In this document: piece by piece, positions 1 through 64,000 of the stretch | Position numbering within the stretch: the stretch's first letter is position 1 | How the letters are laid out: every line of letters begins with the position of its first letter | NCBI GenBank assembly: GCA_028279595.1 | Contig: JANQNK010000020.1 | Span: forward strand, 288,001-352,000 | DNA length: 64,000 nt | Reading direction: 5' to 3' | Origin: Thermoplasmatota archaeon | GTDB taxonomy: Archaea > Thermoplasmatota > JAKEGO01 | Notes under the pieces: generated by a model | Seen by the model: only the letters and a program-made list of their open reading frames with translations | What the model was told of the DNA's origin: nothing | Databases searched by the model: none | Made by a program: the position numbers and the translations under genes

Positions 1-153
1 CTCGCACTCCGGCGGCATGATGGACGAGACCTCTACAAGATTGTACCTGGCGATCCTCGCGTCCCTGAGCGCGAGCTCGAAGCTGGCGAGCTTCTCGCGG
101 TGGATGCCGACGCCCCTCGTGAAGAATACCTTGCTAGGCACTAGACCGGTCAT
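1..153 (-). CDS. pdaD: Pyruvoyl-dependent arginine decarboxylase, 5' part (runs off window)
   Basis: Manual translation [48 protein letters not shown]; the SFELAL..A.I..YNLV.VSSI.PP signature with Ser-Ser cleavage site. Not in the ORF track. Confidence 0.9.
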
Positions 154-197
154 CTAGTCGGTGAGGGCGCTTGGGATATAAACGCTTTTCCGCGGGT

Positions 198-1013
198 CTA
201 TCTCGAGAACGCGGCTCCCGAGAAGTCCTCCGGGATGATTCCCTCCGTTGCGTAGATGTACAGGGCCGCGGTCAGCACTCCCTGCGCGGCATAGCTCATC
301 GAGATGACGATGACCAGGCCGCAGACGCCGATGACGATCAGGGCCATCCCTGTCAGGAACATACCGGCATAGAACATCAGATAGAACCCGAGGAATATCG
401 GGATGATGAACAGGATCGAGAAGAGCAGGAAGATGAGTCCGAGAACGAATCCCGAGACCATCGTCTCTCCCCAGGTCTTCTTGAAGAGGCTTCCGCTCCT
501 CTTGATCGAGTCGATCATCGGCCTGTCCTCGTAGATCAGCACAGGGATGACGAAGAACGTCAGCAGGCTCCAGGCGGCCTCCGCGATCATGCCGAATATC
601 GATCCGAGGAAGCCCAGCTCGCGTTCCAGGTAGTTCCTCAGTACTCTAAGCAGCAGCCCGACGGTCGCCGAGATCAGTGCCCACTTGACGATCTTCCCCA
701 GTCTGCTGTTCGCCATGCGGATGCCGTCCTTTATGGTAGGATCGCCACCCCTCAGCCTGATCGTGGCAATTGCGATGATGGCCACGTTGAAATACACGGC
801 AATGAACGCAAGCACGAAGTACATCACGAAGTAGAGTGCATAGGCTCCGTTCGACTCGGCCAGGCCGAAGAACGAAAGTGGAAGTATCACGGACAGGATC
901 AGAAGCACCATCACCGTTGCCGAGATTATCGGGAGCAGCAGCAGCTCCTTGTCCTTCCTAATGACACCGATGCTCATCTTCGTGAGTCGCCATGAGTCTC
1001 CAAATGTCCCCAT
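198..1013 (-). CDS. Multi-pass membrane protein (DUF6159-like)
   Basis: MGTFGDSWRLTK...DKELLLLP, TFFVIPVLIYE, SGSLFKKTWGE; start trimmed to ATG 1013. Confidence 0.7.
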   Translation of the reverse strand: MGTFGDSWRLTKMSIGVIRKDKELLLLPIISATVMVLLILSVILPLSFFGLAESNGAYALYFVMYFVLAFIAVYFNVAIIAIATIRLRGGDPTIKDGIRMANSRLGKIVKWALISATVGLLLRVLRNYLERELGFLGSIFGMIAEAAWSLLTFFVIPVLIYEDRPMIDSIKRSGSLFKKTWGETMVSGFVLGLIFLLFSILFIIPIFLGFYLMFYAGMFLTGMALIVIGVCGLVIVISMSYAAQGVLTAALYIYATEGIIPEDFSGAAFSR

Positions 1014-1175
1014 AGGTATTACACCTCGGAAATCGGATTCCATATCATGTAGATAACACTGTCGCCGATACCTTCGATGCAACGCTGTCAATATGTCGAT
1101 TTCAAACGTAAAATCATGACATTTAATGATATATAATGACAATATATTTATATCTCATTATAATAAGCCGGTACC

Positions 1176-1403
1176 ATGAACCCTGACAGCGAGAAGAAGT
1201 ACACCACGATATCCATCCCGACCCCCCTCGCCAACAAGGTGAAGGAGAGGATACAGGGTACCGGTTTCAGCTCGGTGTCCAGCTACACGACCTACGTCCT
1301 GAGGCAGATCATCTCCTCGGACGAGGCGAAGGACGAGGCGTTCTCCAAGGAGGACGAGGAGCGCATCAAGGAGCGTCTCCGGAGCCTGGGATACATCGAT
1401 TGA
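1176..1403 (+). CDS. CopG/ribbon-helix-helix regulator with C-terminal ERLRSLGY tail
   Basis: YTTISIP..L..KV....GTGFSSVSSY..YVLR; first gene of the sat operon; AT-rich promoter at ~1142-1165. Confidence 0.8.
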   Translation: MNPDSEKKYTTISIPTPLANKVKERIQGTGFSSVSSYTTYVLRQIISSDEAKDEAFSKEDEERIKERLRSLGYID

Positions 1404-1432
1404 GCGTGACGATCCAGAATTGAGGTGAACAC

Positions 1433-2554
1433 ATGATCACACCACACGGAGGAAAACTGATAGACAGGACTGCGTCGGAAAGCGAGCGCGAGGCGATCCT
1501 AGCGGAGGACCTGCGCACCATCGAGATCGCATCCGGCAAGGCGGCAGAGGTGCAGAACATCGCGACCGGCGTCTACAGCCCCCTCGAGGGCTTCATGACC
1601 GAGTCCGAACTCGTGTCGGTCATCGACACGATGAGGCTCCCGAGCGGACCGGCGTGGACCATCCCGATCATCCTCGACATCTCCGAGGACATCGAGGTCG
1701 GCGAGCGCATCATGCTCAACCACAACGGGAAGCCGATGGCGATGATGGAGGTCGATGAGATCTTCACATATGACCTGAATGAGATCGCACAGAAGGTCTT
1801 CGGTACCAATGACAAGGAACATCCCGGCGTCGCCAAGGTCCATGCCATGACCGGCAAGTTCGCCGCCGGCCAGATCACCCTCGTGAACGAGTACGAGGTC
1901 CCCTTCGGCGAGATGTACCTCAAACCCGAGGAGACCCGCGTCCTGTTCCAGGAGAAGGGCTGGGACCGTGTCGTCGCGTTCCAGACCAGGAACCCTCCGC
2001 ACGTCGGTCACGAGTACGTCCAGAAGGCCGCACTGACCTTCACGGATGGATTGCTCATCAATCCGGTCATCGGAAAGAAGAAGACCGGCGACTTCAAGGA
2101 CGGCGTCATACTGGACTCGTACAAGGCCCTCATCAAGGACTACTATCCGGAGGACCGCGTAGTGCTCTCTACGCTTCTGATAGACATGTGGTACGGCGGA
2201 CCTCGAGAGGCCATACTCCACGCGATCATGAGGAAGAACCTCGGCTGTACCCACATCATCATCGGCCGCGACCATGCTGGCGTAGGCAAGTACTACGGGC
2301 CCTTCGACGCCCATGAGATATTCAAGGACTTCCCGGACCTCGAGATCGAGCCGTTCACCTTCAGGTCGTTCGCGTACTGCCCGAAGTGCGGTTCGCCTGT
2401 CAACGACAAGATCTGTCCCCACGAGGACCTGGTGATGTTCTCGGGGACCATGGTCAGGGCCATCGTCAACGAGGGCAAGATCCCCAGCAAGGAGCTCATG
2501 AGGCCCGAGGTGGCCGAGGTCATTGCTGCCCAGGACAGGCCCTTCGTGGAGTGA
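1433..2554 (+). CDS. sat: Sulfate adenylyltransferase (ATP sulfurylase)
   Basis: PHGGKL, YSPLEGFM, FQTRNPPHVGHE, GPREAILHAIMRKNLGCTH, GRDHAGVG. Confidence 0.97.
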   Translation: MITPHGGKLIDRTASESEREAILAEDLRTIEIASGKAAEVQNIATGVYSPLEGFMTESELVSVIDTMRLPSGPAWTIPIILDISEDIEVGERIMLNHNGKPMAMMEVDEIFTYDLNEIAQKVFGTNDKEHPGVAKVHAMTGKFAAGQITLVNEYEVPFGEMYLKPEETRVLFQEKGWDRVVAFQTRNPPHVGHEYVQKAALTFTDGLLINPVIGKKKTGDFKDGVILDSYKALIKDYYPEDRVVLSTLLIDMWYGGPREAILHAIMRKNLGCTHIIIGRDHAGVGKYYGPFDAHEIFKDFPDLEIEPFTFRSFAYCPKCGSPVNDKICPHEDLVMFSGTMVRAIVNEGKIPSKELMRPEVAEVIAAQDRPFVE

Positions 2555-2558
2555 GACC

Positions 2559-3575
2559 ATGGACTGGCCGAAGCTCGATGAATTGCTGGAAGGCGATTCT
2601 CACGGGCTGATCATACATCACTGGGACGCCGACGGGATATCGACTGCCGCGATGCTCCAGATGTACCTGGAGCGGCGGGGGAAGACGATCGAGCTCTTCT
2701 CTCCGGTGATAGGTAACTTCTTCCTGTCCGAGCCGGACAGGCAGGCGATAATGGGCGAGTACGACTTCGTCATGGTCTGCGACATCGCGCTCCCCGCGCC
2801 CGACATCGGATGGGTGGCCGAACGGTGGAAGACCATCCACATCGACCACCACCTGCTGAGGCACGACTTCCTGACGCAGATCAATCCCGTCGTGAACGAC
2901 GTGGACCCGGGCGAGTTCCCCTCGGCATCGTGGGTGACCACGGCCTTCCTCGGAATGCCCTTCAGCCTGCTCTCCATCTACGGCGTCATCGGCGATGTCG
3001 GGAAGAGGGTCGAGGGCATGCCCGTCTGGGAGGACGTGAAGAAGGTCATGGACCTCTACCACCTCGAGTTCGACGACGTCCAGGAGATCGTGGATCTGCT
3101 CGACTCATCGTACAAGGTCGGGGACAGGGACGGCGTCGTGAACGCCGTCGCGAAGCTCCGAAACACCTACGAGGACCCCGAGGCCATCCTCCACGACAAG
3201 GCCTGGCACGCGAACCTCGATTCCATCGACAAGGAGATGGAGCGTCTCCTGTCGCTTCCGAACGAGGAGGTCTACGGGATCACCGTGAAGGAGATCGAGA
3301 CCAAGTTCAACCTGATCAGCGCCCTCGGACGCGACATGGCCGCAACCCACGGAGCGGCCTTCGTGATAAACCGCGGATACTTCGAGGACAGGGACCAGCT
3401 CTACCTCAGGAGGACCGACGGGATCACGGTCGGCGACATCATCGACGCCGCCAGGGACCGCGGGTACTCCGCTGGAGGAAAGAACGAGGTCGTCGGCATG
3501 GTAGTGCCGAAGGAAGATACCGAGAGCGCCATCGGACTGGTCTACAAGCTCTCGGAGGGGAAGACGCCCCAGTAA
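2559..3575 (+). CDS. DHH-family phosphoesterase, probable PAP phosphatase
   Basis: HHWDADG, CD, IDHH and C-terminal AGG motifs; lies between sat and cysC. Confidence 0.8.
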   Translation: MDWPKLDELLEGDSHGLIIHHWDADGISTAAMLQMYLERRGKTIELFSPVIGNFFLSEPDRQAIMGEYDFVMVCDIALPAPDIGWVAERWKTIHIDHHLLRHDFLTQINPVVNDVDPGEFPSASWVTTAFLGMPFSLLSIYGVIGDVGKRVEGMPVWEDVKKVMDLYHLEFDDVQEIVDLLDSSYKVGDRDGVVNAVAKLRNTYEDPEAILHDKAWHANLDSIDKEMERLLSLPNEEVYGITVKEIETKFNLISALGRDMAATHGAAFVINRGYFEDRDQLYLRRTDGITVGDIIDAARDRGYSAGGKNEVVGMVVPKEDTESAIGLVYKLSEGKTPQ

Positions 3576-3639
3576 CGAGCATCGAATGAAAGACAATGAT
3601 GGATATGGATGAGAACAAGGAAAGTACGGAGGAATTGAA

Positions 3640-4170
3640 ATGAAAGGATTCACACTCTGGTTCACCGGACTGCCCTCCTCGGGCAAGTCCGCGCTGGCAG
3701 ACGATCTGGCCCCGAAGCTCCGGGACATGGGCATCAAGGTCGAGCGCCTCGACGGAGACATCGTCAGGAAGACGCTCACGAAGGACCTGGGATTCAGCAA
3801 GGAGGACAGGCGGACGAACCTCGAGCGCGTGACATTCGTCGCGACGCTACTCGCAAGGAACGACGTCGCCGTCCTGGCGGCATTCGTCTCGCCATACAAC
3901 GACATCCGCCACTGGATACGCGAGCAGCACGAGGACGGCCAGTTCGTCCTGGTCTTCGTGAACACCCCTGTCGAGACGTGCATCGAGCGCGACCCGAGGG
4001 GCAACTACAAGAAGGCTCTCGCCGGCGAGATCAAGAGCTTCACGGGCATCGACGACCCGTTCGAGGACCCCGACGACGCCGACATCGTGATCGAGACCGT
4101 CGGACGCTCCATCGAGGAGACCAACGACGAGATCCTCGCGAAGCTCAAAGAGTTGGGCTACATCGAGTAG
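3640..4170 (+). CDS. cysC: Adenylyl-sulfate kinase
   Basis: WFTGLPSSGKS, LDGDIVR, LGFSKEDR, RDPRGNY, FTGIDDPFE. Confidence 0.97.
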   Translation: MKGFTLWFTGLPSSGKSALADDLAPKLRDMGIKVERLDGDIVRKTLTKDLGFSKEDRRTNLERVTFVATLLARNDVAVLAAFVSPYNDIRHWIREQHEDGQFVLVFVNTPVETCIERDPRGNYKKALAGEIKSFTGIDDPFEDPDDADIVIETVGRSIEETNDEILAKLKELGYIE

Positions 4171-4183
4171 GCGTCCAGAACTA

Positions 4184-4215
4184 GGGGCTCATTTAGAGCC
4201 CCGCGTTTTCTTTTT
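4184..4215 (+). terminator. Hairpin plus T-tract after cysC
   Basis: GGGGCTC-ATTTA-GAGCCCC followed by GCGTTTTCTTTTT. Confidence 0.65.
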
Positions 4216-4223
4216 CGATAGTT
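4197..4223 (+). repeat. 27-bp direct repeat, copy 1 (upstream of pilin-like gene 1)
   Basis: Near-identical to 4825-4851, and at the same distance from the next ATG. Confidence 0.75.
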
Positions 4224-4251
4224 TTTTCCACTCAGTATTGGATACTGAGCT

Positions 4252-4743
4252 ATGGAACCAAAGAGGAAAGCCATCTTCAAAGACATCCCTCGATATCAGA
4301 TCGCTCTTCTGGTCATCGTACTGATGGCTGGCGCATTGGTCGCTGGTATCTGGATCATATCTCCTCCTGGGGTGGATGATCAGAAGTATCAACCGGTAGC
4401 GACTGTCACCTCCACTTGGACATCCGATGGCAATATAACTGTCAATATATCCCATATCTCTTCTCGTATCAGGTTATCTGAGTTCAAGTTCATCATATTG
4501 GATCTAAATCGAATACCAGTCGAGGAAGGCGGTCTGTATGACAAGGTCAACGGTACATACAGATCCCAAAATCTGATCTTTCATGATAATGACCTCGATA
4601 AGCGGTTATCAATCAACGATACCCTGACCCTTGTCTCAGTTGATAATGGAGGAATTGTGGAACAGGGCTACATATTACGTATATGGCGTATCGATGCTTC
4701 CCCATCCACGATGGCGGCCGTTGAGATCCAAGCGAAGAAATGA
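4252..4743 (+). CDS. Pilin-like single-pass protein, paralog 1
   Basis: N-terminal TM, PVATVT, DNDLDKRLSINDT, NGG motifs shared with neighbours. Confidence 0.7.
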   Translation: MEPKRKAIFKDIPRYQIALLVIVLMAGALVAGIWIISPPGVDDQKYQPVATVTSTWTSDGNITVNISHISSRIRLSEFKFIILDLNRIPVEEGGLYDKVNGTYRSQNLIFHDNDLDKRLSINDTLTLVSVDNGGIVEQGYILRIWRIDASPSTMAAVEIQAKK

Positions 4744-4824
4744 TGAATCGATCAATTCAATCGAGATTCGCCGCGACGAATCTTAAGGGGATGATTTACT
4801 GTATGTGCAATCGGCCTCCATGAC

Positions 4825-4851
4825 AGCCCCGCGTTCTCTTTTTCGATAGTT
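4825..4851 (+). repeat. 27-bp direct repeat, copy 2 (upstream of pilin-like gene 2)
   Basis: AGCCCCGCGTTCTCTTTTTCGATAGTT. Confidence 0.75.
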
Positions 4852-4879
4852 ATTTCACACCTGTGGCAGTTACACGATC

Positions 4880-5353
4880 ATGGGTGATCCAAAATCCAAT
4901 CGACCTCCTTTCAGGGTCAATCCCGTCTTCGCCGTGATCATCATGGTCGCCATAACGATGGTATTGGCAGCCACACTGTACGTGTGGGCTGAGTCTGGTT
5001 GTGATGGTCCCTATGCACCCGTCGCTGCGGTGACCATTGACAACAGCACCGGCAATTATACGGTCCGGATCTTAGATATCGACCCGGAGCCAGATATCGA
5101 GGATGTTGGATACGTCCTGCTGAACACGAACTGGATCTCAAGAGAAAGCGGTGACGTCTTGGATATAGTCAATGGCAACCTTAGTTCAAATACGGTCATC
5201 TATTTCGATAACGACAACAATAGCAAGTTGAGCATTAACGATACCTTCTTCATCCTGTCATATGAGAATGGCGGCCTCGCCAAGGAGGAATTCACATTCA
5301 GGTTGATCCACCATCCGACCGACGGAGCGATGGTTTCGGTCGAACTTCCCTGA
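4880..5353 (+). CDS. Archaeal type IV pilin-like protein, paralog 2
   Basis: VNPVFAVIIMVAITMVLAATLYVW resembles the archaeal pilin N-terminal helix; DNDNNSKLSINDT. Confidence 0.75.
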   Translation: MGDPKSNRPPFRVNPVFAVIIMVAITMVLAATLYVWAESGCDGPYAPVAAVTIDNSTGNYTVRILDIDPEPDIEDVGYVLLNTNWISRESGDVLDIVNGNLSSNTVIYFDNDNNSKLSINDTFFILSYENGGLAKEEFTFRLIHHPTDGAMVSVELP

Positions 5354-5384
5354 AAATATGCTTTAATACTGTCGATCCCATTTC

Positions 5385-5867
5385 ATGGGTGCTATGCGCC
5401 CTCCGAGGAGGAATAACACCACATTGGTGATCGTTGCTGTAATAATCGTTGTCGCTATCACCGTCGTAATTGCTTCCGTATCATACCTTTGGGCCACGGA
5501 TATGTGTGGCGACCATGGCAGGAACACTCCCGTGGCCACGATCACGGTCAGCAAGGATCCAGGAGGCAACTACACCCTGCTCATCTCCTCGATCGAACCA
5601 GCGGCCGATCTCGATGAGGTCAAGTACCAGCTATTGAACCCGAACCGAGTCCCGGTCGAGCAGGGAGATATGGACGAGATCGTGAATGCAACGCTCAATA
5701 CCACAACAATAATCTTCCTCGACAACAACAACGATTCGCGGATGGGAACGGGCGATGAGATATTCCTCCTGTCGGAGGAGAACGGGGGTCTGGCCAGAGA
5801 GGGATACATCTTCCGCATCATATTCGATCCGACCCACAAGTCGATCGCTTCTGTCGAATTGACGTGA
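5385..5867 (+). CDS. Pilin-like protein, paralog 3
   Basis: VAITVVIASVSYLW, PVATIT, DNNNDSRMGTGDE, ENGGLAREGY. Confidence 0.72.
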   Translation: MGAMRPPRRNNTTLVIVAVIIVVAITVVIASVSYLWATDMCGDHGRNTPVATITVSKDPGGNYTLLISSIEPAADLDEVKYQLLNPNRVPVEQGDMDEIVNATLNTTTIIFLDNNNDSRMGTGDEIFLLSEENGGLAREGYIFRIIFDPTHKSIASVELT

Positions 5868-7442
5868 TCAGGAGAAGGTTATCGTCGAATACGATTTGTC
5901 ATAACGCTGGTCCCTCAACACGAGGGTGAAGTCGCTGTCTGCCGCTCCTCCTTCGGCGGCGGACCTGACCCATATCTTGTCCCCCGTTGTCATTCGCCCG
6001 TTCAAATCCATATCCTCGAATACGATGAATAGTGTATGGTTTATGCTCCTTGGTGGCATTCCGACAGGGTCCCGGGAATAGAAGACGGGTGGGTGTTCAT
6101 TATCAGCTGAATTGTATGAATGTAATGTGAAATTGATATCAATGAGGTCCCCCTCGAGGTCGATCCTGCGGTGGTCGGGATCCAGCAATGAGACGTTCTT
6201 TCCCAACCCGTCGTAGAGGGTGTATTCGATCTCGTCCATGCTGTGACCGGATGCGTTCAATAGATCGACACGATATGACCCATTTACTATCGTTACGTTG
6301 TAATCGATCTCGAAATTGGTCCTGATCATCGGTGTGCGGATCAGGGTCTGGTCCCAGTTCCGGATGCCAAGTCTGATGCCATCCCATTCATCGACAGCTC
6401 CTCCGTTAACGGAACCTCTGACCCAGAGGGTATCCCCGGAAGTGACCAGCCCGTCCGAGTCCGAATCGAAGTAGACAGTTGCGAATGTGTGGTTGATCGA
6501 TATTGGTGGTCCTCCCGCTGGTTCCCTCGAATAGAATATCCCCCTATAGGTCGTGTTGATCTTAGTATGGTTCTGGTGGGAGATGGCACTAGAAAAATCT
6601 TCGTGTGTATAAACGATATCCTCAAGACTTCCCAACATGGTAATGATCTCGCCAGATGGATCCTCCCACCTATTCTGCATGAAGTTGTATGTCAACAATT
6701 GATATGAGACATCATCGATCGGCCAGGGCTCACAGTCGACGATCTTGATCCTGTAATCCCCCTGGTTCTCATAGATACTGACGTCGATCGGTACGACAGC
6801 CCTCTTGAACGTGATCTCCACCACATCGTCGTTCCTGTGTGGGTCATAGAGCTTGAGCTTGCACCCGGCGTACACCCCGCCCCCGATCGCGTCAGACCTG
6901 ATTTCAATGTGATCCCCTTCAGTCAGTTTCCTGTCCCTAACGTACCAGACCTTGCCATTCGGATATTCATTCCGGATAGGCATGTCATAATAGACGAGGA
7001 ACAGTGTAAGGTTGTTCTTCGCATCAGGATAATCCGCATAGAATCGTGACCAGTGGTCCTGTGGTGGGGTCGGATGGGCGTCTGGCCATTCCTGTTGGTT
7101 ACGTGCTTCCGATGACTTGTTCTCATCATACCAGATGTCCCAGAGGGTCCCTTCCAAGGCGATGAAATTGCCATCAGGGTCGGTCACGAATACGACGGCG
7201 CCCTCCGGGTCGACCACCTTGAACCTGATGTTCTGGAGATACTTGCCATCGGCCTCTACCACCTCGATCCGATAGATGCCATCCATCGGAGTGTTCACTG
7301 CATATCTGAATCTGCTATCGTCGATGGTTCCCATGTACCAGAAATAACCTGCTCCCGTCGTCAATATGAACGCTGCCATGAAGATGACTACGAACTGCTC
7401 GTGGTTGAGCTTCATCCTGCGCATCTTGACACCCTGCCGCAT
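5868..7442 (-). CDS. Membrane-anchored protein with three tandem pilin-like globular domains
   Basis: Three repeats with G.YR(I/V), L.G.L.DI, (D.D.DG)..T.GD..(W)(V/I)R....GG. Confidence 0.7.
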   Translation of the reverse strand: MRQGVKMRRMKLNHEQFVVIFMAAFILTTGAGYFWYMGTIDDSRFRYAVNTPMDGIYRIEVVEADGKYLQNIRFKVVDPEGAVVFVTDPDGNFIALEGTLWDIWYDENKSSEARNQQEWPDAHPTPPQDHWSRFYADYPDAKNNLTLFLVYYDMPIRNEYPNGKVWYVRDRKLTEGDHIEIRSDAIGGGVYAGCKLKLYDPHRNDDVVEITFKRAVVPIDVSIYENQGDYRIKIVDCEPWPIDDVSYQLLTYNFMQNRWEDPSGEIITMLGSLEDIVYTHEDFSSAISHQNHTKINTTYRGIFYSREPAGGPPISINHTFATVYFDSDSDGLVTSGDTLWVRGSVNGGAVDEWDGIRLGIRNWDQTLIRTPMIRTNFEIDYNVTIVNGSYRVDLLNASGHSMDEIEYTLYDGLGKNVSLLDPDHRRIDLEGDLIDINFTLHSYNSADNEHPPVFYSRDPVGMPPRSINHTLFIVFEDMDLNGRMTTGDKIWVRSAAEGGAADSDFTLVLRDQRYDKSYSTITFS

Positions 7443-7547
7443 TTACTACCACCTTACGAGTTAAAAGCATTGCCATGGCTAATTTCGTAGAAAGAGATAT
7501 CAAATGGCAGTCTTCTCCCGATGTGAGGAGGCCGTCACACGGAAGCA

Positions 7548-8021
7548 TTGACGATCAAGCCGATAAGGGAAGAGGACCGCGAGTTCGTGCGGATAATCTT
7601 CAACGAGTACTGGGGGTCGACCCAGATGATCACGCAAGGGAAGGTCCTGAACTGCGATGAACTCCCGGGTTTCATCGCATGGGACGAGATGAAGCCCATC
7701 GGGGTCATCACCTATCTTATCGTGGACGGCGTGTGCGAGCTGACCTCTCTGAATAGCATCGTCGAGGGAAGGGGGGTCGCCACGGCACTCATCGAGGAGG
7801 TAAAGGAGACCGCCCTTAAGGAGAAATGCTCACGGATCTCTGTCGAGACCTCCAATGATAACCTCATGGCCCTCAATTTCTACCTGAAGCGCGGCTTCCG
7901 GCTCATCGATGTACATCTGGATGCGATCACTGAAGCGCGAAAGATAAAACCGCAGATCCCGAAGGTCGGCGGACACGGGATAGTCCTCAGGGACGCCATC
8001 GAGTTCGAATTGACCCTCTAA
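7548..8021 (+). CDS. GNAT N-acetyltransferase
   Basis: EGRGVATAL, TSNDNLMALNFYLKRGF. Confidence 0.9.
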   Translation: MTIKPIREEDREFVRIIFNEYWGSTQMITQGKVLNCDELPGFIAWDEMKPIGVITYLIVDGVCELTSLNSIVEGRGVATALIEEVKETALKEKCSRISVETSNDNLMALNFYLKRGFRLIDVHLDAITEARKIKPQIPKVGGHGIVLRDAIEFELTL

Positions 8022-8398
8022 TCGTCCTCGACATCAGCGTCGATGATCCTGCCCTCGGGTCCGGCCGGGGAATCCTGCTTCTCCTCATCCTTTCCCGGGA
8101 CCTTGCCACCCTTGGTCCTGATTATCGGAGGGCCGTCCTGTCTCTGTCTGCCAGCTTTCCTGTAGTAGGCCCGCTGCGCGCGTCTCTGGGCCTGGGCCTG
8201 CGCCTGCCACTGTTGAGCTCGTCTCCTTCCAAGCCAGAACAGGAAGAGCAATAGGCCGAGAAGGACCAGAGCACCCAGACAGCAGAGTGTGAGGACGAAG
8301 ATGAAGACCCCGGAGAATATCATCAGCGCTATCACGATGACGATGAGTATCAGGAAAGGGATCCCTTCGATCTTGAACCTGCCCTTCATTTCGGTCAC
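8018..8398 (-). CDS. Small membrane protein
   Basis: Two hydrophobic helices, charged tail ending IIDADVEDD. Confidence 0.6.
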   Translation of the reverse strand: MTEMKGRFKIEGIPFLILIVIVIALMIFSGVFIFVLTLCCLGALVLLGLLLFLFWLGRRRAQQWQAQAQAQRRAQRAYYRKAGRQRQDGPPIIRTKGGKVPGKDEEKQDSPAGPEGRIIDADVEDD

Positions 8399-8489
8399 AT
8401 CCGGAGCGATGACGACCTAGGCTGTATCTCGGTGTCGTCACTGCCCTCAAGATGGGACTGCGCCGATATTACTTGAAATTTCCCCCGGC

Positions 8490-8774
8490 TCAGAAGATGC
8501 TGTGGTGGATGGTCCTCATGACCATTCGGCCCTTCGGGGTGCAGATGTACGGCAGGATGAAGGGAGCGAGCATTCCGCCACCTCCATCGCCGCTCTGAGC
8601 GATCAGACCCATGTTCTCGAGCCTGCAAAGCTCGCAGGCGAGGTCCTCTCGCTCAAGTCCCGTTATTGTCTCGAGGTATGGCATGAAGATGTCGCCGCTC
8701 GGGTGGTTGCACAGTGTCTCGACGATGCGGCGCTGGGCCTCGCTCTCGAAGAAAAGTCCCGAGCCCTCAGACAC
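8490..8774 (-). CDS. Winged-helix protein, hypothetical
   Basis: LETITGLE..L..EL.RLE.MGLI...TPKGR; probable GTG start at 8774 after GGGGAG. Confidence 0.55.
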   Translation of the reverse strand: MSEGSGLFFESEAQRRIVETLCNHPSGDIFMPYLETITGLEREDLACELCRLENMGLIAQSGDGGGGMLAPFILPYICTPKGRMVMRTIHHSIF

Positions 8775-8919
8775 GGTCCGACTCCCCTTTCCACCTGGAC
8801 ACATCTGCGCACGACGGGATGTCCGGTGTGTGCATGCAGGCGATCAATATCGACCTCTGTATCACCGGGTGCTCCTGTAGTTCCGCCAACAGGGGGGTCA
8901 CCATGTTTTCCATCTCCAT
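8767..8919 (-). CDS. Possible 50-aa ORF coupled to the wHTH gene
   Basis: MEMENMVTPLLAELQEHPVIQRS...; its stop overlaps the next start (GTGTCTGA). Confidence 0.3.
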   Translation of the reverse strand: MEMENMVTPLLAELQEHPVIQRSILIACMHTPDIPSCADVSRWKGESDRV

Positions 8920-9133
8920 TATCGGATTTCCACGAACACATATAAAGGAAATCTGGTGATAACCTGGGACCCATGGGTGGCCACCGTACTCCCTGCGGTT
9001 TCACCTTCGAGCGACCCGTCTCCGAGCAGGATCCCTTGTGTAGATCCTCGCACAACCACTGTAACGGAACAAACCTTATATTCTGTGACAATCTCACCGC
9101 ATTCAAGCGAGGAATGTTACGGGGGTCTCCGTG

Positions 9134-9667
9134 ATGGCAAAGAAAGGGTCAAAACGTAACAAGACGGTCGAGACCGGCGAGGTCCTGAAGAGTCTGATCG
9201 ACGATCCGACGAGAAGCGTCGGGCAGATCGCCGAGGAGCTCGAAAGCAACAGGCAGACCGTTTGGCGCAAGAAGAAGAAGCTCGAGAACGACGGGATCAT
9301 CTGGGGATACACCGCGATCACCGACGATTCGAGGCTCAATCATCTCGCCTATCTCATTCTGCTCAAGACGAAACCCCTCAGCAAGGAGGTCTCCGAACTC
9401 ATCGTCAGCAGGGTGGAGAACAACGAGATGGAGAAGCAGGACATCCGGCTCCTCGACCTGTTCTACACGAACGGCGAGTTCGACTGGGTTCTCCGGTTCT
9501 CTGCTCCCGACCACGTCACTGCACGCAGGTATTTCGACACGATCCGCGTCCTCTACGACGGTTGGCTCCTCGAGAAGCCTGTGATGCTCGACCTGAACTT
9601 CTGCCTTGTAGTCGGAGGCAAGGCGAACCCGAACGTCTCCACTCTCAACGATTTCGCGGCCATCTAA
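9134..9667 (+). CDS. Lrp/AsnC family regulator
   Basis: HTH SVGQIAEEL..NRQTVWRK.K.LE..GIIWGY; GEFDW in the RAM domain. Confidence 0.88.
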   Translation: MAKKGSKRNKTVETGEVLKSLIDDPTRSVGQIAEELESNRQTVWRKKKKLENDGIIWGYTAITDDSRLNHLAYLILLKTKPLSKEVSELIVSRVENNEMEKQDIRLLDLFYTNGEFDWVLRFSAPDHVTARRYFDTIRVLYDGWLLEKPVMLDLNFCLVVGGKANPNVSTLNDFAAI

Positions 9668-9713
9668 CATTTCGTGATATAGGATTATATATCCGCGGAC
9701 CCGTGTTGTATAG

Positions 9714-12674
9714 ATGGGTCCCGAGGGTACGGCCGGAGATATCGATTACGATGCCGACTACCGTCCGGTCTTCCACGATTTCTACGAGCTCATCAAGCAC
9801 CGTGTCGGCCGGATACTACTGGTTTCCAGCCTGTACGACGCATTCACCCTCGAGGAGGAAGGTCTGCTGTTCGAGCAGATATCCGGCGAGTACAGGGACC
9901 TGCTCCTTCCGTTCCCTCCCCAGGTCATCAGGGTATCCTCGGCCTCGGACGGGCTGGAGGAGCTGAGGAACGAACGCTATGACCTGATCATAACCATGGC
10001 GAGGATATCGGATATGGAATGTCAGGACTTCGCCGCCAGGGCGAAGGAGATCCAGGACATCCCCGTCGTCCTCCTGCTCACGGAGATGGCGGACATCCAG
10101 TACTACCATCGCCCGGGGGCGGTGATGAGCATAGACAAGGTGTTCTACTGGAACGGCGACTCCGCCCTCTATCTCGCCATCACGAAGTACATCGAGGACA
10201 CGATGAACATCGCCCACGACACGTCCACCGGCCTCGTCCGGGCAATTCTCGTGATAGAGGACTCCCCCCGGTACTATTCGATATTCCTTCCCCTGATCTA
10301 CACCGAGATCATGCAGCAGACGCGCGCCCTCATCACCGAGGGGCTCAACGAGCATGAGGAACGGCTGCGGATCCGCTCGAGACCGAAGATCATCCTCGCT
10401 GAGACCTACGAGGAAGCGATGGAGATGTACAAGAGGTACAGGCATCAGATCATGGGTGTGATCTCGGACGTCAAGTACAAGCGCAACGGCATCATGGACG
10501 GCGAGGCCGGTTTCAGGTTCGCCGAGGAGATCGACGACGAGATCCCGATCCTACTCCAGTCATCCAATGTCGACTGCGCCAGCATGGCGGCGGACCGTGG
10601 CATCACCTTCATCGACAAGAACTCCGAGTCTATCCTCCAGGAGCTGAGGGACTTCTTCACTGACAGCCTGGGGTTCGGGGAGTTCGTCTTCACGAGACCT
10701 GACGGGACCGAGCTGGCGAGGGCCTCGGACCTCAGGGAGTTCATAGAGATAGTCGAATCCATACCGATCGACTCGCTCAAGTTCCACGGATCGGCCCACC
10801 ATTTCTCGAACTGGCTAAAGGCAAGGGGGGAGATCGACCTCGCCCGGAGGCTGAGGGACGTCAAGGTCACCGATTTCGAACTCGGAGAGGAGATCCGCGA
10901 GTTCCTTCTCGACTCGATCAACGAGAGCAGGAGGGTGAAACAGCTCGGCGTGATAACCGACTTCAACAAGCAGAACTTCGAGTTCGACCAGACCTTCACA
11001 CGCCTGGGAGGAGGCTCGCTCGGTGGGAAGGGGCGGGGCATCGCGTTCCTCTCGATGCTGCTCAACCAGAGCATGATAACGAGCCAGTTCGAGGGGATCG
11101 AGGTCAAGATACCCGAGACGATCGTGATCGCCACTGACGAGTTCGACAGGTTCATCCTCGACAACGAGCTTCATGATTTCATCAAGGAGAACCGGACCGA
11201 CGAGGAGCTCAGCGAGAGGTTCCTCTCATCCCGTATATCCGACGACCTGAGGGAGTCGCTCGGACGGTTCCTGGACCATGCCCGGTGGCCCATCGCCGTA
11301 CGCTCATCGAGCCTGCTGGAGGACTCACAGAACCAGCCCTTTGCGGGACTGTACTCGACCTATATCCTTCCGAACAACTGCGATGACGACGGTACCAGGC
11401 TCGAACAGCTCGAGCAGGCCATCAAGCTCGTCTACGCATCAGCCTTCTACAAGAGGGTGAAGGCTTACATTCGGGCGACAGGCCTCATCCCGGAGGAGGA
11501 GAAGATGGCCGTGGTCATCCAGCGACTCATCGGGAACCGGCACGGCGACAGGTTCTACCCCTCCTACTCAGGTGTCGCACAGTCCCACAACTTCTACCCC
11601 GTCCATCCCCTCAGGCGCGAGGAAGGCGTGGCAAGCCTCGCCCTCGGATTGGGCAAGATCGTCGTAGACGGCGAGAAGGTCCTCTCCGTATCCCCCGATC
11701 ATCCGAACGTCATTCCCGGGTTCTACACGCCAGACGACGTCTTCAAGAACTCCCAGAACCACTTCTACGCCCTCAACATGTCCGAGTCCTGCTTCGACCT
11801 CGGAATGGGTGAGGACATCACCCTGAGCAAGCTTCCCATTCCCACAGCGCAGGAGGATGGGACCCTGGACGACATCGCGAGCACGTTCGATGCGAATGAT
11901 GGAAGGCTGCGCGACGGTGTCGGGACCGACGGTCCGAAGCTCATCACTTTCGCCGGGATCCTGAAATACGGGAAACTACCCCTCATCAAGGTGATCAAGG
12001 AGCTTCTCGACATCGGCCAGAAGGGAATGGGCCGGGCCGTGGAGATCGAGCTGGCCGGTCGACACAACGATGCAGGTGACCCGGAGTTCTATGTCGTCCA
12101 GGTCAGGCCGCTCGTGACCATGAGGGAGCGTTCACACCTTCAGATAGGTGAGGCCGAGGAATCGGATGCGCTTGTGCTTTCCGACCGCGCCATGGGCAAC
12201 GGCATCGTCAGCGGCATCACCGACGTCGTATACGTGAGGCCCGAGACCTTCGACACGACCGAGACCATGGAGATAGCCAGGGAGATCGGGACCGTGAACG
12301 AGCAACTGGATGGTACTCCATATCTCCTCATAGGTCCAGGGCGCTGGGGGACCCGGGACAGGTTCCTCGGCGTACCCGTCGAGTGGGACCAGATATCCTG
12401 GGCCAAGAGCATCGTCGAGGTCCAGCTGGAGGGGTTCAGGATAGACCCCTCCCATGGGACTCATTTCTTCCACAACATCACGGCCCTCGGTATCCCGTAC
12501 TTCACCATCGGGTTCAACAAGGAGGGCGAGAACGTCGACTGGGAATGGTTCGACGCCCAGAAGGCGGTCGGAAGCTACAAACACATACGGCACATCAGGT
12601 CCGAGGTGCCCCTGACCGTCAAGGTCGATGGTAGGTCGGGAAGGGGGATAGTTACCACGGAGCCGACCGACTAG
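9714..12674 (+). CDS. Receiver-like domain + PEP/pyruvate-binding (PPDK N-terminal ATP-grasp) protein
   Basis: ILLVSSLYD, VIEDSPRYYS, GSLGGKGRG, AVRSSSLLEDS..QPFAGLYST, VEIE, QVRP, GPGRWG, PSHGTHFF. Confidence 0.88.
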   Translation: MGPEGTAGDIDYDADYRPVFHDFYELIKHRVGRILLVSSLYDAFTLEEEGLLFEQISGEYRDLLLPFPPQVIRVSSASDGLEELRNERYDLIITMARISDMECQDFAARAKEIQDIPVVLLLTEMADIQYYHRPGAVMSIDKVFYWNGDSALYLAITKYIEDTMNIAHDTSTGLVRAILVIEDSPRYYSIFLPLIYTEIMQQTRALITEGLNEHEERLRIRSRPKIILAETYEEAMEMYKRYRHQIMGVISDVKYKRNGIMDGEAGFRFAEEIDDEIPILLQSSNVDCASMAADRGITFIDKNSESILQELRDFFTDSLGFGEFVFTRPDGTELARASDLREFIEIVESIPIDSLKFHGSAHHFSNWLKARGEIDLARRLRDVKVTDFELGEEIREFLLDSINESRRVKQLGVITDFNKQNFEFDQTFTRLGGGSLGGKGRGIAFLSMLLNQSMITSQFEGIEVKIPETIVIATDEFDRFILDNELHDFIKENRTDEELSERFLSSRISDDLRESLGRFLDHARWPIAVRSSSLLEDSQNQPFAGLYSTYILPNNCDDDGTRLEQLEQAIKLVYASAFYKRVKAYIRATGLIPEEEKMAVVIQRLIGNRHGDRFYPSYSGVAQSHNFYPVHPLRREEGVASLALGLGKIVVDGEKVLSVSPDHPNVIPGFYTPDDVFKNSQNHFYALNMSESCFDLGMGEDITLSKLPIPTAQEDGTLDDIASTFDANDGRLRDGVGTDGPKLITFAGILKYGKLPLIKVIKELLDIGQKGMGRAVEIELAGRHNDAGDPEFYVVQVRPLVTMRERSHLQIGEAEESDALVLSDRAMGNGIVSGITDVVYVRPETFDTTETMEIAREIGTVNEQLDGTPYLLIGPGRWGTRDRFLGVPVEWDQISWAKSIVEVQLEGFRIDPSHGTHFFHNITALGIPYFTIGFNKEGENVDWEWFDAQKAVGSYKHIRHIRSEVPLTVKVDGRSGRGIVTTEPTD

Positions 12675-12704
12675 TTTTTAGTAAAGTCAGTACCTTGCCA
12701 TACC

Positions 12705-13763
12705 GTGGGACGGAACGGGTTCGAGAGATCGGTGGAATTCCTAGAGGGCAGACCTCTCCTACTACTGGTGGTCCTCGCGATCGTTCCCTTCCTGGTTGTC
12801 AACGCCGTACTCTCCCCGCTGTCGGGCGGGACCCACGGTATGACGCATTCCGATCATGGGAACGACATCTGGTTCGACGGCACGGTCGACGGAGTGCCCT
12901 ACAACGGCTCGGAACCGCCCACCAGCGGCCACTTCAGGGGCGACGTCACCATCGGCGATAACACCGGATGGGTCATTTGCAACGGCGAGGTCCGGTTCTC
13001 CGGCAAGCTGGTGATTCGGGACGCCGAGCTCGACTATACGATCCGGTCGAACCGTTCCGTGAAGGGTCCAGGGAACACCGTGCGCCTCGAAAAGGACTAT
13101 CAGCACATCGACATCGACGGGATTAGCGGAGACATGGAGGGTGGCGTACCGGTCTGGTATCTGGGGTCCTTCGGGACCGCCGTCGGCATCAGTGCCTGGG
13201 CGTTCTGGTTCCTGTTCAAGAGGCGTACAGGTCACGATAAGCTCGTTTCCACCGTGCTACTCGGTGCCGGTCTCATCTGTTTGTACAATGTATTCTTCTT
13301 CGGGCCGATGTTCACCACGATCTGCGTGGCCTTCGTGGCAGTGCCCGCCTTGGCCATGTTCTCGTTCGGCATATACAAGTCGATAAGGGAGGACATCTCC
13401 ATGATGGACACGGACCTCCGGCTGTCAGGCATCCCCGAGGTCCTGATCATCGTCGGCGTCATCGTGCTCATCATCTCCACCGGCATGGTCGTCCACGCCG
13501 GCTGGGGCTCCTTCGACGGATACATGCACGACCCCGGGATGGCATGGCGGAACCTCATCATGGGGATCGCCGGACTTCTGATAGGCGGCGCCCAGATCGG
13601 GTTCGGCTTCGGCAAGCGTCTATTGAGAAAGAGGTCGCCGCGGTCAGGGAGACCAACGAAGGAGAGGTCTCGGTCAAAACCAGATGACGAGGATGAGGCG
13701 AACGTGTATGGATTGAAGGATTATCGTCCATTGAACGAACCACCGCGTCCGCCCGAGAATTGA
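12705..13763 (+). CDS. Hypothetical membrane protein
   Basis: N-terminal TM, beta-rich domain, about five further TMs. Confidence 0.6.
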   Translation: MGRNGFERSVEFLEGRPLLLLVVLAIVPFLVVNAVLSPLSGGTHGMTHSDHGNDIWFDGTVDGVPYNGSEPPTSGHFRGDVTIGDNTGWVICNGEVRFSGKLVIRDAELDYTIRSNRSVKGPGNTVRLEKDYQHIDIDGISGDMEGGVPVWYLGSFGTAVGISAWAFWFLFKRRTGHDKLVSTVLLGAGLICLYNVFFFGPMFTTICVAFVAVPALAMFSFGIYKSIREDISMMDTDLRLSGIPEVLIIVGVIVLIISTGMVVHAGWGSFDGYMHDPGMAWRNLIMGIAGLLIGGAQIGFGFGKRLLRKRSPRSGRPTKERSRSKPDDEDEANVYGLKDYRPLNEPPRPPEN

Positions 13764-13767
13764 TATC

Positions 13768-14331
13768 ATGAACACGATAAGAACACTATACATCACCAGC
13801 AGGAAGGACTGGCGAAAATGGCTGGAGGAGCATTTCGAAAAAGAGAAGGAGATCTGGTTGGTGTACCCGAAGAAGGCGTCCGGTAAAGAAAGGATACCGT
13901 ACAACGATGCCGTGGAAGAAGCATTGTGCTTTGGCTGGATCGACAGCACGGTCAGATCCCTTGATGAGGACAATAGCATCCAACGTTTTACTCCAAGGAA
14001 CCCCGGAAGCACATATTCCCAGCAGAACAAGGAAAGGATGAAATGGCTCTTGGAACACAACATGATCCATTCCTCAGTTTTGGAAAAGGCGAACCAGATC
14101 GCCTCGGAGAAGTTCATTTTTCCAGAAGATATCATTGAAGCTATCAAGGAAGACGAAACGGCCTGGGCAAATTACAACAATTTTTCAGACACATATAGAA
14201 GAATTAGGATAGCTTATATTGACGCTGCACGCAAACGCCCTGACGAATTCAATAAGCGACTTAACAATTTCATCGTCAAAACCAAAAAGAATAAACAAAT
14301 AGGATTCGGTGGGATCGAGAATTATTATTGA
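13768..14331 (+). CDS. YdeI/OmpD-associated family protein
   Basis: WRKWLEEH, AVEEALCFGWIDS, RFTPR. Confidence 0.9.
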   Translation: MNTIRTLYITSRKDWRKWLEEHFEKEKEIWLVYPKKASGKERIPYNDAVEEALCFGWIDSTVRSLDEDNSIQRFTPRNPGSTYSQQNKERMKWLLEHNMIHSSVLEKANQIASEKFIFPEDIIEAIKEDETAWANYNNFSDTYRRIRIAYIDAARKRPDEFNKRLNNFIVKTKKNKQIGFGGIENYY

Positions 14332-14435
14332 GTGATCTGGACGATGGAATCCACCCCGCACCACCAAACCGTTCACCATGAACGCTGGGATGAGGGAGAG
14401 GATCGAGGGTATCGTTGAATCGTAGTATGAGAGAA

Positions 14436-15050
14436 TCACTTACGCCTTAGATTGTGTTTGTCGAGTATTTCGATTACCTGCTGATAGTAATCCATAATAG
14501 TATCGATATTTGAAGTATCGATGGAGTATTCTTTTTCTCCGAAAGTGTACTTACCATTAACTATATTTCCGAAGTTTCCGAGATATCTCTTTGGTTCCTT
14601 CTGCTTAACGTCCTTAATCGATATTGTTCTTTCTTCGATATGTTCTAAGTGACAGCGAATTTCGTTATAATTTTTAAAGTATTCATCATATTGAATCTTG
14701 ACTTTAAGAAGTTCTTCGAATCCAGTAGCTTTGTAAATGGCCACTAGTAAAGTAGGAAGACGATTCATTAAGATGAAATAAAACTGACAGTCAGCAAACA
14801 TTTTGTCCTGAATTTCACGCCTTAAATTCACATCCAATTTATAGAAATCGGCATCATGCTCAAGAGCAGTACGATCTTCCTCGATACGTTTTATTTGTAT
14901 TATTGCCCATCGGCAATTTGTTTCGAACAATTGTATTAGGATACCTGCCCTGTAACTGGTAATTGACCCCCAATAATCGAATGATTTGCTCATTTTAAGA
15001 TCATATGGATTATCATTGCCATCTGAAGGTAGCTTTCTCGGTTCGACCAT
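14436..15050 (-). CDS. Hypothetical helical protein with HEPN-like RxxxxH motif
   Basis: EIRCHLEH in an apparently alpha-helical ~200-aa protein. Confidence 0.55.
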   Translation of the reverse strand: MVEPRKLPSDGNDNPYDLKMSKSFDYWGSITSYRAGILIQLFETNCRWAIIQIKRIEEDRTALEHDADFYKLDVNLRREIQDKMFADCQFYFILMNRLPTLLVAIYKATGFEELLKVKIQYDEYFKNYNEIRCHLEHIEERTISIKDVKQKEPKRYLGNFGNIVNGKYTFGEKEYSIDTSNIDTIMDYYQQVIEILDKHNLRRK

Positions 15051-15221
15051 TTAATCCCCATCCTCCATATCGAATCTAGTAGCTTATTATTTATGGTCCC
15101 TATGACCCCTTTGACCATGCCCTACGTTATGACGTCATAAATTTATGTCCTCTTATGGTGTCTGGCTTGCTATCATAGGGATGGTCTAGGGCATGAGGAC
15201 ATAAGCGAATGGTGTTATGAA

Positions 15222-15692
15222 CTATAATTTAAACTCCTGTCGATTTCGCTCTTCGAGAATTCTAAAAGCTAGCCGTTTATCGACAGGAATACGATTTATT
15301 GCATTCCCATATGGTGTGTGTTTCTTCTGATTGAATAGAATCAGACGATCATTTGGATATCCTCGGATTGTCTCTAACCTATCGACATTTGACCATGGAA
15401 CAGTAGCTTCATGGTCTATGTAAGTAATATGCAATCCATCGATAGCAAATCCAACTCTCTCAGGTATTCTTTTAATGTTGTATCGCATAAGAAAAAAGAA
15501 ATGTAATCCGCCAAATATTGCTACGGAGAATCCTATCAAGGGGTCCTGAACGAGATCAGATCCGTAATAACCATGAACGATACCTAATAAAGCTATCGGG
15601 ATTGCGATTGCGAATGGTCCGTATACTAACAATTTTCGATAAATGTTCCGGTATTCCTCCGAGAGTTTATTATCTCGCCATCGTATTTCCAT
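15222..15692 (-). CDS. Two-TM protein with PH-like tail
   Basis: Similar to 15811-16299. Confidence 0.65.
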   Translation of the reverse strand: MEIRWRDNKLSEEYRNIYRKLLVYGPFAIAIPIALLGIVHGYYGSDLVQDPLIGFSVAIFGGLHFFFLMRYNIKRIPERVGFAIDGLHITYIDHEATVPWSNVDRLETIRGYPNDRLILFNQKKHTPYGNAINRIPVDKRLAFRILEERNRQEFKL

Positions 15693-15810
15693 AGACTTCA
15701 ATTATTTATGTAATCTCAAGTTAATATTTAGAATCTTAGGTTTGGTATCCCCCACCTACGTCGCCGTGGAAGGGTATAAGTAGAGTCAGAGGGAATCGAG
15801 AGACGGGATC

Positions 15811-16299
15811 ATGAAGTGGATGGATAATGATGTCAATAGTCAATACATCTTAAGGAGGAAACGATGGAGAATATTATTTCCCGCTTCCATTTTATTCATT
15901 ATGATGATTACAGCGTTGGTCTTTTACTTGTTGGATCCGAATAGAGATATTCGGATATTTATTCCAGCAGTCTTAGTAGGTATATGGGGTGCATCGATTC
16001 AATATTATATTCAAAATTATAATGTTAATCGGATAGTAAAGAGAATTGGATTATCGAAGGAATCAATTACTCTTGACTATCATCGTAAAGAAAGATTAAT
16101 CCTACCTTTTAAGAACATAGTGAAAGTTGACACTTTGGACAACTGGAAAGATGTTTATTTTATTCAATGTAGACATCCAACCCCATCATTGTTTAAGAAG
16201 GTGTTCAATCAAGGAATGGAATACGTAGTCGTCACCAACAACATTGCATATCAAATCCAGAAGGTCTTAGCTGTAAATGGTATTTCTTCGAATGATTGA
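15811..16299 (+). CDS. Two-TM protein with PH-like tail (paralog)
   Basis: W.DN start, YN..RI..R.G and .P..N..K/R..T shared with the divergent gene. Confidence 0.65.
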   Translation: MKWMDNDVNSQYILRRKRWRILFPASILFIMMITALVFYLLDPNRDIRIFIPAVLVGIWGASIQYYIQNYNVNRIVKRIGLSKESITLDYHRKERLILPFKNIVKVDTLDNWKDVYFIQCRHPTPSLFKKVFNQGMEYVVVTNNIAYQIQKVLAVNGISSND

Positions 16300-16407
16300 T
16301 CTATAAATTTACCTTGGTGGGGTGGGGGGTGGCGTACCCCGTTATGGCCTATGGTTTTAGCTTTGGGAGTATATAAAGCGTTACGAAAAAAAGTTATTAT
16401 CTATTAC

Positions 16408-16570
16408 CCCCCGCGCATGGTGCGGGGGAGCGGACCGTTGATTCCACAAATCAGATACGATATGGAATCTACGGGTCAGTCGATTCCCGAAGTCAGGGAA
16501 TCGACGTCTGTTAGTCTCTTCCAGCACCACCATCTGATTCAATCTGATAGTGACGGAAAGATGGTGGTGT
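16408..16570 (+). ncRNA. Candidate structured RNA with four consecutive hairpins
   Basis: TATATAAA at 16370-16377; stems at 16408-16428, 16433-16477, 16479-16505, 16524-16570. Confidence 0.45.
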
Positions 16571-16646
16571 GAGTGCTTGGATTCGAACCACTTAATGAGA
16601 TCTTGCTCTCTGGATTAAGATAAGATTATTGGGTCGATCTGAATCG

Positions 16647-16682
16647 AAAAAAAGAAAAGACCGGGCCGGTCGAACCGGCCCG
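16647..16682 (-). terminator. gdhA terminator
   Basis: 9-bp stem CGGGCCGGT/ACCGGCCCG then GTCTTTTCTTTTTTT on the minus strand. Confidence 0.8.
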
Positions 16683-16702
16683 AATTCTGTGGGTTGTCTC
16701 GA

Positions 16703-18037
<1,335 letters not shown>

Positions 18038-18171
18038 TCAAATTTCCTCCGGTCTAAGCGTCACCCCCGAAGGGGCGTGATAACATCGAGGTTTCCTATA
18101 AATATCTTTTCATTATGTCGAACCCCTTTTCGTTAATTATCGATGTCCGTCGACGGGTATCTACCATAATA

Positions 18172-19629
18172 TCATAGGGCGCCCTGCGAGTATGCGAATC
18201 TGCGTTCGCCAGCCATGATCCGCCGGCTGTGCCTCCGAGCCCTCTGCGTGATCTTGATGAGTATCGTGAAGTTGACAGCGGCAACCATGAATGGGATGGA
18301 TATCAGGCCCACGTTGACTGTCTCGGCAAGGTAGGCGGAGGCGTTCCAAGCTGAATGAAGACCGATGGCCAGTCCCATGGAGCCGATCATCAGTGGGATC
18401 GGACCGATGGACTCCATAAGCTCACCGGAGAGCTTCTCGCGCCGGTAGACACCGTAGGAGTATCCGACGACCCCTGTACCGACCGCGTGGCCGAGGGTAC
18501 TGAGCAGGCCCCTGGCGAGGGACCCTGCTCCCCATAGGATCGGTACCCCGCCCTCGGTCAGATCGGTGTAGAGGAAGAACGATTCGTACAGGAGGTTCTC
18601 CACCATGGCGAAACCCATGCCGCACGTCACGCCGTAGACGAGACCCTGGAGAGGAGTCCTTATCCACTTGCTCAGGAAGATGAGGCCTATGGGCTTGGCA
18701 AGCTCCTCGAGGATGGGAGCCGCCACCGCGACCAGGAGGAACAGGTCCCTGCTCGGGACCATCGCCTCCGATAGGATCGCGATGTTCGTGGAGAGCATCC
18801 CCCACGTGAGCGCCAGAAGCATCGCCCTCCTCGGCTCGGGATCGAACTGGTTCGTATATGTGTACGAGATCCACATCAACGAAGGGAACGAGAACGCGAT
18901 GACGAACGCTGCCGGGAATCCGAAATACAGAGCCGGGTTCGACCTTCCGAGTATGAGGAGAGCTGATCCCGCCACTATGCTGAACAGGAATATGTAGAGC
19001 AGGGGTCTGGGTTCGGGAATGTCCCATCTGTTCGTTGGGATCCTTTCGTCGGCGCTGTGCCACTCCCATGTGTACCTGAACGGCCCCCTCTGTCTGCTGA
19101 ACCCTGGGTCGGGAGGCGTTCTCCTATCGGCGGACCACGGCCACGAGCTCCGATGCCTCCCGTAGCGCGGGTCCCTGATCGGTCCCTCCCTGAGGGGAGG
19201 CCCGTACGGCCTTTCCATCGACCACGTGTCCCTCCAACGGGCGCTGTCCCTCGGCGGCGGACGCCTCCATCCGGACTGGCCGCTGCTTTCGACGAGTCGG
19301 TCGTAGGACCACTCGTCGTCAAGTGGCGGAGGTACTGTTTCCACGGGATCGACTGTCCACGGATGATACCTGTCGAATTCCCGCGGCTCGTATCTGGCAT
19401 TGAAGATGTAGTACCCACCCGGCATCAGGACCAAATAAAGCAGGAGGGACCCGACGAGGTAGAGGATGCCCATGGCGAGGAGGATTATCACCGGTCCGTA
19501 TCCAAGACCGACGGTGAGCTCCCAGAGGCCCATTGTGGTCCCTATCAGTATCGCGAGCGACCCGACGACCAGTACGTATATCCGGAGAATGTCCTTGACC
19601 ATGGACATGGCTACTGAACAGCCGTCCAT
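18172..19629 (-). CDS. PrsW-family intramembrane metalloprotease with long Arg/Pro-rich N-terminal region
   Basis: APILEELAK, GMGFAMVENLLY, ARG...GHA, LHSAWN; start uncertain. Confidence 0.85.
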   Translation of the reverse strand: MDGCSVAMSMVKDILRIYVLVVGSLAILIGTTMGLWELTVGLGYGPVIILLAMGILYLVGSLLLYLVLMPGGYYIFNARYEPREFDRYHPWTVDPVETVPPPLDDEWSYDRLVESSGQSGWRRPPPRDSARWRDTWSMERPYGPPLREGPIRDPRYGRHRSSWPWSADRRTPPDPGFSRQRGPFRYTWEWHSADERIPTNRWDIPEPRPLLYIFLFSIVAGSALLILGRSNPALYFGFPAAFVIAFSFPSLMWISYTYTNQFDPEPRRAMLLALTWGMLSTNIAILSEAMVPSRDLFLLVAVAAPILEELAKPIGLIFLSKWIRTPLQGLVYGVTCGMGFAMVENLLYESFFLYTDLTEGGVPILWGAGSLARGLLSTLGHAVGTGVVGYSYGVYRREKLSGELMESIGPIPLMIGSMGLAIGLHSAWNASAYLAETVNVGLISIPFMVAAVNFTILIKITQRARRHSRRIMAGERRFAYSQGAL

Positions 19630-19653
19630 CGCTACTTATACCTAATTGCGAAG

Positions 19654-20214
19654 TCACACCCTTCCGTGTGATATTCCGGACCCGAGCGCCGACGCGATCA
19701 GCCGTGAGACCCGGAGGGACTCCGGGATGTTCCCGATGACGGTGCAGAGCGAGAGTAGCTCTCTCACGCCCGCTTCATCGGTCCCGGCCCAGCTCGCGTG
19801 TATCCCGCTCATCTCGGTCCAGGTTCGCCCCTCGAGGAGCTCGAGCCTCCTGCCCGGGTCGTCGAAACGTGTGCCAAGGGCGTCCCTCACGGCGCCCATG
19901 TCCGGGGCGTCCCTCACTATGCTGATCAACGGCGTCCCTGTCCTCTCCGTGAAATCCTCGACGTCGATGACATTGAATCCTGCCATCGTCGTGGCATTGG
20001 TGAAGGCAGCGTGGACCTGGTCCCTCTGCGGAGCCCTCTCGAGCATCGAGATCATGACGTCGGTGGAATCGTCGCCATCGATCGCAACCCGGTCGACGGC
20101 CACCGCCTCTAGATAATCGGGTGCCCTCATGACCGCCATGACCAGGTCTGCGGAATCGGCGTCCAGGTCCACCGGCCCGGTCGAGAATCCGGCGCTCCGG
20201 ATGTGGTTCTTCAT
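19654..20214 (-). CDS. DUF99 family (endonuclease V-like fold)
   Basis: IDGDDST, AGFNVID, TPLISI, IPESLRVSRLIA; ATGA overlap with the upstream gene. Confidence 0.75.
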   Translation of the reverse strand: MKNHIRSAGFSTGPVDLDADSADLVMAVMRAPDYLEAVAVDRVAIDGDDSTDVMISMLERAPQRDQVHAAFTNATTMAGFNVIDVEDFTERTGTPLISIVRDAPDMGAVRDALGTRFDDPGRRLELLEGRTWTEMSGIHASWAGTDEAGVRELLSLCTVIGNIPESLRVSRLIASALGSGISHGRV

Positions 20215-20879
20215 GACCCCTGCTCCGGCCCTTCGCCCTTCCCGGGAGGCCACTTGGGTCCCGAGGGCTTCTTCGGCTTGATGGCGGGTGCCGGCGGTTT
20301 GCTCCTCTTCTTTCCGGGTGTCTTCGGTCCGGGCATCTTCTTGACGGTCCCCGGCTCGACCTCCTCTACATCTGCCTTCGGCGGTTTCCTGAGGAAGAAC
20401 CTCACGAAGACGTAGAACAGAATTATCACGAATATCAGGACCAAGCCGCAGCAGAACGCGGTCAGGAACGGATCGGCCGGTAAATCCTCGGTCCAGGTGA
20501 CGGTCATTACGATGCTCGCCGTCTCCGTTCCCGGGGCGTCGGTGTCCGACGGGTTGTCGAGGTTATCGATGACGATCGAGTAGTTGCCCTTCTCGCTCCA
20601 GACGGTCCTGACGTCGGTGATGTTCTCGAAGACCCTGACCTTGACCGACGACGCGCTGTACGAACCGTTGTTGCCCTCGATGATGTAGAGGTCCACCTCC
20701 GGGTCGGAATCGAACTCGATCACGATGTCGCCCTCCCAGTCGGGATCTACGACAATGACCCTGTGGCTCCCGGCAGAGAGGTTGAAATCCCACTCCTTCT
20801 CCTTCTGTATGGCTGAGACGCCGGGTGTGACGAGTATGGCGAGAAGCAGCACCGCGACGATGAACTTCGAGGTCCTCAT
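20211..20879 (-). CDS. Secreted beta-sandwich protein with C-terminal anchor
   Basis: Signal peptide, VDLYII...YSIVIDN, TM, Lys/Pro tail; resembles 59691-60278. Confidence 0.65.
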   Translation of the reverse strand: MRTSKFIVAVLLLAILVTPGVSAIQKEKEWDFNLSAGSHRVIVVDPDWEGDIVIEFDSDPEVDLYIIEGNNGSYSASSVKVRVFENITDVRTVWSEKGNYSIVIDNLDNPSDTDAPGTETASIVMTVTWTEDLPADPFLTAFCCGLVLIFVIILFYVFVRFFLRKPPKADVEEVEPGTVKKMPGPKTPGKKRSKPPAPAIKPKKPSGPKWPPGKGEGPEQGS

Positions 20880-20990
20880 GGTCCGTCAACCCCGACGACG
20901 TACTTTAACCTTTACCGGTCCAACCATTTCGAGACCGTTCGGAGAGTCGTATCCCGTCCCCCGGATCATCGGATTTTGCACCATTTTTCA

Positions 20991-21029
20991 GACGCGCTCG
21001 ATGACGTCTCAAGCGGCCATCGACGCGTC
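20991..21029. repeat. Bulged-palindrome element, single copy
   Basis: GACGCGCTCGA-N18-TCGACGCGTC, same arms as the units at 24186-24375. Confidence 0.75.
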
Positions 21030-21178
21030 TCAATCATACCCGATGATTGGTCTTTCGGCTTACGTTTGCGCCACGTTTGGGACGGTTATCGGAAAAAGTC
21101 CACCGGAAATGCAGGTTTCACCCCCTTCGGGAAAGGTATTTGAACCCCAATTTCAATTCCTTTCCGAGAGGAGTCATC

Positions 21179-21322
21179 ATGAAGGCTTATTGTATGAAGT
21201 GCAGGAAACAGGTAGATGTTGTGGACCCGAAACAGATAACCATGAAGAACGGCCGCCCGGCCGTCAACGGTACCTGCGCAGAATGCGGTACCAAGGTGTT
21301 CAAGATCGGGAAGCTCGAGTGA
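21179..21322 (+). CDS. Small zinc-ribbon protein (DUF5679-like)
   Basis: AYCMKCR...MKNGRPA..GTC..CGTKVFKI; GAGGAG RBS. Confidence 0.85.
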   Translation: MKAYCMKCRKQVDVVDPKQITMKNGRPAVNGTCAECGTKVFKIGKLE

Positions 21323-21947
21323 GCCTTTCCAGACCCTGGACCACACCTTCTAGTCGCTGGACCTCCAGCGCAGCGAACACTCTGTCGTAGTTCGAGACAA
21401 GCCAGTGTATGCGTCGGGCCATCTGGTCCTCCCTGAACTCCTCGAGTTTGCGGAATCCCTTTATCCGGCGTACCTGGCCATCCCACTCCAGAGCGAACTC
21501 GGCGGCCGTCCCGGCCTTGAACCTCTTTCCGATCAGGTTACGCATGAGCATGCCGTATCTGACGGTCTCTATCGGCTTGATGAACTTGACCGACGCCCGG
21601 TACATCGAGAGCTCCGACAGGTCGACGCTCCTGATCGGCACATCGTTCTCGACGGCATATCGGCAGACGGCTATCAGGTCCGGTGGCGGCATCCCGACGT
21701 CGCCGTACCTCGTCAGATGCCTTGAATATATCTCGTCGTAGTTCGTCATGTGGTCCTCGTCCACCCCGTCGAGGGAGGACATCAGGCCGTCGAGCTCCTG
21801 CTTCGACACGGCCAGTGCTATGACGTCGGGACCGAACTCCTTGATGGCATCCATCTGCCTCTCGACCTCGGATGCTAGGCCCCTGACCGCTCCGAACAGC
21901 ATGACCGAACCGTATCCGGGGATCTCGATGGCCTTCGTCGTTTCCAT
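21300..21947 (-). CDS. Conserved hypothetical protein (possible TraB-like fold)
   Basis: GAVRGL.SE, PDVIAL..S, RE..MA..I; follows the AMMECR1 gene. Confidence 0.6.
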   Translation of the reverse strand: METTKAIEIPGYGSVMLFGAVRGLASEVERQMDAIKEFGPDVIALAVSKQELDGLMSSLDGVDEDHMTNYDEIYSRHLTRYGDVGMPPPDLIAVCRYAVENDVPIRSVDLSELSMYRASVKFIKPIETVRYGMLMRNLIGKRFKAGTAAEFALEWDGQVRRIKGFRKLEEFREDQMARRIHWLVSNYDRVFAALEVQRLEGVVQGLERLTRASRS

Positions 21948-21954
21948 GATGACC

Positions 21955-22563
21955 TCACTCCGATCCGCAGGCGCCCATGTCCTTGCGCCGAACCTCTCCT
22001 CTTGGCTCGACCTCCTCGAAGACCTCCGCACTGAACCTGTAGAACAATATATCCTCGCCTAGCCACGCGCCCGGGCTCAGACCGGCCTTCATGCATGTGT
22101 GGGAGAGGAACGCGCTCACATCCCAGCCCTGCTCGACCGGGACCTGGGGCAAGAGTACTCCGCGGGCCATCCCGCTCTCGACGACGAGGCCGTGGACACC
22201 GACCGTCACCTCCTCGACGAGGGCGCCGCCCTTCGCCGGAACGAGTTCGAGCGGTGTCAACAGCGACACCTCGACAGCAAGCCCGTCCATCTCGGACATG
22301 CCCACCTTGGGGAACCTCGGGTCCCTGGTCGCCGCCGAGACAGCCACGTCCTTTATGGTCTCACCGAGCGCTTTCACACCCTCGATGTATCCGATGCAGC
22401 CTCGGAGATCGTGATCCGGGAAGGTCTTGAGGGTGACGAAGGCACCGCTCTCCTTCTCGAATATCTCTGGAAGTTGCGGAAGCTCGCCCTCTCCTGAAAG
22501 ATGCCTTTCGATGACCGACCGTGCGAACGTCACAGCTGCCGCTCCGTCCTCGTCAGTGTACAT
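21955..22563 (-). CDS. AMMECR1-domain protein
   Basis: GAFVTL, LRGCIG, DPRF, EVSLLT, GVLLPQV, TCMKAGL. Confidence 0.93.
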   Translation of the reverse strand: MYTDEDGAAAVTFARSVIERHLSGEGELPQLPEIFEKESGAFVTLKTFPDHDLRGCIGYIEGVKALGETIKDVAVSAATRDPRFPKVGMSEMDGLAVEVSLLTPLELVPAKGGALVEEVTVGVHGLVVESGMARGVLLPQVPVEQGWDVSAFLSHTCMKAGLSPGAWLGEDILFYRFSAEVFEEVEPRGEVRRKDMGACGSE

Positions 22564-22589
22564 GACAGCGTCGAATCGCGGGGGCTCGA

Positions 22590-23480
22590 TTAATACCTAT
22601 CGGACATGTAGCCCGGTCCGAGGCCCCAGTCGTCGTCCTCCTCCCGCTTGCGTGGAGGCTCCTTGATCTTCTTCAGCGTCCTCCTGAAGTGCCAGACGAT
22701 GAAGACCACCACGACTATCATTACGATGGTAGAGATCAACATCACCCTGTTCTCAAGGAAGTAATTGCCCAGCGATATCATTCCCTGCGGATGCAGTCCG
22801 TAGTAGTAGATGACCATCGAGATGAGCATGTAGGGTACGACGAGGGCCATGGCGTTCTTCATGTTCCCTGAGACGACGCCGTAGAAGACAGCGGTCATGA
22901 AGGCGAAGGCGAGGAGATAGGCCGCAGTGGCGTTCATCAGGTGGTCGCTCGCCCCTGCCGTGGCGAACATCGAGAACGTGATCCCGAGGATGGCCGGGGC
23001 CATGACCACGCCGCCCATGACAAGTAGCTTCGCCTCCTTCCGGGCCAGCGCCTGCCTCTCGAGCTGGAGCACATAGATGGACCACGTGTCCTTCGTTATC
23101 CTCTCGAGCGTGTCGGCCATCTCGGCCCCCTGCTCGAGGGCGATGATGAGCATGCCCACGGACCTCTGGATCATCTTCGAGCCCGACTCCTCCCCGAACT
23201 TGAGGATCGCGTCGGAGAACGTCTCCCCCTCGGTGACGCGGTCGTTGAGCCTGTCGGTCAGACGTCTGATGGGGCCTGCGCTGGTCGTCGCAGCGGCGAA
23301 GAGCGCCGTCTCGATGGCCTCGCCGTTCCTGAGGCCCTCCACCATGCTGTTGATGAAGGTCGGGAACTCCATCTCGACCTCGATGACGTGCTTGCGATGA
23401 TATGACGTCCACTGAAGGTACACGATGCTGATGATCGCCGGAACGGCGAGTATCCATATGGTCAGCATTATCGCGGACAT
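22590..23480 (-). CDS. Type II secretion system F / Tad-like pilus platform protein
   Basis: EFPTF..SM.EGLRNGE.IE.AL, GETFSDA, EQGAEMADTL. Confidence 0.82.
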   Translation of the reverse strand: MSAIMLTIWILAVPAIISIVYLQWTSYHRKHVIEVEMEFPTFINSMVEGLRNGEAIETALFAAATTSAGPIRRLTDRLNDRVTEGETFSDAILKFGEESGSKMIQRSVGMLIIALEQGAEMADTLERITKDTWSIYVLQLERQALARKEAKLLVMGGVVMAPAILGITFSMFATAGASDHLMNATAAYLLAFAFMTAVFYGVVSGNMKNAMALVVPYMLISMVIYYYGLHPQGMISLGNYFLENRVMLISTIVMIVVVVFIVWHFRRTLKKIKEPPRKREEDDDWGLGPGYMSDRY

Positions 23481-23482
23481 CG

Positions 23483-24076
23483 TTACACCTTCGGGGCTTT
23501 GACCCACACGTACACTATTATCATCAACAGGACGATGGAAATGAGCAGATATCCGAGGTCTATCGTGTAGACAGGCGCCCCTCCGGGAGCGCCCGGAAGC
23601 TCGCTATCGGCCATTATGTCGGATGTGAACACGACTATCCCCAGGATCAGGGGAACGAGCACACCGAGGATCACGAACATCTCTCCGATACCCCGGGACA
23701 TGTCCAGGAAGTCCCTGAACCGCCTCTTCCGGAGCTGGGTCTCCCTGAGCGCGATCTGGCGAAGGGTGTTCGTCACACCGGCGGACGTCACCAGGGACCG
23801 TACGATCGCCCTTGCCATCTCCGTGTACAGCTTGTTCTTGACACGTTTCGCGGACTTCTGCATTGCTCGATCGAGGTACGATCCCTGCTGGACCTCCGCT
23901 ATAATCCGTTTGAACTCGAAGGATACCTCTCCATAATCGTGAGAGGCCACGTACTCTATGGCCGTCTCGATGCTCGCGCCGGACCGCAGGACGAGGTCCA
24001 TCCCCATGATGGCGTAGAGGAGGTCGTTCTCGTCCACACCCCTAAGCCTTAACTCATCTCCCAGTGCGTCGAACAT
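23483..24076 (-). CDS. Type II secretion system F / Tad-like pilus platform protein
   Basis: RSGASIETA...DYGEVS.EF, GSYLDRA; ATG 24076 lies ~30 nt after a TATAAAA box. Confidence 0.78.
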   Translation of the reverse strand: MFDALGDELRLRGVDENDLLYAIMGMDLVLRSGASIETAIEYVASHDYGEVSFEFKRIIAEVQQGSYLDRAMQKSAKRVKNKLYTEMARAIVRSLVTSAGVTNTLRQIALRETQLRKRRFRDFLDMSRGIGEMFVILGVLVPLILGIVVFTSDIMADSELPGAPGGAPVYTIDLGYLLISIVLLMIIVYVWVKAPKV

Positions 24077-24185
24077 GCGTGAAACTGGATGGACATGTGC
24101 CGTTTTATAGGTTACTGAGAGAAATGTCATCCCGATGCCGAACAGATCGGTCCATTGCGAGTAACGGATCCATCCGTATTCGACA

Positions 24186-24375
24186 GACGCGCTCGACCGC
24201 AACTGTGGTACGCGGTCGACGCGTCTCATCTGTACTGGTTGGGGGTAGCCAATGACTGCCGACGCGCTCGACCGCAACTGATGTACCCGGTCGACGCGTC
24301 TCATCTGTGCTGGCTAGGGATGGCCAATGACTGCCAACGTACTCGACCGCAAATGGCGTACGCGGTCGACGCGTC
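24186..24375. repeat. 75-bp tandem repeat (about 2.5 units), each with a 40-bp bulged palindrome
   Basis: Units start at 24186, 24261 and 24336; GACGCGCTCGACCGC...GCGGTCGACGCGTC. Confidence 0.9.
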
Positions 24376-24487
24376 CCGCGCCTGGTGCATGCGGCCGGTC
24401 ATTGACCGCTGCCGTCTCCCGAGGTACATTTGTTTCGAAAAACAACCTATATATATCAAATCCGATACCGGCGTAAGGTGGTACCGG

Positions 24488-25621
24488 ATGGATATGATGG
24501 ATAACGTGTTCATGCTTGCTGGGCCAGTGAAGATACATCCTCGTGTGCTGCGTGAGATGTCTCACCCATCGATAGCGCACAGGTCGCCGGAGTTCACGGA
24601 AGTGCTCGGCGAGACAAGGGAACTTCTGAAGTACCTGTTCCAGGCGGACCGCGAGGTCGCGCTCCTCAGCGGGTCCGGAACGGCTGCCCTCGAAGCCTCA
24701 ATAACCGGTATAGTGGACAGGGACGAGAAGATCCTCTGCCTCGAGAACGGCAAGTTCGGCGAGAGGCTCGGCGAGATCGCGTCGGTGTTCACGAACCACA
24801 AGGTCGTCAAGGCCGACTGGGGCGTCCATTTCGACCTGGACGAGGTCGCCGCGGAGCTCGAGACCGGCGAATACAGGGCCATCGCCCTCTGCCACAACGA
24901 GACGTCCACCGCCATGACCAACGACGCGGCCGCGATCGGCCGTCTTGCGGCAAAGCACGATGTCCGCTACCTCCTGGATGGTATCACATCCGTCGGAGGG
25001 CTCGAGGTCAAGCCCGAGGAGCTCGGCGCGGACCTCGTCGTCTTCGGTTCCCAGAAGTGCATCGCCGCACCGTCGGGGCTCGCTGCCGTTTCCATATCCG
25101 ACAGGCTGCTAGACGAGCTCAACACGAGCACGTCCTACTATCTCAACCTCAAGAAGCACGCGATCAAGCTCCGAGACGGCTCTCAGACGCCGTACACACC
25201 GGCCATTCACCTCATAATGGGCTTCCGCGAGGCCCTGAGGATGGTCAAGGAGGAGGGTCTGGAGAACAGGGTCGCCAAGTTCGCCGCCATGGGCGACGCG
25301 ACGAGGGCGGGAGCGAAGGCCCTCGGCTTCACTCTCTTCCCGGACGAGGCGTACGCTTCGAACACCTGCACCGCGATCAACTATCCCGAGGGTCTGGCGG
25401 ACTCGGACTTCCGACCACCCCTCTGGAAGAAGCACAACGTCATAATCGCCGGGGCCCAGGCCCACATCAAGGGCAAGGTCTTCAGGATCGGCCACATGGG
25501 CCTCACTCGGTGGACCGAACTCGTCGCTACGTTCGGTGCGATGGAGTCGGTCCTGATCGACAACGGATTCGATATCGAACCCGGCGTCGCCACGGGCGAG
25601 ATAATCAGGAGGATGGGATGA
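24488..25621 (+). CDS. Class V PLP aminotransferase (alanine-glyoxylate/serine-pyruvate type)
   Basis: AGPV, HRSPEF, GSGTAALE, HNETST, DGITS, GSQKC...PSGL, FRIGHMG. Confidence 0.92.
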   Translation: MDMMDNVFMLAGPVKIHPRVLREMSHPSIAHRSPEFTEVLGETRELLKYLFQADREVALLSGSGTAALEASITGIVDRDEKILCLENGKFGERLGEIASVFTNHKVVKADWGVHFDLDEVAAELETGEYRAIALCHNETSTAMTNDAAAIGRLAAKHDVRYLLDGITSVGGLEVKPEELGADLVVFGSQKCIAAPSGLAAVSISDRLLDELNTSTSYYLNLKKHAIKLRDGSQTPYTPAIHLIMGFREALRMVKEEGLENRVAKFAAMGDATRAGAKALGFTLFPDEAYASNTCTAINYPEGLADSDFRPPLWKKHNVIIAGAQAHIKGKVFRIGHMGLTRWTELVATFGAMESVLIDNGFDIEPGVATGEIIRRMG

Positions 25622-25806
25622 TGGCTCTGGAATGCGACAAGTCGAAATGCCTCTACTGCGGAGCGTGCGTGGGCTCCTGCCCCGTTGAAGCGCTCACCCT
25701 TTACTCGTCATGGATCGAGGTCGACCATGACACCTGCACCGAGTGTGGCATATGTGTCACGCTCTGCCCCGTCGGGGCGATGACCCTCGGAGGCGGGTCC
25801 GAATGA
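25621..25806 (+). CDS. 2x[4Fe-4S] ferredoxin
   Basis: CLYCGACVGSCP and CTECGICVTLCP. Confidence 0.92.
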   Translation: MALECDKSKCLYCGACVGSCPVEALTLYSSWIEVDHDTCTECGICVTLCPVGAMTLGGGSE

Positions 25807-26978
25807 GACACGAGGTCGACGTCCTGGTCATCGGAGCGGGACCAGGTGGATCGATGTCCGCCAAGTTCGCCGCCGAGAACGGCGCCGACGTCCTCATGAT
25901 CGAGAAGCGCCAGGAGGTCGGCTCCCCGGTTCGTTGCGGAGAGGGCATCGCCGAACTCTGGCTGAACGACCTGGGCATCAAGCCGGACAAGCGCTGGATA
26001 GCCAACCAGGTGGACGGCGCCAGGCTCTTCTCGCCGAGCGGTCACTGCCTCACGATGGACGCCGCCCGCGCCGGATCGGAGACGGGTTTCGTTGTCGAGC
26101 GCGACATCTTCGACCGCACCCTTGCATCGGAGGCCGTCCTCGCGGGGTCGGACCTGTGGGTCCGCGCGATGGCCATGGGCGCCAAGGTCGAGGGCGATAC
26201 GGTCAAGGAGGTCGTCGTCGATCGCCTCGGCGAGCGGATAACCGTGGTCCCGAAGGTCGTCATCGCGGCGGACGGTTTCGAATCACGAGCCGCCAGCTGG
26301 GTCGGTCTCGACTCACGTCTAAAGCTCAAGGACATCGACTCCTGCATCCAGTACCGGATGGTCGGGATCGACGATGATGCGAGGTACAACGACTTCTACG
26401 CCGGTTCGGATGCCCCAGGTGGTTACGTCTGGGTCTTCAGCAAGGGCGAGGGCGTGGCCAACGTCGGCATCGGTGTGGCCGCCAGCAAGCTGAAGGCGCC
26501 CGCGGATGTGAAGATGTACCTGGACAGGTTCATTGCCAAGCACCCCGAGTTCGCCAAGGGAAAGGCCGTGGACATGGTGGCGGGCGCCGTCTCGACGTCG
26601 TTGCCCATGGACCAGACGGTCAAGGGGAACTTCATGCTGGTTGGCGACTCCGCCCGGATGGTGGACGCGCTCACGGGCGGCGGTGTCGTCAACGCCTGCA
26701 TGGCCGGTAAGATCGCTGGACGCCTCTCGGCCGAGTATGTCCAGGGGAGCGATGTCCTCGGCGACTACGAGAGGGCCTGGCGCTCGGAGCTCGAGAACAC
26801 CATGGTCCGCAACTATGTCGCGAAGGAGAAGGCCGTCAACGTGACGGACGAACAGTTCGACCGCATCGTGCTGGCCCTTCAGGAGCTGGAGATAACCACG
26901 ATAACCACGGCGGAGATCCTCGGCGCGGTCGCAAAGGCGGTCCCGGACCTCGTGGCGGAACTGGACCTGATGTTCTGA
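25803..26978 (+). CDS. Digeranylgeranylglycerophospholipid reductase
   Basis: GAGPGG, PVRCGEG, ADG, PGGYVWVF, VGDSA...TGGG; coupled to the ferredoxin. Confidence 0.9.
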   Translation: MRHEVDVLVIGAGPGGSMSAKFAAENGADVLMIEKRQEVGSPVRCGEGIAELWLNDLGIKPDKRWIANQVDGARLFSPSGHCLTMDAARAGSETGFVVERDIFDRTLASEAVLAGSDLWVRAMAMGAKVEGDTVKEVVVDRLGERITVVPKVVIAADGFESRAASWVGLDSRLKLKDIDSCIQYRMVGIDDDARYNDFYAGSDAPGGYVWVFSKGEGVANVGIGVAASKLKAPADVKMYLDRFIAKHPEFAKGKAVDMVAGAVSTSLPMDQTVKGNFMLVGDSARMVDALTGGGVVNACMAGKIAGRLSAEYVQGSDVLGDYERAWRSELENTMVRNYVAKEKAVNVTDEQFDRIVLALQELEITTITTAEILGAVAKAVPDLVAELDLMF

Positions 26979-27103
26979 CGAAGGTCGGGTCGCATTCAAC
27001 CTTTAATGTTTTATAGCATGGGCTTTGTCGAGGTCCCGGAGGTTTCGAACTGACCGATGGTATCGGGAGGCTTGGGTCCGAGGCGAGCAGGGTCCTCACC
27101 CGC

Positions 27104-28744
27104 ATGCTCGAGGCCCAGGGCAACGTCGTGATGGCGTTCCGCCGAGGTGGCGGGTACTGGGACTCATCAGAGGTCTTCAGGTCGGATTCCGTCACGAGCC
27201 TCCAGAACTTCGGGTTCCTGACCTCTGCTCACGGTTTCCTCGACGACGACGACTATGCGTTCGCAATGAGGTCGAGCGCTGCCTTCCTCTGGGACGCCCT
27301 CAGGAGGGGTGACCTAGATACCGCGGACCTCGCCGAGCTGTTCCGTGGGCTCTGCATAGCATACGCTACCACCCGTGACAAGGTGTACCTGCAGATGATA
27401 GAGGACGCATCGGTCGTGCTCCTGCCGGAGGAAGGCGTCCCGGACTTCGGGACCGCCATGGTCGAATCGCTTTTACACATGTCACTAGTCTTCGACAGGC
27501 TACCCAGGGGATACAAGTCGCGCGTCCGCAACGTCATCGAGAGGGCGTTCGAGGATATCGAGAGCTGGGGCAGGGACCCAAGGTCCCCGGACGAGGCGAT
27601 AAACATCGCAGTACTCCTGGACAGGATGGGCACTGTCCTCGGACGGACCACGCCGGTCGCCAAGGCCCGCGAGGTCCTCGACAACGCCTTCGGCCCCAGG
27701 TCGGAAGAGAGGTGGGTAGTCGACATCATGGTCGCTCGATACGTCTACGGCGGCGAGGTCCCCGACGGCGAGGACCGGGACAGGATGCTGAGGCTCCTGA
27801 GACGCAAGATAATCTACGCTGTCAAGAGCGAGGAGACCGCCGACCTGAGGCTCATATGCGATCTTGCTCGGGAACACTGGGAGGAGGTCCTCACCTCGAA
27901 GGAGTCATCCGAGTTGACCCCGAAGATCGACGGGATCGTCCGGGAGAAGGTAATCGGCAGGATGAACCCCGACGGGGGCTGGGGCGACAGGTACGTCTAC
28001 CGCGCCACTGCGACCGCAGGGATCGCACTGTTCAACATCTATCTCGTGACGGGGAACGAGGCCTTCAGGGACGCCGCCCACGACGCCGGGGCATACATCC
28101 GGAAGAACATATGGGACATGTCGGACGGCATCTTCTATTCCATGGACCGGATCAGCGAGCTCTTCTTCCTCCTCGACAGGGACGTCTCGGACGACACCTA
28201 CGCCCTGTTGCTGGAGAACTATCACGAGAGGATACTCAACGCCCTCGAAACGGTCGGCAAGAGCGACCGGGACAGGCTCCTCTGGTATTCTGCGGAGCTA
28301 TGCATCCTCACGTACTACCTGATGAGGATGACGGAGGACAGGCATCTCTCGAAGCACCTGGCCGACGTGTCCACCAACCTCGTCCATCTGCTCGACCAGT
28401 CGGTATACGACACGTCTTACTATCCCTGGTTCCAGGCTACCATCCTGGCCCAGGAGGTCCTCACAGAGGAGGACGGCGAGTACTACGGGATATTCAAGCC
28501 GTACCTTGCCCGGATGACGATCGATTGGAACACGACGATCAACGAGGAGATCGCCTATCAGAGGTACATCTACACGTACGACGCGACCCCTTCGGACGAC
28601 CTGGCCCGCGCAGCCGTGAGGCGAGCGTCCGGATTCATCAGAAAAGATATTATACTCAATATCTCACATCTAATCGAGATAGCGAAGATATTCAGGCTCC
28701 TGGAGGCAGGAAATGGTGGAGACGATAAGAAAGGCTCTGCGTGA
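27104..28744 (+). CDS. Alpha/alpha-toroid-like protein of unknown function (start may be CTG at 27050)
   Basis: NPDGGWG, IYLVTGNEAFRDAA and AYATTRDKVYL helical-hairpin repeats. Confidence 0.65.
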   Translation: MLEAQGNVVMAFRRGGGYWDSSEVFRSDSVTSLQNFGFLTSAHGFLDDDDYAFAMRSSAAFLWDALRRGDLDTADLAELFRGLCIAYATTRDKVYLQMIEDASVVLLPEEGVPDFGTAMVESLLHMSLVFDRLPRGYKSRVRNVIERAFEDIESWGRDPRSPDEAINIAVLLDRMGTVLGRTTPVAKAREVLDNAFGPRSEERWVVDIMVARYVYGGEVPDGEDRDRMLRLLRRKIIYAVKSEETADLRLICDLAREHWEEVLTSKESSELTPKIDGIVREKVIGRMNPDGGWGDRYVYRATATAGIALFNIYLVTGNEAFRDAAHDAGAYIRKNIWDMSDGIFYSMDRISELFFLLDRDVSDDTYALLLENYHERILNALETVGKSDRDRLLWYSAELCILTYYLMRMTEDRHLSKHLADVSTNLVHLLDQSVYDTSYYPWFQATILAQEVLTEEDGEYYGIFKPYLARMTIDWNTTINEEIAYQRYIYTYDATPSDDLARAAVRRASGFIRKDIILNISHLIEIAKIFRLLEAGNGGDDKKGSA

Positions 28745-30383
28745 GCGGACCGAGAGGACGATGGACCCGAAGAACGCCCGGTGGCGCACCGACGAGCACG
28801 AGGTGGACGTCCAGTGGCGGGACATCGGAGGCATGCGCGAGGAGAAGAGCACGTTCAGGAGAATGGTGCGCTCCCTCGGGGAGACAGCGTCATATCCCTC
28901 GAAGGGCTTCGTGATATACGGCCCGGGCGGCTGCGGCAAGACGATGCTGGTGAGGGCGATCAGGAGGGAGGCCAAGCGCCAGGGCGTCGCATTCCATCGG
29001 ATCAGCTGTGCAGCTCTCTACATGGAATCGCAGCCGAAGCTCCGGCTCGACCACATCTTCCAGAGGGCCCTCGTACCCTCCGTCATCTATCTCGACAAGA
29101 TCGAGACACTCGCATACGCGGACGCCGCCGGCGCCGAGGAGGCCCGGACCAGCGAGAACCCGACCTTCGCGTACATGGCCGAGAAGATCGACTCCCTGCC
29201 GGACGGCGTGGTGCTGATCGTCGAGACGAACGAGCCGAACCTCCTTCCGGAGTTCCTTCTCAGGTCCGGTCGCCTCGAGAACCAGATCTATGTGCTACCA
29301 CCGGACGAATCGATACGGCATGAGATCTTCAGCAAGTTCCTCGACGACAAGGAGATGGCCGAACAGCTCGCCATCGACACCAAGGGCTACACGGGCGCCG
29401 ACATCATGAGGATCTCCGAGGAGATCAACGCCGGGCGGCTCAAGCCTTCCAAGGTACTTACCTTCAAATCATCCCTCAACTACGCGGAACACGCGAACTG
29501 CACTCTCTTCCAGAGACGCCACACCAGGGAGACCGTCTACCAGACAGACGTGGGATTCGAGGACATCGGAGGCCTGAAGGACGTCAAGAAGGACATCCAG
29601 TTCGCCATGGAGCTCATCAACGACGGAAAGCTCCAGAGGCGTCTAGGACTAGATGCCCCGAGGGGTATTCTACTCCAGGGCCCTCCTGGCTGCGGGAAGA
29701 CGATGCTCGCGAAGGCCATAGCCAACCAGCGCAAGGTCCCGCTCATCTCGCTCAAGGGAACGGACCTCCTCGCCAAGTGGCTCAACTGGTCCGTGCTGAA
29801 GGTCCGCGAGGTATTCACCGAGGCCGAGGAGAAGGCGCCATCGATAATATTCATCGACGAGCTCGACTCCGCCGCCCGAAGGCGCGGCGTCGAGGAGGGC
29901 GGCTCCGACGCCGTCGTCAGGGAGGTCGTCGGCGAGCTCCTGACCCAGATGGACGGCATCAAGGAGAAGGAGGACATCCTGGTCATCGCGGCTACGAACG
30001 ACCCGTGGTCGATAGACGACGCCCTGCTCAGGCCCGGCCGTTTCGACAAGATAATCTACGTCCCTCCCCCCGACGAGGATGGACGGCGCGAGATCATCGA
30101 CAAGGTCATCGGACGGTCGAAGATAAACCACGAGATCGACATCGAGCGCATAGTCAAGGCGACCGAGCACTACTCCGGCGCCGACCTCGAGAACATCTAC
30201 AACGAGACGCTCACCAGGCGCTACATAGAGCGAAAGAACCGTCTCCGGAAGATATCGACCAACGACTGGCTGAGGACCATCCAGGTCACTCCGCCATCTA
30301 TCTCCATGCATTCGCTGAAGTACTACGAGAACTTCCGAGCGGTCAAGAGGCTCGACAAGCACATCCCCGAGATGTACATGTGA
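28713..30383 (+). CDS. Cdc48-like tandem AAA+ ATPase lacking the N-domain
   Basis: Two DIGG modules, GPGGCGKT and GPPGCGKT, IFIDELD, ATN, RPGRFD; C-terminus MYM. Confidence 0.9.
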   Translation: MVETIRKALRERTERTMDPKNARWRTDEHEVDVQWRDIGGMREEKSTFRRMVRSLGETASYPSKGFVIYGPGGCGKTMLVRAIRREAKRQGVAFHRISCAALYMESQPKLRLDHIFQRALVPSVIYLDKIETLAYADAAGAEEARTSENPTFAYMAEKIDSLPDGVVLIVETNEPNLLPEFLLRSGRLENQIYVLPPDESIRHEIFSKFLDDKEMAEQLAIDTKGYTGADIMRISEEINAGRLKPSKVLTFKSSLNYAEHANCTLFQRRHTRETVYQTDVGFEDIGGLKDVKKDIQFAMELINDGKLQRRLGLDAPRGILLQGPPGCGKTMLAKAIANQRKVPLISLKGTDLLAKWLNWSVLKVREVFTEAEEKAPSIIFIDELDSAARRRGVEEGGSDAVVREVVGELLTQMDGIKEKEDILVIAATNDPWSIDDALLRPGRFDKIIYVPPPDEDGRREIIDKVIGRSKINHEIDIERIVKATEHYSGADLENIYNETLTRRYIERKNRLRKISTNDWLRTIQVTPPSISMHSLKYYENFRAVKRLDKHIPEMYM

Positions 30384-30448
30384 GTGGTCGGATCGACCGT
30401 TTCACCCCCGATAGCGTCGGATTTCTGCCCCTTTTTTAAATAATATCA

Positions 30449-30976
30449 GTGGTTCCGAGGTCGAAATCCAATGGACTGGCCCTTGGTGTGAAAGAGGGAA
30501 ACGTATTTATAACGTCGACGACAAAAATATACTTTGGTGGCAGGACGTTAGCAAAGACATACAAGGAATGTATACAGGTAGACTCCCTGTGCAACACGTT
30601 CACCGAGATGCTCTCCCGCGAGGGATTCAACATCTACAAGGTAAACAGAACCGATGAGGTTACCGAGGTCCAGCTTCTTCACAATGCCCCTCTCGTACTG
30701 GGGGATGTGGAGGCGATCGACATCGCGTTCCACAAGCTGGACGAAGGTTACAAGCTCGAGCTGAAGGTGGCCGTTCACGGCCGTGACATGGTGAACGTCC
30801 TACCCTCCGGCATCGAGATAATGGAGAACGCGATCGCCGACCTGACCCAGGGAAGCGGGCTCAGAAGGTATACCGTGGGCGTTCTCGGCGTCGGGGCACT
30901 GAACGCCTTCAGGGTCCAGAAACGCCTCCTTCGACAGCTGGAAGGCCTGGCAACGACCCCTCTGGGACATACCTGA
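30449..30976 (+). CDS. Hypothetical protein (start uncertain)
   Basis: Host-like codon usage from ~30550. Confidence 0.5.
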   Translation: MVPRSKSNGLALGVKEGNVFITSTTKIYFGGRTLAKTYKECIQVDSLCNTFTEMLSREGFNIYKVNRTDEVTEVQLLHNAPLVLGDVEAIDIAFHKLDEGYKLELKVAVHGRDMVNVLPSGIEIMENAIADLTQGSGLRRYTVGVLGVGALNAFRVQKRLLRQLEGLATTPLGHT

Positions 30977-31028
30977 TATTACGAAGATAGGAGACATCGG
31001 CCGATGGTCCCAGCCATGGCCGGACAAT

Positions 31029-31754
31029 TCACTTCCTGGAGCCCTCGGGCTCGGCAGTCATTACCATGAACCTCTCAAGGTGGTCCGCCAGGAAGGCATT
31101 TGTCGTGAAACCCGCTGCAGATAGGTCCGGCGCTGCGATCAGCGCGTTCTCACCATCCGTTATCAGGTCCACCGCTATGATCCCCTCGCGCCGAAGCACC
31201 GTCGCCTCCTCGGGTACCTTCTGGAAGGGCGCCGTGATTATCGTGACATCGATGCTCCTGGCTACCAGTCCCTGGAACTCCCTCTGGTAGAGCTTCCTGA
31301 ACTCGGACATGTAAGGGACGGACAGGACGACGCTGTTGTCCGCGGTGTCGAGGAACTCGCGGATCTTCTCGATGACCCTGTTCCGGCCCGTAAGCGTGTA
31401 GATAAGCTGAGGGACCCCCGACTCGCTTATGCTCCCGTGGATGGAGGACAGCTCGCCGTAGACGCGCTGGACACGGTCGACGGTCTCGCCCTGGACCGAT
31501 TCGATGGGGTTCGGCTTGTATATCTTCGGCCTACCCTGGGTGACGATGATCAGTCCCTTTTCGACCAATGAGCTGAGGACCTTGTAGCTGGAGGTCCTTG
31601 GAATTCCGGCGGACTGGGCGATGAGTTCGGCGTCCCCATATCCCCGTGCAACGAGTGCGACGTATGCACGCGCCTCGTACGACGTCAGACCGAACTCCAT
31701 CAGGTCGTCGGCCAGGGCGTCGATCTGGTCCTTGAGCCGTTCCGGTGCTTCCAT
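31029..31754 (-). CDS. TrmB family regulator
   Basis: FGLTSYEARAYVAL, GIPRTSSYKVLSSL.EKG, GRPKIY. Confidence 0.92.
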   Translation of the reverse strand: MEAPERLKDQIDALADDLMEFGLTSYEARAYVALVARGYGDAELIAQSAGIPRTSSYKVLSSLVEKGLIIVTQGRPKIYKPNPIESVQGETVDRVQRVYGELSSIHGSISESGVPQLIYTLTGRNRVIEKIREFLDTADNSVVLSVPYMSEFRKLYQREFQGLVARSIDVTIITAPFQKVPEEATVLRREGIIAVDLITDGENALIAAPDLSAAGFTTNAFLADHLERFMVMTAEPEGSRK

Positions 31755-31797
31755 CTGCGCCCTCAGTATGCACCCGGACTAAAAATGTTCCGATGGA

Positions 31798-32424
31798 TCA
31801 GGCATAGTTCCAGGCCTTGCTGGCCGCAATGATGCCTAGAATGCCGATCGGTATCGTGATCACTCCGCCGATACCGCAGAGAACGGCACCCGCACGGTAG
31901 CTACGGGACCCGATCAAAGCCCCACCAATGATGAGGAGGATGGCTGTGAACAGGAACACCATTCGCAATATCTCGATGTCCATCACCAATGCCATGAGCA
32001 ATGCAATGCCGCCATTGGTCATCGCCAGGGCGACAGGAACATTAACGGACGGTTCTGTTGGATATGATTCTGGTTGAGGGTACGATTGCCCAGGATGTGG
32101 TGCAGCCTGCACGGGAACTGACTGCCCAGCAAGTCTGTCCTCCAGTGCGGAGAAGAACCGGTCGACGTTCTTACCGCTCTTCCCCCAGTCCATTGTGTAT
32201 GCGCTCGAACTGAATGTGACCCTGGTTCCCCGCTCATCCATACCCATGGTAACGATCAGGCTCTCTCCGTAGGAGGCCATAGACATACCTGCGCTCGCGT
32301 TTATGCGACCTCCCTGATAATCGACTGACTTGGTCTTGAACTTGCAGTCCGTCAAGGCCACCTGTGCGGCCGCGAAGACGACGTCGTAATGTTGGGAGTA
32401 TAGTCTCCACTCTTCGGCACCCAT
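31798..32424 (-). CDS. Hypothetical membrane protein
   Basis: Soluble N-domain, Pro/Gln linker, about three TMs. Confidence 0.6.
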   Translation of the reverse strand: MGAEEWRLYSQHYDVVFAAAQVALTDCKFKTKSVDYQGGRINASAGMSMASYGESLIVTMGMDERGTRVTFSSSAYTMDWGKSGKNVDRFFSALEDRLAGQSVPVQAAPHPGQSYPQPESYPTEPSVNVPVALAMTNGGIALLMALVMDIEILRMVFLFTAILLIIGGALIGSRSYRAGAVLCGIGGVITIPIGILGIIAASKAWNYA

Positions 32425-32484
32425 GTTCTCACGATCCCCATTTCTGCGAAATGTCTATTTGGGTCCGTATGTCACAACGACTAT

Positions 32485-35400
32485 TTACGGTTTCTTGATG
32501 ACCTTCTTCTTAGGGGTTTCCCATACCGCATCCTCGCTCGCCTCGGACTCGGCGAACTCCTGCCTGAGCTTCTCGTACTCGTTGGCGTCCATCATCTTCG
32601 CCGAGGGCTCCTTCTTCTTTGCTGGCGCGCTTCCCTTGCCCTTGATCCCGCCCTTCCTGAGCTTGAGGACGATCAGGACGAGAAGCACAAGCACGATAAT
32701 GAGGATCAGGCCTGCTATCAGCGGCATGAGCGAGCTCTGGTCCGACCTCTTGTCCTCCTCGGGCTCATCTCCGACGAGCAGCGTCTTCGTGAGGGTATTG
32801 TTGTCCTCATCGAGCTCGTTGACCTCGTCCTCCGTGTCCACCCTCATCGTCATCGTGTGTGAACCGATCTCGAGGTCCACGGCGAAGGAGATAGTATCGG
32901 ACCCACCTGCAGTCACACCTGTCAGTCGGTAGCTCTTGATGAGGTTCCCGTTGTGCGAGAACGTCACGTTCACCCCGGGCGAGTCGATGAGTCCGACGTT
33001 GTCCACGGTCGCGGCTATCGTGACCGTGCCGGGGAACTCGAGGTAGGTGATCGGGCTGTCAGTGAAGAATATGAAGGAGGGCTCGAGGTCCGGCCGGCTG
33101 TAGACGAAGTCGGCCTCGGCTGCCTCTGAATCGTAGGTCCCGTCCGAGGACGAGACGCTCCATGTGTAATTGCCGAGCGGTATCGCACCTAGCGTATACG
33201 TGGTCGCCGTCAGCGATGTCCTGACGATCTCGCCGGTCGGACCGTTCACGACGATGTCATAGGACACATCGTCGCCGTCCGGCTCGATGGACGCGTTCCA
33301 GACGAGGGTCGGGGGCGATCCCACGATCTCTCCGTCGGCAGGCGACACCAGGACCGGAACCGTCGGCGGGCCGTCGGTGATCGTCAACGACCCGCTGCTG
33401 GCCGAGTCGGAGACGCCTCCCGCGACGTCGGTGAATACGAGGACAGCCCTGTAGGTGCCCTCGCCTGCCGGTCCCAGGACCTCTATGGTCTCCGTGCCGT
33501 TCGTCTCTCCCGTCCCCGTCGCGAAGGTGCTTCCGTCCTTGTAGACGATGTAGCTGTAGCCCGCCACCCCGGATCCGTCGTCCGAGGCGATGAACGAGAT
33601 GAACAGGCCGTCCCGGTCGCCGGTCAGTATAAGCTGATCGACCTCTGGAGGCATGGTATCGACCATGAGGACCCCTGAAACCTCCCACGGACCTGCGAGT
33701 CCGGTCTGGGAGTTGCTGCCCATGGCCCTGAAGAGGTACTTCCTCGCGTGCATAAGGCTCGCGTTGTGCGTGAAGTTGAACGATGACCAGACCTCGCCGT
33801 CGTCCTCGACGCGCAGCGTCGTCCATGTGGCCGTCTCCGGATCGAGGTCCGAGCCGACCACCGCGAAGGCCATCTGCAGCGTGACGTTGGACACATTGCC
33901 AGCGGATATCACCTGCACGTTGGCCCAGTCATGCATCGACCAGTTGGTGGGCGTTCCCAGCCAAATGGACGGAAGTGAATCGTCGAGTATCACTTCCGCG
34001 TACTGTGTCCCGCTCAGACCGGCGCCGTTGGTGACCGTGATGGTCACATTGTACACGGCCGGGACCCATTTCATCTGCTTCATCAATACCTGATAGCCGG
34101 ACCCGTTCCAGGGTACGGTGTAGGAATCGATGGGGTTCCCGGAATCGTAGGTTAGTGTTATGTTGAGCGATACGACGTCCGAGTCGATGTCGGTCGCGTT
34201 GCCGACGTAGAACGATATCTGCGATATGTTCCACGATGGACTGTCGGGTACCGGAGCGTCGATCATTGGCGGAGTTACATCGACCAGGGTCACGTTGCCG
34301 CTCGTCTCGTTGATCCATCCGTGCGAGTCGCCGGAGATCGACGTCCCCTTGACCCTGAACCGGTACGCTCCGGCCGAGACTGGACCATCCAGGAATCCAC
34401 CCGAGACCGAGACGTTCAACCACTCGGTCCAGTTCCCGATCTCACCCCTGTCGATGAACGCGAAGCTCATCTGAACGTAGAGTTCGTCGAGTTCCCCCTC
34501 GACAGTGATGTTGGCGGGGAGGGCCTCGTGGGTCCACCACCCGCCCGGTACGGAGATGTTCACGAACGGCGGCGGCGTTATCGGCTCCCTGTATGTCAGG
34601 TTGAGGGTTGCGTCTATCATCAGGTGTGTTGCGTTCAGAATGCAGTTGTGCTCGCTCCCGTCGTAGTTAATCTCGGCGTTGTAGGTCAGGGCCATCTCGG
34701 CCTGGATCCCCTTGAGCACCTCGACGAGCGCTCCCGGGAGGGTGAAGTCGTTGACGACGATGAACTGACCATTGGTCTCGATGGCGGTCTGCAGGAGCTC
34801 TCCCATGTCCCAGTTCCCGTGGGCGATGACGTGGACCGTGGTCCCCGCGGAGATGTTCCCCAGGAGGTCCTCGTACTGCATGTGCTGCTTCGGATTCTCC
34901 GCATAGTTCGGACCGAACGCGATGATGAGCATGTGCTGCCGTCTACCTTCCAGGTCGTTCTCCACGATCGCGTCGTAGCAGTGCGCCTCGGAACCCTGGG
35001 CCACTGATGTGTTGAACGCATCGGCGATGACCTGCGCCGACGAGTTGAAGTCGCTGATCGGGTAGACATCCGTCGAATACTTGATGACCTCGACCGCCTC
35101 CGACGCGGTCAGGTTCTCGATGAACGGAAGCGTCCATTCGGTTACTGACGACCTCAATCTGGACGGCATGGAGTTGGACCAGTCCATGAGCACCGAGATG
35201 TTCCTGAGCGATGGGGTCCAGATGTCGATCTCACGATACCAGTCCTCCCAGAGCGAGGCTGTGGAGTTGTCGATATCCGTTATGTAGGTGTCGTTCGAGA
35301 GCTGGTACGTGAAGTGTACCTCGGTGAGCAGGTCCTCGAACCTCACGGTCCGCAGGTCGATCTCAGCGGACAGCACGATCGGACCCCTCTTCCGGTCGAC

Positions 35401-38400
35401 CGGGTCCCATCGGATCGCGTGCAGATCGTTGACATCGAAGGCCTGGAACTCGTACCTTATCCTGTGGCTGACGGGGAGCCTCGTGCTGAAGTTGAAGACC
35501 ACGCCGGATGCCCAGTCCGTGCTGCTCCCGACCTTGGTCATGTTGAAACCGCCCTCATCGAACGTACCGTCCTCGTAGGGGAAGGACGACTTGTATTTCC
35601 CATCGTTGTCGACGTCTATCCATACGACCGGGGTCCCATTGAGCGGGGCGTCGCCGTTGGGGTCCGTGTACAGTACCCTGAACTCGAACGACTGCGAAGC
35701 ATTCCCGAGGTCGGGGTAGACCCCGGTATCGATGTAGTTCGTCTCGTTGGTCCACTTCAGGTTCGGCGGCGCTATGTCCGATACGAACTCCTCGACATGG
35801 GACGTGCTCATGTCTACCGTCCTTGAATCCTCCCAGTACATGTAGCTGGCGTTGACCGTGACGTTCGGTGTGGTGGTCGACGAGCCTGTGTAGGTCTTGT
35901 ACGCCACCAGGAACCACCACGTCTCACCGCTGTTGTTGGTCTGCGGGTCGAATCCGCCGTATCCGTTCGTCTTGTACCTGTATTCGGAGTCCTCGAGGCA
36001 GTAGACATCCCCTAGCGGTATGGGTGTGAGGTCGAAGAAGAGGATCCTGACCCTGAGCCAGTTGCTGACGTCTAGGACCGCCACGTCGTTGATCTCGATG
36101 TCCCCCTCGTCGTACGTCACGTTCACGAAGAAGGCGTCCGCGTCCTCGGTCAGGTTCACCGGAACGTTCGAACCGGACGTGTCCGACGCCCTCATGGAGT
36201 TCCTGAACCCTTCGATGCACTTGAGCGCCTCGTCGGTCCTTTCGAAGGTCGCCCTCTTGATCTTGTTACGACTGCTCTCCTCGATGAGGATCCCTGTCTC
36301 AGCTCCGAAGAAATTGCAGTCGACGATCATGTTGAAATCGCTGAGGTTGAGATGCAGAGGGACGTCTATCCCGTAGAAGTCGCAGGCCTCGATCCTGCTG
36401 TCCGGAGCCTCGTACATGTAGATGGCGATGTCGTTCCCCGAGAACGTGCAGTTCTGGACCACGGTCTCGTTGGAATCGACGATCGAGATACCTGTGGCCG
36501 GTCCGCTGAGGTTACAGTCGATGACCCTTGTGAAATAGGACTGTGACCGTATCTCCACGCCGATGTCGCCGCCGAACACGTTCTGGTAGATCCTGTTCTC
36601 CTTCGACGCGGCTATCACGACGCAGGACGGGGCGTCGATGTCGTTTCCCCTGACATTCGTCTCCCTGCCTCCCGTGACCCTGACACCGGACTCGTTGGCC
36701 CGGATCTCGTTGTCCTCCACCGAGATGTTCCGCGAGAACCTCACCCATATCCCGTAGGGTGCCGCGTCCTCGATCATGTTCTCGGTGACCAGGATGTTCT
36801 CCGACTCCAGCATCTGGATCGCGAACTCCGAGTCGGATATCTCGTTGTCGATGATCGTTATGTTGCTCGCTTCGTACAGGTTGAAGCCCTTGTAGGTCCC
36901 GTTGAGGATGCAGCCTTCGACAGTGACATTGTCGGACTGCTGGATGGTGACATCGGCGTAGTAGTTCCAGTACAGGACGTTCCTTCCGAGGGTGAGGTCA
37001 TTGGCTCCCGTTATCAGGATACCTGAACCCGTCAGGTGGTTGTATCCGTTCCCGAACGCCACGTTGTCCGACACATCGAGGTTTCTGGGATCGCCCTTGA
37101 GCCGTATCCCGTACCTGTCGTTGGCCCGGAGACGGTTCCAGTTGACGGCGATGTCGTTACCGCCCCGGACGAATATCCCGTACCTGTTCTCCACGCATGT
37201 GTTGTTCCTGACGACGTTGTTGTCCCCGTCAACGTCGATGCCGGACGAGGTCGAGTTCGTCACCGTGTTGAAGGCGACGTGGTTGTCGCCACCCTCGATG
37301 ACTATCCCGTTCAGATTGTCGTTCAACGTGTTGTTCTCGACCGATGCGTCATCGACGCAGAGGACGCCGATATCGTTCCTGTTGATCCTGTTCCAAACGA
37401 CGGTGAGCTCTCCCACGGCCGGAATGCCGATGTCGTTGTTCAGGACGTCGCATCCCTCGACACGGGCCGAACCGCTCTCGAGCGTCACCCCGTACTTGTT
37501 GTTCTTCAGCGTGGACGATGTTACGTTCGCCGAGCTGTCGATGATGAGGACGCCGGACGTGCCGTTCTCAAGCACACAGGAGTCGACCGATGCCCATTCC
37601 GAATCGACGAACGTTATCTTTCCGGTGTTCGAGACCCGTTTCGCTGTAAGCTCGATCCCGGAGAGGTCCACCGAGTCGTTCCTGAAGAAGTAGTGGATCT
37701 CCTCGCCGTTCGCGATGTTCGTCATGTTGATCCAGTGGTCGTAACGCTCCTCGATGAAAAGCCCGTACTCGTCCGAGTCCATGTCGTTATCGTCTAGCCT
37801 GCACTTGCGTGAATCGATGAGTGATATCCCCCGCAGATTGTTCCTCATCGAATTGTCCCTCACGGTTATGTTGGTGGATTCTATGAGGAAGATGCCGCTG
37901 CCCTCCGCGTTGTTCCTGAGGATATTGTCCGAGACAACGATGTTCCTGCAGTTGTACAACGTCACCTTCCCGACATTGCTGACATCGTTTGCCGTGAGCG
38001 TTAGCGAATCGATGGACACGCTAGCGCCCTTGTCGTTATAGTAATAGACCGGTTCGGTGTTGACAAGACAGGACGTCTCGAGCTGATTGTCGAAGTTCCC
38101 CTCGATGTAATAGCCGTACTTGTCATTCCCGGACATGATCGTACTGGTGACCAGGTTCTCCTCCGTGTCGATGAGTGCGATCCCCGCCTGGTTGTTGCTC
38201 GAAGCCCCGCTCCAGTTTATCCAGTTGCCGCTCCCGCCTTCGATCCTTATGCCCCATTCGTTGTCGATGCAGGTCACGTTGTAGAGGTACGTGTCCGTGG
38301 TGTCGACGAGGCGGATCCCGTTGAACACCTGCCTGGACGTCAGATTGTGCACGTAGATGTCATTGCACTCGATCACCGTAAGGCCGCTATCCCCGACCGA

Positions 38401-39375
38401 TGTCGAGCCGCGATTGATGCTGTTGTTGCCGACGTCGATGTTCTCGCAGTTCCATAGCAGTATGCAGGAGCCGAAGGGCTGGTTGTTGAGCTCGTTGTCG
38501 AATATGCTCACGTAGCTGGAATTGGCGACGGTTATCTTCCCGATCGTGCTTACCTGGGTCTCGATCAGCGTGTATCCCGTGATCTCCTCGTAATCGTTCG
38601 AGGTGCCGTGTAGGTCGTTGAAGTAATGGATGCTCTCGCCGTTTATCACGAGGCTGGTCCTTATGGTGTGGTCGTACCGTCCCGAGACGGCGAGGCCGAA
38701 GGTCTGGTTCGTATCGATCGTGGTGTTCTCGATAATGCATCCCCACGAGTCCTGGAGTGTGATCCCCCCATGGGCGATGTCCTCGTCGGTGTAACTCGAG
38801 GTGGAGTTCGAGATCGTGCATCTCTTCGACTCCGCGATCTGCCCCATCTCCGCCAGGTCGGTGACGGCAAGGCCGTCGATATGGAATCCGTCGCAATCCG
38901 TCAACAGGAACCCCGTCCGCGACGGACCAGTGTCCGGCCCTTGCCTGACGGTGACCCGGTCGATCCGGCCGCTGCAATCGGTCACATCGAACCCGTAGGA
39001 TGACATCTCTATCGTCAGGTCGCTAACGGTGATATTGAGTCTCCTGAGCACGAAGGCTGGATCGTCGGAGCCGTTGATCACGACGCCCGCCCGGGACTCG
39101 CCGACGATGTCGAGGTTCGATCCGTTGAAGACGGTCCGATTGATCCTGACGGTCTCGACGTATGCCCCGTTGTGGATGTATATCGTGTCATTGTTCCCCG
39201 CATTGTCCACGGCCTGTCCGATGGTCGGGTAGGGATTCCCAGCGGTCCCGTTCCCTCCGCCCGAATTGTCGTCGTCGACGTATATGGTCCTCGCACTGCT
39301 GGACATAGGAACCAGAGCGACGCACCCAATCAGGACAACCATCGAGAGGAAAAGGATATACCTCGTTCTAATCAT
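32485..39375 (-). CDS. Giant surface protein: beta-helix (NosD/CASH) repeats, vWA-like, Ig-like and CARDB domains, TM anchor
   Basis: TIYVDDD...NPYPTI.QAV, many N..GI repeats, LMDWSNSM (DxSxS), PDL...NELDEDNN, C-terminal TM. Confidence 0.85.
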   Translation of the reverse strand: MIRTRYILFLSMVVLIGCVALVPMSSSARTIYVDDDNSGGGNGTAGNPYPTIGQAVDNAGNNDTIYIHNGAYVETVRINRTVFNGSNLDIVGESRAGVVINGSDDPAFVLRRLNITVSDLTIEMSSYGFDVTDCSGRIDRVTVRQGPDTGPSRTGFLLTDCDGFHIDGLAVTDLAEMGQIAESKRCTISNSTSSYTDEDIAHGGITLQDSWGCIIENTTIDTNQTFGLAVSGRYDHTIRTSLVINGESIHYFNDLHGTSNDYEEITGYTLIETQVSTIGKITVANSSYVSIFDNELNNQPFGSCILLWNCENIDVGNNSINRGSTSVGDSGLTVIECNDIYVHNLTSRQVFNGIRLVDTTDTYLYNVTCIDNEWGIRIEGGSGNWINWSGASSNNQAGIALIDTEENLVTSTIMSGNDKYGYYIEGNFDNQLETSCLVNTEPVYYYNDKGASVSIDSLTLTANDVSNVGKVTLYNCRNIVVSDNILRNNAEGSGIFLIESTNITVRDNSMRNNLRGISLIDSRKCRLDDNDMDSDEYGLFIEERYDHWINMTNIANGEEIHYFFRNDSVDLSGIELTAKRVSNTGKITFVDSEWASVDSCVLENGTSGVLIIDSSANVTSSTLKNNKYGVTLESGSARVEGCDVLNNDIGIPAVGELTVVWNRINRNDIGVLCVDDASVENNTLNDNLNGIVIEGGDNHVAFNTVTNSTSSGIDVDGDNNVVRNNTCVENRYGIFVRGGNDIAVNWNRLRANDRYGIRLKGDPRNLDVSDNVAFGNGYNHLTGSGILITGANDLTLGRNVLYWNYYADVTIQQSDNVTVEGCILNGTYKGFNLYEASNITIIDNEISDSEFAIQMLESENILVTENMIEDAAPYGIWVRFSRNISVEDNEIRANESGVRVTGGRETNVRGNDIDAPSCVVIAASKENRIYQNVFGGDIGVEIRSQSYFTRVIDCNLSGPATGISIVDSNETVVQNCTFSGNDIAIYMYEAPDSRIEACDFYGIDVPLHLNLSDFNMIVDCNFFGAETGILIEESSRNKIKRATFERTDEALKCIEGFRNSMRASDTSGSNVPVNLTEDADAFFVNVTYDEGDIEINDVAVLDVSNWLRVRILFFDLTPIPLGDVYCLEDSEYRYKTNGYGGFDPQTNNSGETWWFLVAYKTYTGSSTTTPNVTVNASYMYWEDSRTVDMSTSHVEEFVSDIAPPNLKWTNETNYIDTGVYPDLGNASQSFEFRVLYTDPNGDAPLNGTPVVWIDVDNDGKYKSSFPYEDGTFDEGGFNMTKVGSSTDWASGVVFNFSTRLPVSHRIRYEFQAFDVNDLHAIRWDPVDRKRGPIVLSAEIDLRTVRFEDLLTEVHFTYQLSNDTYITDIDNSTASLWEDWYREIDIWTPSLRNISVLMDWSNSMPSRLRSSVTEWTLPFIENLTASEAVEVIKYSTDVYPISDFNSSAQVIADAFNTSVAQGSEAHCYDAIVENDLEGRRQHMLIIAFGPNYAENPKQHMQYEDLLGNISAGTTVHVIAHGNWDMGELLQTAIETNGQFIVVNDFTLPGALVEVLKGIQAEMALTYNAEINYDGSEHNCILNATHLMIDATLNLTYREPITPPPFVNISVPGGWWTHEALPANITVEGELDELYVQMSFAFIDRGEIGNWTEWLNVSVSGGFLDGPVSAGAYRFRVKGTSISGDSHGWINETSGNVTLVDVTPPMIDAPVPDSPSWNISQISFYVGNATDIDSDVVSLNITLTYDSGNPIDSYTVPWNGSGYQVLMKQMKWVPAVYNVTITVTNGAGLSGTQYAEVILDDSLPSIWLGTPTNWSMHDWANVQVISAGNVSNVTLQMAFAVVGSDLDPETATWTTLRVEDDGEVWSSFNFTHNASLMHARKYLFRAMGSNSQTGLAGPWEVSGVLMVDTMPPEVDQLILTGDRDGLFISFIASDDGSGVAGYSYIVYKDGSTFATGTGETNGTETIEVLGPAGEGTYRAVLVFTDVAGGVSDSASSGSLTITDGPPTVPVLVSPADGEIVGSPPTLVWNASIEPDGDDVSYDIVVNGPTGEIVRTSLTATTYTLGAIPLGNYTWSVSSSDGTYDSEAAEADFVYSRPDLEPSFIFFTDSPITYLEFPGTVTIAATVDNVGLIDSPGVNVTFSHNGNLIKSYRLTGVTAGGSDTISFAVDLEIGSHTMTMRVDTEDEVNELDEDNNTLTKTLLVGDEPEEDKRSDQSSLMPLIAGLILIIVLVLLVLIVLKLRKGGIKGKGSAPAKKKEPSAKMMDANEYEKLRQEFAESEASEDAVWETPKKKVIKKP

Positions 39376-39468
39376 GATTATCCCGGTTGAATCGCTGTTG
39401 AATGCTAATAAGCTTTATGGTGTTAGCTTCCGCATTAAGATGAAGGTACAATGACCGATGTGTCCGGA

Positions 39469-39720
39469 TCAGAATGCTAATACGTCCCAGAGATAACGCG
39501 GAAGCTCGGTCCAAATGAGATAGATCGTGAAGCCGAGCCCGCCGAGGAGCAGGATGCCGAGACCCGTGATCTCAACGGTCTTGATGTACTCCTCCTGCGT
39601 CGGCTGACGGGCCATCTTGAGCACCCTGCCGTACTTGCCCTTGCCCATGCGGCGAGCAGTGTGCTCGATATCGTCCTGGAGCTCGGTGGCCCTCTTGAAG
39701 AGCCTGTCGATCCGGCGCAT
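39469..39720 (-). CDS. secE: Protein translocase Sec61-gamma/SecE
   Basis: YGRVLKMARQPTQEEY....ITGLGILLLGGLGF. Confidence 0.92.
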   Translation of the reverse strand: MRRIDRLFKRATELQDDIEHTARRMGKGKYGRVLKMARQPTQEEYIKTVEITGLGILLLGGLGFTIYLIWTELPRYLWDVLAF

Positions 39721-39893
39721 CGCCCATTGAATCGGCTACTCCTTATTATACGTTTCTAACGAAATGCCTCCCCTGAAGGAACCCTCGGTCCCATGATATC
39801 GGCCCGGTGCGGACCGGTAGGCCAAGTTCCGTCAGTGTAACGGTTTCAGACAATCTTTATATAATCAAGGTCCAATCATCCGCCGTGATAAAC

Positions 39894-41204
39894 ATGAGAT
39901 GGTACCATCTCGCCGTAGTCCTACTCCTGTCGCTAACGCTTTGTATCGGTTTCATTGCCGGCCAGTCATCGGCCGTTTCCTTCGGTGCCGGGGAAGAGAT
40001 CGAACTCGATGTCCGAATGAACAACGGAGATGACAACAACGAAACAACGATGTATCGGGACAGTTCATTTACCTTTACAATCTATATCTTCAATTTCAAC
40101 GACTCATCTCAGGACGCTGTATTCAAAGCCTCTTATAAGATCCTCGGGGAAAAGTCCTCTATATCGGGTCAGTTCAACCGTTCAACGACCGAATCGGTCG
40201 AGCACCAAGGTAATACACGGATCGCAATCTCCATCGTTACTAACACCAATACCCTACTCGACTTCTACGAGTTCTCCATCAAGGTCTGGAACGAGGACGA
40301 CGTGAACATGAGTGCCAGTGTCAGCGGAAGGGTCACTGTTACGGTCCTCGCTGCACCTGACGGCGATCCCGCCATCGAGGCGACGAGCGAGAAGTCAATA
40401 ACGATGAGCGTCGGCGGGGAAGCGACCATCGAGCTCACGATAACGAACGAGGCCGACGATCCCGACGATATCGAGTTCACTCTAGCGATATCCGATTCAT
40501 CGATAGCCGAGACGACGATCCCGCCGCTCCTCGATGTCATCTCTCTCGAGGACAACGAGGTGGAGGAGGTCAGTCTGACGGTATACGGATTGGCTCCCGG
40601 CACGACGACATTCACCTTTACTGTGACATCGGGGAACGACCCGGACAAGGACGCCGAAGAGCAGTTCACAATCACGGTCAACAAGGTCGAGGAGAAGAAG
40701 GAGGAGGACAAGGGCTTCCTCGAACAGGAGATCGCGGGCATCCCGCTCGTGGCCCTCTTCGTCGTGATCATCGTGGTACCGGTGGTCGCGGTCGTCGCCA
40801 TGGGAAAGAAGAAGAAGAAGGGAACCGCAGGACCCACCGTACCGACGCAACCCGGGATGACCCCTGGCATGCCTGCGCAGCCTGGCATGGGAGCCCAGCC
40901 AGGGGCTGCCCAGCCGATGGTGATGCACTGCCCGAACTGCGGCGGCGTCATCGAGATCGCCAACCCGGCGTACCCTCAGCCGGTCCAGTGCACGCACTGC
41001 GGCTCGGCATTCCAGTTCCCGGGGACCGGTCAGGCGCAGGCCCCCCCCCAGGCTCCGCCCCAGCAGCAGTACGGAGCGCCTCCCCAGCAGGCCGGCTATC
41101 AGACGACGCCTTGCCCGGCGTGCGGCACGCAGATCCCCGTCCCGCCCCAGAGGCCGGTGACGATATCGTGCCCCGGATGCGCATCACAGTATCAGCTCAA
41201 CTGA
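39894..41204 (+). CDS. Single-pass protein: extracellular Ig-like domains, cytoplasmic Pro/Gln linkers and two zinc ribbons
   Basis: Signal peptide, TM followed by KKKKK, CPNC/CTHC and CPAC/CPGC. Confidence 0.75.
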   Translation: MRWYHLAVVLLLSLTLCIGFIAGQSSAVSFGAGEEIELDVRMNNGDDNNETTMYRDSSFTFTIYIFNFNDSSQDAVFKASYKILGEKSSISGQFNRSTTESVEHQGNTRIAISIVTNTNTLLDFYEFSIKVWNEDDVNMSASVSGRVTVTVLAAPDGDPAIEATSEKSITMSVGGEATIELTITNEADDPDDIEFTLAISDSSIAETTIPPLLDVISLEDNEVEEVSLTVYGLAPGTTTFTFTVTSGNDPDKDAEEQFTITVNKVEEKKEEDKGFLEQEIAGIPLVALFVVIIVVPVVAVVAMGKKKKKGTAGPTVPTQPGMTPGMPAQPGMGAQPGAAQPMVMHCPNCGGVIEIANPAYPQPVQCTHCGSAFQFPGTGQAQAPPQAPPQQQYGAPPQQAGYQTTPCPACGTQIPVPPQRPVTISCPGCASQYQLN

Positions 41205-41222
41205 TCAGGTTCATCAAATCGG

Positions 41223-41903
41223 ATGGGTGACCGCATGACCATGTGCATAGTCAACATGAAGGCGTACGACGGTTGTTATGGCGCTAAGGGGCTCGAGCTC
41301 GGGCTCGCCCTCGAGAAGGTCGCCGGCGAATTCTCCTCGGAGACGGTCCTGGCAGTGGGCGCTCCCGATATCCGGCTGTTCTCGGAGAACCTTTCCATAC
41401 CGATCTACGCACAGCATGTCAGCCCCTTCAAGCCGGGCGGTCGCACTGGTGCGGTCCTCGCCGAGGCGGCCGCCCTTTCGGGAGCCGCCGGGACCCTTAT
41501 CAACCACTCCGAGAGGCGGCTCACCCTCGCTGACATAGAGGCATCCCTGAGCGCGGCGAAGAGGGTCGGACTTGCGACCGTCATCTGTTCGAACAACGTA
41601 AACACCTCCGGGGCGGCTGCGGTCCTCGGACCTGACCGGATAGCGATGGAACCCCCGGAACTGATCGGAGGGGACATCTCGGTCACGAGCGCAAGCCCCG
41701 AGATCATCGGCTCGACGGTCACGCACGTGTCCACCCTCGCACCCGAGGTCGGCATCCTCTGCGGGGCTGGAGTGAAGAACGGCGCGGACGCTGCCATGGC
41801 GATCGAGCTTGGGACCGAAGGTGTCCTGGTCGCCAGTGGTATAGTCCTGGCATCCGATCCCGGAGCTGCACTCGCTGACATCCTGCAGGGCATGGAGCAG
41901 TAG
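41223..41903 (+). CDS. tpiA: Triosephosphate isomerase (archaeal type)
   Basis: NMKAY, AQH, NHSE, EPPELIG, GAGV. Confidence 0.95.
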   Translation: MGDRMTMCIVNMKAYDGCYGAKGLELGLALEKVAGEFSSETVLAVGAPDIRLFSENLSIPIYAQHVSPFKPGGRTGAVLAEAAALSGAAGTLINHSERRLTLADIEASLSAAKRVGLATVICSNNVNTSGAAAVLGPDRIAMEPPELIGGDISVTSASPEIIGSTVTHVSTLAPEVGILCGAGVKNGADAAMAIELGTEGVLVASGIVLASDPGAALADILQGMEQ

Positions 41904-41945
41904 GTCGAAGGGATCAGAATTCTATCATATCATTCGGAACGCCGT

Positions 41946-42284
41946 TCACTTGACCTTACGGCGCTCCTCCTCGATCTGTTTCGCGACGGTCGAGAGCCTG
42001 TCGCCGAGGTCGAGCAATATGACCTTCAATTGCGGGAAGATCCTCTTCGCATCCTTGGTGTAGACGGCGCCCTCCTGGGTGGGCTTGATGAGCCCCTCCC
42101 TCTCGAGCATCCTGAGGGAATAGCGGATCCTGTGGTCCGGCAGGCCCGTCTCCTTGGAGAGTCTGATGACGCCGATGGGCGCCTCCCGTATCACCACATC
42201 CAGGATGCGGATGTGGCGCTCGATGAGGTCGATCTCGTTCCTTAGCGTCATCGTGAGGCTGTCCTCTGCTACCTTGGGTGTCAT
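41946..42284 (-). CDS. Winged-helix DNA-binding protein
   Basis: PIGVIRLS.ETGLP.H.IRYSLR.LE..GLI.PT..GA. Confidence 0.8.
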   Translation of the reverse strand: MTPKVAEDSLTMTLRNEIDLIERHIRILDVVIREAPIGVIRLSKETGLPDHRIRYSLRMLEREGLIKPTQEGAVYTKDAKRIFPQLKVILLDLGDRLSTVAKQIEEERRKVK

Positions 42285-42468
42285 GAGTATCCTCTCATTG
42301 GGCCTGCACTGCCCCCGCGGGGGGTGATGGTCCGTGCGATATATAGACCTTGCGTCTCCGTAGCACGGTCCGAAAATGACTTTTTGAGAATCGAGCGTGA
42401 ATGTAACATAGATTCCACAAACCTTTTAAATAAAAAAGGCCAAATTAACAATAGCGAAATGAACAAAA

Positions 42469-42562
42469 GGTGGAGGCACAGCTCTTCCACTCAAGGAAGT
42501 CCTGCCTGCTCATCCATAGCGTCACATCTTCCATCGGACGAGATGTGTTTTGTGCCTCCACC
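42469..42562 (-). ncRNA. Candidate multi-branch structured RNA (strand tentative)
   Basis: 12-bp closing stem GGTGGAGGCACA/TGTGCCTCCACC enclosing 7-bp and 5-bp hairpins. Confidence 0.5.
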
Positions 42563-42706
42563 CCCAAGATTCCTGAGCCAGTGTGCTCAATTTCTATCTC
42601 TATTAGGCCTTGGTCTCGACCGTCTGCCTGGGAACCCTTATATCCGTGGACATGGTTCTGCGCCCGACGTCCACCACTTCAGGGGACGTTCGCGGAGGAT
42701 GGACGG

Positions 42707-43552
42707 ATGGAGTTCCCGAAGGCGATCAGCGGGCCGTACTGGCGATTCCAGCATTCCATGACCGGCAGGAGGGCCGCTAGGGAGGCCGTCCAGTACAGGG
42801 ACCGATTCGACTCCGTCGAGACCTACTGCATGTTCATAGGGTACCCCAGGAGCGGCCACAGCATGGTCGGGTCCCTCATGGACGCCCACCCCGACATGGT
42901 CATTTCCAACGAACTTGACGCCCTGAAGTACGTCGACCTTGGCTTCGACAGGGACCAGATCTATTACATGATCCTCGAGAACACCCGGGAGTACGCGAGG
43001 GCTGGCAGGTCGCAGACCGGATATTCCTACGTCGTGCCCAACCAGCACCAGGGCACCTTCCGCGACCTGAAGGTCATCGGCGACAAGAAGGGCGGGTCCT
43101 CGACATTCCATCTGAGGCGGGACCCCACTCTCCTCGACAGGCTCGGCAAGGTCGTATCCGTGCCGATGAGGTTCATCCACGTGACAAGGAACCCGTACGA
43201 TAACATCACGACCATGGCGACACGTTCCGGCAGGGACCTCGACGAGCGGATAGATACCTACTTCAAGTTCGTCGCGACCAACGCGACGGTACGGAAGAGG
43301 ATAGGGCCCGACGGTGTTCTCGACATGCATCTGGAGGACTTCATCGCGGACCCCGCGGCGAAATTGCGATCCATCTGTGAATTCATCGGGCTCGACGCTC
43401 CCGACGATTTCATAAAGGACGCGGCTGGAATAGTCTACAAGGAGCCGAAGAGGACCAGGGCCAAGATCAAGTGGTCCAAGAAACAGGTCGCTACCGTCGC
43501 GGAGCGCATCGAGCGGTATGATTTCCTGAAGGGCTACACCTACGAGAGTTGA
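42707..43552 (+). CDS. PAPS-dependent sulfotransferase
   Basis: 5'-PSB IGYPRSGHS..GSLMDAHP, GDKKG, 3'-PB HVTRNPYD. Confidence 0.88.
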   Translation: MEFPKAISGPYWRFQHSMTGRRAAREAVQYRDRFDSVETYCMFIGYPRSGHSMVGSLMDAHPDMVISNELDALKYVDLGFDRDQIYYMILENTREYARAGRSQTGYSYVVPNQHQGTFRDLKVIGDKKGGSSTFHLRRDPTLLDRLGKVVSVPMRFIHVTRNPYDNITTMATRSGRDLDERIDTYFKFVATNATVRKRIGPDGVLDMHLEDFIADPAAKLRSICEFIGLDAPDDFIKDAAGIVYKEPKRTRAKIKWSKKQVATVAERIERYDFLKGYTYES

Positions 43553-43617
43553 GTTCTCCAGTCTGTCTCAATAAGTTAGAAATAAGAGGACTCCGATTGA
43601 GACCTGGAGGTTCTTAC

Positions 43618-44145
43618 ATGCCAGACCTGAGGGACCGTGTCGAGGACGACAGGGGTTTGATAAAGAAGATACAGATGGTCATCCCGGGATACCGCGGGTA
43701 CCGCAAGCGCGAGGACCTGAGGATCGCGGACAGCCTCCTCAGGGAGGAGGTCGCCAAGAGGATGGGTCGCGTCGAGAACGACGCCGATGACATCCGCGGC
43801 GAGCTCGCCGAGGAGATGGAGATGACCAAGATGAACGACCTCAAGGGGCTCATCTACGACATACAGACGTTCAGAAACAGGATCGAGCACGCCGAGCAGG
43901 AGTACTCGGGCATCTCGGCCGACTACAGGATACTGGAGAACGAGCTCGAGGCCCTCTACGAGTACGACCTGAAGCTCTTCAGTTCCGTCGATGTGATCCG
44001 GAAGGAGCTCCAGGGACTCGACCCGAAGCTCGACGACCCCGCCTTCAAGGTGAAGGTGAAGGAGGTCCGGGCAGTCATGAAGGGCATGCAGGAGGACTTC
44101 GACCTCCGTACGGAGACCATAGCGAACATGGTGGTGAGGAAATGA
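43618..44145 (+). CDS. Conserved helical protein upstream of SPFH
   Basis: IPGYRGYR.RED.R.AD..LR, LYEYD; GGAGG RBS; ATGA overlap with SPFH. Confidence 0.75.
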   Translation: MPDLRDRVEDDRGLIKKIQMVIPGYRGYRKREDLRIADSLLREEVAKRMGRVENDADDIRGELAEEMEMTKMNDLKGLIYDIQTFRNRIEHAEQEYSGISADYRILENELEALYEYDLKLFSSVDVIRKELQGLDPKLDDPAFKVKVKEVRAVMKGMQEDFDLRTETIANMVVRK

Positions 44146-45284
44146 GCGTCATCGGAGCGGACACGATCGAATGGGCCCATTCGGACAAGGGCGATTACAT
44201 CATGTACAGGGTGCCGAGGAACGTGCAGTACAACGACAACGTCGTTGTCCGGGAGGACGAGTTCGTCGTCTTCTTCAGGGACGGCAAGGCTCTGCACCTG
44301 TTCGACAGGCCGGGGCGCTACGCGCTCACGACCCAGAACATACCGGTCCTGGCCAGCATAGTCAAGGGCCTTTCGGGCGTTCAACAGGTCGGCGAACTGT
44401 ACTACCTCCAGCAGAGGGAGATGCGGGGAAAGTTCGGCACGAAGGAGCCGCTGACCTTCCGGGACCAGGACTTCGGCCTCGTCCGCCTTCGGATGTTCGG
44501 ACAGTTCTCCTACCGGGTCGTCGATCCCATTCTATTCATAACCCAGTTCGTCGGGGCAATGGGCTATTCACACAGCGAAGAGGTCATTGACTGGATGAAG
44601 GCCCAGCTCGTGATGAACCTGAACGACGTCCTCGGTGAGCTCAAGCGCGACAAGGGCATCGGAGTGGCCGACCTTCCCGCCTATCTCGAGGAACTCGAAC
44701 AGCTCGTCCTCTCGAGGATCGGTGATGAGGCATCACGGTACGGCCTCCAGGTCATGAAGGTCGTCGGGATAAACGTCAATCTGCCCGAGGAGGTACAGGA
44801 GGCCGTCGACGCACGGGCCTCGATGGGCGTTCTCGGAGCGGACTACATGCAGTACCAGACCGGCAAGGCCATCAGGGACATCCCCGGTAGCGGTGGCGGC
44901 GGCGGAGGAACGGGCGACGCAGCCGCTGCAGGCCTTGGACTCGGCGTCGGAGCAGGTATGGGCATGGCGATGCCCGGTATGATCCAGGGTCAGCAGGGTC
45001 AGGGCGCCTCACCCGGAGCACCGCCCGTACCCAGCGAGACCGGCACTCCGTGTCCAGCATGCGGTGCGATGGTGCCGGCAGGATCGAAGTTCTGTCCCTC
45101 ATGCGGAGCGGCGATGACACCTCCGACCGAGAAGTGCGTGAGCTGTGGAGCAGAGATAGAGACGGGAGCGAAGTTCTGTCCCGAGTGCGGCGCACAGCAG
45201 AACGCCTCCCTGATCTGTCCGAAGTGCGACGCGCAGCTTCCTTTGGGAACGAAGTTCTGCTCGGAGTGCGGGAATCCGTTGTAG
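44142..45284 (+). CDS. SPFH domain protein with zinc-ribbon tail (YdjI-like)
   Basis: VFFRDGK...PGRY.L.T.N.P, FGT..P, three C..C...KFC..CG units. Confidence 0.9.
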   Translation: MSVIGADTIEWAHSDKGDYIMYRVPRNVQYNDNVVVREDEFVVFFRDGKALHLFDRPGRYALTTQNIPVLASIVKGLSGVQQVGELYYLQQREMRGKFGTKEPLTFRDQDFGLVRLRMFGQFSYRVVDPILFITQFVGAMGYSHSEEVIDWMKAQLVMNLNDVLGELKRDKGIGVADLPAYLEELEQLVLSRIGDEASRYGLQVMKVVGINVNLPEEVQEAVDARASMGVLGADYMQYQTGKAIRDIPGSGGGGGGTGDAAAAGLGLGVGAGMGMAMPGMIQGQQGQGASPGAPPVPSETGTPCPACGAMVPAGSKFCPSCGAAMTPPTEKCVSCGAEIETGAKFCPECGAQQNASLICPKCDAQLPLGTKFCSECGNPL

Positions 45285-45300
45285 TGGGTTGTGTACGCCC

Positions 45301-45387
45301 GAGCCCGTCCGATCCTCGGGAAGAATGTCTAGATCATCGTCCTTTCCGAGGATCAGGCGATTCATGGAATCGCCGGTATCGGGGCTC
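45301..45387 (+). ncRNA. Candidate three-way-junction structure between convergent genes
   Basis: GAGCCC/GGGCTC enclosing a 13-bp and an 8-bp stem. Confidence 0.35.
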
Positions 45388-45444
45388 TTCCCTCCCTCAC
45401 GTTGTCACCTATGTGGTCGTAGGTAGGTTAAGCGATGTACCCAT

Positions 45445-46089
45445 TCAACACTCGCAGAGCTCTCCTTCCCTTATTGTCCTGATCCCCTCGAAGACCAGGA
45501 AGGCCGCGATGAATAGCCCGGCGATCGGGTCGGCCTGCCAGAATCCGAAAAGGTAGTTCAAAGTCAGGCCAACCAGGACCGCAACCGAGAGCAACAAGCA
45601 CGCAAGTGTCTGCCTCGCGTCGGCGAGAAGGCTCCTCGACTTGACGGCGGCGCTGGTCTTCCGCTTCTCCATGAAGAGGATGGGCATGACGATGAGCGAT
45701 GCGAGCGCGATGGCCATTCCGGGGATCGAGGGGTCGGGCTCCTCTCCGAAGCGGAGCTTGTTGACGGACTCGTACACGACATAGACCGCGAGGATGATGA
45801 GCGTGATGCCGACCAGCTTGGCCGCCGTGTGTTCGAGGGCCTCCTCCCTCTCCTCGGTCGTCGACTCATGGGGCCGGAACCGCCATATCATCACGCTGCC
45901 GGATAGGGACTCGATGAACGAGTCCATCCCGAAGGAGACCAGGGCTATACTTCCTGCGAGGAGTCCGAAGAAGATCGAGACGATGCCCTCGACGATGTTG
46001 TAGAATACCGTGAAATAGGACAGGTGCAATGCCCTCTTGCGCTGGCTGGGGTCGATCCCGCAGGCGCAGTCGGAGTCACACTCAACCAT
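45445..46089 (-). CDS. Cation diffusion facilitator-type transporter (TM domain only)
   Basis: GSIALVSFGMDS.IE, SLLADA, WQADPIA. Confidence 0.87.
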   Translation of the reverse strand: MVECDSDCACGIDPSQRKRALHLSYFTVFYNIVEGIVSIFFGLLAGSIALVSFGMDSFIESLSGSVMIWRFRPHESTTEEREEALEHTAAKLVGITLIILAVYVVYESVNKLRFGEEPDPSIPGMAIALASLIVMPILFMEKRKTSAAVKSRSLLADARQTLACLLLSVAVLVGLTLNYLFGFWQADPIAGLFIAAFLVFEGIRTIREGELCEC

Positions 46090-46141
46090 GGCAGACTAGA
46101 ACGATGCGAGAGATTAGAAGGTATCGCCTATTGACTGTCGA

Positions 46142-47128
46142 TCAGGAGCCATAGGTCCCCGTCCGCATCTCGTCCTCGATGGCCCTGAGCGCCTGGATCC
46201 TCTTGTAGGTCGGTGGATGGGTCGAGTGGAGCTCGGCCCAGGTCCCACCCCGGGTCTGTTCCTGTTCCAGTGCCAGCTCGAGTTCGCGCTCGTCTATGAC
46301 CCCGTCGCCGTTCAGGTCGTACTGGCTCTTGTTGTTGGCTATGTTCCTGATCTCCGCAGCTGCTGCCACACCATCAGCTATGTAGAACGATCGAGCGTTG
46401 CCCGCTTCGTCCTTGGGCGCGAGCGAGAGTCCGTAGGTGATCTTGACGAGGGCGGATGAGAGGGCGTGCGGGTTCCCGGTGATCTCCGATGAGTAGGCAT
46501 CGGCATAGTATTCCCGCACCCTCGAGAACCTGAGGACGATCATCTGACTGATGATGTACACTATCATCGACACCAGTCCGAAGGCGAGGATCGCCGCACC
46601 CTCGCGGGACCTCCCTCCGCCGAACCATAGCAGATGGGCGCCTATGTAGGCGAGGAGCGGTATCACTGAGAGGAACGTCATCATAGTAGCGTCCCTGTGC
46701 TTGATGTGGCCGATCTCGTGACCTATGACGGCCCCGATCTCCTCCTTGTTGAGCTGTTCCAGCAGGCCGGTGTGGACGGCCAGCCTCATGTCCCTCTTCG
46801 ACCGGCCCCAGACGAACGCGTTCGGTGTCCTGTTCTGGACTATTCCCAGCCGCGGCATCCTGACCTCGGCCCTCTGGCAGATCTCGCTGACCATCTGCTC
46901 CAGGAAGACGTTTGCGCCGGGCTCCAGATATTTCACTCCGCACGAGGACTCGACGACCTTGGCCGAGACCCACCACTGGATGAACATGATGACCGCTGTT
47001 ATGATTATAGCGACGAAGATCGGTAGACCGAGGAAGAGCGAGGCTGCCAGGAAGAGGATCAGCAGTATACCCATGAGGAGAATGAACGCAATTCCACTGT
47101 TCACCTTCAGAGCTCCCATCGATGCCAT
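46142..47128 (-). CDS. htpX: HtpX-like M48 zinc metalloprotease with an EF-hand loop
   Basis: PNAF, GHEIGH, SRVREYYAD, STHPP..KRI; DLNGDGVIDERE. Confidence 0.9.
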   Translation of the reverse strand: MASMGALKVNSGIAFILLMGILLILFLAASLFLGLPIFVAIIITAVIMFIQWWVSAKVVESSCGVKYLEPGANVFLEQMVSEICQRAEVRMPRLGIVQNRTPNAFVWGRSKRDMRLAVHTGLLEQLNKEEIGAVIGHEIGHIKHRDATMMTFLSVIPLLAYIGAHLLWFGGGRSREGAAILAFGLVSMIVYIISQMIVLRFSRVREYYADAYSSEITGNPHALSSALVKITYGLSLAPKDEAGNARSFYIADGVAAAAEIRNIANNKSQYDLNGDGVIDERELELALEQEQTRGGTWAELHSTHPPTYKRIQALRAIEDEMRTGTYGS

Positions 47129-47334
47129 GGTCGAACATCGCATTTCCGAATAAATAGGTTGCCGTCGACACGACGGTCAATAGGGTCACTTGCCAACGGT
47201 CATCTATCTATATCAGAGACGCGCGCGATGCGCCCCCTCGGGCCATCAATGCCTGTCGCCTGTTCTGACGAGGTTCCCGGTCGGCCGACCTCCTTCACAG
47301 CAATGATTATCTATCCATCCATCGTTCCGGAAGC

Positions 47335-48126
47335 ATGGTCGATATCGTCACCAGCGTGTCCTGCAAGGGGTGCGGCGCCCCGCTCAAGCTCCAGCCAGGT
47401 GAGGTCATCATCACCTGCGAGTACTGCGGTACCTCGTTCAACCAGGCGACGGACAAGGCGTTCATACTCGATCACAGCATCGTCCCGAACTCGCTGGACG
47501 AGAAGGCCCTGAAGGACATCGTGCGGGCATGGATGCGGGGCGGGACCAAGCCGCCGACGCTGGCCAAGGGCGCCAAGTTCGATTCGATCCAGCTTTCGTA
47601 CATACCATTCTTCGTCATCGATATCAAGACGACCACGAAGTACCGCGGGGGTATGACCCGTACGGGAGGATGGGTCGCGAGGGAGGGAACGATGGAGAAG
47701 GAGTACTTCTGGAAGGTCCTCGCTAGAAGGGCCAGCACCTTCCCGACACGGGAGTACGACATTCCGATATCCGCCAAGGAGCCCTTCGACCTCTCCAAGG
47801 TCCCGGAGGGCTGCAAGTTCCTCAACTCGGAGATGGACGACGACGAGGCCGTAACGACGGCGAAGCAGGGCATCGAGGACAACACCAGGTTCATCCTTTC
47901 CCAGGAGATCGACAGCGTCGACGAGATCTCCACGACCTTCGATGTAGATGAGATAGAGTTCCTCCACGCGCCGGTATGGGAGGTCAGGTACACGTTCAAG
48001 GGAAAGCCGTACGACGTCCTCGTCGATGGCGGCACGCGGACCGTCATCAGGGGCGATGTTCCGCCTCCCGACACATCCATGAAGGGATTCATGGGCACGA
48101 TCAAGCGAGGCTTTTTCGGAGATTGA
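47335..48126 (+). CDS. Zinc-ribbon protein (possibly YdjG-like)
   Basis: CKGCGAPL...CEYCG, YIPFF, PVW..Y...Y..LVDG. Confidence 0.7.
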   Translation: MVDIVTSVSCKGCGAPLKLQPGEVIITCEYCGTSFNQATDKAFILDHSIVPNSLDEKALKDIVRAWMRGGTKPPTLAKGAKFDSIQLSYIPFFVIDIKTTTKYRGGMTRTGGWVAREGTMEKEYFWKVLARRASTFPTREYDIPISAKEPFDLSKVPEGCKFLNSEMDDDEAVTTAKQGIEDNTRFILSQEIDSVDEISTTFDVDEIEFLHAPVWEVRYTFKGKPYDVLVDGGTRTVIRGDVPPPDTSMKGFMGTIKRGFFGD

Positions 48127-48203
48127 AGATAGGGCCTGTCATGTGTCCGATCTCGCACATTTATTTATATCGTCGAGGGACATTACAACGGTAGGTGGAC
48201 CGG

Positions 48204-48776
48204 ATGAGGGATACTGTCGTGACGAATCGGAGCATCAGGCGGTTCAAGCAGGATGAACGGGTCATGGCGGCGACCCTCAGGAAGTTCGTCGACCTCGCCA
48301 GGCAGACCGCCTCGGGCGCGAACCTCCAGCCCCTTCGATACATCATTGTCAGTGGCCCCGAAGCCTGTGATAGGATATTCCCGAACCTTGCATGGGCCGG
48401 ATATCTCCGTGACTGGGCCGGACCCGAGGAGGGCGAACGCCCGCCTGCCTACATCATAGTCCTATCGGAGGGCGTCCTATCGACAGTCTCGACCTACGAC
48501 CCTGGCATCGCGGCCCAGACGATAACGCTGGCGGCTGCCGACCAGGGCATCGGAGCATGCATGCTGGGCGCAATAGACCGCAAGGGCATCCGGAAGGCCC
48601 TCGAGATACCGGAGGGATTCGACGTCCTGCTCGTCATTGCCCTCGGCTGGCCTGCCGAGGAGGTCATCCTCGAGGACATCGGCCCCGACGGCGACGTCAA
48701 GTACTGGCGCGACGAGAAGAGGGTGCACCACGTCCCGAAACGGAGACTAGACGACATGATCATCGCTGAGCATTGA
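48204..48776 (+). CDS. Nitroreductase family protein
   Basis: RSIRRF, SGANLQP, GIGAC, HHVPKR. Confidence 0.92.
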   Translation: MRDTVVTNRSIRRFKQDERVMAATLRKFVDLARQTASGANLQPLRYIIVSGPEACDRIFPNLAWAGYLRDWAGPEEGERPPAYIIVLSEGVLSTVSTYDPGIAAQTITLAAADQGIGACMLGAIDRKGIRKALEIPEGFDVLLVIALGWPAEEVILEDIGPDGDVKYWRDEKRVHHVPKRRLDDMIIAEH

Positions 48777-48847
48777 CACCGACCACGGTATTTTGATATA
48801 CTAACATGTCTTACTGTGAATGACGGATCCGAACAGGGGGACTCGAT

Positions 48848-49639
48848 ATGCAGGACAACACGAAGAACGGACTTCTCATGCTTATGATCGGCACCTTGAT
48901 AGCCTTGGCGTCCAATGGAATCCGGGCTGCCGGCGCTATGGAACCCTGTCTCGGTGCTGTCGGTGGCCTTCTCTCACTCCTCGGTCTGCTATTCGTATTC
49001 CTCGGGAGGAAGGAGTTCGGAGAGGCCCACGCTAGGAACGTCTTCATCGCACTCGTCCTGATGGTCATCGGGATACTCATCGTTATAGCCGGTGGGTTCA
49101 TGATAGCCCTCGCCTTCCTTGCTGGCAATCCATCCTCCGTCTCCACGGGCTTCTACATCATCATCGTGGGCGGTATCGTGCTGGGAATTTCCAACTACTT
49201 CCTGCTGGTCGAGCTTGAGAACGACCTCGGCAAGAAGATCCTCATGGCAGCCGTTCTGGTGACCATAATGACCCAGTTCCTCGTGGCGGCGATCGCAGGG
49301 CCGGCCATCGAGGACATGATGGATACCCTCGACCAGGCCGAGGAGGAGGATTGGGAATCCGATGAACTCGAAGAGGAGCTGGAGGATTTCCAGAGGGATA
49401 TCTCGGTCGCCACCGCTCCGACCATGGCCGGTCAAGCGTTGATGTTGTTGGCGTTCTACATAGCGTACGACAGGATCAACAAGGGCGAGCTCCGTCCTCG
49501 CGAAGAGGTCAGGCGCAGAGGTCCACGCGGGCCGATGCCTCCCAGGGGCGAGCATCCATGCCGGAGATGCGGCTACCCGCTCGTATGGGTCGGAAAGTAC
49601 AGCAGGTGGTTCTGCGAGAGGTGCGACGACTACGACTAG
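48848..49639 (+). CDS. Membrane protein with C-terminal zinc ribbon
   Basis: About six TMs, GRKEFGEAH, CRRCG...WFCERC. Confidence 0.7.
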   Translation: MQDNTKNGLLMLMIGTLIALASNGIRAAGAMEPCLGAVGGLLSLLGLLFVFLGRKEFGEAHARNVFIALVLMVIGILIVIAGGFMIALAFLAGNPSSVSTGFYIIIVGGIVLGISNYFLLVELENDLGKKILMAAVLVTIMTQFLVAAIAGPAIEDMMDTLDQAEEEDWESDELEEELEDFQRDISVATAPTMAGQALMLLAFYIAYDRINKGELRPREEVRRRGPRGPMPPRGEHPCRRCGYPLVWVGKYSRWFCERCDDYD

Positions 49640-49698
49640 TCGCTCACCCACAACCGTTTTAACCTCCCGTCCCCCTAGCAAGATACGGGGGAACCGGA

Positions 49699-50475
49699 AT
49701 GGAGGAATGGACCACAGAGGACTGGAGGCGAAAGCTCGACCAGCAGGCCGAGGAGAGCCACGAGTACAGGCACAAGTTCTACGACATGGTCGACCTCGGG
49801 AACGCGGGGAGGATCCTCGATGTCGGCTGCGGGACGGGCGGGATCACCCGGGACATCGCCCTTTCGACCGACGGTGAGGTCTTCGGGATCGACATCGACC
49901 TCGAGAAGATGGAGATCGCCGGCAAGGTCCTCGCCGATGTCCCCAATGCCATGCTCATTGAGGCGGATGCAAAGGACCTTCCCTTCGAGGACGATTACTT
50001 CGATCTCGTCGTATTCCATCTCGTCCTGATCCACATCGACGACCAGCAGGCCGCTGTTAACGAGATGGCCCGTGTCGTCAGGCCCGGAGGCATCGTGCTC
50101 GCGACCCTCGAACCGGACTATCTGACGAAGGTCGATCATCCGGAGAACATGTTCTACGAACACTTCCTCGAGGGCCTCAGGGACCTGGGCGCCGACCTGA
50201 CGACGGGCAGGCGCCTCAAGGAGATGTTCACACTTGCCGGACTGAAGGCCGAGGTGGGGGTCGAGACCGAGACCCAGTACCTTCTGATCCGGGACGACGA
50301 GAAGGAGATGAAGAAGTTCGAGGACAGCATGTGGTTCCGGGAGAAGATACTCAGGAACCAGGGGATGCCCGAGGAGCGGATCCACCAATACCAGGAGGAG
50401 AAACGTTCTGCGATCGCCGAGGGCAGGAACTTCTCGATGACCATTGCGATGTGGGCGATCGGCCGCAAGGAGTGA
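49699..50475 (+). CDS. Class I SAM methyltransferase
   Basis: ILDVGCGTG, LPFEDDYFD, RVVRPGG. Confidence 0.92.
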   Translation: MEEWTTEDWRRKLDQQAEESHEYRHKFYDMVDLGNAGRILDVGCGTGGITRDIALSTDGEVFGIDIDLEKMEIAGKVLADVPNAMLIEADAKDLPFEDDYFDLVVFHLVLIHIDDQQAAVNEMARVVRPGGIVLATLEPDYLTKVDHPENMFYEHFLEGLRDLGADLTTGRRLKEMFTLAGLKAEVGVETETQYLLIRDDEKEMKKFEDSMWFREKILRNQGMPEERIHQYQEEKRSAIAEGRNFSMTIAMWAIGRKE

Positions 50476-50602
50476 GGTCCAGAAACGGTCTTCGATCCAT
50501 CACATTGGGATATGAACATATTCCAGTTCCGATCCATATCGTCGATCTGCGAAATTGTCCCAACTCTTCAGATATCCTTTAATATGAAAACGTCGACAGA
50601 AA

Positions 50603-50623
50603 ACCGACCGACGGTCGGTCGGT
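50603..50623. promoter_or_regulatory. Probable TetR operator
   Basis: Palindrome ACCGACCG-A-CGGTCGGT(CGGT) just upstream of the tetR start. Confidence 0.75.
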
Positions 50624-50639
50624 CACTTGGGGTGATCTG

Positions 50640-51275
50640 ATGGCGAACGGTTCCGATCGTAAGAAACAGATAATGGAAGTTACCGAGGACATGATCTGCG
50701 AGCAGGGCTACGACAAGACCACCGTCGAGGCGATCATCACCGAGATCGGGATAGCCAAAGGGACCTTCTATCATCATTTCAGGTCGAAGGAGGAGGCCCT
50801 GGACGCCATCGTCGACGACATCCTCGACGATATGAGGACGAACGTGGAATCCATCGTCGCGGACGGGGATGCGGACGCGGTCCTGAAGCTGGACAGGATA
50901 TTCCAGTTCTTCTGGGAGGCGACCTTCTCCCGTCAGAAGTTGTGGGACTGCATCCTCGAGGAGCAGAACGCATACTTCCATACGAAGTTCGACAACAAGC
51001 TGGCACGGCTGCTGGTCCCGAACTTCATGAAGGTGATCGAACAGGGTGCCGGAGAGGGTACGTTCGATGTTCCGGATACATTCGTCTGCGCGAACGCCGT
51101 GCTCGGTGCCACATTCTTCACTCCCCGGGAGAAACTAGACCAGTATGAGTACGATCCCGGACCCAACTACACCGAGAACAACTGCCACATCCTCGAGAGG
51201 ATATTGGGAGCAGAAAAGGGAGCGTTGAGGAACTGCCTGACGCGAGGGGTAGTCCTTGAAGGAGAGGAGGCTTGA
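50640..51275 (+). CDS. TetR/AcrR regulator
   Basis: QGYDKTTV..I....GIAKGTFYHHFRSKEE. Confidence 0.93.
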   Translation: MANGSDRKKQIMEVTEDMICEQGYDKTTVEAIITEIGIAKGTFYHHFRSKEEALDAIVDDILDDMRTNVESIVADGDADAVLKLDRIFQFFWEATFSRQKLWDCILEEQNAYFHTKFDNKLARLLVPNFMKVIEQGAGEGTFDVPDTFVCANAVLGATFFTPREKLDQYEYDPGPNYTENNCHILERILGAEKGALRNCLTRGVVLEGEEA

Positions 51276-54200
51276 AGATGAGATCTTTCGCGATATTGTT
51301 CACTTTCACCGCTTTGTGTGTGATGTTGACCATCTGCGGCTCCTCGGAAGCGGATACGATCATTGTTGACCCAGTCTGGGACGGGGCTGACTACAGCATG
51401 ATCCACGAAGCGGCCGAGAACGCCAGTGCTGGTGATACGATCCGCGTTCACGCCGGTACCTACGTCATCGTAGAGGGGGAGAGCGGGTGGTCGGCGACCA
51501 GTTACCCGATAATCCTGAGCAAGAGGATCAACCTGATCGGGAACGGAAGCTCGGACACGATCATCGACGGATGGAAATGGGTCGACCATGCGCATAACAT
51601 CCACGTCTCCGCCGGCGGATGCGTGATAGACGGATTCACCATCAAGGCCTCCTCCGTGCACCACGAGTTCGGCGGCGTTGGATTGTATGCGTCGAACACG
51701 AAGATACTGAACTGCACCTTCGAGAACAACAACTGGGCCATCAACTTCCTCGGCGGCAAGAAGGCGACCATCTCGAACTGCACCTTCATCAGGAACCGGG
51801 CCAACATAATGTGTTACAACGATGGTGGTGAGGACACCATCATCGGGAACACCTTCGAGGACTCCTACGTCTCATACACAGGCGATGAATCGACCTACGC
51901 CAACAACACGGGCGGCTCGATCTCTATCTCCGGGGACGACAACCTGGTACGCGACAGCCACTTCCCCTCCTCCAGCAGTGGATTGAGGATCGACGGGAGC
52001 TTCAACCACGTCAACAACAACACGATGGTCGGCAACGCACCAGTGGACAACTGGACCTACGGAAGGGGCCTGTACATCGCGACCGAATCCGACGACAACG
52101 TGATCGAGAACAACACCATTGCTGACAACTCCGTTGGCATCCACATCGCAGGCAGCTGGCGACATCCGACCCATGGATTGCTGAGCGAGCCTGCGGAGGA
52201 CAATGTCATACAATTCAACAACATATTCGGCAATGACGAAGGGATAGTCGCCACGACGAACCACGACGGCGATACCTTCGCCGACGACAACTGGTGGGGC
52301 GACGCCTCCGGTCCCAGTGGAGACGGTTTCAACGGGACCGGAGACTCTGTCAGCAACAACACTGTCGTGGACACATGGCTCGGCCAGGCGATGGACCTCT
52401 ACATCCCGCCGATCGCCCGTATCCTGACCCCGATGGGCAAGCACGACAACCACCCGATCGTGTGGAACGAGACCTTTCACATCGAAGGGTACGGTACCGG
52501 CGACATCCAGCGATACGTCTGGCGGAGCAGCATCCACGGTGAGATCTACAACGGCACGGATTCCTCTTTCAACATCAGCACGCTCGACCCCGGAAAGCAT
52601 ACCATTTCATTGAGAGTACAGAACACCGACGACGAATGGGGTCCCTGGACCAACAGGTACCTCTTCGTGAACATGCTTCCTGTGATAATCAAAGCATCGA
52701 TAACCCCGAACGCAGTCATGCTCGGGGAATCCATCACCCTGAACGTGACCGCAAAGGACTACGACGGCTACGTCAGGGAGCATGATTACTTCTGGGTCAG
52801 CAACATCAGCGGGGAGCTCACCCATATCTCGCTTCCCATGGATCTCGGCAATTTCACAAGGCACGCGCCCCAAGCCGGTGTACACACAGTTACCGTCACC
52901 GTCAGGGACAACTGGATGTTCATGAGCAAACCCTACAACCTCACTCTGATCGTCCAGCAGAGGCCGGTCGGTTACCTGGAGCCAGGTTGGAATCTCGTAA
53001 TCGTGAGCGACAGCAACCTGACCGTCAAGTGCCACGGAAGGGACCAGGATGGCGAGGTCGTCCAGTGGAGCCTGGCATCTGATATCGATGGGTCGCTCTA
53101 CAATGGAAGCAGCCTGCCGATACATGACGGACCCGTCAGCAAGTACATCAACTGGACGTTCGAGGGTCTCACGAACGGAGTACACAACATTACCCTCCTC
53201 GTGAAGGACAACGACGGATTCTGGTCATATCCCTACACCAGACCGCTGATAGTCCACGACAGGCCGGTAGCCACTATAGAGGCGATCCATCCGGATCCGG
53301 CCCTCGAAGGTGATTACGTCCAGTTCAATGGAAGCGCGGTAGATGATGGAACGATCGAGGTCTATGTCTGGGAGAGCAGCCTGGATGGAGAGATATACAA
53401 CGGGAACAAGTCGAGTTTCGTTACGTTCAATCTGTCACTGGGGGACCACATCATAACGTTCAAGGTCCAGGACGACAACGGCGCCTGGAGCCACGAGGTG
53501 AACTCCTCGATATCGATAACGGAGTCTCCTGTCGCGACGATTGTCAAGATATCTCCAAGTCCGGCCCTGGTCAATGAGAGCGTATCGTTCATCGGTGAGG
53601 GCCGTTACTCCAACGGCACGATAATCGCATATGTCTGGAACTCATCCCTCGACGGGGTGATCGGCCGAACCACGAACTTGACACTGAACAACCTGACCAA
53701 GGGGAAGCACAGGATATCCCTCACCGTAAGGGCCACTGGAGGGATATGGTCAGTTCCGAAGAAGAGGACACTGATAGTCCACGAGAAGCCCATCGCGGTG
53801 ATCGACTCGATCCATCCAGACCCAGGCCTCGAGGGCGACCCCGCCTACTTCGCGGGGCACGGGATCGATGACGATCCCATCCTGCGCTACGTATGGAGCA
53901 GCAGTATCGACGGAGAGTTCCTCAATGGTTCCGAGGATAACCAGACGACGTCCATGCTGTCCTTCGGGAAGCATACGATCCTGTTCAAGGTCCTCGATAA
54001 CAACGGCGCATGGAGCGACAAGGTAAGTATGACCTACTGGGTGAACGCCATGCCCATCGCCAGCATCATCACTATAGACCCGGACCCAGCGATCTTCGGC
54101 GAGAACACCACCCTCACTGGTGAGGGGAGCCACAGCAACGGGTCGATCGTCGGATCGAAGTGGACATCCGACCTCGATGGACTTCTGGATCGTGGAATGG

Positions 54201-56305
54201 AGATCACACTTGCGAACCTGACGAAGGGATATCACAATATCTCGTTCAGCGTTGTTGACGACAAGGGTATATGGTCGCGTGAGAAGTCGTACATACTGCC
54301 TGTCTTCAGCAGACCATCGGCCAGCATCGAGAGGATATCCCCGAATCCCGCAATGGATGGGGACATGATAACGTTCAACGGATCCGGCACAGGCGAACGT
54401 CCCATCTCGGCCCTCCAGTGGTGGCTGGACGGCGATTACCTGAGCTCGAATCCCGAGATCAAGGTACCTGACCTGGACGCAGGTGAGTACACTGTCCGAT
54501 TCAGGGTCGTCGACAATGCGGGTGTCTGGTCCGATGACGCCACCGAGACCCTCGTCATCAACGGGATCCCCAAGGCTGTCGTCGTATCCATCTCGCCCGA
54601 CCCGGCCAACGCCGGCGAGGTCGTCGAATTCACAGGCGGATACATCGACCTCGAGGACAACGTAACAGGCTTCCGATGGGAGTCGAACCTGGATGGTCTC
54701 CTGAGCGATCAGCAGGTGTTCAACACGACAGGACTGTCCAATGGGACTCACCGGATCACGCTCAGGGTCATGGACCATCATGGCGCGTGGTCGCCCACGG
54801 AGATCTCCAACGTCACTGTCAACGGATTGCCCTTCGCGAGGATCGTCTCGATAATCCCTTCCGTGGCGAACGAATCGCAGAAGATCAACTTCACCGGAGA
54901 TTCCATGGACTTCGAGTACGACATCGATGAGTGGAGATGGGTATCCAACTTGGACGGTCCACTCAGCGGAGAGATGTCGTTCACTACCGGCGAGCTCTCC
55001 AACGGGACCCATGTCATATCCCTGAGTGTCTTGGATGGCTACAATGTCTGGTCAGAGAACGTCACCAGGACCGTCATGGTGAACGGCCGTCCCCTTGGTA
55101 GGATAGGATCGATAACGCCCGAGGTCCCTAACGAAGGAGACAACGTGACGTTCTACGGCGGCTATCTCGACCACGAGGACCATGTGGCTGGATTCCATTG
55201 GGAATCCGATATCGACGGGGAGCTCAGCGATGCCGCCCATTTCAGTACCTCCAACCTATCCGCCGGTATTCACAACATCACCTTCCGGGTGATGGACGGG
55301 AACGGTCTGTGGTCAACGAACAAAACACGATCGCTCGAGGTCAACGGTCTACCCACGGCCCGTATCATCAACATCGATCCGTCCCCGTCCAGCGAGGGCC
55401 AGACAGTGAACCTGACCGGTGGATACACTGATCTCGAGAATGACGTTGTCGATTTCGAATGGGTCTCGGACATCGACGGTACCCTCGGCGACCTTCAGAA
55501 TGTCTGGATCGATGGCCTATCGAACGGGACTCACAACATCTCCTTCCGTGTCATGGACCATCGGGGCGAGTGGTCGGAATACGTTACAGATACATTGACC
55601 GTCAATGGGATCCCAAGGGCGAGCCTCACGGTGAACGCCCCGAGTCCGACCTACCGGAGGGATCTGATCGGGTTCATAGCCACGTATTCGGACGACGGGG
55701 CTGTCGTCGAATTCAAATGGCGGTCGGACATCGACGGTATGCTCAGCGAGAACCCTTCCTTCGAAACGGACGACCTCTCCGTCGGGACCCATACCATAGT
55801 TCTGAGGGTCAGGGATGACATGGGAGACTGGTCGTCTGATGCAACGATCTCGTTGCAGGTCCTCGAACGCATCTACGAGGTCGAGATCACCGGGCTCGAT
55901 TACCCACTGACCGCGAGAGTTGGTGATATCGTCACCGTGTCGGCTACCATCGAGAACACGGGTGAATTCACCATCGACGAACTCCGCCTTAGATTGACTG
56001 TGGGTGAGTCCACGATAACCGTCATCAAAACGGATCCCGTGCTTTCGGGGAATTCGACCGTGGCGACCTTCGAATGGACGGCAGTCCAGGGGAACCACAC
56101 CCTGGTGGCGCGTGCCGATGTCAACGGGGAACTGCTTGATATGGAAACCTCATCGGGCAGGCTGGTCGTGAAGGAGGCGAAGACTCCGACCGGAGATGGT
56201 GATGACGAATTCTCACCGGTACTGATGATCATCATCGGGGTCATCGTTGCCGAGGTCGCCCTTATCGCGTTCGTCGCCGTTCGGTGGATGAACATCAAGA
56301 AATGA
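51272..56305 (+). CDS. Giant surface protein: beta-helix, 13 PKD-like repeats, CARDB, TM anchor
   Basis: Repeats of W.S..DG...G.H.I...V.D..G.WS; overlaps the tetR stop. Confidence 0.87.
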   Translation: MKMRSFAILFTFTALCVMLTICGSSEADTIIVDPVWDGADYSMIHEAAENASAGDTIRVHAGTYVIVEGESGWSATSYPIILSKRINLIGNGSSDTIIDGWKWVDHAHNIHVSAGGCVIDGFTIKASSVHHEFGGVGLYASNTKILNCTFENNNWAINFLGGKKATISNCTFIRNRANIMCYNDGGEDTIIGNTFEDSYVSYTGDESTYANNTGGSISISGDDNLVRDSHFPSSSSGLRIDGSFNHVNNNTMVGNAPVDNWTYGRGLYIATESDDNVIENNTIADNSVGIHIAGSWRHPTHGLLSEPAEDNVIQFNNIFGNDEGIVATTNHDGDTFADDNWWGDASGPSGDGFNGTGDSVSNNTVVDTWLGQAMDLYIPPIARILTPMGKHDNHPIVWNETFHIEGYGTGDIQRYVWRSSIHGEIYNGTDSSFNISTLDPGKHTISLRVQNTDDEWGPWTNRYLFVNMLPVIIKASITPNAVMLGESITLNVTAKDYDGYVREHDYFWVSNISGELTHISLPMDLGNFTRHAPQAGVHTVTVTVRDNWMFMSKPYNLTLIVQQRPVGYLEPGWNLVIVSDSNLTVKCHGRDQDGEVVQWSLASDIDGSLYNGSSLPIHDGPVSKYINWTFEGLTNGVHNITLLVKDNDGFWSYPYTRPLIVHDRPVATIEAIHPDPALEGDYVQFNGSAVDDGTIEVYVWESSLDGEIYNGNKSSFVTFNLSLGDHIITFKVQDDNGAWSHEVNSSISITESPVATIVKISPSPALVNESVSFIGEGRYSNGTIIAYVWNSSLDGVIGRTTNLTLNNLTKGKHRISLTVRATGGIWSVPKKRTLIVHEKPIAVIDSIHPDPGLEGDPAYFAGHGIDDDPILRYVWSSSIDGEFLNGSEDNQTTSMLSFGKHTILFKVLDNNGAWSDKVSMTYWVNAMPIASIITIDPDPAIFGENTTLTGEGSHSNGSIVGSKWTSDLDGLLDRGMEITLANLTKGYHNISFSVVDDKGIWSREKSYILPVFSRPSASIERISPNPAMDGDMITFNGSGTGERPISALQWWLDGDYLSSNPEIKVPDLDAGEYTVRFRVVDNAGVWSDDATETLVINGIPKAVVVSISPDPANAGEVVEFTGGYIDLEDNVTGFRWESNLDGLLSDQQVFNTTGLSNGTHRITLRVMDHHGAWSPTEISNVTVNGLPFARIVSIIPSVANESQKINFTGDSMDFEYDIDEWRWVSNLDGPLSGEMSFTTGELSNGTHVISLSVLDGYNVWSENVTRTVMVNGRPLGRIGSITPEVPNEGDNVTFYGGYLDHEDHVAGFHWESDIDGELSDAAHFSTSNLSAGIHNITFRVMDGNGLWSTNKTRSLEVNGLPTARIINIDPSPSSEGQTVNLTGGYTDLENDVVDFEWVSDIDGTLGDLQNVWIDGLSNGTHNISFRVMDHRGEWSEYVTDTLTVNGIPRASLTVNAPSPTYRRDLIGFIATYSDDGAVVEFKWRSDIDGMLSENPSFETDDLSVGTHTIVLRVRDDMGDWSSDATISLQVLERIYEVEITGLDYPLTARVGDIVTVSATIENTGEFTIDELRLRLTVGESTITVIKTDPVLSGNSTVATFEWTAVQGNHTLVARADVNGELLDMETSSGRLVVKEAKTPTGDGDDEFSPVLMIIIGVIVAEVALIAFVAVRWMNIKK

Positions 56306-56367
56306 GGACCGCGTGATAGGGAACAGTTATTACCCTGGCCTCGATTCTATCCTCGATAGGTGGTCGT

Positions 56368-56808
56368 ATGTTCGGTAGGAAGAAAAAGGCCAAGGGGCAC
56401 AAGAAAATCCCCGGCGAAAAGCTACGTCCACGGGTCAACTACTTCATCGACGGCGAGAAGGTCGTGTTCCGGCTGAACGGCCTCGATTTCACCTTCGAAT
56501 CCTTCTATCTGGCCTACAGCGACGAATGGATGAGGATATTCATCCTGGAGGAGGCGCCGATGAACCTCATCATGATATCCGACGTTGCCCACGAGGAGGT
56601 GGAGGTCGACCGTGAGGAGGTCATCAACGCCGACACGGTCTCGTTCACGCTACAGCTCAAGGACGAGGACTTCGTCAACGTGATCGACCGCCTCCGCGAG
56701 GTCACGGAACCCCACGAGGCTTTCGATGTGGGCGGTGACAGGCTGAAGGACCCGTCGAAGTACAACATTAGGCGATGGGGCATGAAGCAGGTGCTCTATG
56801 ATGAATGA
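56368..56808 (+). CDS. Hypothetical protein
   Basis: Host-like codons; GGTGG RBS. Confidence 0.6.
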   Translation: MFGRKKKAKGHKKIPGEKLRPRVNYFIDGEKVVFRLNGLDFTFESFYLAYSDEWMRIFILEEAPMNLIMISDVAHEEVEVDREEVINADTVSFTLQLKDEDFVNVIDRLREVTEPHEAFDVGGDRLKDPSKYNIRRWGMKQVLYDE

Positions 56809-56856
56809 GTGCATCCCAACAGCTCGGTCGTATTTCAGATTCCTGGAATATCCAGC

Positions 56857-57627
56857 CTAGTCCGGCCTTAGTGTGCCAGCGAAAACCTGCCAGGCGAGCG
56901 CCGATTTCGCTACAAGGCTCAGGATGACATACATCCTCTCACCGTAGAGATAGTCCTTCCACTTGCCAACCCTGCGGTACTGGAGCATCATGTTGAGGGC
57001 GAAGCAGTTGAAGAATATCGCTATCGAAACGTAGATCCCGTACACGAAATCAGGAGGGCCTCCGTCCCCTCCTCCTGCACCGAGCAGATGGATCGCAATG
57101 ACGATCCAGGGGATGATCCCGGCGATCGACCCGATGATGAAAGGCGTCCAGTTGACCTTCTTCCTTTTGTGGTTCATCTGCTCCATGAGAAGGCCGAAGT
57201 AGATCATCGTCGCGTTCACGAAGAAGAGGAGGAGCAGTGTGCCGACGTCGTAGATCCCGGTCAGCATGGCGATCGCGACTATCATGATGGAAGCGCTGAC
57301 GGAGTACTCGTACCAGCGGTACGGGTTCATCCTCTTCTTGAGGTTAGCAACATACTTGTCGTATAGTACCGTTGCGATCAGGAAGTGAGCGATCGCCGAT
57401 ATGAAAAGGAATAGTGCGATCAGGTAGCCCAGGCGGACCTCGGCGATCGTCACGGATTCGTGGACGAGCCTTTCCGTCGTCTCGTCCAACTTCAGGAAAC
57501 CCCTGGTAATCGGCAGTGTGAAATCGTTGCTCAGCACCACCATCAGCATCCCCTGGATGGTGTGCAGGAAGCCCATTATCAGGTTGAACCTCTTCAATTT
57601 CTGGTATTTCACCTCGTCGCCTTTCAT
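56857..57627 (-). CDS. heR: Heliorhodopsin
   Basis: N...G.LH..Q, SAIAH, NPYRWYEYS.SAS.M, GE..Y..LSLVAKSALAWQVF with the retinal-binding Lys. Confidence 0.96.
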   Translation of the reverse strand: MKGDEVKYQKLKRFNLIMGFLHTIQGMLMVVLSNDFTLPITRGFLKLDETTERLVHESVTIAEVRLGYLIALFLFISAIAHFLIATVLYDKYVANLKKRMNPYRWYEYSVSASIMIVAIAMLTGIYDVGTLLLLFFVNATMIYFGLLMEQMNHKRKKVNWTPFIIGSIAGIIPWIVIAIHLLGAGGGDGGPPDFVYGIYVSIAIFFNCFALNMMLQYRRVGKWKDYLYGERMYVILSLVAKSALAWQVFAGTLRPD

Positions 57628-57717
57628 CTTGATCCCACCGTTCGACTGAATGTTAATCGACCCCTGTGGTGTTATTAATATCCAATCCCAAATCGAGATG
57701 ACCTGAAAATGGGGTTT

Positions 57718-59508
57718 CTAAGACCCACCGTACACGACCGTCGTCGATGCCTGGAGGACATGACCTCCGGAGAACGTCCTCGATCCCACGATGGTTATCT
57801 CCATCGGCGATCCCGAGAGGAACACCAGGATCAGGTCGATCCTAAGTAGAAGTGTCAGGATGCTGATGTCGAGGGTAGCATTGACCGTCTGGACCCCCTG
57901 TACTATGTTCGGATCGTGCAAGTAGATCTCACCGATCTGTCCACCGTTGTAGTAGGCCCGGAACTCGAAATCCGTCAGGTTTACTGTGGCAGGAAGCGTG
58001 TTGTTCAATGTCGCTGTGATCCCGATCTGCGTCGTCAGGATCCCCAGGTCGATGTTGACGTCGTCGAGGGTGAGGTCGACGCCGCCCTCCTCGCTGAGGG
58101 CCGTCTCCGTCTCGAACTCCGTCGACAATCTGGAGAGCGTCCGTCCGTTCAGGTCGACGCCGGCCACCTGAAGGGTCATCGGTACCCCAATAAGCGCGTT
58201 TGCTGCCAGATCGTTCAGGACGTCGACGTTCTCGGCCGGGACGGTTATATTGAATTCCAGCTCGTTCGGTCCTCGGTCGAGGATACCATCGGTTGACACG
58301 GTTGTCATCGATGTGCCATTGTAGGAGAGGTCGAAGTTCAATCCCTCCAGAGTGAGCTTCACTACTGATGGATTGTCGATGGTCGTCCTGACGTCGACGT
58401 TCAGACCGGAGTCGTCGGTCGTGACGTCGGCCATGACGATGTCGATCTCAAGGTCGTTTAGTCCTCCGAGGTCGGAGCCGCTGTCCTCGAAGTCGCTGGC
58501 ATAACCTTCCGAAAGTCTCGAGAGGAGCCTGCCATTCCTGTCGATCCCCTTGATGACGATAGACGGAGGGAATCCGTCCGCGAGTTCGGAGACCAGGGGA
58601 CGATACCTCTCTACATCATCCGGTCCGATGTTGAAGGCGATATGCATCGGATTGTCTCCCTTGACGAGCATGCCCTCGGTGGAATGCGAGAACAGCAATG
58701 TATCGTTGTGCATGATGTCGAAGCTCAATCCCTCAAGCGTGGATTCCAGCATTCCGGAATTGACGACCGTGGCATTGATGTCGACAGCCAACCCGCCTTC
58801 ACCGTCGTCGAGGATGTCCACGAGGTCGAGCCTGGTATCGATCGTCTTTCCCTTCCCGATCTCGAATCTCCTGTCCAGGTCCATGTCGAACGTGAACGGA
58901 CCCCTTGTCGAGACCTTTCCCTTCACGCGGGCGACAGCACCCTTGTCTGTGAACGTCTGCTCGGCAAGGGCGTACATACCTGCGGGATCCTCCTCCCTGA
59001 GAACGATGGTCATCGATATGTCGTTGTCTCCCGGTCCGACATGAAGCGGCGGCAGTTTGAACGATCCGACCTTCCTTCCCCAATGGTGCAATGTCAGGTC
59101 GGCCTTCTTTGTGTCGGCAGAGAAGATCGATGGGTTCTTCACGACCAGATCGACCTCCGTCAACAGGGAATGGTTACCTGTCTCGACGATCCTGACCCTC
59201 TCTATCTCGACATCGATGTCCCCGAGGACGGAATAGGCATAGACAAGAAGTATGATGATCCCGAGGAGTAGTATCATGAGGGCCATGCAAACAGCGAGGA
59301 GCTTCTTCCACAGCGGGACACCCTTTTCCGTCTTAGAATGGACGGGTGGAGCAGGCTTCCTACCCGGTCTCCAATGTTCTTCGGGTCGTCTTCCTCGCGG
59401 GCGATACTTCGGTGGAGGGGACGCTGCTCGTCCGTATCGAGGCCCCGACCTCACCGGAGGTCGGAAGAGTGAATCCTCGAGCCTATAACCACGACGCGCC
59501 CTTTCCAT
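57718..59508 (-). CDS. Membrane-anchored protein with four LEA_2/WHy-like repeats
   Basis: Repeated (V/I).NPS...L.GL.FD...N.T, G.N; N-terminal TM. Confidence 0.7.
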   Translation of the reverse strand: MERARRGYRLEDSLFRPPVRSGPRYGRAASPPPKYRPRGRRPEEHWRPGRKPAPPVHSKTEKGVPLWKKLLAVCMALMILLLGIIILLVYAYSVLGDIDVEIERVRIVETGNHSLLTEVDLVVKNPSIFSADTKKADLTLHHWGRKVGSFKLPPLHVGPGDNDISMTIVLREEDPAGMYALAEQTFTDKGAVARVKGKVSTRGPFTFDMDLDRRFEIGKGKTIDTRLDLVDILDDGEGGLAVDINATVVNSGMLESTLEGLSFDIMHNDTLLFSHSTEGMLVKGDNPMHIAFNIGPDDVERYRPLVSELADGFPPSIVIKGIDRNGRLLSRLSEGYASDFEDSGSDLGGLNDLEIDIVMADVTTDDSGLNVDVRTTIDNPSVVKLTLEGLNFDLSYNGTSMTTVSTDGILDRGPNELEFNITVPAENVDVLNDLAANALIGVPMTLQVAGVDLNGRTLSRLSTEFETETALSEEGGVDLTLDDVNIDLGILTTQIGITATLNNTLPATVNLTDFEFRAYYNGGQIGEIYLHDPNIVQGVQTVNATLDISILTLLLRIDLILVFLSGSPMEITIVGSRTFSGGHVLQASTTVVYGGS

Positions 59509-59690
59509 TCCGCTCCCTCGGTATGAAAATATCCGGTTTCATACATAAAAAGCATTGTGGAGGGTTTGGACAATCGGATTTTTCTGGAGAAACACCGCAG
59601 TCTGGCACATCCAGGATGGATGTCATCTTCCGATCCGCGGCATACCTCCTTACCAAATTCCTTAATAGTGAGGTCCAACATTCTCCTGCT

Positions 59691-60278
59691 ATGGGAGCGA
59701 AGATGAAGTGGGTCCTATCGGCCGTTCTCGTCGTGACATTCGTACTGACCATCTTATCCATGATACCGTCCGCGGAAGGTCTCGACGGTGACATCAATAC
59801 ACTGGAGAACGGCACCTACTCCACCTTCGACAGGAAGTTCAAGGACGGCGACCAGCTGACCTTCGCATTCGAGACCGGCAATGACATCCCGATCGACGTC
59901 TTCTCGGTCGACAACCTGAACTACGAACTCTACAAGGACGGTGAAAACTTCCTGTATTTCACCGGGACCTTCCTGAATGCGACAGAGGGGAATGCCACGA
60001 TCGACTTCACCTATACGGACCACTACTACATCGTATTCGACAACACCTACGTCGGAGAAGCCCAACCGCCAAACGGGTCCATCGTGATCGAGACGGAGAT
60101 TTCCTATTACATCGCCGGTTCGAACGCGCCACCCCCGGGTGCCGAGGTGGAGGTCACGAGCGGTAACGATCCTTACTTCTACTATCCTGGATACATCCTC
60201 GTCATCATCCTGGTCCTGATGGTCATCCTGATCGCCTATCTCTTCCGTTCCGGTGACGACTACCTGGACTACCAGTGA
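59691..60278 (+). CDS. Secreted beta-sandwich protein with C-terminal anchor
   Basis: Signal peptide, PIDVF...YYIVFDN, TM. Confidence 0.7.
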   Translation: MGAKMKWVLSAVLVVTFVLTILSMIPSAEGLDGDINTLENGTYSTFDRKFKDGDQLTFAFETGNDIPIDVFSVDNLNYELYKDGENFLYFTGTFLNATEGNATIDFTYTDHYYIVFDNTYVGEAQPPNGSIVIETEISYYIAGSNAPPPGAEVEVTSGNDPYFYYPGYILVIILVLMVILIAYLFRSGDDYLDYQ

Positions 60279-60352
60279 TGATCGCTCAGCCCATCTGACG
60301 ACTGCCGAGTCCATGGACAAGTGTTTTGTAATCGATATCGGATGATACCTGC

Positions 60353-60829
60353 GTGCCAGACGAAGTGAACAGCATAAGATCGCGTTGCAACTCCAGACAG
60401 ATGGCATTCATACTCCTGGGACTAGTGGTGACGCTGATCGTCTCGGTCTCCATCTGGATTTTCATGGAGGTCGACTCGTCGGACCAGCCGTTGTACAGGG
60501 TCCTCTACCTTCTCCCGCATCTGGTCTGGCTATTTCCTATCTACCGGGCTTACAAGAACGACAAGACCATCAGTTCCATCGAGTTCTACGAGGACTATCT
60601 TACGATCAAGAGACTTGTCGAGAAGGATTATTCCGTTCACTGGATGGCCGTCAAGAAGATCAAGTACAAGGACGGACGCTCCTGCTTCTCCAAAGGCCTT
60701 GTAATAGAATTGAAGTCCGGTAAGAGCTTCGAGATGATATGCGAGAGGGAGGTCTTCGACGCGGTCATCAAGGAGTTGAAGAAGTTCCGGGTCCTCGAGG
60801 CCGAGCGAAGGAAGGCCAAGGCACAGTAA
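60353..60829 (+). CDS. Two-TM protein with PH-like tail
   Basis: IEFYEDYLTI...SVHW..VKKI. Confidence 0.6.
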   Translation: MPDEVNSIRSRCNSRQMAFILLGLVVTLIVSVSIWIFMEVDSSDQPLYRVLYLLPHLVWLFPIYRAYKNDKTISSIEFYEDYLTIKRLVEKDYSVHWMAVKKIKYKDGRSCFSKGLVIELKSGKSFEMICEREVFDAVIKELKKFRVLEAERRKAKAQ

Positions 60830-60832
60830 GCC

Positions 60833-60953
60833 ATGGGCCAGGGCGGATCATCGCGGAACCTTCGGTCCCGCTTGCCTTGGAATTACTTCACTACCAGAAT
60901 TTATCAACCGTTATTCCAAGATCGAACTGCGTTCGAATCCGCCGCATGGCCCA
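60833..60953. repeat. tRNA-Val 3'-derived element (direct and inverted copies)
   Basis: 60833-60848 is identical to 60977-60992; 60931-60953 is an inverted imperfect copy. Confidence 0.8.
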
Positions 60954-60977
60954 ACCAATGATTGATTAATTAGAATA

Positions 60978-61050
60978 TGGGCCAGGGCGGATTCGAACCG
61001 CCGACCACTGCCTTGTAAGGGCAGCGTCATAACCACTAGACCACTGGCCC
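60978..61050 (-). tRNA. tRNA-Val(TAC)
   Basis: GGGCCAG acceptor, CTGCC-CTTACAA-GGCAG anticodon arm, GGCGG-TTCGAAT-CCGCC T-arm; no encoded CCA. Confidence 0.97.
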
Positions 61051-61058
61051 ATTGCTGC

Positions 61059-62444
61059 TCAATGATTACCGTAATGCGTCTCTATGAACGCTTCCTTGAT
61101 GCGCTTCAGGTCCTCCTTCGGGAGGGTGCTCATCAGCTTCCATCCCAGGTTGAGCGTGTCATCTATCGACCTGTCCTCGTGTTCTGCCTGCGTCACGAGC
61201 TCGTTCTCGAAGAGGTCGGTGAACTGCAGATAGAGCTTGTCCCTGTCCGTTAAAGCCTCTTCACCGACAACAGCGATCAGTTCCCTGAAGTCCTTGCCCT
61301 CGGCATAGGCGGAGTACATCTGGTTGGATACGTCGTCGTGGTCCTCGCGGGTCCTCTCCGGTCCGATGCCGTGCTTCATCAGTCTGGACAGGCACGGAAG
61401 CACGTCGACGGGAGGATAGATTCCTCTCCTGTGAAGGTCCCTCGACAGAACGATTTGTCCTTCAGTGATGTAACCTGTCAGATCGGGAATCGGGTGTGTG
61501 ATGTCGTCGTCGGGCATCGTCAGGATCGGGATCTGCGTTATGGAGCCCTCCTTCCCGAATATTCGACCTGCGCGCTCGTAGATCGATGCGAGGTCGGTGT
61601 ACATGTACCCTGGATATCCCCGTCGTCCGGGAACCTCCTCGCGCGCTGCGGCGATCTCGCGGAGAGCCTCGGCGTAGTTCGTCATGTCCGTCAACACGAC
61701 GAGCACGTGCATGTCGAGATCGAAGGCTAGGTACTCCGCCGCTGTCAGGGCCATCCTCGGAAGGATGATCCTCTCGATGGCGGGGTCGTCGGCGAGGTTG
61801 ATGAAGAGAACGGACCTCTCGATGGCGCCGGTGTCCTCGAACTCGTGTACGAAGAAGTTCGCCTCCTCGGCCGTGATGCCCATGGCGCAGAAGACCACAG
61901 CGAACTCCTCGCCCTGACCCTTCACCGCGGCCTGCCTGGCTATCTGCGCGGCGAGGTTGTTGTGAGGCAATCCAGCACCGGAGAAGATAGGGAGTTTTTG
62001 TCCTCGTACGAGCGTGTTCATGCCGTCGATCGTGGATATTCCAGTCTGGATGAACTCCCGGGGGTACTCACGGGCCGTCGGATTGATCGGAGCGCCGTTG
62101 ATGTCCTTCCTCTCGTCCGGCACGATCTCCATCCCGTCGTCCAGTGGCTGTCCCGTCCCGCCGAAGACCCGTCCGAGGATCTCCTTCGAGACCCCGAACT
62201 TGATGGTCTCTCCCGTGAAGCGGACCGCGGTGTCCTTGACGTCCACGCCCTTCGTTCCCTCGAAGACCTGGATGACGGCCCTGCTCTCGTGGACCTCAAG
62301 GACCTGTCCGTGGCGTGTGTCGCCGGTCCCGGTCTTGATCTTGACGAACTCGCCGAAGAAGACGTCGTCGACGCCCTCGACGACGATCAATGCTCCGGAC
62401 GCCTCGATGACGCTCCTGTAGTCGATGTTCTTGCTCGTGATCAT
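61059..62444 (-). CDS. atpB: A/V-type ATP synthase subunit B
   Basis: [46 protein letters not shown]. Confidence 0.97.
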
Positions 62445-64000
62445 TCCATCACCTCCAGGTTCGCCATCTCGTTCTCGAGCCTCTGCTCGATCTTCACGAA
62501 CTCGGCCTCGTACTGGTCCAGCGGGATCCTGCCCATCCTGGCCAGGTCCTCACGACCCTTGACCGCCTTGATGGTCGTGATCTCGACGTTCCTGTCGAGG
62601 GCCTCCATCGCGAGGTCGTGGTACTTCATCATGATCCGGAGCATCTCGAACTGCTTCCTGTCGGAGCAGTAGGTGTCCACCGGATCGTAGGCGTGCTGCC
62701 TCAGGAAGTCCTCCCTGATGACCCTCGCGGCCTCAAGTACGACCTGGTCTGACGGCGGAAGCGCGTCCGGTCCAACGAGCTGGATGATGTCCTTGAGTTC
62801 GGCCTCCTTCTGGAGGAGCTGCATGGCCTTCTCCCTTGTGGAGTACCAGGCCGGGTCGACGTTGTCTGCCCACCAGCCCCTGACCTTCTGGAGATACAAT
62901 GAATAGGATCGCAGCCAGTTGATGGACGGGAAGTGACGCCTGTCCGCGAGGTCGGCGTCGAGCGCCCAGAACACCTTGGCTATCCTGAGAGTGTTCTGCG
63001 TAACAGGCTCGGAGAAGTCTCCGCCTGGCGGCGACACCGCCCCGATGATCGAGATGGAACCCGACCGTCCCTGCACGACCTCGACCTGACCGGCCCGCTC
63101 GTAGAACTCCGCAAGCCTGGTCGCCAGGTAGGCTGGGTAACCCTCCTCGCCGGGCATCTCCTCGAGACGGCCCGAGATCTCCCTCAGGGCCTCGGCCCAT
63201 CGGGACGTCGAGTCAGCCATCAGGGCGACGTTGTAGCCCATGTCGCGGAAGTACTCGGCTATCGTGATACCAGTGTAGATGGAAGCCTCGCGTGCAGCCA
63301 CTGGCATGTTCGATGTATTGGCGATGAGTATCGTCCTTGCCATGAGCTTCTCGCCGGTCCTCGGGTCCTCGAGTTCCGGGAACTCGTCGAGCACCTCTGT
63401 CATCTCGTTCCCGCGCTCGCCGCATCCGACGTAGACCACTATCTCGGCGTCGCTCCACTTCGCCAGCTGATGCTGGCTGACGGTCTTGCCCGTTCCGAAA
63501 CCTCCGGGAATGGCAGCGGTCCCGCCCTTCGCAATCGGGAAGAACGTGTCGAACACGCGCTGACCCGTTATCAGCGGTAGGAATGGATCGAACTTCTTGA
63601 GATACGGACGCTCGCGCCTTACGGGCCATCTCTGAGAGAGCTTGATCTCCGTCTTGCCGACCCGCGCAACGACGTCGTCGATGGAATATTCACCGGCTGA
63701 CGCGATGAATCCTACCCTTCCGCTAACGCCGGGAGGGACCATTATCCTGTGCTCGACGACCGGTGATTCCTGGACCTTTCCGAGGATCGCATTGCCTGAG
63801 ACCTCGTCCCCGACGGACGCGGACGGCGTGAAGTGCCACATGTGGTCCCTGTTCAGCGGCGAGACGTTCACACCGCGATCGATGTACTCGCCCGTCAGCT
63901 CCTTGATGTCCGCCAGCGGCCGCTGGATACCGTCATAGATCGTACCGATCAGGCCGGGTCCGAGCTCGACGGAGAGCTGTTCCCCGGTTGTCTCCACCAC
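62441..64000 (-). CDS. atpA: A/V-type ATP synthase subunit A (5' end outside window)
   Basis: [36 protein letters not shown]. Confidence 0.97.

Follow-up and report, generated by a model that had tools for sequence, protein, structure and literature searches.

How does a tRNA gene come to be followed by both an inverted and a direct copy of its own 3′ end: is the sequence behind it an RNA device that serves the tRNA, or a small element that came to lie there? We addressed this question for tRNA-Val(TAC), the sole TAC isoacceptor detected in a genome-wide ARAGORN list of an archaeal assembly (2.29 Mb, 86% complete). The gene lies in the 64-kb stretch of DNA that we analysed (C18:288001-352000), which is referred to here as the window. 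The original prediction had offered two readings of the sequence behind this gene, a processing switch or a miniature element.

Architecture of the Unit behind tRNA-Val

The features of the locus are collected in Table 1. The original prediction had described the segment behind the tRNA as complementary to the T-arm and acceptor end, and this description holds: in tRNA-Val, the complement of the antisense arm takes in the T-loop and the 3′ strands of the acceptor stem and T-stem, with perfect complementarity at G53-C65 (13 of 13 bases) and at the acceptor end (7 of 7). On a scale calibrated with non-cognate tRNA/trailer pairs from this genome, the antisense match scores 32 (99th percentile, 22), as does the direct copy (99th percentile, 29; 95th percentile, 21), and by this scoring the Val arm is the best-preserved antisense arm in the whole genome. 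The exact 16-nt repeat of the tRNA 3′ end and the three internal stems that had been reported are all present. The 16-mer, ATGGGCCAGGGCGGAT, occurs exactly twice in the window, where no third copy is found even at 3 mismatches; its proximal copy starts within the T-loop, directly after GTTCGA.

Table 1. Features of the tRNA-Val(TAC) locus, in window coordinates; sequences are given on the tRNA strand.
Feature	Position	Strand	Remarks
tRNA-Val(TAC) gene, intact	60978-61050	−	Rfam RF00005, 72.8 bits; ARAGORN 60977-61051
Proximal 16-nt repeat copy	60977-60992	−	tRNA A59-A73 plus one trailer base; ATCCGCCCTGGCCCAT
AT-rich spacer ATTCTAATTAATCAATCATTGGT	60954-60976	−	Present 3′ flank of tRNA-Val; 23-24 nt
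Antisense arm, TGGGCCA-TGC-GGCGGATTCGAAC	60931-60953	−	23 nt; starts 24 nt after A73
Hairpin 1, TCGAAC-GCA-GTTCGA	60922-60936	−	Fold-back turn, made of the T-loop palindrome
Hairpin 2, CTTGGAATAA ... TAATTCCAAG	60876-60920	−	Perfect stem CTTGGAAT.../...ATTCCAAG; aligned to helix 2 of model R1
Hairpin 3, GCGGGACC-GAA-GGTTCCGC	60853-60871	−	C-GAA-G triloop, as in most family members
Distal ("decoy") copy of tRNA 3′ end	60833-60848	−	Exact 16-nt repeat; pairs with the antisense arm, closing the unit
Convergent ORF, 158 aa	60353-60829	+	No Pfam match; stop codon 3 nt from the distal repeat

Reading along the tRNA strand, the sense arm of the unit restarts at hairpin 1 as GTTCGA, passes through hairpins 2 and 3 and ends with ATCCGCCCTGGCCCA. 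The distal copy and the GTTCGA of hairpin 1 together form a copy of the tRNA from T-arm to 3′ end, with hairpins 2 and 3 set between its positions 58 and 59. The unit totals 144 bp (60833-60976), with 128 bp between the direct repeats. Its predicted fold is a four-way junction, in which the antisense arm and the 16-mer form the closing stem (−54.6 kcal/mol; z-scores of −3.7 as RNA and −4.2 as DNA). Inspection gives TGGGCCA/TGGCCCA as the outer stem and GGCGGAT/ATCCGCC as the inner one; of the tRNA stems, 6-7 bp (acceptor) and 5-7 bp (T-stem) recur in the closing stem. The antisense arm can pair with either the tRNA or the decoy, as had been pointed out.

No gene of its own was found between the Val repeats, where the overlapping ORFs of at least 60 aa enter from outside or are likely spurious, and among Rfam families at 60700-61150, RF00005 (the tRNA itself) alone reaches the gathering threshold. 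The convergent ORF stops so close to the distal repeat that the 3′ end of tRNA-Val would, before insertion, have abutted it. Farther off in the window are a heliorhodopsin gene (56857-57627, −; PF18761, E = 3e-105), an adjoining gene for a 596-aa protein with LEA_2/DUF3712 domains, and a gene for a predicted surface protein of 1677 aa with NosD, PKD, Y_Y_Y and CARDB domains (51272-56305, +).

A Family of Units Follows tRNA Genes

In a k-mer scan of the whole genome, the 3′ ends of many tRNAs were found to recur 120-215 nt downstream of the respective tRNA. With tail-copy scoring calibrated on non-cognate tRNA/trailer pairs, 16 of the 41 tRNAs carry a cognate 3′-end copy 80-230 nt downstream, as a single unit or an array, and in the fold of each of the 16, an antisense segment located at +20 to +50 pairs with the tail copy. 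The units follow a common plan: a spacer, an antisense arm, hairpin 1 (GAACCC-loop-GGGTT), a long variable hairpin 2 (of which hairpin 2 of the Val unit is the counterpart), hairpin 3 (often GATGATGC-GAA-GCATCATC), and the tRNA tail from the T-loop on. A simpler type with the same plan and a single hairpin is also present. Units lie directly 3′ of tRNA genes, in tRNA orientation and often in tandem, and in arrays the distal units are more decayed. Their direct repeats begin in the T-loop and range from 14 to about 37 nt, sometimes reaching into the trailer; these direct copies are exact, while antisense arms are often bulged or decayed.

To place the Val unit, we used a covariance model, R1, built from 11 other units among which it was not included. 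R1 matched the Val unit end to end (60832-60953, −; model positions 1-130) with 21.9 bits and E = 2.4e-6, the next best match in the 2 kb searched with filters off reaching 4.9 bits; with default filters the model misses the unit. The Val unit is therefore a divergent but full-length family member. Its nearest relative is the unit behind tRNA-Glu(TTC), with 30 of 33 positions the same across GGGCCAT-r-CGG..GGATTCGAAC-GmA-GTTCGATC. That unit (L018 299-418; G000 C19:33148-33267, −, G000 denoting this genome) sits within an array holding two single-hairpin units. Its GGGCCAT mismatches tRNA-Glu and fits Val-type acceptors, and may be a carry-over from a Val-type locus.

Behind tRNA-Lys(TTT), a truncated unit made up of spacer, antisense arm, hairpin 1 and the start of hairpin 2 (G000 C11:19816-19892) runs into a coding region, and the distal tRNA-tail copy is absent. 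At G000 C7:44983-45098, ARAGORN reports a "tRNA-???" that is the 3′ portion of a tRNA-Pro, the first 28 nt of which are found immediately upstream; this is probably an intron-containing tRNA-Pro(GGG), and four fold-back units stand behind it. Some tRNAs also carry mirror duplications on their 5′ side, in which promoter/leader sequence and tRNA positions 1 to about 16-27 have a second copy 115-210 nt ahead of the intact gene, and some 100 nt of folded sequence separates the two (L009 175-201, G000 C1:145974-146000; L019, C5:36210-36232; L017, C14:87188-87203; and L085, a tRNA-Ala of genome G002). These may be the counterpart of the 3′ units. A three-hairpin unit behind tRNA-Ser(CGA) is apparently split between two contig ends (G000 C1:238930-238988 and C15:45030-45151), and several contigs of genome G001 begin within a unit (L032, L034). 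Assemblies seem to break at units, and such breaks, together with pseudo-tRNA ends that are open to mis-annotation, are their practical effects.

Compensatory Changes Maintain the Hairpins

In the 11-unit alignment, compensatory changes were found in 16 of 25 predicted pairs. Across 35 model-aligned matches, 95.7% of cells were paired, with double (compensatory) changes at 20 of the 25 pairs, in an alignment whose fit to the R1 model favours the structure somewhat. None of 500 shuffles reached the observed level, and slid controls gave at most 52%. The unit hairpins are thus maintained through compensatory changes, that is, by selection on structure.

Among paired cells read on the tRNA-sense strand, G.U outnumbers A.C by 11 to 2, an excess indicating that one strand is the folded form. 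GNA triloops closed by C-G, a combination that is unusually stable in DNA, occur in most hairpin-3 loops and in hairpin 1 of the Val unit. Together, the G.U bias and the triloops suggest that the selected form is the tRNA-sense single strand, whether as ssDNA or as RNA.

Unit Cores Are Shared across tRNAs and Genomes

Absence of the element elsewhere had been named as part of what would refute the original prediction; inspection of tRNA trailers in this and related genomes, the suggested check, revealed the contrary, with the element abundant in other places. With R1, 17 copies were detected in this genome, 7 in the sole same-family relative in the genome collection ("MAG: Thermoplasmata archaeon PMV_4.75"), one each in a same-order genome and two genomes of other families, and none in the other 96 genomes searched. 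A sequence-independent test of sampled tRNA loci recovered the same design at 7 of 21 tRNAs in G001, 5 of 14 in G021 and 9 of 16 in G058. In the same-order genome G002 the design is present at at least 7 of 24 tRNAs, mostly with a different core family and a copy at about +146. Units are present, in all, in at least four other genomes of the phylum. The tail copy at six G002 loci (L085, L091, L093, L099, L082 and L104) starts at +143 to +147, a regularity of position that points to a second, uniform unit family missed by R1.

Every R1 match adjoins a tRNA 3′ end and copies the tail of that tRNA in both orientations. The copying extends to local peculiarities: the Ala unit of G002 has the unusual T-loop TTCGAGT in both orientations, the His and Arg units of G001 include trailer bases, and Pro units carry the non-GGG T-stem GAG/CTC. 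The cores behave differently from their tRNAs. In the core (hairpins 2 and 3), the G001 His unit is 84% identical to the Arg(TCT) unit of the same genome, and the G001 Pro unit is 83% identical to the Leu(TAG) unit of the genome analysed here, but the orthologous Arg(TCT) units of these two genomes share only 56% identity. Cores are therefore not inherited along with their tRNA.

Occupancy is likewise patchy. The Cys, Lys(CTT), Thr(CGT) and Glu(CTC) genes are filled in this genome and empty in relatives; the reverse is true of Arg(GCG) and Val(GAC). At tRNA-Val(TAC) itself, G002 (whose tRNA is 95% identical) has a single-hairpin unit, G058 has two units, and six other genomes have none. The miniature-element reading is therefore backed at the level of the family, by multiple covarying copies located solely behind tRNA genes, by tandem arrays, by cores common to different tRNAs and genomes, and by patchy occupancy of orthologous tRNAs.

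We also scanned metagenome and genome collections with exact patterns. These scans returned nothing for the Val locus in its filled or empty form, and no empty-site allele, excised form or population polymorphism of the Val unit. A scan with a family hairpin-3 20-mer returned, besides chance bacterial hairpins, only the same-family MAG PMV_4.75; the 20-mer was not found in viral contigs.

A Candidate Insertion Cassette

We put at roughly 60% the probability that the 144 bp behind tRNA-Val are a non-coding, non-autonomous, DNA-level insertion cassette of a lineage-wide family. Att-type site-specific recombination, with the T-loop as its anchor, would have brought such a cassette into the tRNA-Val gene at GTTCGA^ATCC. 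The tRNA would have been rebuilt by the cassette's own copy of the last 16 nt together with a new 3′ flank, and the original 3′ end would now lie displaced 144 bp downstream.

How the cassette might move is a matter for a more tentative proposal, to which we give well under even odds: the substrate would be a folded strand, and a tyrosine integrase would carry out the step. Pairing of the antisense arm with the copy of the tRNA end would fold a single DNA strand into the four-way junction, whose closing stem would be a duplex replica of the end of the tRNA gene. This folded strand would serve as the recombination substrate, much as integron attC sites or the attP hairpin of CTX phage do, and one of the genome's tyrosine recombinases would act on it in trans.

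The assembly encodes seven tyrosine recombinases (PF00589), four of them beside tRNA genes, and none is linked to units. Cas1 (PF01867), reverse transcriptase, Y1 transposase, IS110, serine recombinase and rve were not found in this 86%-complete assembly, so that an enzyme encoded outside it is possible. A Cas12f1/TnpB-domain match is sub-threshold (21.9 bits; cut-off, 26.3), and the one DDE transposase present is unrelated and unlinked to units.

The genome also harbours larger integrative elements. A putative integrase element of 14.5 kb occupies tRNA-Pro(TGG) (G000 C7:7419-21947), with an 18-nt repeat that begins in the T-loop, as in the small units. A related 5-kb integrase element (G000 C14:112279-c.117300) lies between tRNA-Arg(TCG) and older small units. 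The left ends of the two are nearly identical (TTCCyCTCTA...GTTTTCGGCACTTTCAGA), indicating one integrase family at different tRNAs within one genome. The units have no similarity to the ends of this genome's integrase-bearing elements. Archaeal attB sites can extend beyond the tRNA gene, tRNA stem-loops mimic recombinase core sites, and related archaeal integrases switch among many tRNAs (PMC8371274). We found no published description of such units in full-text literature searches or in this review of archaeal tyrosine recombinases, which contains nothing resembling them.

A strict att model requires the cassette to bring the cognate tRNA end with it, and thus leaves the different arms on near-identical cores unexplained. 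In addition, the stem of hairpin 1 tracks the cognate T-stem, which a simple cut-and-paste model does not predict; the loop of hairpin 1 is conserved within the family. If the units are mobile, the concrete puzzle is therefore how their arms become matched to each tRNA. Candidate routes are a hairpin-templated correction that brings the antisense arm into line with the flanking tails, exchange of cores between resident units through their common T-loop sequences, or some other insertion mechanism.

A bolder and somewhat more doubtful version of the cassette reading would make the units a new class of mobile cassette, in which a folded single strand mimics the end of an essential gene as its attachment site, with archaeal tRNA genes as an integron- or CTX-like platform. 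Each new target may then serve as template for the arms, for instance through a hairpin-directed correction guided by the flanking tRNA end, and such re-templating would account for near-identical cores with tRNA-specific arms. Were this version true, it would offer a possible entry route for T-loop insertions or introns into tRNA genes.

Alternative Explanations

The strong structural covariation fits a functional RNA equally well, and the other reading of the original prediction, a cis-acting RNA module, is the alternative that survives best, although we consider it unlikely. On this model the trailer would be co-transcribed with the tRNA, the antisense arm would vie for the tRNA 3′ half with the 5′ strand and T-arm of the tRNA itself, and the decoy would release that half, timing or gating processing by RNase P or tRNase Z. 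Read-through is conceivable at the Val locus, where the spacer has no run of three or more T. For a 219-nt read-through RNA, a swapped fold, in which the antisense arm pairs with the real 3′ half of the tRNA and the decoy with the tRNA 5′ acceptor strand, is predicted at −98.8 kcal/mol, compared with −89.9 kcal/mol for cloverleaf plus closed unit; a switch is thus physically possible by a margin of about 9 kcal/mol, and read-through transcripts of units could misfold the tRNA. The covarying hairpins and the bias toward G.U over A.C on the tRNA-sense strand also speak for this model. Conversely, units are present at under half of the tRNAs, their occupancy varies among related genomes, and they have several unrelated core types. 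Tandem arrays with decayed distal copies resemble accretion rather than regulation. A run of four T, which would tend to end archaeal transcription ahead of the unit, occurs within the first 25 spacer nt at 6 of 16 unit-bearing tRNAs, compared with 8 of 26 unit-less ones, and there is no Rfam match.

An improbable alternative is that the units are non-mobile by-products, produced by duplication-inversion-duplication at the T-arm palindrome through replication template switching and followed by gene conversion between loci. Formally, a unit is indeed a tail, a spacer, an inverted tail and a tail with an insert. Its arms always fit the local tRNA, even its trailer, and the conserved T-loop sequences that flank the core could anchor gene conversion. 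This scheme leaves the origin and covariation of hairpins 2 and 3 unexplained, however, and it accounts neither for one core subfamily at different tRNAs in different genomes nor for several distinct core families with one design.

Still less probable is a stand-alone gene for a tRNA-like small RNA, in which the closing stem would be the acceptor/T-stem minihelix of tRNA-Val with three hairpins replacing the T-loop, the spacer would contain an AT-rich promoter, and tRNA enzymes would process the product. The extent to which the closing stem copies both tRNA stems is in keeping with this idea, as is the AT-rich stretch TTAATTAAT, which precedes the antisense arm by about 15 nt (10-18 nt). The spacers of other units, however, have no common TATA-like box at a fixed distance, and no convincing common promoter or fixed motif was found among unit spacers. 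Antisense arms that reach into trailer complements (G001 His and Arg, G058 Ala) fit DNA copying rather than acceptor mimicry, and the frequent decay of antisense arms beside exact direct copies also tells against an RNA gene.

Least probable of all is an ordinary att scar, the remnant of a large integrase-borne element from which nearly everything was deleted: the direct repeat does begin in the T-loop, as in this genome's real integrative elements, but the 128 bp that the repeats enclose amount to an entire member of a conserved family, fold perfectly, lack similarity to integrase-element ends and include an antisense arm that a deletion remnant does not explain.

Other origins were considered and set aside. 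Casposon, retroelement, IS200/IS605, IS110 and serine-recombinase readings were rejected on the enzymes, which were not found, the sub-threshold Cas12f1/TnpB-domain match being the one hit. A hairpin-end ("P-nucleotide") origin of the inverted copy is excluded because the spacers are not palindromic. A bulge-helix-bulge intron at 58/59 is not supported because, by inspection, the two junctions are not complementary. Lastly, a copy of the tRNA 5′ leader and 5′ strand was rejected as the source of the antisense arm because the arm of relatives continues into the complement of the 3′ trailer; the 8-nt repeat CAATGATT is within chance.

Comparison with Known Systems

tRNA genes are classic landing sites for integrases, and their known occupants are kilobase-sized and bring their own enzyme. 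The units described here are gene-less, measure about 120-150 bp and occupy up to half of a genome's tRNA genes; if mobile, they would be the smallest site-specific integrating units known in archaea. Several known systems share some of their features.

The complement of a specific tRNA 3′ end that each unit carries recalls the primer-binding sites of LTR retroelements, by analogy only: no reverse transcriptase was found, there are no LTRs, and in relatives the complement takes in non-transcribed trailer bases. Casposons are Cas1-driven transposons that enter the 3′ ends of tRNA genes with duplications of 14-15 bp, and they are known from a Thermoplasmatota relative. The units resemble them in target, in duplication length (16 nt at Val) and in forming tandem arrays. 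They differ in that Cas1 was not found in the assembly and in having no element-specific terminal inverted repeats, a variable repeat length and an antisense copy of the target.

Like MITEs, REPINs and the palindromic elements derived from IS200/IS605, the units are small, non-coding, multi-copy, strongly folding and apparently non-autonomous. In such elements, however, the terminal inverted segments are element sequence, whereas here they are target copies that differ for each tRNA. The duplication, at a variable 14-37 nt, contrasts with the short, fixed target-site duplication of MITEs, and no parent IS was found. The strict location and orientation behind tRNA genes likewise sets the units apart from all three groups, as does the failure to find a Y1/HUH transposase.

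The units also resemble the attL/attR duplications of tyrosine-integrase elements in tRNA genes (T-loop sublocation) and their integrase-less derivatives, among them cis-mobilisable elements and tandem accretions, where an intact tRNA stands at one end and its 3′ part is repeated directly at the opposite end. The Val locus shows just this arrangement, with the tRNA intact and a direct repeat identical at 16 of 16 nt. As in attL/attR, the T-loop, which is flanked by stems similar to a recombinase core site, is where the repeat starts, and identity can pass the end of the gene; newer insertions adjoin the tRNA, and this genome contains both tyrosine integrases and elements with similar repeats. 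Unlike such elements, the Val unit has 128 bp with no integrase gene or recognisable element remnant between its repeats, and the units contain, besides three conserved hairpins that covary, an antisense copy of the target, with one core at many different tRNAs and arms that are locus-specific.

Lastly, the units can be compared with integron attC sites and the attP(+) hairpin of CTX phage, a substrate of XerCD. Like these, the units are imperfect, bulged palindromes of about 100-120 nt whose stem rebuilds a duplex recombination site from one strand. In the units, too, direct and inverted sites lie about 90 nt apart, cassette-like arrays stand beside a fixed platform, and one strand is apparently the folded one, as judged from the G.U bias and the C-G-closed GNA triloops. 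The Val unit has none of the R″/R′ core motifs of attC (RYYYAAC/GTTRRRY) and fits attC by the general size class of imperfect palindromes alone. The platform is a tRNA gene rather than attI or dif, the cassettes carry no ORF, and the stem sequence is that of the target gene, changing with each tRNA.
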